Below are positions 1-64,000 of a stretch of 64,000 nucleotides of DNA, in pieces. This DNA is from Leucoraja erinacea (lineage: Eukaryota), in the NCBI RefSeq assembly GCF_028641065.1, contig NC_073390.1:13578001-13642000 (forward strand), given 5' to 3'. Position numbers and translations under genes: made by a program. Within the stretch, counting starts at the first letter, position 1, and every line of letters begins with the position of its first letter. The notes beneath the pieces were generated by a model that worked only from the letters and a program-made list of their open reading frames with translations, did no database searches and was not told the DNA's origin.

Positions 1-12888: not shown

Positions 12889-15800
12889 ATGTCGTGCGGC
12901 TCCGCTGATTACAGGTGACCACTAGCCCGGCGCACGGCCGACGGTCGCCCATCTCCATCCCTCTGCTCCGACTCGCTCGTAAACGAGGTGTTCGGCCGTG
13001 TGTGTATGTGTGTGTGTGGGGCGGGTGGGCGAGGGTGCGGACAGGGCCGCTCCGCCTCGGCCCCAGGCTTTGTTACGCCCGACAGGCCCGAGCGTCTCCA
13101 CGGTCCGTTTGTTGCTCACGGAGTCCCTCCCACTGGGGTGTGAGCGGCGAACGGGCGGAGACGACCCGGCCTGCGGACGGACTCCCGCACGCACGGGGCC
13201 ACCCGGCGGCGCACATGGGGAAGGCCCACCGATTCCATGCCGACCGTCCATTGTTCACACTGGTTCCATGTCGTCCCACTTTCTCATCCACCACCTGCAC
13301 GCCCCTGTGGCAGTTTTACAGCGGCCATTTAACCTACAAAACCCGCACGTCTTCGGGATGTAAGATGAAACCGGAGCACCCGGTGAAAACCCATGCGGTC
13401 ACAGGGACAACGTGCAAATTCCGTACAGACAACACCCGAGGTCGGGATCGGACCCGGGTCTCTGACGCTGTGCCACGGCGTTCTCAACACTTTATGGTGG
13501 GTTTATTTGACTATTTAATGGCTTTTATGAGGCCAAATCCCGTCCAGTTCTTAGTTTTGGGTGAGGCATAGAATAATCATCTTTAAACTTGACTGCAAGC
13601 TAATTATTTATTTGGTTTATATCAGGTGTATTTGGTTATTATAAGAACTTTATAGTTATCAGTGATTTAAAAAAAACGTTTTGCTTCCAGCACCAAAGAT
13701 CATGGCCCAGATGGGATGGACCCAGACGGCGTTATCGAGGTGAGTGTCCTGCAGTATATCCAAATTAAAAACAAACTCGGTAGAAATGCTCTTTTAAATT
13801 GAAGTTTGTGGTTTTGTTTTCTAGAGTAACTGGAATGAAATTGTCGACAATTTTGATGACATGAACCTGAAAGAGACACTCTTAAGAGGAATCTATGCTT
13901 ATGGCTTTGAAAAGCCATCTGCAATTCAACAGAGGGCAATAATGCCATGTATTAAAGGTGAATGTTAAGTATTTTGTGGTAAGGATAGTTATCTTACAGT
14001 TTACTTTTGTTTTTCCTGTCGTAGTTTGGAAGAATTATTTGGGCTAGGCAATGTGGCATTTCTGTTACTCTAATTAAATGGGTTGAGATAATAATCAGAT
14101 TGGTACATTTCAATTTAAGCTTCAATTTAAACCTAGAGTGAAATGATGTTTTACCATCTTTCGGGACTGACATTCAATGGAGACATACTTACTATTACTG
14201 ATCACTCTAAGTTGACTGAGCTTTTCTCGCTTGCGTGTAGCAGTGTAAGATTGCCATTTATGGGATATTTGTCATATGCAAAGTGTTATGCCTCTACCTG
14301 TAACTTTTTTTTAAATTTATTTTTTATTTAATTCTTTATTTCGAACAGAATAAAAAAATAAGTGAAACCATACAAAAAACAAACCAAGAATATTTAGTGT
14401 CATAAACAATATTTATAAATACATGAAATCGTATGTGTCCGAAAAGGAGCAGGAAGAAGCCAAAGCTTATTAATTCCCACCCCTTATTCAACTGCTTATA
14501 ATTAGCTTATACAAATTTAGCAGCCATATGTACACCAGCAGCTATTCGTACACCAAATTATTTATATTTATACACTAATCAAATATTTACAGCCATACAA
14601 AAAAAGAGAGAAAACCCTCATATACTATATAGTATCTCTTAGTATACAACCCATCACCCAATACTCGCCCTTCCCAATACAATCAGTATAACAAATATCC
14701 CACTTACAATCACCTATCCTCATCCCAATATCCTTTTAAAAAAAGTGTTTTTGTACATCATTTTAAACTGAATTATGTTTGTGCTAAGTTTTATCTCCTG
14801 TTCCTGACCATACCACAAATTCACCCCACAGATTGGTAGGCAAATACTTTTAAGAGTTGTTCTGACATTGAGTTTTTTTAAATTATGTTCCCCTCTCAAA
14901 TTATACCTGCCCTGTCTTTCCACAAACAGTTTTTGTATATTTCCTGGAAGTAAATTATTTCATGATTTGTGCAGTCTTAAATTTAACCAGATCGGTGAAC
15001 TTCAGTGTATGTGACTTTAAGAATAATAAATTGGTATGTTCAAGATATCCAACATTGATAATTCTTATTGCTCTTTTTTGTAATGTGCATAACGGCTGTA
15101 GGTTGGTTTTTGTAGGTGTTGCCCCATATCTCCACACAGTAACTCGGATATGGCAATATGAGCATATTATACAGAGTATGTAATGTCTACTTGTTTATGA
15201 AAGAATTTTATTGTAGTGTGTACATCTTCAATGAATGAAAACATTGAGCAAAATTTGGACATTTAATAAGTAATCATGTCTTAATCTAGGTTTTGATGTC
15301 ATTGCCCAAGCCCAGTCAGGAACTGGCAAGACTGCTACGTTTGCAATCTCAATCTTGCAGCAGCTAGAGCTAGATATGAAAGAATCGCAGGCGTTGGTTC
15401 TGGCTCCTACTAGGGAGCTGGCACAGCAGGTACGCAATAGCTTGTCAAAAGTTTGATCTGATTGCACTTTGGTGGATTATGTTATTGCTGGGTTATGTTA
15501 CTGAAGAATTCTGGAACTGCTAGATGTTATTAGATCTTTAAATGTCTCCAAGGACGTTGCGTCCAATCACATAATGCGCCCGTCACTCGGCGGCCAATCA
15601 GACGCAGTCTCTTATGGACGTTGCGGCCAATCACCGACCAGCTTCCCTTACTGAAGCAGAAGATGGCCGCAGCCAAAACCACTTTTTCTGTGCTGTTTTC
15701 ATACAGTGCTAGGCAAAGAGACATTTCAGATAACATTTTTTGTAAATATCTTTTTAGCTGTATGAAGTCATTTATTTCATGAAATATTTATCTTTTGGGG

Positions 15801-18800
15801 GTTATTTTACTGGTTATGTGTTTTGACAAGGAGACACCAGTGAGTTCTCTTGGAGAGAGATAAGTCTATTGAAACTTCTGTGACATCAGGTGTACCACAG
15901 GGGACTGTCACGGGTCCATTGCTTTTCCTACTGTATATCAATTTCATTACAAATGCAGTTTCATCCAGAGATCGATTTTGCAGATGATGCCATAATTTAT
16001 TGAGAGTTTAAAACACCAGAAGACAGCTTGTCCTTACAGAAGGATCTGGATGCACCCTGAGTGGGGGAAAAACCTGACAGATGTTCAATACAACTAAATG
16101 TCATACAATGCATGTTTCACACAAGATTAAACCACTTTGATCGGAATACAACATGGGTAGCCATACATTGCTTGCTGTCGACCATCACCTATATCTAGGA
16201 GTCGAATTAAGCAAAGATTTAAGTTGTGCGACGCATATTAGACAAGTGTCTAACAAAGCAAATAGAACTCTCGGCCTTCTTAACATAATTTTTCACACTT
16301 GTACATCCGTCAAAGAGAATGCCTACAAGTCCTTGGTCAGGCCCAAATTGGAGTATTGTAGAGCCGTATGGGATCCTTTCAATAACAACAAGATCACCCT
16401 GGAGAAAGTACAAAGCCGAGCAGCCCCCTTTGTATGTAATGACTACAAGCGCAAATCAAGCGTGAATAATATGCTGACTTCTCCCAGATGGGATACCCTG
16501 GAGCTCCGCAGAATCCGGCTAAAACATTTTGTAATTTACAAGGAGATTCACAAAATCACGCCATCAAATTCCATCATCCCAGAGCACCACCTGCTATGAA
16601 ACAAGACAAAATAACGGCCCCTCAATTCGCTAAATTCTAATACACTTTGCTGCCAATATTCCCTTTACCCAAGGATGATAAGGGAATTGAATAGGTTACC
16701 ACCCAACACACGTGCTGCTCCCAATTTTGTCATTTAAAAAGGCAACTAGATCTCCTCAACTTGGTCAAAAAGGCCCACTTCAAAATTTAATCACTACTCT
16801 GCTCACTCCAACCTGCGCAAGATAACCACTGATGAGGTGTTTGCACATTAATCGACCAGAATTAAAAAACAGAATTGGAAGAATTCTGCTTCTGTTATGT
16901 AAACTACCAGCAGAAAGTTTGGGAATCACTTTCGATTTTTTGAAAATGCAGGAGCCCTCTGAACACCCACTTGGGAGGCCTGACCGGCCTCCTGGAACCC
17001 CGGCCAATACTTCCTACTTTTTTTCTGGACGTGAATATCATGCCTGCAGTTCTTTGGGGAGTGATTTGTGAATGTCGATTTTGTCATATGTGTTTTTCTG
17101 ATTAATTGATGGTCTCGTAATTCTGAAAAGGCTTAACTATTTTCTCAGAACCAGAAATGGATTCCTCAACTGAGTTCCTACCATTTTTAAAAAACCCTTT
17201 TCCAACTGCAAAAATTTGTGGTGTATGTTAATTTAGATGGGCCCTGCAGGTTTGACTCCAATTGCTGATGAGATAATCAGCATCACAACCCTAATCTAAT
17301 TTTCAAATGTACTTTATCCTTATCTCTCATCTGATTACTGATCTATTATAATTTATCTTGATTTGAGAGATTAACGGTGTGTATGCATTGTGCCTTTTCA
17401 CGGTAAATTCATTGCGGGGGTGATGAGTTTGCTGTAAGAGAAAGGCTTTGGAATGAAGGGAGATATCGAAGCTTTATGATTGAATTGTCTTTTTAAACTT
17501 CAAAGCAAAATGCCACTAAAACCTGTCGGTAATGTTTTGTACAGAAACAATCCAAGTACTTAATAATTCCTTTAGATTCATTTGTCAATGGGGTGACTTG
17601 GTACTCTGGAACTGATAAATTGGCACGAGAGTCAAAAGATTTGTACGTAGTGGGCATTAAAATGTCTCGTGATGTATTGAAGGGGAAAAAAGCCGAATAA
17701 GTGAATAATTTACAAAGTTCTTGTTTGATTACAAAATACTGTAGTTCTGTTGACTGCTTAAGAAATTATCATGGAGAGTGCAATTTAGACTTATCAGATT
17801 CAAACATTGACTTCAAGGATTAGATGACATCAAGAATTATGTAAAGTGGGTTTTTATTTCCTGGCATAAAAGAAACTATGTGGTGACCTGAAAATAACAT
17901 TTCAAAAATACATGCTTTGCTTTTCCATTGTTTGAGGTAGAGTATAAAAGTTTTGCATGCATGGTAGAAATTGGAACAGTCGGCAATAATGTTTTTTAAT
18001 GACCGATAACGCACACCAATGCCTCTACTTCCTCAGGGGACTAAGGATATTCGGCGTGTTTCCAACGGCACTTACCAACTTCTCCATACTATCGGGTTGC
18101 ATCATAACTTGGTTTGGGAACAGCTCTGCCCAGGATCTCAAGAAATTGCAGTGCATCGTGGGTATAACCCAGTCCACACAGAACAGAAACCCACCATCAA
18201 CCATCCACAATTCGTGCTGCCTCAGGAAAGCAGCCAACATAATCAAGGACTACTTTCACCCTGGTCATTCCCTCTTCTCCCCTCCTGATGGGCAGAAGAT
18301 ACAAAAGCTTGAAAGCACATACCACCAGACTTGGTAACAACTGCTTTCCGACTGCTATCAGACTATTGAACATAAATTAGGGTACAGTCCCAATCATTCA
18401 ACCTACCCCATTGTGGACATTGGACTTTTTCTCTTTGCACTACCTATTGTACGTATATGGCTTGATTTTACTCGTATATCATATGATCCGATAGCACACA
18501 AAAGCTTTTCACTATACCCTCTGGACAATACCAATATCATGACAATTATCAGTTTTAAACCCGATTTAAAAAATAAAATAAAAAACGTGTTGACCATTGA
18601 CCGTGTTAACTGCAAAGTGCACCACGTCCCATCCATGTACCTCTGGATCTGACTACTTAAAGTGGTAGGATTGACTGGTGCCAGTATTTTTCCCTATTTG
18701 TACTGTTGAAAATTTCAATTTATGCAAGCTATCGCCAAACACTTCAAGTGTTTTTGGATTAATCTAAAATGCAGTTGTCATTTTCCTCGTGTTATGTAAC

Positions 18801-21035
18801 TGGGTTAGGCTAGTAGCAGACACGAATTAAACAATTTTCCATGAATTTGTTGCAGAGAAATTTCAGTGTTTCTCTTCCTCTCCCAAAATTGTAGAATTCC
18901 AAACTTTCATGGAGTTATAAAATCATTGCTGATGTATGTAGGTTATGTTAACCAAATAGTTTCTTATCTTGTGTAGGCAAAGCTGAATATATAAATAGTC
19001 ACATTAGTAAACTAGTAGCAATTGTACATTTGTGCTATTTTAACTGGAGGATTAAGTTGGTTTTTATCCTTTTTATAGATCCAGAAGGTTATCCTGGCTC
19101 TAGGGGATTACATGGGTGCTACTTGTCATGCCTGCATTGGAGGCACCAATGTTCGAAGTGAGATGCAGAAGCTGAATGCTGAAGCTCCCAACATTGTTGT
19201 TGGAACTCCAGGGAGAGTGTTTGACATGTTGAACAGGGGATATATATGTGAGTATTGACCATAAATCCAAAGCCCTCCAGTTCTGCAGAGTGAAATGGTT
19301 TGTAATAGTATGGGAAGAGTTGAAATAGAGATGAGCCGTTGAGCCAGGCATGCATACAATTTTCAGATTTGATTGGATCTCAAGTATGGAAGGCTTTAAA
19401 GCAAGGGAGGACAACTGCATTTTAACAGTTGGTCCAAAAAAAAGTGTTAAAATTCAGATTTTTTTCTTGATCAAAATTTGTAGTCGTGAACTAGATTACT
19501 GAAGCTATGTCATCTTGTACTGATTTAATGGTTAAAATGTTTCTTGCAGCTTCCAGATGGATCAAAATGTTTGTTTTGGATGAAGCTGATGAAATGTTGA
19601 GTCGTGGATTCAAAGATCAAATTTATGAGATTTTTCAGAAGCTAAGCACAAACATACAGGTAAACTGGGCTGTTTTCCAATGTGAGATCGCCATTTATAA
19701 ATACTCTGGAGAGAGGAGCAGAAAGTTTCCAAATGCTGGTAGCTTTCCTTCTTCTTAAGCACTCTGCTAAAATGACAAAGTTCAGGTCCCCTGTCTTTTG
19801 TGATAATGCCAGTAGAGTACACCGGGGAAGGAGAACAATTGCACAATGCTATGCAGCTAGGATGGACTAACTTCAGTGTCCAGTGTCCTTTGACTTTAGA
19901 CTGTGCTACAATTTTTTTATTTTTTAAATAATTTTTAACACTAATTAATACTGTGTTCATGGGAGTTGAGATGAAATGTTTCTGAGCAAACAAGGATAAT
20001 GCCTTACTTGCTTCTAGTTACCACTTTGCCATGCATTCTATATTTGGCTAAATAGCAATGTGTTTAGCAGTTTAAACTGATCTGGAGTAGGGAGATTCAG
20101 TTCTTAATGTGTGATAGAAGTGCCAAATTTTTCAATATGATTAGCGTTTAAACAGGCATAATTATGATATGCAGAAGTGAGCATATCAGGCTGAATTAAA
20201 AGCACAGCTAATTAACTTTGTTCTTAGGTTGTTCTGTTATCTGCTACTATGCCAAGTGATGTCTTGGAAGTGACTAAAAAGTTTATGCGTGATCCAATTC
20301 GTATCCTTGTTAAAAAGGAAGAACTCACTCTTGAGGGTATCAAGCAGTTTTACATCAACGTAGAGAGAGAGGTTTGTTGAACACACTTTACATGCTGATT
20401 ACATACTAGTGGGCCAACTAAATAGTTTGGAGTTGGTGCGCTATTGGATGCTCATTTCAGACTCCTCATCTTCCAACAGGAATGGAAGTTGGACACACTG
20501 TGTGACTTGTATGAAACTCTAACAATAACGCAAGCTGTGATTTTTCTTAACACAAGGAGGAAGGTCGATTGGCTGACTGAAAAAATGCATGCAAGGGACT
20601 TCACTGTCTCTGCGTTGGTAAGTTTCTAGATTTTCTAAGTTTCTAGATTTTCCCCTTTGGAGGAGTTAATCGAACCTATGGATTGTTGAAAATTGTAATG
20701 GAACTGGGATATAATTGTAACATTAGGTATCCGATGGGAAAGAATATGCTAGGAGTGTAGGAACAGGGCCACCTGCATTGCTCTTGATGCGGGTAGAGAC
20801 ACTGGTTTGAATGGAAGCCTCCTACATTATATTTGAAATTTTTCAGTGGGATTCTTTACTTTGCTTACTCCAAGTAATGCATTAAAGTATAGTGTTTGTC
20901 TCTTCACGGCAGCATGGGGATATGGATCAGAAAGAACGTGACGTGATCATGAGGGAATTTCGTTCAGGATCTAGCCGTGTGCTCATCACTACTGACCTAC
21001 TGGTATGCACATTAGTATTTTATTTGGGAATTTAC

Positions 21036-21074
<39 letters not shown>

Positions 21075-21621
21075 AATCTCTTGGACATTATGGGTAGATA
21101 TAAGTGGGGGCTTATCTAGCTACTGTCTTTGTTGTACAATATGCACATAGTTAATTACGTTAATTGATCCATTTTACTATTCCTCGGCATGGTTCTGTAT
21201 TTGCTTTGTGAAAATTGCATATAGCTCTGAATTTTGAACTCTTTTAAATGATTTAATTGCCTTTCAAAGTAATTGACACTCTTTCCTTAAAGGCTCGTGG
21301 CATTGATGTGCAGCAGGTGTCTCTAGTAATTAACTATGACTTGCCTACAAATCGAGAAAACTATATTCACAGGTTAGTGTCTTTTATATTGCGCTAAACC
21401 TGTTAGTGTGCTCATAGTATATTAAATTAAAGCCCTGCAGTCAGGTGTAACTCATCTTGATTTCTTCTTCACACAGAATTGGCCGTGGTGGTCGCTTTGG
21501 AAGGAAGGGTGTTGCGATTAACTTTGTTACTGAGGAAGATAAACGAATTCTTCGTGATATCGAGACATTCTACAATACAACAGTGGAAGAGATGCCCATG
21601 AATGTGGCTGATCTGATCTAA
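12889..21621 (+). CDS. EIF4A2: Eukaryotic initiation factor 4A-II (DEAD-box helicase), complete; exons 12889-12914, 13691-13739, 13825-13957, 15290-15429, 19079-19247, 19550-19659, 20228-20371, 20480-20617, 20913-21002, 21293-21372, 21477-21621
   Basis: Exons sum to 1224 nt (407 aa + TAA), all GT-AG. Starts [28 protein letters not shown]; motifs [40 protein letters not shown]; ends [11 protein letters not shown]. Hosting SNORD2/SNORA81 and lying tail-to-tail with RFC4 distinguish it from EIF4A1. Confidence 0.97.
14136..14207 (+). ncRNA. SNORD2: Box C/D snoRNA SNORD2 in EIF4A2 intron 3
   Basis: C box ATGATG 14143-14148, guide CATCTTTCGGGA followed by D' CTGA 14167-14170, D box CTGA 14198-14201, terminal stem TAGAGTG/CACTCTA. 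Closely resembles the human SNORD2 sequence I recall, in the same host intron. Confidence 0.92.
14325..15190 (-). mobile_element. CR1/L2-superfamily LINE 3' fragment in EIF4A2 intron 3
   Basis: Remnants [31 protein letters not shown] and YNLRG..ICGVNLW; A-rich (AATAAA)n tail at ~14325-14345. Confidence 0.75.
15550..15675 (+). promoter_or_regulatory. Promoter-like module in EIF4A2 intron 4 (three CCAAT boxes plus YY1-like site)
   Basis: CCAAT at 15563, 15594 and 15627; AAGATGGCCGC 15660-15670; local CpG cluster in an AT-rich intron. Confidence 0.55.
15850..16890 (+). mobile_element. CR1-superfamily LINE fragment in EIF4A2 intron 4
   Basis: [58 protein letters not shown], with frameshifts. 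Confidence 0.8.
19746..19913 (+). ncRNA. SNORA81: H/ACA snoRNA SNORA81 (mir-1248-overlapping family) in EIF4A2 intron 6
   Basis: CCTTCTT..TAAGCACTCTGCTAAAAT...ATAATGCCAGTAGAGTACAC...GTCCAGTGTCCTTTG matches recalled human SNORA81. Two hairpins, H box AGAACA 19832-19837, ACA 19908-19910. Confidence 0.85.
20650..20829 (+). ncRNA. Candidate H/ACA snoRNA of unassigned family in EIF4A2 intron 8
   Basis: Hairpin-hinge-hairpin-tail: TTCCC/GGGAA and ACCTATG/CATTAGGT stems; H box AGAATA 20741-20746; TAGGAG/CTCCTA and ACCTGCAT/ATGCGGGT stems; ACA 20824-20826 three nt from predicted end; about 83 nt upstream of the 3' splice site. Confidence 0.62.
21037..21070. repeat. Poly(C) tract in EIF4A2 intron 9
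   Basis: Run of about 34 C. Confidence 0.9.
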
Positions 21622-22053
21622 TGATGGCATGAGAACTTGCATTTGCAGCTGCTGAATTATCAGGCTACATGGTGCGTTGTGCTGCTTCACCAGAGTTGTT
21701 GAATTTCTTCTCCCATGTGCAAACAGGATCAGAAATCCAGCAGTGATAAGTGACTTGAGGAAGGCCTTTGGTTATTATCCTCCTACAGTGTTGACTGCTG
21801 GGTTGGGAAGTTTAAGTCATGGGGTGTTTAAATGTATATGCTGTTCAGTGTTTTGAAAGTTCTCTAGTAGCATTTCTGTTTGATATTCTTTATCACTTAA
21901 TAGTTTACTTATGGACTAAAAAATTTAAGTGCTGTATTAAATCAGCCAATTATGTCAAACTGGCATACCTACAACTATTTTAAAATGAAGCTTGCCAATC
22001 AACTGGTAATGTATGTGCACTTTTTCTAGTAATCTACCACATGTATTTGTATT

Positions 22054-22059
22054 AATAAA
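22054..22059 (+). terminator. Probable EIF4A2 polyadenylation signal
   Basis: AATAAA about 430 nt after the stop codon, followed by GT-rich sequence; further AATAAA hexamers lie downstream. Confidence 0.55.
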
Positions 22060-23597
22060 ACATTTGAGTTGTGCAAGGATCTGCACTGTTTTGGCTTTCC
22101 GGTAGCTGTTTGCCTACGATATGTGTGCAAATAAGATTTGGAATTCGTTTGGAGAGAAGCTGGGTGTTGTAACTGCATTCCATCTTTATTTTTGTAACTT
22201 TGTAGTTTTGTTTATTGTATATGGGCTGTTCTAATTTATGTATTATATCCCTATCCATCTATAATATTTATGTTTACTCTGAAAGGCAACTGACTTACAG
22301 ACTGCTCAAAAGTAAAATACAGATCTTTCAACTTTTACACAATGTCATTAATACTTTTGGAAAATAAATGTATAGCAAGTATATTGAGGTTTGCATTCAA
22401 CTATCCCACTAATTGTGGTTGCCATTATAGACATGCACCAGAATGTGAAGTATGGAACAAGAAATGTTTGGATGCTGTCACTGAATTGCATTCTGAATTC
22501 AAGTTGTTGGCATGTAAAGCTATTAAAGTTGATTTGAGCATGCATTTTGATATTTAACAGGCTGGTTGCCAGGAGATTCATCTGGTTGTGTAAACTCGCA
22601 GCTTGAAGATTTGTGTAGGGATTATAGAAGTTAACCAGTTTTCATAATTTATGAACAGTGAGACATGGCTGCTAATTTTTTTTCACCAAATACATGAGAA
22701 ATTACCCTTTTGGTTATGTTTATTCCTCACCAAAGGCCATCATTTTAGATTAGGCAGGTGTGGTTGGTCAATGTACAGAGGTGAATAAAAAGTACTCGTC
22801 CAGATTTGGTGGTTCTTGTCTCGGTGGAATAAAATTGGTGCCTCAATTTATAACAGCTAGGGTTATGTAGCTGTGGCCTACACTGGTAATGACTGGGATT
22901 AATCATGCACTATATCATATGTGAGCATTTGCCATTAATGAAAATAGTGCACTTTTGTGTTTTGCTGCAATTCAAGATTAACCCCAAGAAAGGGAGCTAG
23001 TTCGAGGGAGCCTGTTAACTTGAATCAATAAATTTAAATGTACTGCCGCCTAACATTAAATGGTTTAGTAGAGGGATGCAGTGAACCATTTGATCAGATT
23101 GTACACATTTATCAATGCACATGATTATACATTGATAAATGAAAGAGGAAATGTAGTTTTCTTGAGCCAGCACAACTTGCATCTTATTGTATTTAGCTTC
23201 ATGTCTGCTTCTCTAAATGATATAAATTCTTTCCTCGATCTCTGCTCCTTGCAGCTGAAGGGAATGAAATGTTGTAGGTTGTTAAATTGTTAATGATTAT
23301 AGTTGCCTTTGGTACAAAAATGTTTCCACACTGCTGAACTAAAGGATGCCAATAACACTTGAGCAGAACTTTTTATTGCACTTGTTAGCATTTTATTAAA
23401 GTTATCTGAAATGGTATGCACTGGCATGTCTTTTAATGGAGTGTGGTGATGTCCCTGACTTTTTGCTGTGGCAGCAATATCACAGCATTCACAGGTTTGG
23501 ATTTTAATACAGACCAGAGACTAGTATAAGAATCAGTTAGTCATGAAGTGTGTAAATGGGCTCTTTGGTACTAGTCCCATATCTTAGTGTCTCAACT

Positions 23598-24208
23598 AAG
23601 GATTCATAGCAAAAGGATTTTGAGTATAGGAGCAAGGAGGTCCTACTGCAGTTGTACAGGGTCTTGGTGAGACCACACCTGGAGTATTGTGTACAGTTTT
23701 GGTCCCCAAATCTGAGGAAAGACATTCTTTCCATAGAGGGAGTACAGAGAAGGTTCACCAGACTGATTCCTGGGATGTCAGGACTTTCATATGAAGAGAG
23801 ACTGGATAGACTTGGCTTGTACTCGCTAGAATTTAGAAGATTGAGGGGGGGGTGGGATCTTATAGAAACGTACAAAATTCTTAAGGGGTTGGACAGGTTG
23901 GATGCAGGAAGATTGTTTCCGATGTTGGGGAAGTCCAGGACAAGGGGTCACAGTTTAAGGATAAAGGGGAAATCCTTTAGGACCAAGATGAGAAAAACAC
24001 TTCACAGAGTGGTGAATCTCTGGAACTCTGCCACAGAAGGTAGTTGAGGCCAGTTCATTGGCTATATTTAAGAGGAAGTTAGATGTGGTTAAAGGGATCA
24101 GGGGGTATGGAGAGAAGGCAGGTACAGGATACTGAGTTGGATGATCAGCTCATGATCATATTGAATGGCGGTTGGTGCAGGCTCGAAGGGCCTACTCCTA
24201 TTTTCTAT
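23598..24208 (+). mobile_element. CR1 (HER1-like) LINE 3' fragment between EIF4A2 and RFC4
   Basis: [45 protein letters not shown]. Confidence 0.88.
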
Positions 24209-24862
24209 GTTGGGACTACTTTTCTCTTGCGTAAGGCGTGCACAGCCTACAGTTGCAGGTCAACTTGATCTATTTGTTCTCGTCGGGTTAATTGCATTAG
24301 TCAAAAACGGTGGACCACATGAAGGTTGCAATCTCCCACCACTTTCTCTGAATGTGTGTTTTGTACATACCAAGAAAAATGCATATTCTCCTATCCACTA
24401 CAGTGAATCATTGAAAAATACACTGCTCATTTCATCCTTTATTGAAAGGCTTAAATGAGCCATAAGACTGCATTTGGGTCCCAACTTTTTTTTACACAAT
24501 GTGTCTCATTTGAACAAGTGAAAGGTTTGTGTGCAAATGTTGGTCATACAGTTGAAGACTGGAATTTTAATATAATCTTGTGACCACAATGCAAAGCAAT
24601 AAACCATAGGATTTGAGGAAGACTGATTATTGCTGCTGGTCAGAATAGTTTTGGAGCAAAAAATGGTTTAAATAATTTTACCAACGTACTTGCACAAAGG
24701 GCATGCAGGGAATGTTAGTTTATAGCTGGTAGGAAATATTAGAGCTGGGCTAATGATTGATTTTATCAGACAGGATGTGGTACAATTAAATTAATCCAAA
24801 CCAGTAATTCAGAGTAACACACACCAGGTCATAATTCAAAGGCACCAAGATTAATTTCATAC

Positions 24863-24868
24863 TTTATT
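24863..24868 (-). terminator. Probable RFC4 polyadenylation signal
   Basis: AATAAA on the minus strand about 85 nt after the RFC4 stop codon. Confidence 0.6.
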
Positions 24869-24951
24869 TTACATATATTTATCAAAATGCATGAAAGTTC
24901 TTCATATGGTAAATTGAATTTCCAGTTGGATGAGTTTTTTTGTTGGAAGTT

Positions 24952-27900
24952 TTAGCTGCTCTGTGTAAACTGTTGCATCATAACTGCAGAAAGAGCAATC
25001 ATTTGCAGATACTCATCAGCACCATCGACCAAGCACTTGTCAACCTCCTGAGAAAGAAACCAGCCTTGTTAAAAAATGAATAAAACACAATCCATCTAAC
25101 AATGGGATTAACACCCCAAATCTAAAATTGGGATCCTATAGAAGCATGCAAGACTGAAGTTTAAAACTACTGGTTAAACCTGCAGTGCCTCTGCAAAAGA
25201 AGCACCAATCTGAAACGTAATCAGTTACTGGGACTAGACTCAAATCAGCAAAATACTGCTGTAAAATAAAAAATCTTAATTATTTGCATTTATGTTTTGC
25301 AGGAATTGATGCTGGGTCATAGAGCATCTGTTGGACTCAGAAATGCGAAAACAGGACAAATTAAAAGAACATCACTTATACTTTTTAATAAAATTACCCA
25401 TACAAAACAAGTCAGTGGTGTGCTCTGTTAAATAAAGGGAGCTAAATATTCAGAAAAACACCTCTTAACAATTAAATTATTTCCAACAACAGGAAAGGTA
25501 CATCACTTTGATATGAATACCAGTTAACTTATTATTTACACCACCCTTATATTTCATTATCAAGTGAGGATAAAGATTTTGAATTATTAGGTAAGCATAT
25601 AACTTTAAACCTAGGAAGACGACAAATTGTAACTTGGTTTTATTTCATTCCATGCTTACTGCCAATTTTAGCGTGATAGCTGATTTTTGTTGGTCGCTGA
25701 GATCCTCTTTGTCAATAATGAGTTCATGTAGCTGGTTGATTAACTGTGTTGCAGCATAACCGTCATTAATCATATTCTGACAAAAAGACACAATGGTAGA
25801 TGAACAAATATATTTTTTGTAATACAATATTAGAAATGCAACCCAGCTCCAATTTTCTTTTAAAGTGTTAACTTGTTTGTTCAATAAGCAACAACAATCA
25901 AAAGTACATGAATACAACTGAACAGTGTATCATTTTTCTACACTTGCACAATTAATACAAAAAACAGCTCTTTTTACAGATAAAAAGTGCAAACTCCTTG
26001 CAAACATTAGTTAATCTCTGCCACAGAAGGTAGTTGAGGCCAGTTCATTGGCTATATTTAAGAGTTAGATGTGACCCTTGTGGCTAAAGAGATCAGGGGG
26101 TATGGAGAGAAGGCAGGTACAGGATACTGAGTTGGATGATCAGCCATGATCATATTGAATGGCGGTGCAGGCTCGAATGGCCTACTCCTGCACCTATTTT
26201 CTATGTAATTTGTCAGTGTTAGAGACAATGCTTTATCCAAAGGACAAAAAAAGCTGACCAATTAACATTAAGCACACATAACACAAATATACCTGGTCTA
26301 CAGACCATAGTCATTTATTTCCAAGAAGTAAGCATCATCCACTCAAGATGGCCTTGAGAAGGACTAAGTTTGCTTGCATTGGCTTGTATCCCTCTAAATC
26401 TTTCTTACCCATTTAGCTGTGGTGAACTACTTGCAGTCCTCATGATGAAGTCCCACAATATGGTTGGGTAAGGACTTGTAGGGTATGGAACCACTGACGT
26501 TGAAAGCATATAACCTCATTAATCATATTCTTAAAAAAAAATAACTTACAGGGCAAGCCATTTCAATGTGACAAAAGTGTTCCAGCATCACTACAGAGTT
26601 TATAACAATGATTACCGAAAATGTACATTGAGATTTGAATGTTACGCACTAAAGAAAATGACCGACTTTAGTTTAACTAAACAATCGCATCTATTTTCAC
26701 CCAGCCTCTTATCTATTCACCTAATGAATGAACATTGTATTTTTCAGCATCTCCCCAATTTAATGAGAAGACTGGTTTGCAAGTTTTACAAATGGGATGT
26801 GTTCCTTATTATCTTTCTACTTCACTGTCTTAGCCCACAGTAACTAATACTGGTTATAATTTCATACATCACAGCTCTCCAACAATACAACTGGGCACTA
26901 TTAATTTTGTTTTAATGGCCCTGATGTTGAGAGCTCTGTCCAATGTTTAATTAAATGACGAGTTCTCACCTTTACCACGATTTCCAGCTTCTCAAATGAA
27001 CTACTGTGACAAGCAGCCAAAAGACCATCAATCAAATCAGATGGTACAGCCTGGGGGAAATAATGAAAAATATAACTAATAACTTAATTCATACTGTATT
27101 GGAAATGCTGTGGAATGGAAAAACCGAATAAATAAATGGCAACAGATTAAGAACTGAAAATATTGGAAATTCTAAATGGCTAAACACTAAATATTTTCAG
27201 TTTTACTTTACAATAAATGCAGCTTGGACCAGTCACCAAATGTCAGACTTTAAAAGCCAAAGCCTTGTGAGATTCAGTTGTATTAGCATCAACAGTAGCT
27301 AATACAGGGGCCTCAAGTCTTTTCTAGTTCAGAATTCCCCGATCTTTCAAAAATATTTCTAACTCTGAAACGTGTAGATCCAGCAAATCGTAGAGACATG
27401 GCACAGGAACAGGTCTTGCACATCCATGCAGACCATCAATTACCTATCTGTGCTAATCTTATTTATCAGTACTCGTCTATAGTCTATTATTTCCTAGCAA
27501 TTCAAGCGTTTGTCCAAATGATGTTTAAATGTAGCTAGACTATGTATGTACCACCTTATCAGACAGATGTGTGGATTCGTGCACCTAATGTATTATATTT
27601 CCTTTGTAGTGTCCTTTAACTGCTTATCTAGTTCTGGCCACCGTTACAATTTTTCTGGCAGCTTGCATGATGCAAGATACACAAGAGTGTCTTTCATGCA
27701 AGTGCTTCAGAACAACTGTTCACTCTTATGCACCAACTCGATTGCCAAAAGTACATAATTCTGCTTAACATTTCTTCCCATACAGTTACAATATTATCCC
27801 CGTATTCTTCCCATCCATGCTAAATGTATTCATACACTTCCATACAGGCAGGGTAACAAGTAGGCTGTTGTGTTGCAACTGAAGCATTGTCTGCTTACTG

Positions 27901-30900
27901 TATGACACACTGTTAACCAGGGTTTATGCCTGATGTGGAAGTGCACTGAGTAGCAATTGATTCAGCATATCTGCACTCAAACTGGCTCAAACAGCCATCT
28001 GAGCCATCTTAGATTTACTAAAGAAGACCCTGCTGAGGGATGTGGTCCATTCAAATGATCAGTTCCTGGTATACAAGTACTGATGGACAGTGGCACAGCT
28101 GCTGCCTCACAGCACCAGAGAAACGAGTTTGATCCTGACCTTGGCTGCTGTCTGTGAAATTTGCACATTCTCCTTGTGACCGGATTGGTTTTCTGCGGGT
28201 ACTCCCGTTTCCTCCCACATCCCAAAAATGTGCGGGGTTGCCTCTAAATTTCTCCGAATGTGTTGGGAAAAGAAGTGAAGACAGCCCCTTGTGGAAATAC
28301 TTCACTAGAGAAGATAGGTCCCTGCCAACAACTAAACCTGGACCTTAATTAATATATACAGTAAGAAAAGACACAAAGCGATGGAATAACTCAGCGGGTC
28401 AGGCAGCATCTCTGGAGAACATGGTTAGGAGACATTTCAGGTCGGAACCCTTCTCCAGACTGATTGTGGTGGGGAGGGATTAGCCGTTTTGTCAAGCACT
28501 TGCGCTCGGTCGGCCAAGATCTTCTGGATATCCTGGTTGCTAACCATTTCCCATCTCATCTTCCCATTTACATACTGACCTTTCCATCCTGGGCCTCAAA
28601 GTTAGGCACTAAGTAAACCAGGGATCGGCTAGCTTGTTCTGCATGGGGTCAGGACACATGTCTGTGAGCGGATGGCATCCACATCTATCACGTGTTCACA
28701 TGGATCCCACCCCGGATAGCAGGCATCAAATCACGTGTTCACATGGATCCTGCCCCTTCGAGGACACCACCCAGAGCGCTGGCCCCGAGTTACGGGCGCT
28801 CACGAACACAGCGTACCTACGGTCCATTGCCTTGGCTCTGTCCTGAAGGCGTTGGCCCAAATACTCACACTCACTCATCCCCGGCCTATTGACAACCCCG
28901 ATCCTGAAAGTGAAGCCCAGACACAGAAGGTGCGCGGCCGTGCCGGCGGCTTTGCGCAGGATGCGGTACAGCCAGAGCTCGGCCCCGCTTGGGCGCTCGG
29001 CGGCTCTGCAATTGCAGCCTCCAGTTCAGGCCTCCTTGCGTCACCGCGCCTGAGTGCCTTGGGCCCGGGAGGTACCGGAGATGAAGGAAGTCTGCGGGCT
29101 GGATGACTATGGAAAAAAACCCGCCTGCGGGCCAGATGATTTCGGGTTACGGGTCGTATTCAGCCTAGGGGCCGTAGGTTGCCAACCCCTGATGTAAGCT
29201 GAAGGAACAGCATCTCATATTCCGCTTGGGTAGCTTATAACCCAATGGTATAAATGACAAATTCGCCAATTTTAGGTAACTACCAACCTCCCCCCACTCC
29301 CCCCACTTCTTTCCCATGCCCCACCTGGACTTGCACTCATTTTGCCCCTTTGCCTACACTTACATTACTTCCTCTAGCTTCACAATTTGCAAATCCTCCC
29401 CTCCTCTCTTTTAACTTTATCTATCCCCCAATACCACAATCAGGCTGTGAAAGGTCCCTACACAAAACATCACCTATCCATGTTTTCCAGAGATGATGCC
29501 CGAGTTACTCCAGCATTTACTTCTTCTGTAACCCAGCACCTGAAGTTCCTTGTGTCTAAAAAGGGGAAGATAACATTTTCTTACTCCAGAAATTTCAACG
29601 ATGACTTGCTCTGTTATGTCTTTTCCTCCAGTAAGTCTTGCTGCACATTGCAGGTAAGTTATCGCTTTTCTTAAGTCTCCTTCTGATACATCGATGAGCA
29701 TATTGATTGTCTAAAACAAAAGGCACCATATTAAAAGCATTTACCAACTATGTCAAATAAAGGTCCAAATTTACATTTAGTGCACGGAATTGAAACCATA
29801 AACAATTTATTTTTTAGTTTAGAGATACAACACGGAAATATGCCCTTTGGCCCACTCCGACCAGCGATCCCTGTACACTTTAGGTCACCGTTGGCGCCCG
29901 GCACAATCGTTAATTTCGAGCCCTGACAACTTCATCCTGAAAAGGATGTAATGCATCTTGAAATTGCTACTTGCTGTAGTAATGCTTGTATTACAAGAGA
30001 TTAGAGTCACATTCCTAAACAAAGTTGCAATCACATTGACTTCCAAATCAAGATTTGAGTTTGATATTTATGGTACAAGTCCAGATTGCACAAACTTACT
30101 TCATTATTACATTGCACATTCTCTTTGGCACAGATGTCCCGCAACCTTTCTTCCTGTATGCGGTCTGTCAAAGGTTTAAACCGGAATTTGGAGCAGCGAG
30201 ACGTCAATGGCTCAATTATCCTAAAACACAGGAAACATCTTGAATAAATCCTGATCCAAGCTAAGATAATAAGTGGACACAGGTAAGGGGGGTGGAGGTT
30301 CTGATAGCTAGCTGGTTGGATGAAAGGCCAGAGATCAAAGCTGAAAGTACAAGACTGAGGGATTGAAGAGTTTAAATTGTGATGCCAAAGCTGAAAGTAG
30401 GAATGAATGTAGGAGGATCGGCGGGGGGGGGGGGGGGGGGGGGGTAGAAATAGCTGTGTCCAGGTGGGCCATGGGTGTAATAAAGGGGTCATGGGGGAAG
30501 GAAGGAAGGAATTGCTAGAGTTGAAGCATTCAATGATCATATCGTTGTGTTGTACATTTCCCAAGTGGAATATGATGTGGTTTCCACAGTTTGCGTGTGG
30601 TCTCACTCATGAATAGTTGCAGTAAATAACACGTTCCTCCGCCTCCAACCCTTCAGTGAGACATTTTAAATGGTTATGGCTCTACCTGCTGATATAATTG
30701 CAGATGAGACAAAAGCGTGTGGTTTTTGACTCCCTCTCCATTGTGCGGCGAAGGGCAGCCTGTGCAGCATTTGTCATGGAGTCTGCTTCATCCAGGATGA
30801 TGATCTTAAATGGAGGAGCAGGTTTCCCACTGGAAGAGATAGCATAAATGGTGGATGATTACACTGTGAACATTTTCACAAAAGAGAGTCAGATTCACAA

Positions 30901-33900
30901 GAGGGATTATTTTCAGCAGGACACAAAGCTGTAAAATTGAGAATACACGTCCACCACCGATTTTCCGGCACCCTTGGCTCCAGAGCATTGCCTTATTATC
31001 CATTTTGCCAGACCAACATAGGTCAAGGCCTTGGGGGCAGGGGGGCCAGGGGGGGGGAGATAGCAGCCTGCATGGTCGGCCTCAGAAGTCGCGTTCCAGG
31101 CAGAGTTTCAGAGCAGGGCGGAGGTTTCCAGTGCGCGCGCTTGTCATTTTGTCCGGATTAAAGGAGGTTCTGGACCACCAACCCGCACGTCTTTGGAATG
31201 TGGGAGCAAACTGGAGCACCCAGAGAAAACCCACATGGTCACAGGGAGAGCGTACAAACTCCGCACAGACAGCACCTGTAGTCAGCATCAAACCCAAGTC
31301 TCTAGTGCTGTGAGGCAGCAGCTCTTCAGCTGCACCACTGTGCTGCCCCAAGTGTGTCTTAATGAATGAGCTTGTTTAATGTTGTACCCCCCCCCCATTG
31401 AAATGAGAATTGGAAGTTAATTGATTATTTACATTCTGAATAGCAAGCAGGGCAGGTTGTAATTAGCACATCTGTGAATTGTACAGAAGACATTAGTGCA
31501 GTGATATACAAGATGTGATTATATTTAAGAAATTTATGAAGGTAATCGGCAGGTAACATACGCCTCTGAAAAAAGGAGTCTAAACAGAGGAGCGAAGCAA
31601 TCTCCATAGTACAGATTAGCAATCACATGGCATAGAGAAACGTTAAACAGGAGGGATTAGGATTGAAAACTAATGAGGCTCTTGGTTGAAATTCTACCTT
31701 TGGAAGTATCAACCATTCTCAGGATGCTGAGGGATTATAAAACATTCAAACAAGGTTTGCCCAGAACCGACAGATTATGTCAGAGAAGATTGAACAGAGT
31801 ATTGTGGTCTGGTCTTCTGCAATTCTGATCACCCCACTACAGGAAGGACGCAGAAGAAGTTTACCAGAATGCTGCCTGGATTAGAGCAAATTAGCTAGAA
31901 GGAGAAGCTGGACAAATTTGGATTGTTTTCTCTGGAGTGTCGGAAGCTGAGGGAGGACCTGATAGAAATTTATACAATTACAAGAGCATAGAGAGGGTTG
32001 ACAGTCAGAAGCTTTTTTTCTCCCAGGATGGAAATGTCAAAGACACAAAATGTCAGAGATGTGCAGGGCCAGAGTGGTGGTTGCCTGAAACGTATTGGCA
32101 AGGATTGTGGTAGAGATAGATGCAATAGTGACAGTTGAGAGATTGTTAGGATAAGCATACGGATATGTAGGACAATTAGCATGTGCAGGCAGAGGAAATT
32201 TGACCTGTCATCATGTTCGGCACAGGCATTATGGTCTGAAGAGCCTGTCTCAGTGCTGGTCTGTTATGTTTTATGAACAAGCTGGGAATCCATTATCCAG
32301 TAAAGAGAAGACTAATGGGCCTGTCCTACTTAGGCGACTAGGCTGTCGCCACATGGTCGCTGGGGTGTCGCTTGTATAATAATAATGGATGGGATTTATA
32401 TAGCGCCTTTCTAATACTCAAGGCACTTTACATCGCATTATTCATTCACTCCTCAGTCACACTCGGTGGTGGTGAGCTACTTCTGTAGCCACAGCTGCCC
32501 TGGGGCAGACTGACGGAAGCGTGGCTGCTAATCTGCGCCTCTGCGACCACCACCAGTCACTCACACACATTCACACGCAGGCAGAGGTGGGTGAAGTGTC
32601 TTGCCCAAGGACACAACGACAGTATGCACTCCAAGCGGGATTCGAACCGGCTACCTTCCGGTCGCCAGCCGAACACTTAGCCCATTGCGCCATCTGTCGT
32701 CGCTTGTATGGTCGTGAGTAGCCTCCTCAATCGGACAAAGAGTCGTAGCGTCTTTCTGGTCGCGGCTGGATTTTCAACATGTTGGTTTGACGCCAATGAG
32801 CGTAGCTTGACTTCTCCTGATATAGGCTCTGTCGCAGTTGTCGCCAGGTGATGCAAGTTGTAGCCAGTGCTGACTTCATTTTTTTTGTTGTTGTTAAAGT
32901 AATGATTCTATTTCAAATTTTATGTCGATGGGGGTTCCAAGTCACTGGTTTTTCAGTGACCTGCTACGACTATGACAGCTGCCTAAAGATAGCCTAAGTG
33001 GGACAGGCCCATTAGTTTTTACTGTTGGATCTTGTGAACACAGGCCCATTAAGAATTTTAAGGTTAACAAAGGGCTTGACAGATTATATGTGGAGATGCA
33101 TCCAAGTGTGGGAAATGTTTAAACTAGAGGCTGCAATGTTGTGTTAGTGGCTTAAAAAGCCAATTGAAAATTCATGAAAATCTTCTTTACCTAACTCAGC
33201 TTTGGGTAGAATGCAGAACCACAAATAGACTAGATGCATTTAAGGGAAACCAGATAAATAAGCAAGACAAAAGCATAGTTTATGTATAGCTTTAGAGAAG
33301 GGTGGCGGGAGGCTTGCATTAGAGCATGAACATCATGGGCCTGTTACGGTGCCGCAAGTTCAAGGTGGTCATTTATTGAAAAACAAGAAAAATATGTACA
33401 GGAGTAGGTTATTCGGCCCTTTGAGCCAGCACTGCCCTTCAATATGATCTTGGCTGATCATCTAGAATCAGTACCTCGTTCCTGCTTTAACCCCATATCC
33501 TTTGATTCCTTTAGCCCTAAGAGCTAAAACTAACTCTTGAATAAAGCTATCCTTTAGAAAAAGTCTTCAGTCCTTACTGAAAACTTGGTACTTACTCTAA
33601 ACGAGATCCTGCTACTGCCAACTTTGCAAAGGTTTTCACCTTTTCCCGCACAACTTGAATACCACGTTCATCAGAAGCATTAAGCTCGAGAACTCTCTTG
33701 CGGTACAGCTCAGGTCTGCAAACGGGATGTGATCAGAATTAACATCTCAACAGTATAACCAATCTCCAATGCAAACATTCTTTGTTCTATACATTTTTAA
33801 ATATCAAACAGCTTAAATATACAATTCAAAATCAGGAAATAAATTTGGAGAAACATCACGAAGATCTGTGATCATTTGATAATTTCTTCTGTACATTGTG

Positions 33901-36900
33901 ATTGCAGATTATTTTCTTATACTAGAAAAAAGATTAGCGCGAATGTCATATTTTAAGAAAATTTCTTTAAACGTATAACAAAGAACACGGTCAAATATAT
34001 CAAGGTCAAATATCCATTCTGATCCAACTTCCCCGATAAGAACAATTTAATCCTATATTTATACAAACACCTTCAAAAAAGAATAATTAGCTATTAATTT
34101 AAAAATCTTACTTTTATTATATTGCTGGTGAACATGTGATCTTGTTGTAACATTATTGCAGTTAGTTTAGAAACAAAGAAAATAGGTGCAGTAGGCCTTT
34201 CGGCCTTTCAATATGATAATGTCTGATGATCCAAAATCATTACCCCGTTCCTGCTTTCTCCCCATATCCCTTGATTATGTTAGCCCCAAGAGCTATATCC
34301 AACTCTCTTGAAAAGATTCAGTGAATTGATCTCCACTGCCTTCTAGGGCAGAGAATTCCACAGATTTACAACCCTCTGGATGAAAATGTTTTTCCTCATC
34401 TCAGTCCTAAATGGCCTACCTCTTATTCTTAAACAGTGACACAAAAAGCTGGAGTAACTCAGCGGGACAGGCAGCATCTCTGGAGAGACGGAATGGATGA
34501 CATTTCGGGTCAAGACCCTTCTTCAGACATGAAACTGTGACCCCTGGTTCAGGACACCCCTAACATCGAGAATATTTTTCCTGCATCTAACCCATCCAAT
34601 CCCTCAAAGAATTTTATAAGTTTCTGTAAGATCTCCTCATCCATCTCAATTCCAGTGAATATGCCCAGTCGATCCATTCTTTCATCATATGTCAGTTCCG
34701 CAATCCCGGGAATTAACCTGGTGAACCTACGCTGCACTCGCTCAATAGCAAGAATGTTCTTCCTCAAATTAGGAGACCAAAACTGCACACAATACTCCAT
34801 GTGCGGTCTCAATGGCCCAGTACAACTGCAGTAGGACCTCCTTACTCCTATACTCAAATCTTCTCGCTGTGACTGGCAACATGCCATTTGCTTTCTTCAT
34901 TGCCTGCTGTACATGCATGTTTACTTTCAGTGGCTGATGTACAATGACACCCAGGTCTCGTTGCACCACCCCTTTTCCTAATCTGACACCATTCAGGTAA
35001 TAATCTGCCTTCTTGTTCTTGCCACCAAAGTGGATAACCTCACATTTATCCACATTATACTGCATCTGCCATACATCTGCCCACTCACCCAACCTATCCA
35101 AGTCATTCTGCAGCTTCATTGCATCCGCCTCGCAGCTCACACAGCTACCCAGCTTTGTGACATCCACAAACTTGGAGATGTTACATTTAATTCCTTTGTC
35201 TAAATCGTTAATATATATTGTAAATAACTGGGGTCCTAGCATCGAGCCTTACGGCACTAGTCACTGCCTGCCATTCTGAAAAGGCCCCGTTGATTCCTAC
35301 TCTTTGCTTCCTGTCTGCCAACCAGTTTTCTATCCATGTTAATACCCTACCCCCAATAGCATGCGCTCAAATTCTGCACGTTAATCTCTTGTGGGACCCT
35401 GTCAAACACTTTTTGAAAGTCCAGATACACCACATCCACTGGCTCTCCCTTATCAATTCTACTTATTACATTTTCAAAAAATTCCAGAAGATTAGTCACG
35501 CATGATCATAAATCCATGCTGACTTTGACTGATCCTGTCACAGCTTTCCAAATTTAGTTTTTAGTTTAGTGATACAGCACGGAAACAGGCCCTTCGGCCC
35601 ACCGAGTCCGCGCCAACCAGAGATCCCAGCACATTAACACTATCTTACACACACTAGGGACAATTTACACATACACCATGAGGGGTTTGTTTTTCACACA
35701 AAGGGTGGTAGGTGTATGGAACAAGCTGCCAGAGGAGGTAGTTGAGGCGGGGACTATCGCAACATTTAAGAAACAGTTAGACAGGTACAGTGGCTCGCAA
35801 AAGTTTTCATACCCCTTGAACTTTTCCACATTTTGTCACATTACAACCACAAATGTAAATGTATTTTATTGGGATTTTATGTGATAGACCAACACAAAGT
35901 GGTGCATAATTGTGAAGTGGAAGGAAAATGATACATGGTTTTCAAATTTTTTTACAAATAAAAAACTGAAATGTGTGGCGTGCAAAAGTATTCAGCCCCC
36001 CTGAGTCAATACTTTGTAGAACCACCTTTCGCTGCAATTACAGCTGCAAGTCTTTTGGGGTATGTCTCTACCAGCTTTGCACATCTAGAGACTGAAATTT
36101 TTGCCCATTCTTCTTTGCAAAATAGCTCAAGCTCAGTCAGATTGGATGGAGAGCGTCTGTGAACAGCAATTTTCAAGTTGCCAGAGATTCTCAATTGGAT
36201 TCAGGTCTGGACTTTGACTGGGCCATTCTAGCACATGAATATGCTTTGATCTAAACCATTCCATTGTAGCTCTGGCTGTATGTTTAGGGTCGTTGTCCTG
36301 CTGGAAGGTGAACCTCCGCCCCAGTCTCAAGTCTTTTGCAGACTCTAACAGGTTTTCTTCCAAGATTGCCCTGTATTTGGCTCCATCCATCTTCCCATCA
36401 ACTCTGATCAGCTTCCCTGTCCCAGCTGAAGAAAAGCATCCCCACAGCATGATGCTGCCACCACCATGTTTCACAGTGGGGATGGTGTGTTCAGGGTGAT
36501 GTGCAGTGTTAGTTTTCCGCCACACATAGCGTTTTGCATTTAGGCCAAAAATTTCAATTTTGGTCTCATCTGACCAGAGCACCTTCCTCCACATGTTTGC
36601 TGTGTCCCCCACATGGCTTGTGGCAAACTGCAAACGGGACTTCTTATGGCTTTTTTTCAACAATGGCTTTCTTCTTGCCACTCTTCCATAAAGGCCCGAT
36701 TTGTGGAGTGCACGACTAATAGTTGTCCTGTGGACAGATTCTCCCACCTGAGCTGTGGATCTCTGCAGCTCCTCCAGAGTTACCATGGGCCTCTTGGCTG
36801 CTTCTCTGATCAATGCTCTCCTTGCCCGACCTGTCAGTTTAGGTGGGCGGCCATGTCTTGGTAGGTTTACAGTTGTGCCATACTCTTTCCATTTTCGGAT

Positions 36901-39900
36901 GATGGATTGAACAGTGCTCCATGAGATGTTCAAAGCTTGGGAGATTTTTTTAAAACTTAACCCTGCTTTAAACTTCTCCACAACTTTATCCCTGACCTGT
37001 CCGGTGTGTGCCTTGGGCTTCATGATGCTGTTTGTTCACTAATGTTCTCTAACAAACCTCTGAGGCCTTCACAGAACAGCTGTATTTATACTGAGATTAG
37101 ATTACACACAAGTGGACTCTATTTACTAATTAGGTGACTTCTGAAGGCAATTGGTTGCACTGGATTTTATTTAGGGGTATCAGAGTAAAGGGGGCTGAAT
37201 ACTTTTGCACGCCACACTTTTCAGTTTTTTATTTGTAAAAAAATTTGAAAACCATGTATCATTTTCCTTCCACTTCACAATTATGCGCCACTTTGTGTTG
37301 GTCTATCACATAAAATCCCAATAAAATACATTTACGTTTGTGGTTGTAACGTGACAAAATGTGGAAAAGTTCAAGGGGTATGAAAACTTTTGCAAGCCAC
37401 TGTATATGGATAGGACAGGTTCGGAGGGATATGGATCAAACGTGGGCAGGTGGGACTAGTGCAGATGGGACATGCAGGGTCGAAGGGCCTGTTTCCACAC
37501 TGTATCACTCTATGGCTCTATCTATTTTTCCCTCTCAAACACATTCTCCTGCCTTCTCCCCATTAACTCTGACACCCGTATCAATCAAGAATCTATCAAT
37601 CACCTCCTGAAAAATGTCCATTGACTTGACCTCCACAGCTGTCTGTGGCAATGAATTCCACAGTTCACCACCCTCTGACAAGAAATTCCTGCTCATCTCC
37701 TTCCTAAATTATTTTAATTCAGAGGCTGTGGCCACTGGTCCTAGACTCTCCCACTAGTGGAAACATCCTCTCCACATCCACTCCATCCAGGTTTTTACCA
37801 GGCTAGGACAGACGGCAACAGCTTCACACCGTGTCCCAAAGCTTGTGTCCTGTCCTGCATCACCTAAGGCGGCAGAGACATTATAGGAGAGGGCAAGCAC
37901 CGTAACAAAGTAGCTCACGATGGTTTGGGTAACATTCAGAAATGTCTATGCATGTCACATCATGAATATTACTGAAGAACGGTCTTGACCCGAAATATAA
38001 TTTCCAGAGATGCTGCCTGACTCACTGAGTTACTCCAGCATTCTGTGACATGTCATCTATCCATGTTCTCCAGAGATGCTGTCTGACCCACTGAGTTACT
38101 CCAGCACTCTGTGAAATGTCGCCTATTCATATTCTCCGCAGATGCTGCCTGACCCACTTAGTTACTCCAGCACTGTGTCTATTTTCCCTTCACCCATCTG
38201 CCCAAGCCCACTCTCCCCCCTCCTTTCCTATGTTCCTTTCCACCCATAAACCTCTCTCTGCCTTTACATTTCACTCCTCTTTCAAATCTGCTCTACTTAT
38301 CTACATTCATTTTTCTTCTTAACTTTTTTGTCATAGAATGATGCAGTGTGGAAACAGGCCCTTCAGCCCAACTTGCCCACACCAACCAACATGTCCCATG
38401 TAAACTAGTCCCACTTACACGTGTTGGCCCATATCCATCTAAATCTGTCCTATCCATGTACGTGTCCAAATGTCTCTTAAGCATTAGGATAATCCCAGCC
38501 TTACCTACCTCCTTTGGCAGCTCGTTCCATACACCCAGCACCCATTGTGTGAAAAAGCTACCTCTCAGATTGCTGTTAATTTCTGAAATATTGGTCATAA
38601 AATTTGGTGCAAAAAAGCTCCAAAATAAGGCTCAGAATGCATTAGAGAGCATCTAAAACCTTAAGCGGGCCCTGGACCCTGGCATCGAGGGACTTCATGC
38701 TTCGCGCTCATGTTGTGCTCAACGCACACGCTATTTCACATTACATTTTTTGTAATCCTGTCATGCCACCCCTCTTTTTGGAAAGCTTCGCCCGGGCTTG
38801 AATGGAATAATGTTTAGTGCAAGATAAATTCCAGTAAAGATCAGTGTGTCTCCAATGAGGTAGATAGTAGTTCAAGACTCTCGGTAGTTGTTGAAAGGAT
38901 GGTTGTAAATCTAAAATGCATGTTATTCATGGTATAAAGTATGCTATATGTGGGGATTGCATTAAACTAGATAGAATCCAAAGTGAATCTGTAGAGAGAA
39001 ACAAATTGTTTCATGTTCATGTCATTTCATCAAAACTGGGAAAGGTCAGAGATAAAACATGTTTTAAGATGCAAAACGAGGCAGAGCTGCTTCAATTTTT
39101 TGCTCTGTAATTTCATGTACTCCCGCAAATCACCCGTTCACAATTCCTCAGAACAAATCTGTCATCTTTATCATCCTATTTCACTTAGCATTTTCATCCT
39201 TTTGTATCATTTAATCACACTTGCCTACACAAAGCTCTTGGTCTCCTCTCCTCCCTGTCGCTGAATCTCAAAACTTGTTCTATCTCTAACTTTTTCCAGT
39301 TATAATGAAATATCCGCAACTCAATATATTAATTGCGTGTCGCTGCCTGGCCGTTGATTTTTTTAGTCTTTGTAATACAGCGTGGAAACCGGTCCTTCGG
39401 TGCACTAGTTCCATGTTATCCCACTTTTGCATCCTATACACGAGGGCCAATTTGCAGAAGCATGTCGTTGGAATGTGTAAGGAAACCAGAGCACCCGGAG
39501 AAAACCCAGTCACAGGGAGAACATACAAGCTCCTCAGAGACAGCACCCATAGTCAGGATCAAACACTGATTCTGCTGCTGCGCCACTGCCCTGCTGAGTA
39601 TTTCCAGCATTTTACGTTTTGATCTCAACAATGCACAGAAGGTACAGAATGTACAGAAGGTTGAGAGTGCACACCACCAGACTCATGGAAACCTGAAGCT
39701 GTTCTAAGGCTAGGGTATTGTCTTATTTACATGTCTTCCATTGGACTTTGTCTGATGTGCTACAATGTTGAGAACTATATTCTACGCTCCGTATCATCCC
39801 CTTTGCTCTATCTATAGTATTCAAGTTTGAGTTTTTTGTATGGTATAACTGACCTGTCTGGATGGAATGCAAACAAAGCATTTCACTGTACCTTGGTATA

Positions 39901-42900
39901 CGTGACAATAATAAACCTAAACTTACCCAAAGAGTTCTCTTGCTGCAGCCAATATTGTAGAGGTTTTCCCTGTCCCAGGGGGTCCGTAAAAAAGCAGGTT
40001 GGGAAGCTGCAAAATAATTTTCAATTAATTTTTTTTTGTGACTAGCCACCATTGCGTTAGATTGGCCTTTTACATAGATAAATATCTGTATTCAGTCCAG
40101 GCCTGTGCCACATATGATGCCAAGTTGAATTAACGTCCTCTGCCTGCATGTGATCCATATCCTACCCCTGTATATACACGTGTTTATCTAAAAAAAGTCT
40201 TAAGCATCACTATTGTATTTGCTTGCATCATCACCTCCGGCAGCCACCGATCTCTGCGTAAAAAGCATGCCCTGCACATCTCCTTCAGATCACTGCAATT
40301 TTTGACTTAATTTACTTAAAGGTATTTAAGTACTGAATTTTGTTTCTTTTAAATGTTCTTGGTTCTTGGTTTCTTGGTCCTCCAAAATATTCCAAATGGA
40401 ATTTAAACTGGAGGTGGTGGAGGGAGGAGTGGAGGGAGAAGCCAGAAAGGGTTATTGGGAAGAAAGAGCTACTTTAAATTTAGTTGCATCTGGTTGGGTA
40501 ACTATAGTAGGGTGGAGATTATTCCATGCTTTAATTGTGCGGGGGAAGAACAAATTGCTGTACACATCTGTCTTTGTAGCTGGGATCACAAATTGGATCG
40601 AATGCCCTCGTCTGCTCCTAATTGGTTTGGGTTTGGTGTAGGTCTTGTAATCTATGTCAAGCTGACCATTTAACATTTTGTAAAAACAGGTCAAACGGTG
40701 AAACGTCTGTCTTGGAGAGGGTTCCACCCCAGAGAATTGAGAAGTTTGGTGACACTCGCTTCTCTCATAGGTGTTAGTAACAAATCGAGCTGCCTGTCTT
40801 TGGACACGTTCGATGGAAGAAATGTTTTTATTTGTGTATGGGTCCCATGCTGCAACTGCGTAGTCCAAATGAGGTCTAACGAGGGTGAAGTATAGCTTCT
40901 CCTTGACAGAAGTTGAACAATGATGAAAGTTGCGCCTCAGAAAGTTTAGGACACCTGTTGCTTTCACCGTTGCATGATGAGTCTGACCATTCCAACGCAG
41001 ATCATTCTGCAATTTGTTGCCAAGATACTTGGTTTGTTTGGATTCTTCAAGGGTGGCACCAAGTATATTGTAAGATGTTTCACGTGGATTCCTCTTTTTG
41101 GTGACACGCATGGTTTCACATTTGGAAGGGTTGAACTGCATGCCCCATTGTTGTGACCACTCAACCATAGTATCGAGATCCTTTTGGAGAGTTGATGGAT
41201 TTGACTATATGTTTAAATATTCAATATTTTATTTAGCCCCCTCACAACATTCAAACTGTTTGATAGTTTAGATAGCGGGTAGGGGGTCCATCCTTGGCAG
41301 TCGGAGGATTTTCAATGGAAAGACTTGCTCAAATCCTGTCACATAATGCTAATTATGACTCAAACCCCCTGGAACCCCCAATGACCAACCCAATGCAAGC
41401 TAAAGATCAACATAGGGCAAATGCAGATCCAGTGCTTTGCAAAAAAACAAAAGGCCATTTTTAGCATTCTATCTTGAAACGTTCATAAATTTGAGGAGAT
41501 AACACACGAGTGATACTGGCATATCACTTGATATTCCTATCTGCCAACTGGAAGATGCTGAAATACAAATGAATAGTACTCGGTAGCTTTAACCGTCACT
41601 TACGTCAGCTCCTTCAATGGTCTTCTTTAGTACAGCCACAACTTCTTCCTGAAACGCAATTTCAGCCACACACTTTGGTCGACTGTATGCCAAAGATAAG
41701 ACTTACTTTAGTGAGAGATTGTAGTCTGAACACATATACATTGCAACCCACCCTCCACCCCACCTGACAAAAAACATGTGGATGCTGAAAATCCAAAACA
41801 AAAACAAAATGCTACAAACACTTGTGTCAGAAGGAACTGCAGATGCTTGTTTACACCGTAGATAGGCACAAAATGCTGGAGTAACTCAGCAGGACAGGCA
41901 GCATCTCTGGAGGGAAGAAATGGGTGACATTTCGGGACGAGACCCTTCTTCAGACTGGTATTATCTTTGCTGGAAACACTTAGCAAATCAGATGCCTTGT
42001 CCTATTGCCTCTTCCCTCAATCATCCAGGGACCCAAACATTCTTTCACTTTGAATTTTTCCCCCAATCTAGTGACTGGATTGTGTGTTCACCTCTGAATC
42101 AGATAAATCAGACACAGGTAGGGTGATGGCTTTGTGCAACACCTTCATTCAGTCAATGAGTGATCCCGAGCTTCCTGCAGCCTGTCATTTTAACCATCTA
42201 CCCCACTCCCACTCTGACCAGTCCAGGACTTCCTGCACTGTTGCTACACAAGCTTGTGGAGCAACACCTCATCTAACGTCTTTGCAACCTTACAAGCTCA
42301 ATCTTGACTTCCACAACTACAGGCAGCTCCTTTCTTTGTCAGTAACAGAACTGGGAGAGTTTCAGAATAAAAGGACATTCTAAAGGTATGTCCTTTCCAA
42401 AGGAGGCGAGGAGGAATTTCTTTAGTCAGAGGGTGGTGAATCTGGAATTCATTGCCACAGAAGGCTGTGGAGGCCAAGCCAATGGATATATTTAGGTGGA
42501 GATTGACAGATTCTTAATTAGAAAGGGTGTCAGTGGTTATTGGAAGAACGCAGGAGAAAGGGAAAGATAGATCAGCAATGATTGAATGGCAGAGAAGACT
42601 TGATGAGCCGAATGGCCTCATTTTGCTCCTTGAACTTGTGAAATGGCCACCCGCTTCATTCATTCAACTGGTGTCTCCAGACTTGTTTAATTCTAAAACA
42701 TCCTATCCTCTTTCCCATCTCTGAGATTTTAACTGATTCTCTTTCCACAAAGCCTGTTCAACTGCCAAGCTGATCCTGTATGCTCTGTTTTGTTTAATCT
42801 ATAAACTGTAGCTGTCTTGACACAATGAAAATTAAATCAGTAGGCCAGCAGTCAGGAATTTGCAAATATCAAAAGGCTGTTGTGTGCCCAGCCTTTATTT

Positions 42901-45646
42901 CATACTCGTTAAGTCTGTAGAGGCTTTCTTGTTGCACGTTATTGAGTTTTGTAATGCTGCCTGCAGAAATTAGCAACATTTAAATCCCTTACATGGAAGG
43001 GTAGGAGTGGGTACAGAAAGAAAGAAGTTTTGGAGTTATTGTGGGGAGTTAATAATTGGAAAGCCAACATTTATTTTTAAAGTGTCGCAATTCCTTATTT
43101 GTTTTTCCAGTCACTGGCTTCAGATAAGATTTCAATATTATGATTTTCAGAATATATCATTTTGACGTGGATTAGCCCTCAAGGAATTTTCCTCATACAG
43201 CGTGACAACACTCCTATTTACACAGCTATAAACATTTTTACTGTAAATCAATGGTAAATATTACAAAACAATACCTATATTCCTGGTCTTCCACAAAGCA
43301 AGTTCTTAGCAAGCCCTTCAGCCCATCAAGTCCACACTGACCATCAATCACCCATTAACACTAGTCCTATGTTATCCCACTTTCTCATCTATTCCCTACT
43401 CATTAGGAGCATCTCTTATTTCGCTTGGGCAACTTACTACCCAGCGGTATGAGTATTGATTTCCCTCATTTCAAGTAAACCTTCCATTCCCTCTTTCTCT
43501 CTCCATGCCTAATGTAGAATGTAGAAAACTAGAAATTCATTAAGAATTCTGCCTGGAAAGCTTCCACAACTTGTTGAATGTTGTCGCTAACTTTCCCTCC
43601 AGACAATGAAAAGTTAGCATTAGACACTCATCACCCTTGTGCTTGACCTACAGTGGCTACCAATCGATTAATGATACAACTTTATAATTTGCACCTTACT
43701 TTCAAATCACATCACAATGTATTTAAGAGAGAGTTAGATATAGATCTTAGGGCTAACAGAATCAAGGGACATGGGGAGAAAGCAGGAATGGGGTACTGAT
43801 TTTGGTTGATCACCCATGATCATAGTGAATAGCAGTGCTGGCTCGAATGACCCAAAGGCCTACTCCTGCACATATTTTCTATGTTTTCTTACCCCTCGCA
43901 GAGTCACAAAGCAGAAACAGGACTTTGGTTCACCATGTCCATGTCAACAATTGTACTGATTACTACTAAAACCTATTTACCTGTGTCTGTCCATAGCCAC
44001 CTATGCCGTGGCGATTCAGTGCTCATCCAAGAGAATATCAAGAGAACTGGCACCCGCTACCTCCTTGCGCATTCTTTCTGTAATTTTCTCTATCTCTAGG
44101 ATGTCTGTGGTGCTTAATTCCAACCTCTTCCTCATCTCCTGTCTCGACTACTCCAACTCTAGAAATCAAACAACCCACTCCACCCACCAAACCTACAACT
44201 TTGACCATCCTTTTAATCATCAGTGCTAATATTTCACTCATAGCACTCCGATGAAACACATTGGGATGTTCCTGCTACATATCATACACCGTGGAATCAA
44301 CATCAAGGGCTCGCAGTCTCGGGAGAGGCTCGTCGGGAGCTCCAACGTCACGGAGGGTTCAACCAGCCCCGACACGAGGTTTGATCGCCTGGCGGAGCTG
44401 ATATCCCCCCCCCAATGCAGGAGCTTGATCGCCTCGACATGGAGGGCCAGAACGCCGCCGGCTACGGGAGTCAAGATAGTCCAAGGAATAACTAAGGGAG
44501 GACTTGAACTTTATTTTGCCTTCCATCACAGTGAGGAATGTGTTGGAGTCACTGTGGTGGATGTTCATGTTAAAATGTGTTTTTGAAGCGATCTGTTACT
44601 TTTAATTATATGACTGACCTGGCCAATGAAATTCCTCGTATGTTGCAAAACATACTTGGCGAATAAAGTGTGATTCTGATAAAGTCTGACGATAGATACA
44701 AAATGGTTGAGTAACTCAGCGGGTCATGCAATATCTCTAGAGAAAAGGAATAGGCGTCGTTTTGGGTTGAAACATAGAAAATAGGTGCAGGGGTAGGCCA
44801 TTCGGCCTTTCGAGCCTGCACCCATTCAATATGATCAAACCCTTCGTCAGACCCCTCAAACCATAAAGTCAGAAGTAAGCTCCTGACCCAAAACACCTGC
44901 CTTAGTTTAGTTGAGAAATACATCATGGACACGGGCCCTTTGGCCCAGGCCGACAATCGATCACCTGTTAACTGTTCAACCTGAAACGTCACCCATTCCT
45001 GATCTCCAGAGATGCTGCCTGTCCAGCTGAGTTACTCCAGCTATTTGTGCTTATCTTCGGTTTAAACCAGCATCTGCAGTTCCTTCTTACACACTAGTTC
45101 TATTATCCCATTTCTGCATCCACTCCTTACACACTAGGGGTAACTTCCAGCGACCAATTAAACTACAAATCCTCACATCTCTGGGATGTGTGAGGAAACC
45201 AGAGCACCTGGAGGAAACTCACGAGGTCAAAGAGAGAACGCACAAACTCCACACAGACAGCACTCAAGGACAGGATCAATCTGGGGTCTCTGCTGTAAGG
45301 CAGCAGCTGCGCCACTATGCTGCCTATCAGTGTCCTCCAGAGATGCTGCCTGACCCACTGACTTATTCCAGAAATGTATGTTCTAAGCCAGATTTCAGCA
45401 TTTGCAGTTCCTTGTGTCTGGGTCATCATAAAGTCTTTACTTTTATTATGATGTACAATTGTGAGGGAAGGAACACTCATTGCTACGTGCAGACTACTTA
45501 AAACAGCATCTGGAATCAGTTTCTTACTATTTTTCCACCCAGGGAATAGGTTTTTGCTTCTTGTTCTCGCCACTAGTTCCTGGTGCGGTTTTTTCTCTTG
45601 TTGCTTTCGTGCCGATAGCACCAGCTCCTTTTAGAAAGGCTTGCAT
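24952..45646 (-). CDS. RFC4: Replication factor C subunit 4, complete; exons 45646-45528, 41682-41604, 40006-39927, 33715-33596, 30829-30686, 30220-30100, 29710-29585, 27050-26970, 25776-25660, 25047-24952
   Basis: Exons sum to 1083 nt (360 aa + TAA), all GT-AG. Motifs MQAFLKG, PWVEKYRP, Walker [25 protein letters not shown], Walker [14 protein letters not shown] ([11 protein letters not shown]), [10 protein letters not shown]-terminal [15 protein letters not shown]. Confidence 0.96.
28619..29191. mobile_element. hAT (Charlie-like) non-autonomous element inserted in a Penelope fragment
   Basis: Ends CAGGGATCGGC... and ...AGGTTGCCAACCCCTG; degenerate 8-bp TSD AAGTAAAC/ATGTAAGC with central TA. 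Confidence 0.6.
32316..33011. mobile_element. PIF/Harbinger-type MITE
   Basis: TIRs TGGGCCTGTCC(T/C)ACTTAGGC at both ends; TAA/TTA flanks. Confidence 0.75.
32378..32698 (-). mobile_element. tRNA-derived SINE with L2-like tail nested in the Harbinger MITE
   Basis: B-box GGTTCGAATCC on minus strand, conserved-domain motif GTGTCCTTGGGCAAGACAC, tail ...AAAGGCGCTATATAAAT..(ATT)n; 11-bp TSD GTCGCTTGTAT at 32367-32377 and 32699-32709. Confidence 0.85.
34170..35550 (-). mobile_element. CR1 (HER1-like) LINE RT fragment
   Basis: [48 protein letters not shown]; interrupted by a ~90-bp insert at 34441-34531. Confidence 0.88.
35788..37402 (-). mobile_element. Full-length Tc1 DNA transposon (IR/DR-type long TIRs, DD34E) in an RFC4 intron
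   Basis: TA duplication 35786-35787/37403-37404; ~213-bp TIRs starting CAGTGGCT(C/T)GCAAAAG with an inner GCAAAAGTATTCAGCCCCC repeat; transposase on minus strand. Confidence 0.96.
36006..37023 (-). pseudogene. Tc1 transposase with a single frameshift near the C-terminus
   Basis: Paired-like HTH and [35 protein letters not shown] (D to E spacing 34). The C-terminal LKIAVHRR...AKGGSTKY is in another frame after ~36178. Confidence 0.92.
40350..41195 (-). mobile_element. CR1-superfamily LINE 3' fragment (ORF 40452-41168)
   Basis: [61 protein letters not shown]; CAAGAAC-repeat tail. Confidence 0.82.
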
Positions 45647-45949
45647 CTTTCACCTTGAAACAAAGAGAATTAAATGTCTTTCTTTTTTAGAGTAATTCAA
45701 AGACATAAAAGCAACTACACCGAAAATGACGGCTGCCAAATCCATACACGAAAAAAACTGATCTCAATTGTATTTGCCACATTAAAAATAAGATTTAAAT
45801 AAAGATTAATGAACCTTCAGCACTCTTCAAACAAAAGCACGGAATTGCAAAAAAACAAACTACTGAATGAATTCAGCGGGTCAGGCAGCGTGTGTGGAGG
45901 GGAATCAACATTGTTGTTATTTCCTGACCCCATGAACATCTCAGCTCAG

Positions 45950-46240
45950 TGCTCCTCCTCTCCCTCCCTCCCCGCATCTGTGGACCCCAGCAACTACACG
46001 CGGCGCCTCCCCCAGTAACTTCACCTCTGTCCCTTCCACCAAAGATGCTGCAGCTCGCTCTAGGATCTGTCGCTTCCACCAGCAGCACCTGCTCCCGCCA
46101 ACAGCCTCAAGCCGCGGCGAGCACTTCCCTTTCCGTGCGGTGTCCCCGGCAGAGGTGTCCGGGCAGATACAGGGTGTCCGGGCAGACATAGTGAGCTGGA
46201 CGGGGCGACTCCCCTCTCGGTGGTTTTGCCCGCTCTATAA
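45950..46240 (-). promoter_or_regulatory. RFC4 CpG promoter and probable non-coding exon 1
   Basis: CpG-rich; E2F-type TTGGCGGGAG on minus strand 46101-46092; candidate donor GAG|GTGAAG at 46025/46024; acceptor of the first coding exon at 45654-45655. Confidence 0.6.
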
Positions 46241-46299
46241 TCTCTATAATCATCTGGCCACCTTAAGAAGTCACAATGTGTAAGGAGGAACGGCAGAAG

Positions 46300-46327
46300 C
46301 AAAGATCCTATAGCTATAGGATCTTTG
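46300..46327. mobile_element. Second 28-bp palindromic remnant of the same family with 8-bp TSD (7/8 match)
   Basis: GGCAGAAG-[CAAAGATCCTATAGCTATAGGATCTTTG]-GGCAGAAA; perfect palindrome. Confidence 0.75.
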
Positions 46328-46420
46328 GGCAGAAACTCGTTTACACTGAAGATAGACACCAAATGCTGGAGTAACTCAGCGGGTCAGGCAGCATCTCCGG
46401 AGAAAGGGAGAGGTGAGACC

Positions 46421-47293
46421 CTTCAGACTGAGAGTCTGGGGAGAGGGAAACAATAGATATAGACGGCGCTGTAGAGAGAGAGAGAGAGAACAAATAAATG
46501 AAATATATGCAAAGATCGAGTTATAGACGATGAGACCCAACATACGACTTGGGTGGGGTGCACCAGCTGTCAGACACCTCCTCTTACTTATCCTTGGACC
46601 ATGAGCAGATGAGCACCGTGCCACAATCACACAGACCATTTGTGATTTTATCAATTCCAGCTGTCTGCCCTCCACAGCCTCCAACCTTAACGTCCCCACG
46701 CAAGGAGCAAAATTAAGCCTTTTGCCCATTACCAGAATCAAATTTTATTCTTGACAAGAAGTTTGAACTGACAGATTTATGAATCTGACCCACACAAACT
46801 GTTGCCCCGCAACATTGATTACAGTGCGAGTCGGGTCGGGTCAGGTAGGCTCAGGTTGCTAAAATGGGCGTGGAAAAATGCCCATGATCCCCTCCATAGC
46901 GTACTACACGTCAGTCCATTGCATTTAGCAGGAGTAGCCTATCTTGCTTCGCTATAAGATCTTTGCTTCAGACTGAGTCTGGGGAGAGGGAAACAATAGA
47001 TATAGACGGCGCTGTAGAGAGAGAGAGAGAGAGAGAGAACAAATGAATGAAATATATGCAAAAAAACTAACGACGATAAAGGAAACGGGCCATTGTTACT
47101 TGTGTGTTAGGTGAGATCGAGTTATAGACGATGAGACTCAACATACGACTTGGGTGGGGTGCACCAGCTGTCAGACACCTCCTCTTACTTATCCTTGGAC
47201 CATGAGCAGATGAGCACCGTGCCACAATCACACAGACCATTTGTGATTTTATCAATTCCAGCTGTCTGCCCTCCACAGCCTCCAACCTTAACG
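46421..47293 (+). repeat. Local duplication: 46421-46693 and 46966-47293
   Basis: Near-identical copies (duplicate ORFs 46376-46741 and 47067-47345); the second copy has an extra ~50 bp. Confidence 0.9.
46694..46965. mobile_element. Terminal fragment of the same CAAAGATCTTATAGC-ended transposon family
   Basis: Ends in GCTATAAGATCTTTG (46951-46965), identical to the palindrome half-site; sits between two copies of a duplicated segment. Confidence 0.65.
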
Positions 47294-47479
47294 TTGCCCA
47301 GCCCCGGACGCACAGTTTTACCTTCTCCCCAAAATCCATGAACACAACTGCTCTGCCAGACCCATTGTTTCTGCCTGCTCCTGTCCCACTAAATTAATTT
47401 CCACTTACTCGACTCCATCTTATCACCCTTGGTCTAATCTCTCCCAACCTATATCCAAGATACCGCACACTCCATTGAT

Positions 47480-48152
47480 TCTTTAATGATTTCCACTTTC
47501 CAAGCTCCCACTCCCCCATCTTTACTATGCACCTTCAGTCACTACACCTCCATCCCCCACCATAAAGGCCTTAAAGCCCTCCGTTTCTTCCTCAACTGCA
47601 GAACCAGCCAATTTTCCTCTACAAACATCCTCCTCCGCTCAGTAGAGCTGGTCTTTACTCTTACCAACTTCTCCCCTGTTCACATCTTCCCAAGTCCACC
47701 CCTTTCCGCCTTCCGCAAAGATTGTCCCTCCGCAACTCCCTGGTTAACTCATCCCTTCCCACCCAAACTACACCCTCCCCAGATACTTTCCCCTGCAACC
47801 ACAGGAGATGCAACACCTGTCGCTATACCTCTACCCTCGACACTGTCTAGTGAACCTGACAATCCATTCAGGTTACGCAGAGGTTCACTTGCACCTCCTC
47901 CAACTTTATCTACTGTATCCGTTGTTCAAGCTGTGGACCCTTACACATCGGCGAGACCAAAAGTAGACTGGGCGATCGTTTCGCAGAACACCTTCGCTCA
48001 GTTCGCCTGAACCTACCTGATCTCCTGGTTGCCGAACACTTTAATTCCCCTTCCCATTCCCACACTGACTTTTCTGTCCTAGGCCTCCTCCATTGTCGGA
48101 GTGAGGCAACATGCAAATTGGAGAATCAGCATCTCATATTTCGCTTGGGTAG
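47480..48152 (+). mobile_element. Penelope-like element fragment (RT remnant plus GIY-YIG)
   Basis: YTSIPHHKGLKALRFFL..ELVFTLTNF; FTCTSSNFIYCIRCSSC..HIGETKSRLGDRFAEHLRSVR..VAEHFN. Confidence 0.8.
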
Positions 48153-49233
48153 CGATCATAGATCATCCCATTCCAACGAGTCTCGATTGCTTGTGCGATA
48201 CTTCTCCAAAATCTTGTTTTATTGACATATGTTCTAGATAAAACAATGAAATTCTTACTTGCAGCAGCACAACAGAATATGTAAACATAGTACTCTATAA
48301 ACAATTAAATATATGACAACAAAATTAAATTGTGTATATAAATATACACATTTATTTATATATCTCACTGTACAACCACCATCTGGATGGAAATGTTAAA
48401 CTTATGGCCTCTAGTTTTAAGATTCCCCTACTCTGGGACTAGAATCTGTTATCATTCACCGTATCTGTGGTCATGATTTCATAAACTTCTGTAAAGTCAC
48501 CTCTTCGCCTCCTACACTTCAGTTCTCTGTGTAACTCAAGACATCTAGTCGTTTTTTTTTACACAGTTGAGGATTATTTTGGTTTAGAGATACAGCGCGG
48601 CAAAAAGGGCCTGCGGCCCACTGAGTCCACACCGACTAGCGATCCCCACACATGAACACTATCCTACACACACTGGGGACAATTTTACATTTATACCTAA
48701 CCGATTAACGTACACTCTTACACGTCTTTGGAATGTGTCACTGAAGATCACGGTGAAAACCCACACGGGTCTCGGGGAGAATGTACAAACTCTGTACAGA
48801 CAGCACCCATAGTCAGGATCGAACCCAGGTCTCCAGCGCTGTAAGGCATCAATTCTACTGCTCGGCCACCGTGCCACCCTGGCGTACAAAAATAACTTTT
48901 ATACACACTTTCTAGCTTAATAACATCCTTCTTATAGCTAGGCGACTAGAACTGCACACAATATTCCAAATGTGTATTGTATCCAAATGTATCCAAATCT
49001 CCCCAACTCTTGTAATTTAAGCCCTGGCTGATGAAGACAAAGTGCTAGACACCTTCTTCACCACCCTGCCTACTTGTGTCACCATTATCAGGGAACAAGG
49101 CAATTGTATCCCTAGGCCTCCCTGTTCTACAACATTCTCCAGGACACTGCCATTTATTGTGCAAGTTCTTCCCTTGTTTAAATGATCAAAATACAACACT
49201 TTGTATTTTATAATACAACTACAATATAGCTAC

Positions 49234-49916
49234 GAAGATAAACACAAAAAGTTGGAGTAACTAAGCTAAACGAGAATGGAAAGAAGAATTAAAGTGATCT
49301 CCTGGTTGCCAAACACTTTAATTCTCCATCCCATTCCCACTGACCTCTTTGTCCTAGGTCTCTTCCATTGTCAGAGTGAGGCTAAACGCAAATTGGAGGA
49401 ACAGCACCTCATATTTCACTCAGGCAGTTTACAGCCCAGTGGTATGAATATTGATTTCTCTAACTTCAAGTTATCCCAGCATTCCCTCTCCATCCCTCCC
49501 CCACCCAAGTCGCAGCAGCTTCTCTTTTTCACCCAACAATGGCCTGTTTCCTTTATCGTAACTTTTTTGCATATCTTTCATTCGTTGTTCTATACCTCTC
49601 TACATCATTGTCTATATCTCTCATTTCCCTTTCCTGTGACTTTCAGTCTGAAGAAGCGTCTCGATCCGAAACGTCACCCATTCCTTCTCTCCAGAGATGC
49701 TGTCTGTCCCGCTGAGCCACACCAGTTTTTGAAGTGAAGCCGTGTCCCAATGTTTGGGACACATGGCTTCACATGCATTTATAATTGCTTAGGTGTGTTT
49801 AATCGCCTCCTTAATGCAGGTATAAGAGAGCTCTCTGCACCTAGTCTTTCCTCCACTCTTTCCATCACCTTTGGAAACTTTTTGTGTCTATATTCGGAAT
49901 CTGCAGTTCCTTCCTA
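49234..49916 (+). mobile_element. Penelope-like 3' end/pLTR composite with 14-bp flanking direct repeat
   Basis: CQSEAKRKLEEQHLIFHSGSLQPSGMNIDFSNFK, then the pLTR repeat with CTGAAGA..GAAACGTC; TACAATATAGCTAC at 49220-49233 and 49917-49930. Confidence 0.72.
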
Positions 49917-51074
49917 TACAATATAGCTACAATTGATGCAGCATTAATTCTTGCTCACACTGAAAATACCTGTTCCACCACTTTGTCAGTTACTTTGAGA
50001 TTGCTATGCAATGCTACAATGTTTTAAGTAGAAGGAAGAACTGCAGATGGTGCTGAGTTACTCCAATATTTTGTGGCTACAATGTTTTACATGTCCTCTC
50101 CGTTATTTAAACACAATCAAAAGCAGAGATGTACAAAAATAATTACAAGTAGCTTGCCAGACATTTACAAATTGTCAAGTTACATTACACATAAATTATC
50201 TGAAGCTTTTCAGTATTTAATACTTTTCAAGGTGTAAGGCAGTAGCCACTTTTCCACAGAAATTCAAGAGAATCCAGATTTATATTTGTATTCACAACAG
50301 CATAATCACATAACATGAATGAAAATTAAAATTAGTAACCAAATTGGCAGTGTTTCACAATTTATCTCTTCCTCCATCATCAACGTTACATATCAATTCC
50401 GCTACACCATTAACATTCCCCTTCAAAAGTGAATAGGATTTCAGAGGGATGCATGTCAAATTACAACCAAGCTCTGTATTGCATGAGGTTTTACATAATA
50501 CTTCCATGGGTTTGTGAATTAAAGGGAGACTTATTTTTCTCCAAACTGGATAGAAAAAATATTCGCATTTGGGAACAAAAAACTATTCCAGCAGTTTCAA
50601 TCTAGCAAGTTCAAATCACAACTGTCAGGTTAATCAGCTGCTATCTACAAGATAAAATCCCAGCTGAATTCGGTATAGTACTCAAAAGTGTACTATATTG
50701 AAATTGAAATTTTCTGTAATTTTGGCAAGGCCAGATTCTGAACAGAATTTTTTAGCTCAAATAAAATGTTACATTATCAAGGCATATAAACATATTCCAG
50801 TCTTCTTTGAAGCTTCCATTTACTATCATGTCAGATTTTGAACCACATTTCAATTCAAGCTGATACTTTCACAAAGAGTTTTAATATATTCAATCCCATT
50901 CAGACAAGCACGGTCTGGGCTTAAACTGGCTTAGAATTTTCTAAAAGTACTTTTTTCTAAATTTTCTAAAATTGTTACTCTGAAATTTTTTACTGGAGAA
51001 CAAAAACAACTCGTTGAATGTTTTGATGAACTGTTATCCCTTCCCATTTAATAGGACCAGTTCCATGATGATTT

Positions 51075-52590
51075 TCTACTTGAATTTAATTTAATTGAAT
51101 AAATTTTATTAGCCAAGTATGTATACATACAAGGAATTTGCCTTGGTGCTTTGCTCGCAAGTAACAACATGATATACAGTAAACAATTAAGAATAAAACA
51201 TTTATAATTTAAACATGTAAAGAATGAGATAAAATACCAGAGCAAAAGGAGGCTACAGACCTTTGGTTGTTGAGTAGAGCTACTGCTCATGGAAATAAAC
51301 TGTTTTTCTGTCTGGCTGTGGTGGTTCTGATAGTCCGGAGTCATCTTCCAGAGGGAAGTGCTTCAAAGAGTTTGTGGCCAGGGTGAGAGGGGTCAGAGAT
51401 GATCTTACCCGCTCTCTTCCTGGCCCTTGCAGTGTACAGTTTCGTCGATGGGGGGACGGTTGCAGCCAACAACCTTTTCGGTTGATCGGACGATGTGCTG
51501 CAGCCTCCGGATGTCGTGCTTGGAGGCTGAGCCAAACTAGACCATGATGGAGAAGGTGAGGACAGATTCTATGATGGCAGTATACACTGGATCATCATTG
51601 CCTGTGGCAGATTATGTTTTCCCAGCTGCCGCAGGAAGTACATCGTCTGTTGGGCCTTTTTGACTGTGGAGTCAATGGTGGCCTCCCATTTAAGGTCCCT
51701 AGAGATGATGGTTCCAAGGAACTTAAATGACTCCACAGATGTGACTGTGGTGTTGTTGATTGGTGAGTGGGGTGAGGGGAGGGGGAGCTCTCCTAAAGTC
51801 TACAATCAATTCCACCGTCCTAAGAGCATTGAGCTCCAGGTTGTTGCGATGGCACCAGGACGCCAGCTGTGTCACTTTCTGTCTGTAGGCAGATTCTTCC
51901 CCATCCTGGATCAGTCCAATCATTGTATCGTCCGCAAACTTGAGAAGCTTGACAGAGAGTCTGTGGAGGTGCAGTCATTGGTGTAGAGAGTAAAGGAGAG
52001 GGGACAGCCTACAGAGGAGTACACAGCCTTGCGGTGCTCCTATGCTGAGGGTCAGCGGGTCTGAGATGTGCTTTCCCAGCCTCACATGCTGCTTCCTGTC
52101 TGTCGGGAAGTTAGTGATCCACTGACAGGGGTTCAGGCACAGTCAACTGGGAGAATTTGGAGTGTAGTAGCTCTGGCACAATGGCGTTGAAGGCAGAGCT
52201 AAAATCAACAAAAAAAATCCTTGCATAGGTACCCTGGCGGTCTAGGTGCTGGAGGATGAAGTGCAGGCCTAAGTTGACTTGGGTATGCAAACTGCAGGGG
52301 GTTTATGATATTTTTCAGGTGGGCCAGCACGTCTTTCAAGGGCCTTCATGATTACAGAGGTCAGTGCGACAGACCTGTAGTCATTAAGACCAGTAATCCT
52401 TGGCTTTTTGGGTACAGGAACAATAGTGGAGACTTTGTGCAGGCAGGGGCAGTGCAGGTTTGCAGGGACTGGTTGAAAATGTCTGTGTAGACTGGTGCTA
52501 ATTGTTCAGCACAGAGCTTGTGGGTAGAGGGGAAAACATTGTTCAGTCCTGGAGATTTCTGGCTTTTCTGTCTCCTGAATAGTTTCTCCA
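51075..52590 (-). mobile_element. Degenerate Rex1-type LINE
   Basis: Fragments [72 protein letters not shown], broken by frameshifts. Confidence 0.8.
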
Positions 52591-53533
52591 CTTCCTCAAT
52601 TGCAGTACCCATTAGCTGAAAACTCTTCACAACATAATTTTTGTACACCGTTTTCATTTTCTATTTTGGTCATTCTTCTGGCTTCTGCCTGACTAGTACA
52701 TTATGATTCACTTCATAAAGAGGAGGCCTTTTTCCCATGGAGCTAGATAGGCTCTTTGTTAAATCTCTCACGGCTTTAAATAGGAAGGGGTCAGCTGTGG
52801 TGATCCCAGGTCCTAGTAATCAAACTTGTTTTTTTTAAATACATTTATGATTCTGTCCCACATTTTGTTAAAATAACTAAATTGCTATGCCCAATTTTAC
52901 TCGGTACATGCAGAATGATTCAATTCAGCTTAAGCACACAATTGCTTGGGTATGTAACATCAAACCCTTAAAGTAATTTTTCCATATAAATGTAAAGGAT
53001 TATGGGCGAGTGGTGTATCGCGCATGTGTAAAAGCATAATCAAACTGAATACAACGAATCAGAGGACCCATCATCTCCAAAATGAGCTGGTAAAGTTTAT
53101 TTCAAAACTGATATCATTTATTCCATCACTTGATACAATCTTTAGTATAATTATAGCTCACATACAATTTAGAGGGAGAGCGACATTTTGCCAAAACCAC
53201 TTTACAAACAGTGGTAGGAGGTCCATCATACTACACTAAAGCCCATGGACTAAATCACTTCTGAATAAATACTAAATGACTCTCAGCAATTACAGAATAT
53301 AATCAGAAAACTAAGCTAAATGATCTGGTGGGGAAACCCTCTGGTCACCAGAGGCATTCTTTACAAATCTTCTTCGGAGAATGTATATTCCCACTGAGCC
53401 AAGGTACATTCTGACCATCTGGATGTTGTTATGGAAGAACCATTTTATATTAACATCAAGAAGACACAGAGGAAAAAATGCAGGTCATTGGCTTAAAGTA
53501 GCTTACTTTAATTTAACTTTGATTGCCTATATA

Positions 53534-55172
53534 CAGTGCCCTCCATAATGTCTGGGACAAAGACCCAACATTTATTTATTTGCCTCTGTACTTCACAATT
53601 TGTAATAGTAAAAAAATCACATGTGGTTAAAGTGCACATTGTCAGATTTTATTAAAGGCCATTTTTATACATTTTGGTTTCACCATGTAGAAATTACAGC
53701 TGTGTTTATACATAGTTCCCCCCATTTCAGGGCACCGTAATGTTTGGGACACATGGCTTCACAGGCATTTGTAATTGCTCAGGTGTGTTCAATTGCCTCC
53801 TTAATGCAGGTATACGAGGGCTCTCCGCACCTAGTCTTTCCACCAGTCTTTCCGTCACATTTGGATGCATGGCAGATGAAGTTTAATGCGGATAAATGTG
53901 AGGTTATCCACTCTGGTAGCAAAAACAGGAAAGCAGATTACTATCTAAATGGCGTCAAGTTGGGAAAAGGGGAAGTACAACGGGATCTGGTGGTCCTTGT
54001 TCATCAGTCTATGAAAGTAAGCATGCAGGTACAGCAGGCAGTGAAGAAAATGAATGGCATGTTGGCCTTTATAACAAGAGGAATCAAATATAGGAGCAAA
54101 GAGGACCTTCTGCAGTTGTACAGAGCCCTAGTGAGACCACACCTGGAGTATTGTATGCAGTTTTGGTCCCCAAGTTTGAGGAAGGACATTCTTGCTATTG
54201 AGGGAGTGGAGCGTAGGTTTACAAGGTTAATTCCCGGGATGGCAGGACTGTCATATGCTGAGAGAATGGAGCAACTGGGCTTGTACACTCTGGAGTTTAG
54301 AAGGATGAGAGGGGATCTCATTGAAGCACATAAGATTGTTAAGGATTTGGACACGCTGGAGGCAGGAAACATGTTCCCAATGTTGGGGGAGTCCAGAACC
54401 AGGGGCCACAGTTTAAGAATAAGGAGTAAACCATTTAGAACGGAGACGAGGAAACACTTTTTCTCATAAACAGTGGTGAGTTGTGGAATTTTCTGCCTCA
54501 GAGGGCGGTGGAGTCAGGTCTGAAGTGTATAGACACATCCTAACTGCTCAAGTTCAAACAAATGCCTCAAAACTCATTGGCCGGCGGTTCATTGCACAGC
54601 AAGACAATGATCCCAGACATACTGCTAAAGCAACAAAGGAGTTTTTCAAAGCTAAAAAATGATCAATTCTTCAGTGGCCAAGTCAATCACCCGATCTGAA
54701 CCCAATTGAGCATGCCTTTTTTATGCTGAAGAGAAAACTGAAGGGGACTAGACTCCAAAACAAGCCTGAAGGGGACTAGACTCCAAAATAAACTAAAGTT
54801 GGCTGCAATACAGGCCTGGAAGAGCATCAGCAGAGAAGACACCCAGCAATTGATGTGTCCATGAATCGCAGACTTCAAGCAGTCATTGCATGCAAAGGAT
54901 ATGCAACAAAATACTAAACATGACTACTTTCATTTACATGACATTGCTGTGTCCCAAACATTATGGTGCCCTGAAATGGGGGGTACTATGTATAAACATG
55001 CTGTAATTTCTACTTGGTGAAACCAAAATGTATAAAAATGGCCTTTATTAAAATCTGACAGTGTGCACTTTAACCCCACGTGATTTTTTTCTATTACAAA
55101 TCTCAAATTGTGGAGTACAGAGGCAAATAAATAAATGATGGGTCTTTGTCCCAAACATTATGTAGGGCACTG
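53534..55172 (+). mobile_element. Second Tc1-family element, non-autonomous, with internal CR1 LINE fragment
   Basis: TA flanks; ~220-bp TIRs CAGTGCCCT(C/A)CATAATG...; decayed transposase C-terminus ([21 protein letters not shown]) at ~54590-54720; CR1 RT fragment ~53862-54520. Confidence 0.9.
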
Positions 55173-56924
55173 TAGTTCAGACCAAATACAAATTATTTCC
55201 CTCCACTCACAATGATAATATTTGGATACAAATATCAAGGTTTCACATTGCACAATTACTTTTCAGCAGTAACCTGATGAAGTGGGTGCGGAAAGTTAAA
55301 ATGAGAACAAAAAAAGTGAGAGCTGCACTGGACACGTAATATACAAGGCTGCACGCACCCGTTCTCAAATAGCAAACGGCAGATCATGCTCTACCAAGTT
55401 AGTCTTTGGCAAAGAAGCAACACTTATTGGTGCAAGAAAGTCCGACGTGATTGCTAAAGGGCACAAAACGTCACGTTTCGGAATCTGCAGAAAAATGATT
55501 CTCAAGATGCCTAGAAAAAGAGATGGGCAGGTTATCATTACAAAAACAATTAAGATGACTAAACAGAAAAAAGACTGTTGGATCGGAATAATTTGCTTTA
55601 TGTAATAAGGCAATACCTTCCTTGAGGATTTATATATTGCAGAGATGGATTCTAATCTAATACTGTCTAATAATTGCTAAATTTATTCAAAGTCCTCTAC
55701 CTAGAACCTTAATAGGGTAGCCTCTGAATAACATCACCAAAATTATTCCATGATCTGTTTGAGCTTCCCTTCTCTCATTTAATTTTATTTTGCCGACATT
55801 CATTCCCTTCTCACCAATGCAATAACCACAGCCATATTGTCAAGGCCAATGGAAAAGTAGAATTGCATAAATATGTGAAAGAGACCCCATGATTTCATAG
55901 GAGGATGCGCCTGGAGTCTCTGCTCAATTGTGCTAGTATTAAAGTGAGAAAAACCAAGAACAGATCGGGTCTAGCCAAAAATCTATTTTTTACAATCTTT
56001 GGTGCTAGTTTAAAAATCACTGCACTATAAGCCAATATTGCCTACAAAATGGGCCATACCCAGAGGACAAGTTAAACATCACTGTGAACCTCTGTTAGTT
56101 GGTTCCAATGGTTGGCCTTTGAGAGTTTTAAAAGGGTATAAAGCTATATTGGGCAGGTTTTACATGATTTTGATAATGTAAATGACTACAGACTGACAGG
56201 TACAACATTTTAACTAGCAAATGATTCGGTCTATTTTAAAAATGGTTATTTGCTTAGAATTCAGTTACTAGCAGGTGATAAAGAAAGATTACAATGCTCA
56301 TTTTTGTCAAAAATCCACAGCCATAGTATTGGATCTGTACCAAGTTATCACTTAAATATAAAAGAACATAATTTAAAGCAAAGTCTTAAAAAGCACTCAC
56401 TGAAATACTGACTAATTTTGTTTTAATTGATAATACTTAAATGAATTTGAGAAGAAACCCGAGTAAATAAAACTGGAGGAAATTATGTCCAAATTACTGA
56501 CTACATTTTGAGCAGAAACTCTATCCCGAGTTGGTTTTGCTTTCCAGATACAAGAACAATGACTCAATACGTAGCTACATTTACAAGGCTAAATTTTTCA
56601 CATTTGCGATGTTTTGGGATTTGGAATGATCTCTTGTTTTGTTCTCAACTTTCACACACACCATGCTAAAATCACCAAAATTAGAACACAATTCAAAATA
56701 CTATACACCTACAAATTAAGTCACCTCTGAAGCTGGCGGCATAAGCTCACTTAGTGCACAGGGTAAAACACTGGATAGAAGTCGTGGCGGGGATTGTGAT
56801 AAATTGCATGGTATTCTTCCACTGGAGCATTCTCCCAATCTTAAAAACAAAACGCTAATTGTGTTTCTCACCTTTAGGTTTAAAATTCTACATTTTTAGG
56901 CAAGATTCCTAGTTTAAAAGATGT

Positions 56925-59900
56925 TTAATTGTCATAAACCTGATACCATAGCTGTTGATTGTTCTGTTTGTGTTTAGCAAGATGCCACACGAGCTCGCTG
57001 TTGTTTGCAAATCTCAGCATGCACATCTCACATTTGTATGGTAGCGCTGCGGTGTGGCCCAAGTCTATGTGTGTTTGGAGGTTTGACATTTGCTCCGTCG
57101 AGTAATCACAGTACTGACACAAATAGATCTCCTGAGATGTGTGCAAGTTCAAGTGTTTGTCATATTCAGCGGTGTTGCAAAACCCCTTCCCACAATCATC
57201 GCACACGTACGGAAAGAAGCGGGCATGTTCAATCGCCACGTGCCTGTTGACATTGGCATACAGCCGGCTCCTGTAGCCACAGGACTGACATATAAAGAAA
57301 TTACGGTACCGGTCAAAGCTCACTTTGCTCAGAAAACCCGCTGATCCGTGAAGTCCATCTTCGGAGGTATCATTCATCTCCATTAGGCAGTAAGTATGTT
57401 CAGAAAGGACATGGCCGTGCAGCTCAGTGGCATCGTCCGTGCCATACTCACAGAACTGGCAGAGGTATTCCTCATCACCATCATGCTGCTGCAGGTGAAG
57501 GTGGAGGTCACTGGTACTGCTGAAGTGAATGTCGCACTGCTCACACCAGTATAGATACTCACCGATGTGGGCGTCTGCTACATGCAACTCCAGCTCCCTT
57601 GGGTTGTCAGCACTGTGGCTGCAGAGCTGACAAGCACTTGGCTCATCCGCCTCGTGGACCTGCAAGTGCTTATGGAGCAGACTGTATGTTAGGAATTCAC
57701 GCTTACAGACTGGGCAGATGTTAGACAGAGTGTCCGTGTGTCTGAGAATAACGTGTTGTTTCAGCTCCAGCGGGTACTTGCTGTTAAAATCACAATGCTC
57801 ACAGCTGTAGAGTCCATCGCAGGATGGTTTCCGCAGAGGCCACTTGTGTTGGTATAGAATCCCCATGCATGGAGATTTTACTGGTCTTTCAGAACCATCA
57901 CTAACTGAACTTTCTGTTGTATCATCTTGGTGTTTATTGGAGAGAGAAATGTTCTGGTCAGAATGGTAGGTGTTAAATTTTCCATCTTGGTCGTTAAAAA
58001 GGCTCCAGTTTTCAATCCCGCAGTGCCTTTTATTAGTTCCTTTTAAAAATGTATTAATTGGCCTCACTGTCATATAAAGGTCTGAAAAGCAAACAAGATA
58101 TATCATGATGTATTTAAGGCTTTATTTTGATAAATCCACCCATTCCTCCAATTTTTTAGGGAACAAAATTAAAATTTCCCCCATGGTAATTATGGGGAAG
58201 TGAGGCAAAGATAATGTTTTGAAAGTTAACGTGGAAACTGCATGGCATCTAGATGGCATGGGGCAGCACGGTTTCGTAGCGGTAGAGTTGCTGCCTGACA
58301 GCACCGTGGCTTGGTGGGAGAGTTGCTGCCTTGCACCACCAGATACCCGGATTCAATCTTGACCGTGGGTGCTGTCTGTACGGAGTTGGTACGTTCTCTC
58401 CGTGACCTGGTGGGTTTTCTCCGGGAGCTCCGCTTTCATCCCAAATTCCAAAGACACACAGGTTTGTAAGTTAATTTTCTTCAGTAAGATTTGTAAATTG
58501 TTCCTAGCATGTAGGAAAGTGCTAGTGTACGGGGATCGCTGGTCGGTGCGGACTCGGTGGGCTGAAGGGCCTGTTTCCTCGCTGTATCTCTAAACTAAAA
58601 ACTAAACTAAAGCTATATAGCGCGGAAAAAGACTTTTTGGACGAATGCAAGGAAATGTAGGGACAGGTGTTGCATCTCCTGCGGTTACAGAGGCAATGCA
58701 CCTACTGAGTGGGTGGTTAGGGTGGGAAAGGAAGAGTGAATCAAGGAGTTATGGAGGAAATAGTCTCAGTGGAAAGCAGAAAGTGGATGGGAAGATGTGA
58801 CTGGTGGTAGGATCACAGTGAATGTGGTGGAAATGTCAGAAAACTATGTTTTGGATGGGGAGGCTGGTGGGGTGAAAGGTGGGAACCAGTGGAAACTCTA
58901 TCCTTGTTCCATCTGGGGGGGGGAGAGCGAGAGCAGAACTATAGGACACAGAGGAAACATGGGCGAGGGATCCATCTACGTAGCAGGGGGGAAACCGTGT
59001 TTCCTAGAGACAGAAGGCATCTGAGATGTCCTAGAGTGGAGGCCCTCACGTTGGGAGCAGATGCAGTGGAGACAGAGAAATTGAGAGTAAAGGATGGTGT
59101 CCTTGCAAGAGGCAGGGTGGGAGGTGGTGTAGTCCAAATAACTGGGACTCAGGGGGTATATTGTCAATAGTGACTGAGAAAAGGGAGAGTGGTGTCAGAC
59201 ATTTTTCTGTCTCCATCACAGGGGATAGATTATCGATTGACGTCTACAATAAACGCACTGACTTCCCATTCCCATAATGGTCTTTCTGTCCTGAGACTCC
59301 CCACTTGCAGGGTAAGGCCAGATACAAACTGGAGGAACAGCACCTCATATTCCACTTGAGTAGCTGACAACCCAATGGTAAGAACATAGAATTCTTCAAT
59401 TTTAGGTAATTAATTAACCAGGATATAATCCCAACCTCTTTCCAGTGCCCCAACTGGTGCACATTGATGTCTTCCACAATCTTGTCTCCATTTACCCTTC
59501 CCCCTCTATCCCTTCCTCAGGCTTTACATTTCAACCCCTCTTCTCTCCTTATTTCACACCCTTTTGTCTTTCCATCTCTGTCATTTGTTAAATTATTTGT
59601 CAATCAACCCCCCCCCCCACACACACACACACACACACCTGTATCCACCTATCACTTGCCTGGCTTTGTCCTGTCCACCTCGTTTCCAATTTCCTCCCTT
59701 TTACTACAATCAGTCAGAAGAAGGGTCTATTCATGTCCTCTAGAGGTTCTGCCCAACATGCTGAGTTACTCCATCATTTCGGGTCTTTTTTTGTAAACCA
59801 GCATCTGCAGGCCCTTGTGTCTACTTGATACTTTTGTACCTTGGCAGTAATTGGAAAGCCCACTCCACCACCATTATCTAGATTCACACAGTCACTCAAC

Positions 59901-62900
59901 ACAGCCAAAGCCAGCAACATTGAAAACATAACCCAGTAAGATCCACTGCAAGGATTTGGCGAGAAAATTATGGGAAAGAGGGAAAGGAAATAATAATAAA
60001 TAGTCTAAAGTTTTACTGGCTTCTTTTGGTTTGCTGCGTCTTTCACAAACTTGTTGCAATTAAGAAACATCCAGTTTTGATTTCCACTCCACAATCATAA
60101 AAGCACAATTCAGAATAATAAGCAAGTGCAAATTGCATTTCAAGGAAAGATAATTCTCACACGTACAAATATTCTTCATCAACAGTTTCATCCTACCTTG
60201 TGAATCACTTGAGTAAGTGCAGTGTTCGGGACTGCTTTCACCTTCATCTTCAACCGTGGAATCGAACCCTGCAAAAGGGACATTAGTATTTTGAGAATGA
60301 ATTCTATCAAAAGCTAAATTGCCTACCGAGGGTTTACAGAAAATGAATCATACATTGTCACTATTTTAGCACCTTGTACAAATGTTCATTCTACTCAGAA
60401 ATATGGTATTTAAATTCTCAGAAATATGGTATTTAAATCCTCAAATATAATAATTGCCCTCCAGATTGCTTTCTTCATATGCATGCTGGCATTCAATGAT
60501 ACAAAACCATGAAATGCTGTAAATACTCAAATCGAATCAGGCAGTTTCTGTAAAAAGAGAACCAGGGTTAACATTTTATGTGTGGAGGTTCTTTGAACTT
60601 AAATTGCTGAGTGATTGCAGCATTTTCTGGTTTTATTTCCGTGGTCCAATTTCATTGACCTTCAGTGCCTTGTCTACAAGGTGACCCAGGTCCCTTTAAC
60701 TCTAACCAATCCATCATCGGTTAATAAATATTATGCCTTTCAGTTATGTGCACCAAACACTGCTTTTATGTTCCAGGCAAGAAAACATGAAAGCTCAAAT
60801 GGGGCAACTTTCCATGAAATTGATAAATCTCCAGGAACTGTCTGGCCTCCACTCACTTGTTTTCTTAAATACAATGTGCTTGCACAGGTCCCTGCACTGA
60901 AATTGGAAGTTGACAACACAAGAGTATAAAAGCAGAGAAACAATGCTGTCTGTAAAGATCATAATTTCACCAGTTATGACTGTCTTCATTATAAGTGCTT
61001 GTACTTTAAGAAAATGTCAAGGAAAAACGCTGAAGGAACTCAGTCGTTCAGGATCCTTTTTAGAATGGGAAAGGAGGAAAGGAATTAGAACAGAAAAGAG
61101 ATCTTACAAAAATGAACAAAATATCAGGGAAACTTTGATAAGACTGGAACATTTACCTCTGCTGTTTAGTCAGTTAATAATCAAAAGTCATTGATACAAA
61201 CTCACAAGGCAAGAATAATTTTTTTTTTTAAAGTGAGCAACTAGAAAGAATAGTAGACAGAATTTGTAAAAGCTTTGAGAAAATTAGATTTTGATTCAAA
61301 GGGTAAAGCACATGCATATGGTGTAAATGGGTTATCCTTTCAGTGAGTTAGAACAGACAGGAAGGGCCAAAAAGCCTTTATTGAAGCAAAACATTTCCAC
61401 CCCTGTACTCAAAATCTCTCAAAATAAAGATCAACATACAATTTGCCTTCCTAATCAATGCAGCACCTACACCTTGTGTAGAGACTAATGCACAAGAATC
61501 CCTAGATCACCTTGAACCTCCTGCCTTTTGGTGGTCTAATAAAATGTATAATATCGTAAGAGAAGCTGTCAGGGTGAATACGGAACGCACACTTCCCTTA
61601 ACGGGGTCTAACTAGAAGCTTATTTCAGAAGTTAGAGATGGAAGCACAGGGTAGATTAGCTGCCATGCAGCACCAAAGACCTGGGTTCGATCCTGACCAC
61701 GGGTGCTGTCTGTACATAGGTTGTACGTCCTCAGCAATGGGCGCTCAGGTTTGTAGGCTTTTGTAAATTATCTAGTGTATTTTGTAAACTATTCCTAGTG
61801 GCTTTTGTAAATTTTCCCTAGTGTATAGGATAGTGCTGACAAGTGTACGAGGTGATCGCTGGTCGGTGTGGACTTAGTGGGTCAAAAGGCCCGTTTCCAC
61901 GCTGTAAGGTCTAAATAATAGTTACCCATCGAAGATTGCAAGTGGAGGCACTTTATCACCAAGTTCATGACTATTTAGTCTATTTAACCTCAGATTTATG
62001 AAAACAGGGTATGCAAGGTTGAAATGCACTGACATTTGAACAACTGAAAGTTAAGGGTTTTTTTTGGTGGTGAGGGGGACATAGAGAAAGCAGTTTTGAT
62101 GCTAAAATTGTATTAGCCAGGATGTTATTGAAGGGTAAAACAGACTCAAAGGACTGATTGACCTGCTCCAGTTTCTCATGTTCCAGTTATGGCCATCAAG
62201 CATAGATACATCTTAGGGAGGCTCGGGAAAATGGACAATATGCTGCTGGAGGAACTCAGCAGGTCCAGCAGTATCAAATGAACAGGCAAGGTTTTGAAGC
62301 AGGACTTTTCCTCGGACTGCTGCCTGATCCTCTGAGTTCCTTCATCGATTGTTTATTGCTCAAGATTCCAGCATCTGCAGTTTCTGGTGTCTCCTCTGCG
62401 AAAATGGAATTGTGGTTAGATAATGACCTGCATGTCCCTTTCTGAATATTGTCATAAATGTTGCAGGAAGTTTTGAACTGTAGGAAACATAATGGACATT
62501 TTACACTTAGCTATAACTCACAATGTGATACTGATTAATAGGAATCTGAGGGGTAACATTTTCACACAAAAAGTGGTGGGTGTATGTAAGCTGCCAGAGG
62601 AGGTAGTTCAGGCAGGGACTATCCGACATTTAATAAACGGTTAGACAGGTATGGGTAGGACAGGTTTGGGGAGAAATGGACCACATGCGTTCAGTTGGGA
62701 TTAGTGTAGTTGGCCGGTGTGGGCAAGTTGGGCCGAAGGGCCTGTTTCCACACTGTATCAAAGGTATCAAAGGTATTTTATTGGTCACATTCACATACAC
62801 CGAGGTGTAATGAAGTGAAATGCTTTTTGCCATTTTGCAGTACACAAAAAAAGAATACAGACATAACACCAATGAGAGTCTTAAACACAAAGAATATCCC

Positions 62901-63592
62901 CCCACAATGGCTCACACCATGAGGAAAGGCACAAAGTCCAGTCCCCAACCCCAGTTCGCCCATAGTCGGGCCTATTGAGGCCTCCACAGTTGCCTCTACG
63001 GAGGCCCGATCACTCTATAACTCTAGGGTCACATAGTTTATGTTGGCTGATTTATAGATTCCACAATTCCAGCCATATTAGAGATGACAAACTGTCCTTC
63101 TGCGCATCAGTAACATGGGATATTTTACAAAATGTTTAAGAAGGAACTGCAGATGCTGGAAAATCAAAGGTAGACAAAAATGCTGGAGAAACTCAGCGGG
63201 TGAGGCAGCATCTATGGAACGAAGGAAATGGGCAACGTTTCATGTCGAAACCGTTCTTCAGACCAGCAGATGCTCGTTGGGTCCCTGTCACCTCCACCTC
63301 CCCCCTTCCCTCCCGGCCTCAGCCCATAGTAGGGTCCTTATTTTATTTTTTAAACCCTTCCCTCAGCAGTCCCTCACACACCCTTCCTTCCACGCACCCC
63401 CACCCACGCCCTTCCCTCGGGGGCCCTTCACCCCGCTTCTCTCCCCCACCGCACCCATCCTGCTGCTCTGCTCTCCCCCCCCCCACCCCCGGGCTAGTGT
63501 TGCCCCCTCCAGTATGCCCTCCTGCCAGCGATACCTGAATACCGCGAGGGGTTTAAGCTCTTCCTCCTCTTCCTTTTGCCACGGTCGCTCAT
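56925..63592 (-). CDS. ZNF639: C2H2 zinc finger protein 639; exons 63592-63535, 60268-60197, 58081-56925 (an additional internal exon may have been missed)
   Basis: 58-nt first exon MSDRGKRKRRKSLNPSRYS resembles ZNF639 (KKRKRKTLHPSRYS). The large last exon has eight C2H2 fingers including LYWCEQCDIHFSSTSDLHLH and FICQSCGYRSRLYANVNRHVAIEH. Phase-1 junctions are compatible; the middle exon is less certain. Confidence 0.9.
58260..58610 (+). mobile_element. HE1-like tRNA SINE (representative; related copies at ~6005-6324, 13230-13477, 28085-28260, 31180-31350, 39370-39590, 45090-45320, 48580-48877, 61645-61910)
   Basis: A-box-like GGTTTCGTAGCGGTAGAGTTGCTGCC, B-box-like GGATTCAATC, conserved body CGTGACC..GGGTTTTCTCCGGG, CR1-type tail GGGCTGAAGGGCCTGTTTCC..(CTAAA)n. 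Confidence 0.75.
58640..59820. mobile_element. Penelope-like element fragments in inverted arrangement
   Basis: Minus-strand YLDYTTSHPASCKDTILYSQFLCLHCICS (RT thumb region) to ~59250, then plus-strand KLEEQHLIFHL 3' end and pLTR repeat. Confidence 0.65.
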
Positions 63593-63900
63593 CTTGTGGC
63601 CGGAGCCCGGGCCCGGTTCCGGTTCCAAATCCAGGCCCGGACCTGCTCCGCTCCTCACACCGACCGCTGCCGCCTCGAAACCCGGCCCGGTCTCCGCCCC
63701 AGCAAAACGGGCAGGCAAGGCAAGGCAAGGCCAGGCCCCGAGCCGCGACCTGTTGGCCTAATGGAAGCGGGCGGATGGACGGCGCTCTCTCTCCCCGCTC
63801 GGCCAAGGCCCCGAGCCGCTGCTCCCCAATCGCTTCGCTTCAACTCGCTCGAAAATGGAGACGGTCCCTAACGCGGTGACGTCAGCTCCGCTCCCGCTCG
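63400..63900 (-). promoter_or_regulatory. ZNF639 CpG island/promoter with palindromic CRE
   Basis: Very GC/CpG-rich around exon 1; TGACGTCA 63877-63884; CCAAT near 63826. Confidence 0.65.
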
Positions 63901-64000
63901 GCTTTTAACTGTCTACTAAGGGAGCGTCTGTATTTTACAATTCAGCTCTAAAAGGTGTGTTGGCAGGGACATCTCTTGTTTGTGTATCTGCATTCGCCAT

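What the first reader, a model, noticed from the sequence alone, without database searches (positions are those of the whole stretch)
46292..46335. Second, independent footprint of the same family at the RFC4 promoter
A perfect 28-bp palindrome CAAAGATCCTATAGCTATAGGATCTTTG with a different 8-bp TSD (GGCAGAAG/GGCAGAAA) lies about 200 bp upstream of the RFC4 E2F site. It has the same length and central GC junction as the EIF4A2 copy but a different target, and the T>C variant is symmetric in both arms. This implies a separate insertion of a subfamily repaired to the identical product. Both promoters whose upstream flank is fully visible in the window carry one, which suggests strong promoter targeting; co-option as binding or cruciform sites is conceivable but untested.
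Basis: partly seen in the sequence, partly recalled or inferred. Interest (0 to 1): 0.75.

Follow-up and report, generated by a model that had tools for sequence, protein, structure and literature searches.

The report
P-like transposon scars at promoters
The 28-base palindrome is most likely the scar left when a cut-and-paste jumping gene, probably a relative of the fruit-fly P element, left its landing site next to the RFC4 gene, which the same family hit three times; this suggests that P-like elements target promoters in a vertebrate as they do in flies.

Summary
In detail: a perfect 28-bp palindrome with 7/8 direct flanks, 199 bp from the RFC4 E2F-type site. It consists of two 15-nt ends of a multi-copy DNA transposon joined at a shared GC, the form of published fly P-element donor-site repair junctions. 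All four window pieces lie within 1 kb of two start regions. Laid contigs show the 28-mer in a second organism and variants of 30, 31 and 33 bp, so there is no single fixed product. A metagenome scan gave 14 remnants with the same 14-bp terminus in another animal, 33-51 bp long, none 28; two lie 127-159 bp upstream of start codons; 26 of 28 arms carry the C, so C is probably not a derived variant. No transposase was found, so P membership is inferred. Nothing supports co-option. The open novelty is a cut depth that may differ between families (about 17 versus 25 nt).

The parts
46292..46299 (.). left copy of the 8-bp target-site duplication
   Evidence: best direct-repeat length 8, 7 of 8
46300..46327 (.). 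28-bp remnant: 15 nt of each transposon end overlapping by a 2-nt GC; C at terminal position 9 in both arms
   Evidence: contigs of runs X1 and X17 run from unique flank into it
46328..46335 (.). right copy of the TSD, one mismatch
46032..46079 (.). older decayed remnant of the same family: 32 bp (46040-46071, arms 15+17, C type) with 7/8 direct flanks, between the E2F-type site and the inferred first splice donor of RFC4, so probably in the 5' UTR
   Evidence: 0 such arm-pair-plus-TSD structures in 150 Markov controls; UTR position inferred from splice signals, no RNA data
46694..46965 (-). 272-bp single end of the parent element, terminus at 46965, T type; the other end is absent
   Evidence: summed contig depth 7,500-40,000 times unique depth in 4 of 4 runs, a sign of a repeat family, not a copy number
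46966..46973 (.). 8-bp target site of the parent end; the same 8 bases stand at 46421-46428, the start of the duplicated segment
46421..46693 (+). copy of the flank 46966-47294 lying on the other side of the parent end (99% over 181 nt, with indels elsewhere); read as a gap-repair product
   Evidence: mechanism inferred
12491..12534 (.). EIF4A2-promoter remnant: 28 bp (12499-12526, T type, one arm mismatch) with 8/8 TSD, 290 bp upstream of the TATA-like box at 12816-12821
46092..46101 (-). E2F-type motif of the RFC4 promoter (label recalled)
45533..45653 (-). RFC4 first coding exon, ATG at 45646-45644
   Evidence: E 1.5e-05 to RFC4 residues 1-42

Best explanation
The palindrome is an excision footprint of a non-autonomous cut-and-paste DNA transposon moved by a P-superfamily (THAP9-like) transposase. 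Steps: (1) the element inserted near an open promoter and made an 8-bp TSD (shown: TSD and position); (2) the transposase cut one strand at the element edge and the other about 15-20 nt inside each end, so the donor kept two 3' overhangs made of terminal sequence (inferred from the remnants and the fly mechanism); (3) end joining annealed the overhangs at the self-complementary GC at positions 14-15, giving 15+15-2 = 28 bp between intact TSDs, while other registers gave 30, 31, 32 or 33 bp (products shown, pathway inferred); (4) the scar cannot move again and decays neutrally. The RFC4 promoter was a hotspot: three insertions with three different TSDs within 930 bp.
For: Arms follow the parent end held in the window for 15 nt each. 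Fly P donor sites keep 17-nt overhangs and are repaired to TSD + 14 + (2-nt microhomology) + 14 + TSD junctions, 3 and 9 isolates in Tables 1 and 2 of PMC5466332 (passages), the same form as here. Length variants in laid contigs all decompose into parent-end arms: 16+16-2, 16+15 with CpG decay, 20+15-2 or 18+15; the window's third copy is 15+17. 8-bp TSD in 3 of 3 window remnants and 8-9 bp in 6 of 14 outside loci; P elements make 7-9-bp TSDs (PMC3698922 passages) and favour promoters and origins (PMC7776569 passage). Four of four window pieces lie within 1 kb of two start regions that cover 6.3% of the window (0.004 if counted as two clusters). hAT footprints lose the element and carry flank palindromes instead (PMC5873905 passages).
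Against: No transposase or complete element was found, so the superfamily is not shown; hAT elements also have 8-bp TSDs and CAG/TAG-like ends (recalled). The 33-bp class needs an arm of 18-20 nt or a recurrent untemplated A, more than the fly 17-nt cut. Outside remnants have arms up to 24-26 nt and lengths spread over 33-51 bp; the lack of lengths 52-58 among 11 independent loci is not significant (p 0.06). 8 of 14 outside loci (5 independent) have no 8-bp TSD. No empty or element-filled allele of this locus was seen, and the test could not have shown one. The SLC19-type gene has no nearby piece.
Confidence: 0.72

Rival explanations
1. The remnant is the short tail of internal deletions or aborted gap repair of a hAT-type (or other 8-bp-TSD) MITE: both ends were re-synthesised or kept by chance and joined at the GC microhomology, with no staggered cut involved.
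Against: 3 of 3 two-ended window pieces are 28-32 bp with none of intermediate size; arms stop at the same landmark in repeated events (15-17 nt here; 24+24-2, 24+25, 25+24 in family a); 5 of 11 independent outside loci fall in 48-51 bp (p 0.008, bin chosen after seeing the data).
Confidence: 0.15
2. The 28-mer is itself a mobile micro-element that arose once or twice and was copied to new sites as a unit.
For: Two 28-mers with different TSDs in 64 kb; the form without indel carries most of the depth laid on the palindrome centre, listed length variants being about 3-23% by run; contigs break at its last bases, as expected if the exact C-type 28-mer occurs at many loci (inference).
Against: T-type and C-type 28-mers and a graded series 30-33 all decompose into parent ends; the laying is biased to the 28-bp reference; a unit this short has no room for internal transposase sites and could not survive two overlapping 15-17-nt staggered cuts (inference from PMC7776569); none of 14 outside remnants is 28 bp.
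Confidence: 0.06
3. Whatever its origin, the palindrome has been kept at these promoters because it now acts as a binding site or cruciform (enrichment by retention, not by targeting).
For: Present at the same place in two organism labels; folds into a hairpin of -13.3 kcal/mol, z -3.7; promoter-proximal in another animal too.
Against: The EIF4A2 copy has a symmetry-breaking change and the 32-bp copy differs from the parent end at 7 of 32 positions; flanks of the two organisms differ by only 13 substitutions in 876 bases, too few to reveal constraint on 28 bp; a parent end sits at the same promoter, which points to targeting.
Confidence: 0.07

Closest known systems
Drosophila P-element donor-site repair junctions (P{wa} assay; PMC5466332 Tables 1-2, passages read; PMC7776569 section 6 and passages read)
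   Same: Intact 8-bp TSDs around two terminal stubs joined at a 1-3-nt microhomology near the overhang tips or bluntly; promoter preference of insertion.
   Different: Different terminal sequence; natural, inherited scars in a vertebrate instead of induced events; arms of 18-20 nt here and 24-26 nt in the outside families exceed the 17-nt fly cut; transposase not identified.
Zebrafish Pdre2 / THAP9 elements (PMC10983969, passages and Discussion read)
   Same: Vertebrate P-like element with short (13-bp) CA-starting TIRs, 8-bp TSD and internally deleted copies.
   Different: Other TIR sequence; about 50 copies reported there against a family with very high contig depth here; zfTHAP9 excised but gave no detectable integration in those assays, whereas this family shows repeated insertion and exit at promoters.
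BuT5, a P-dependent MITE of the Drosophila repleta group (PMC3698922, passages read)
   Same: Non-coding element moved by a P transposase, TSD of 8 or 9 bp (one outside locus here has 9).
   Different: BuT5 has 3-bp TIRs and about 1 kb length; the word footprint does not occur in that paper's main text.
Ac/Ds (hAT) excision footprints (PMC5873905, passages read)
   Same: 8-bp TSD class (recalled); palindromic sequence at the repaired site; microhomology use.
   Different: hAT palindromes are copies of flanking DNA from hairpin opening and the TSD is damaged; here the palindrome is element sequence and both TSDs are whole.

Membership tests
P superfamily (P, 1360, Galileo, THAP9-like) | TSD of 7-9 bp (8 for fly P) | tested here: met
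   8 bp in 3 of 3 window remnants; 8-9 bp in 6 of 14 outside loci, no clear TSD in the other 8
P superfamily (P, 1360, Galileo, THAP9-like) | Terminal inverted repeats starting CA | tested here: met
   fly and zebrafish termini as printed also start CA; not exclusive to P
P superfamily (P, 1360, Galileo, THAP9-like) | Transposase with THAP domain, RNase H fold and GTP-binding insertion | not testable with these tools
   no genome held; no complete element in viral, prokaryote or phage collections; the 14 metagenome loci hold remnants only
P superfamily (P, 1360, Galileo, THAP9-like) | Long staggered donor cleavage that leaves terminal stubs at the donor site (17 nt in the fly) | tested here: inconclusive
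   stubs of 15-17 nt fit in the 28, 30, 31 and 32-bp forms; the 33-bp form and the outside families need longer arms; cleavage itself not observed
P superfamily (P, 1360, Galileo, THAP9-like) | Insertion preference for promoters and origins | tested here: inconclusive
   4 of 4 window pieces near two start regions; outside loci: promoter-type motifs near 5 of 11 versus 5 of 42 background windows, p 0.023, motifs recalled and chosen after viewing; CpG density p 0.004, CpG o/e p 0.057; no genome-wide test
P superfamily (P, 1360, Galileo, THAP9-like) | Subterminal inverted repeats and internal transposase sites | not testable with these tools
   only one parent end is held
hAT superfamily | 8-bp TSD | tested here: met
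hAT superfamily | Excision through flank hairpins: footprint without element sequence, TSD trimmed or inverted | tested here: not met
   both TSDs whole and 15-17 nt of each element end kept against PMC5873905; does not exclude a hAT internal deletion
hAT superfamily | hAT transposase in an autonomous partner | not testable with these tools
   no autonomous copy found
MITE (the 28-mer as a mobile unit) | Uniform length across copies | tested here: inconclusive
   28 dominates what aligned to a 28-bp reference, but 27, 30, 31, 32 and 33 occur
MITE (the parent element) | High copy number, TIR, TSD, no coding sequence | tested here: inconclusive
   very high summed depth over the 272-bp end in 4 of 4 runs; full length and coding content unknown

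The most novel reading that the evidence does not exclude
A clade of P-like transposons with one 14-bp terminus is shared by a vertebrate and an unrelated invertebrate, targets housekeeping promoters in both, and places its inner nick by a sequence landmark, not by a fixed 17-nt ruler: arms end at the same AGC/AGCG motif whether it lies 15-16 nt (this family) or 24-25 nt (outside family a) from the end. The hundreds of inherited scars would then be an in vivo map of vertebrate P-type integration sites and of cut depth, some of them inside 5' UTRs or first exons.
Probability: 0.3. Interest if true: 0.8.

Novelty: new member of a known kind. Interest (0 to 1): 0.52.

Why it matters
The 17-nt staggered cut and the promoter/origin bias of P elements are known from the fly, and the zebrafish THAP9 study read here found excision but no integration. 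Inherited scars in a vertebrate genome record both steps in vivo: their positions test promoter targeting genome-wide, their arm lengths give the cut depth, and their centres give germline end-joining preferences. The comparison of families with the same terminus but different arm lengths makes the ruler-versus-landmark question directly testable. For this one locus the matter is modest: a neutral scar in a promoter that was hit three times.

Tried and rejected
Search for a complete element or transposase: viral contigs gave 0 matches for the two-ended pattern and 0 for the 23-base end, and 2 and 3 single-ended matches for shorter patterns that have no partner end and sit in unrelated sequence, read as chance. 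Prokaryote genomes gave 1 match, a 47-bp hairpin in a Neobacillus record, read as a chance terminator-like hairpin. Phage records gave no match to the parent end. The metagenome records are not held as searchable genomes, which leaves their full-length elements unseen. Rfam found only SNORD2 and SNORA81: the palindrome is no known RNA. The Atlas gave no usable hit for the L013 exon; one search identified it instead. Pfam named 5 of 71 frames given from 10 of the 14 loci. Polymorphism: no empty-site row, but single-copy depth was under or near the 5% listing cut at the palindrome in all 4 runs and rows were withheld, so this is no test; the listed X14 records do not cover the site. Depth hint not used as evidence: run X3 peaks over RFC4 exon 1 and its parent-to-SINE depth ratio is about 5 times that of X1 while a neighbouring repeat is 6 times lower; this would fit an open-chromatin library, but the library is not on record and contig depth cannot rank parts. 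Other window palindromes (9234-9257, 42239-42266, 11446-11529) lack 8-bp direct flanks and the terminus and were set aside. Literature: the 14-letter termini occur in 2 papers, both on unrelated bacterial or gut topics by their listings; searches listed no paper on this family or on natural P-type footprints in a vertebrate (listings only). Repbase and Dfam could not be searched and may hold the parent.

Full report
Observation. The window shows a perfect palindrome at 46300-46327 between 8-bp direct repeats that match at 7 of 8. With up to 3 mismatches the 28-mer occurs twice in the window and never in 100 shuffles. A generic scan for short inverted repeats inside 8-bp direct repeats returns just these two, against 0-1 in 8 Markov controls. 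The neighbouring genes are RFC4 on the minus strand, ATG at 45646, and eIF4A-II with SNORD2 and SNORA81 on the plus strand. The host is a vertebrate; a cartilaginous fish is likely from recalled SINE/LINE tails, which I did not test.

More of the family in the window. At 46040-46071 lies a decayed 32-bp remnant with 7/8 direct flanks; arm pairs with such flanks occur 3 times in the window and 0 times in 150 Markov controls. It sits between the E2F-type motif (46092-46101, label recalled) and a predicted splice donor at 46024, so probably in the RFC4 5' UTR (inferred, no RNA data). At 46694-46965 lies one 272-bp end of a longer parent element; the flank that follows it, starting with the 8-bp target site, is repeated at 46421-46693. 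Thus three insertions with three different target sites lie within 930 bp at RFC4, and one lies 290 bp upstream of the EIF4A2 TATA-like box. Regions within 1 kb of these two starts are 6.3% of the window; counted as two independent clusters the chance is 0.004. Against this, an SLC19-type gene has its start-codon exon at 4982-5194 and no piece within 7 kb, its transcription start unlocated.

Anatomy. Measured against the parent end, the 28-mer is 15 nt of each end overlapping by the 2-nt GC, and the 32-mer is 15+17. Contigs of 4 of the 24 listed runs were laid on 45450-46990. The parent end carries 7,500-40,000 times unique depth and the palindrome centre 37-436 times; these sums are not copy numbers but show a repeat family and many other remnants. 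X1 matches the window almost exactly and may be its source. X17, another organism label, has a contig from 45450 to 46325 with 13 substitutions and 9 gap letters, so it holds the 32-mer and 26 of the 28 bases, past the centre: the scar is shared. Listed centre variants add 2, 3 or 5 bases or drop 1 and make up about 3% (X1), 12% (X3), 23% (X14) and 15% (X17) of depth there; three rows were not shown, counting was incomplete in three runs, and the reference favours 28. The variants decompose as 16+16-2, 16+15 with CpG decay, and 20+15-2 or 18+15. An empty allele could not have been listed, because other loci swamp the 5% cut.

Relatives elsewhere. One scan of metagenome contigs for both termini up to 30 bases apart gave 14 loci from 2 assemblies. 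They are animal DNA with introns and LINE pieces and share nothing with the window at E below 1e-3. Lengths are 33-51 bp, none 28; four are one amplified locus, leaving 11 independent. Six have an 8-bp TSD (9 in L010; 7/8 in L012); the other eight have none, which I cannot explain. In family a the longest arms end at the same AGC/AGCG motif that ends the window arms, but 24-25 nt from the terminus: 24+24-2, 24+25 and 25+24. Five of 11 fall in 48-51 bp (p 0.008, bin chosen afterwards); the absence of 52-58 is not significant (p 0.06). C stands at position 9 in 26 of 28 arms, and in both arms of the window's older 32-mer, so C is more likely the old state. L013 lies 159 bp upstream of the start codon of a 520-aa FAD-binding protein, matched at its N-terminus (the name DHCR24 is recalled). 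L004 lies 127 bp upstream of a candidate ATG-only first exon of a DCN1-like gene. L008 lies upstream of an SLC37A2-like gene (start inferred). Promoter-type motifs occur near 5 of 11 loci against 5 of 42 background windows (p 0.023, motifs recalled and picked after viewing), CpG density is higher (p 0.004, 14 non-independent loci) and CpG o/e only marginally (p 0.057).

Mechanism. Fly P transposase cuts with a 17-nt stagger, makes 8-bp TSDs and favours promoters and origins (PMC7776569, passages and section 6 read). Its donor sites are repaired to TSD, terminal stub, short microhomology, terminal stub, TSD; the 14+2+14 junction appears 3 and 9 times in the two tables of PMC5466332, with preference for microhomologies near the overhang tips (passages). 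The 28-mer is the same construction with GC. hAT excision instead leaves flank palindromes and no element sequence (PMC5873905, passages). P-family TSDs of 7, 8 and 9 bp are described in PMC3698922 (passages). I therefore read the palindrome as a P-type excision scar (0.72). Shown: termini, TSDs, arm lengths, sharing between organisms, local clustering. Inferred: the staggered cut, the repair pathway, the transposase. Results against: the 33-bp class and the outside arms exceed 17 nt, eight outside loci lack a TSD, and no autonomous element was found in any collection. An internal-deletion or aborted-repair product of a hAT-type MITE stays open (0.15); a self-mobile 28-mer (0.06) and retention for function (0.07) have little support. 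The strand can form a hairpin, but two of three remnants have lost symmetry.

Known and new. It works like a P donor-site scar; membership of the P superfamily is untested at its defining feature, the transposase. The zebrafish THAP9 preprint (PMC10983969, passages and Discussion read) reports about 50 P-like copies, excision, and no detectable integration, so natural vertebrate scars add in vivo evidence. Searches listed no paper on this family or on natural P-type footprints in a vertebrate; I saw listings only, no supplements, and repeat libraries such as Repbase or Dfam may hold the parent. Other notes describe different scar types at promoters.

Verdict. Real, and a new member of a known kind: interest 0.52. 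The most novel reading not excluded is that P-like families with one shared terminus in a vertebrate and an invertebrate target promoters and set their inner nick by a sequence landmark at 15-17 or about 25 nt (probability 0.3, interest 0.8). A genome-wide census of arm lengths and the partner transposase would settle both.

Noticed in passing
window 46421-47294: A roughly 270-330-bp flank is duplicated on both sides of the truncated parent end, and the duplication starts exactly at the 8-bp target site; fits repair that copied the empty homologue from one broken end and the filled sister from the other, or an assembly join.
   Followed up: partly
window 11446-11529: An 84-bp near-perfect palindrome (40-nt arms, 4-nt loop) inserted in a LINE-like tail about 1 kb upstream of the EIF4A2 remnant; unrelated terminus, no 8-bp direct flanks; perhaps a remnant of another DNA transposon.
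   Followed up: no
L011:724-769: The 46-bp remnant plus its 8-bp TSD adds 54 bp in frame between a candidate ATG and a splice donor in a promoter-like, CpG-rich contig: a possible 18-residue insertion in a first exon.
   Followed up: partly
L001, L002, L007, L014, L004, L006, L009, L013: Outside family b keeps the terminus almost exactly but has no 8-bp TSD; best direct flanks are 7 (5/7), 13 (11/13), 14 (8/14) and 16 (11/16) bases. L001/2/7/14 are one locus amplified inside a larger repeat.
   Followed up: partly
window 46307-46308: A contig of run X3 ends at 46307, one base before the C/T position of the left arm; either an allele at that site or a coverage end at the hairpin.
   Followed up: no
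window 46063 and 46087: Run X3 shows small insertions (4 and 8 bases) in and next to the decayed 32-bp copy, and shares several substitutions with organism C although labelled organism A.
   Followed up: no
window 36133-37035: A 300-aa Tc1/Sleeping Beauty-type transposase frame on the minus strand, unrelated to the finding.
   Followed up: no
window 9234-9257 and 42239-42266: Two further spacer-less palindromes of 24 and 28 bp with other termini and no direct flanks.
   Followed up: no
window 56925-58121 and 63500-64000: A C2H2 zinc-finger gene on the minus strand whose CpG-island promoter lies at the window edge, so its upstream flank cannot be checked for a remnant.
   Followed up: partly
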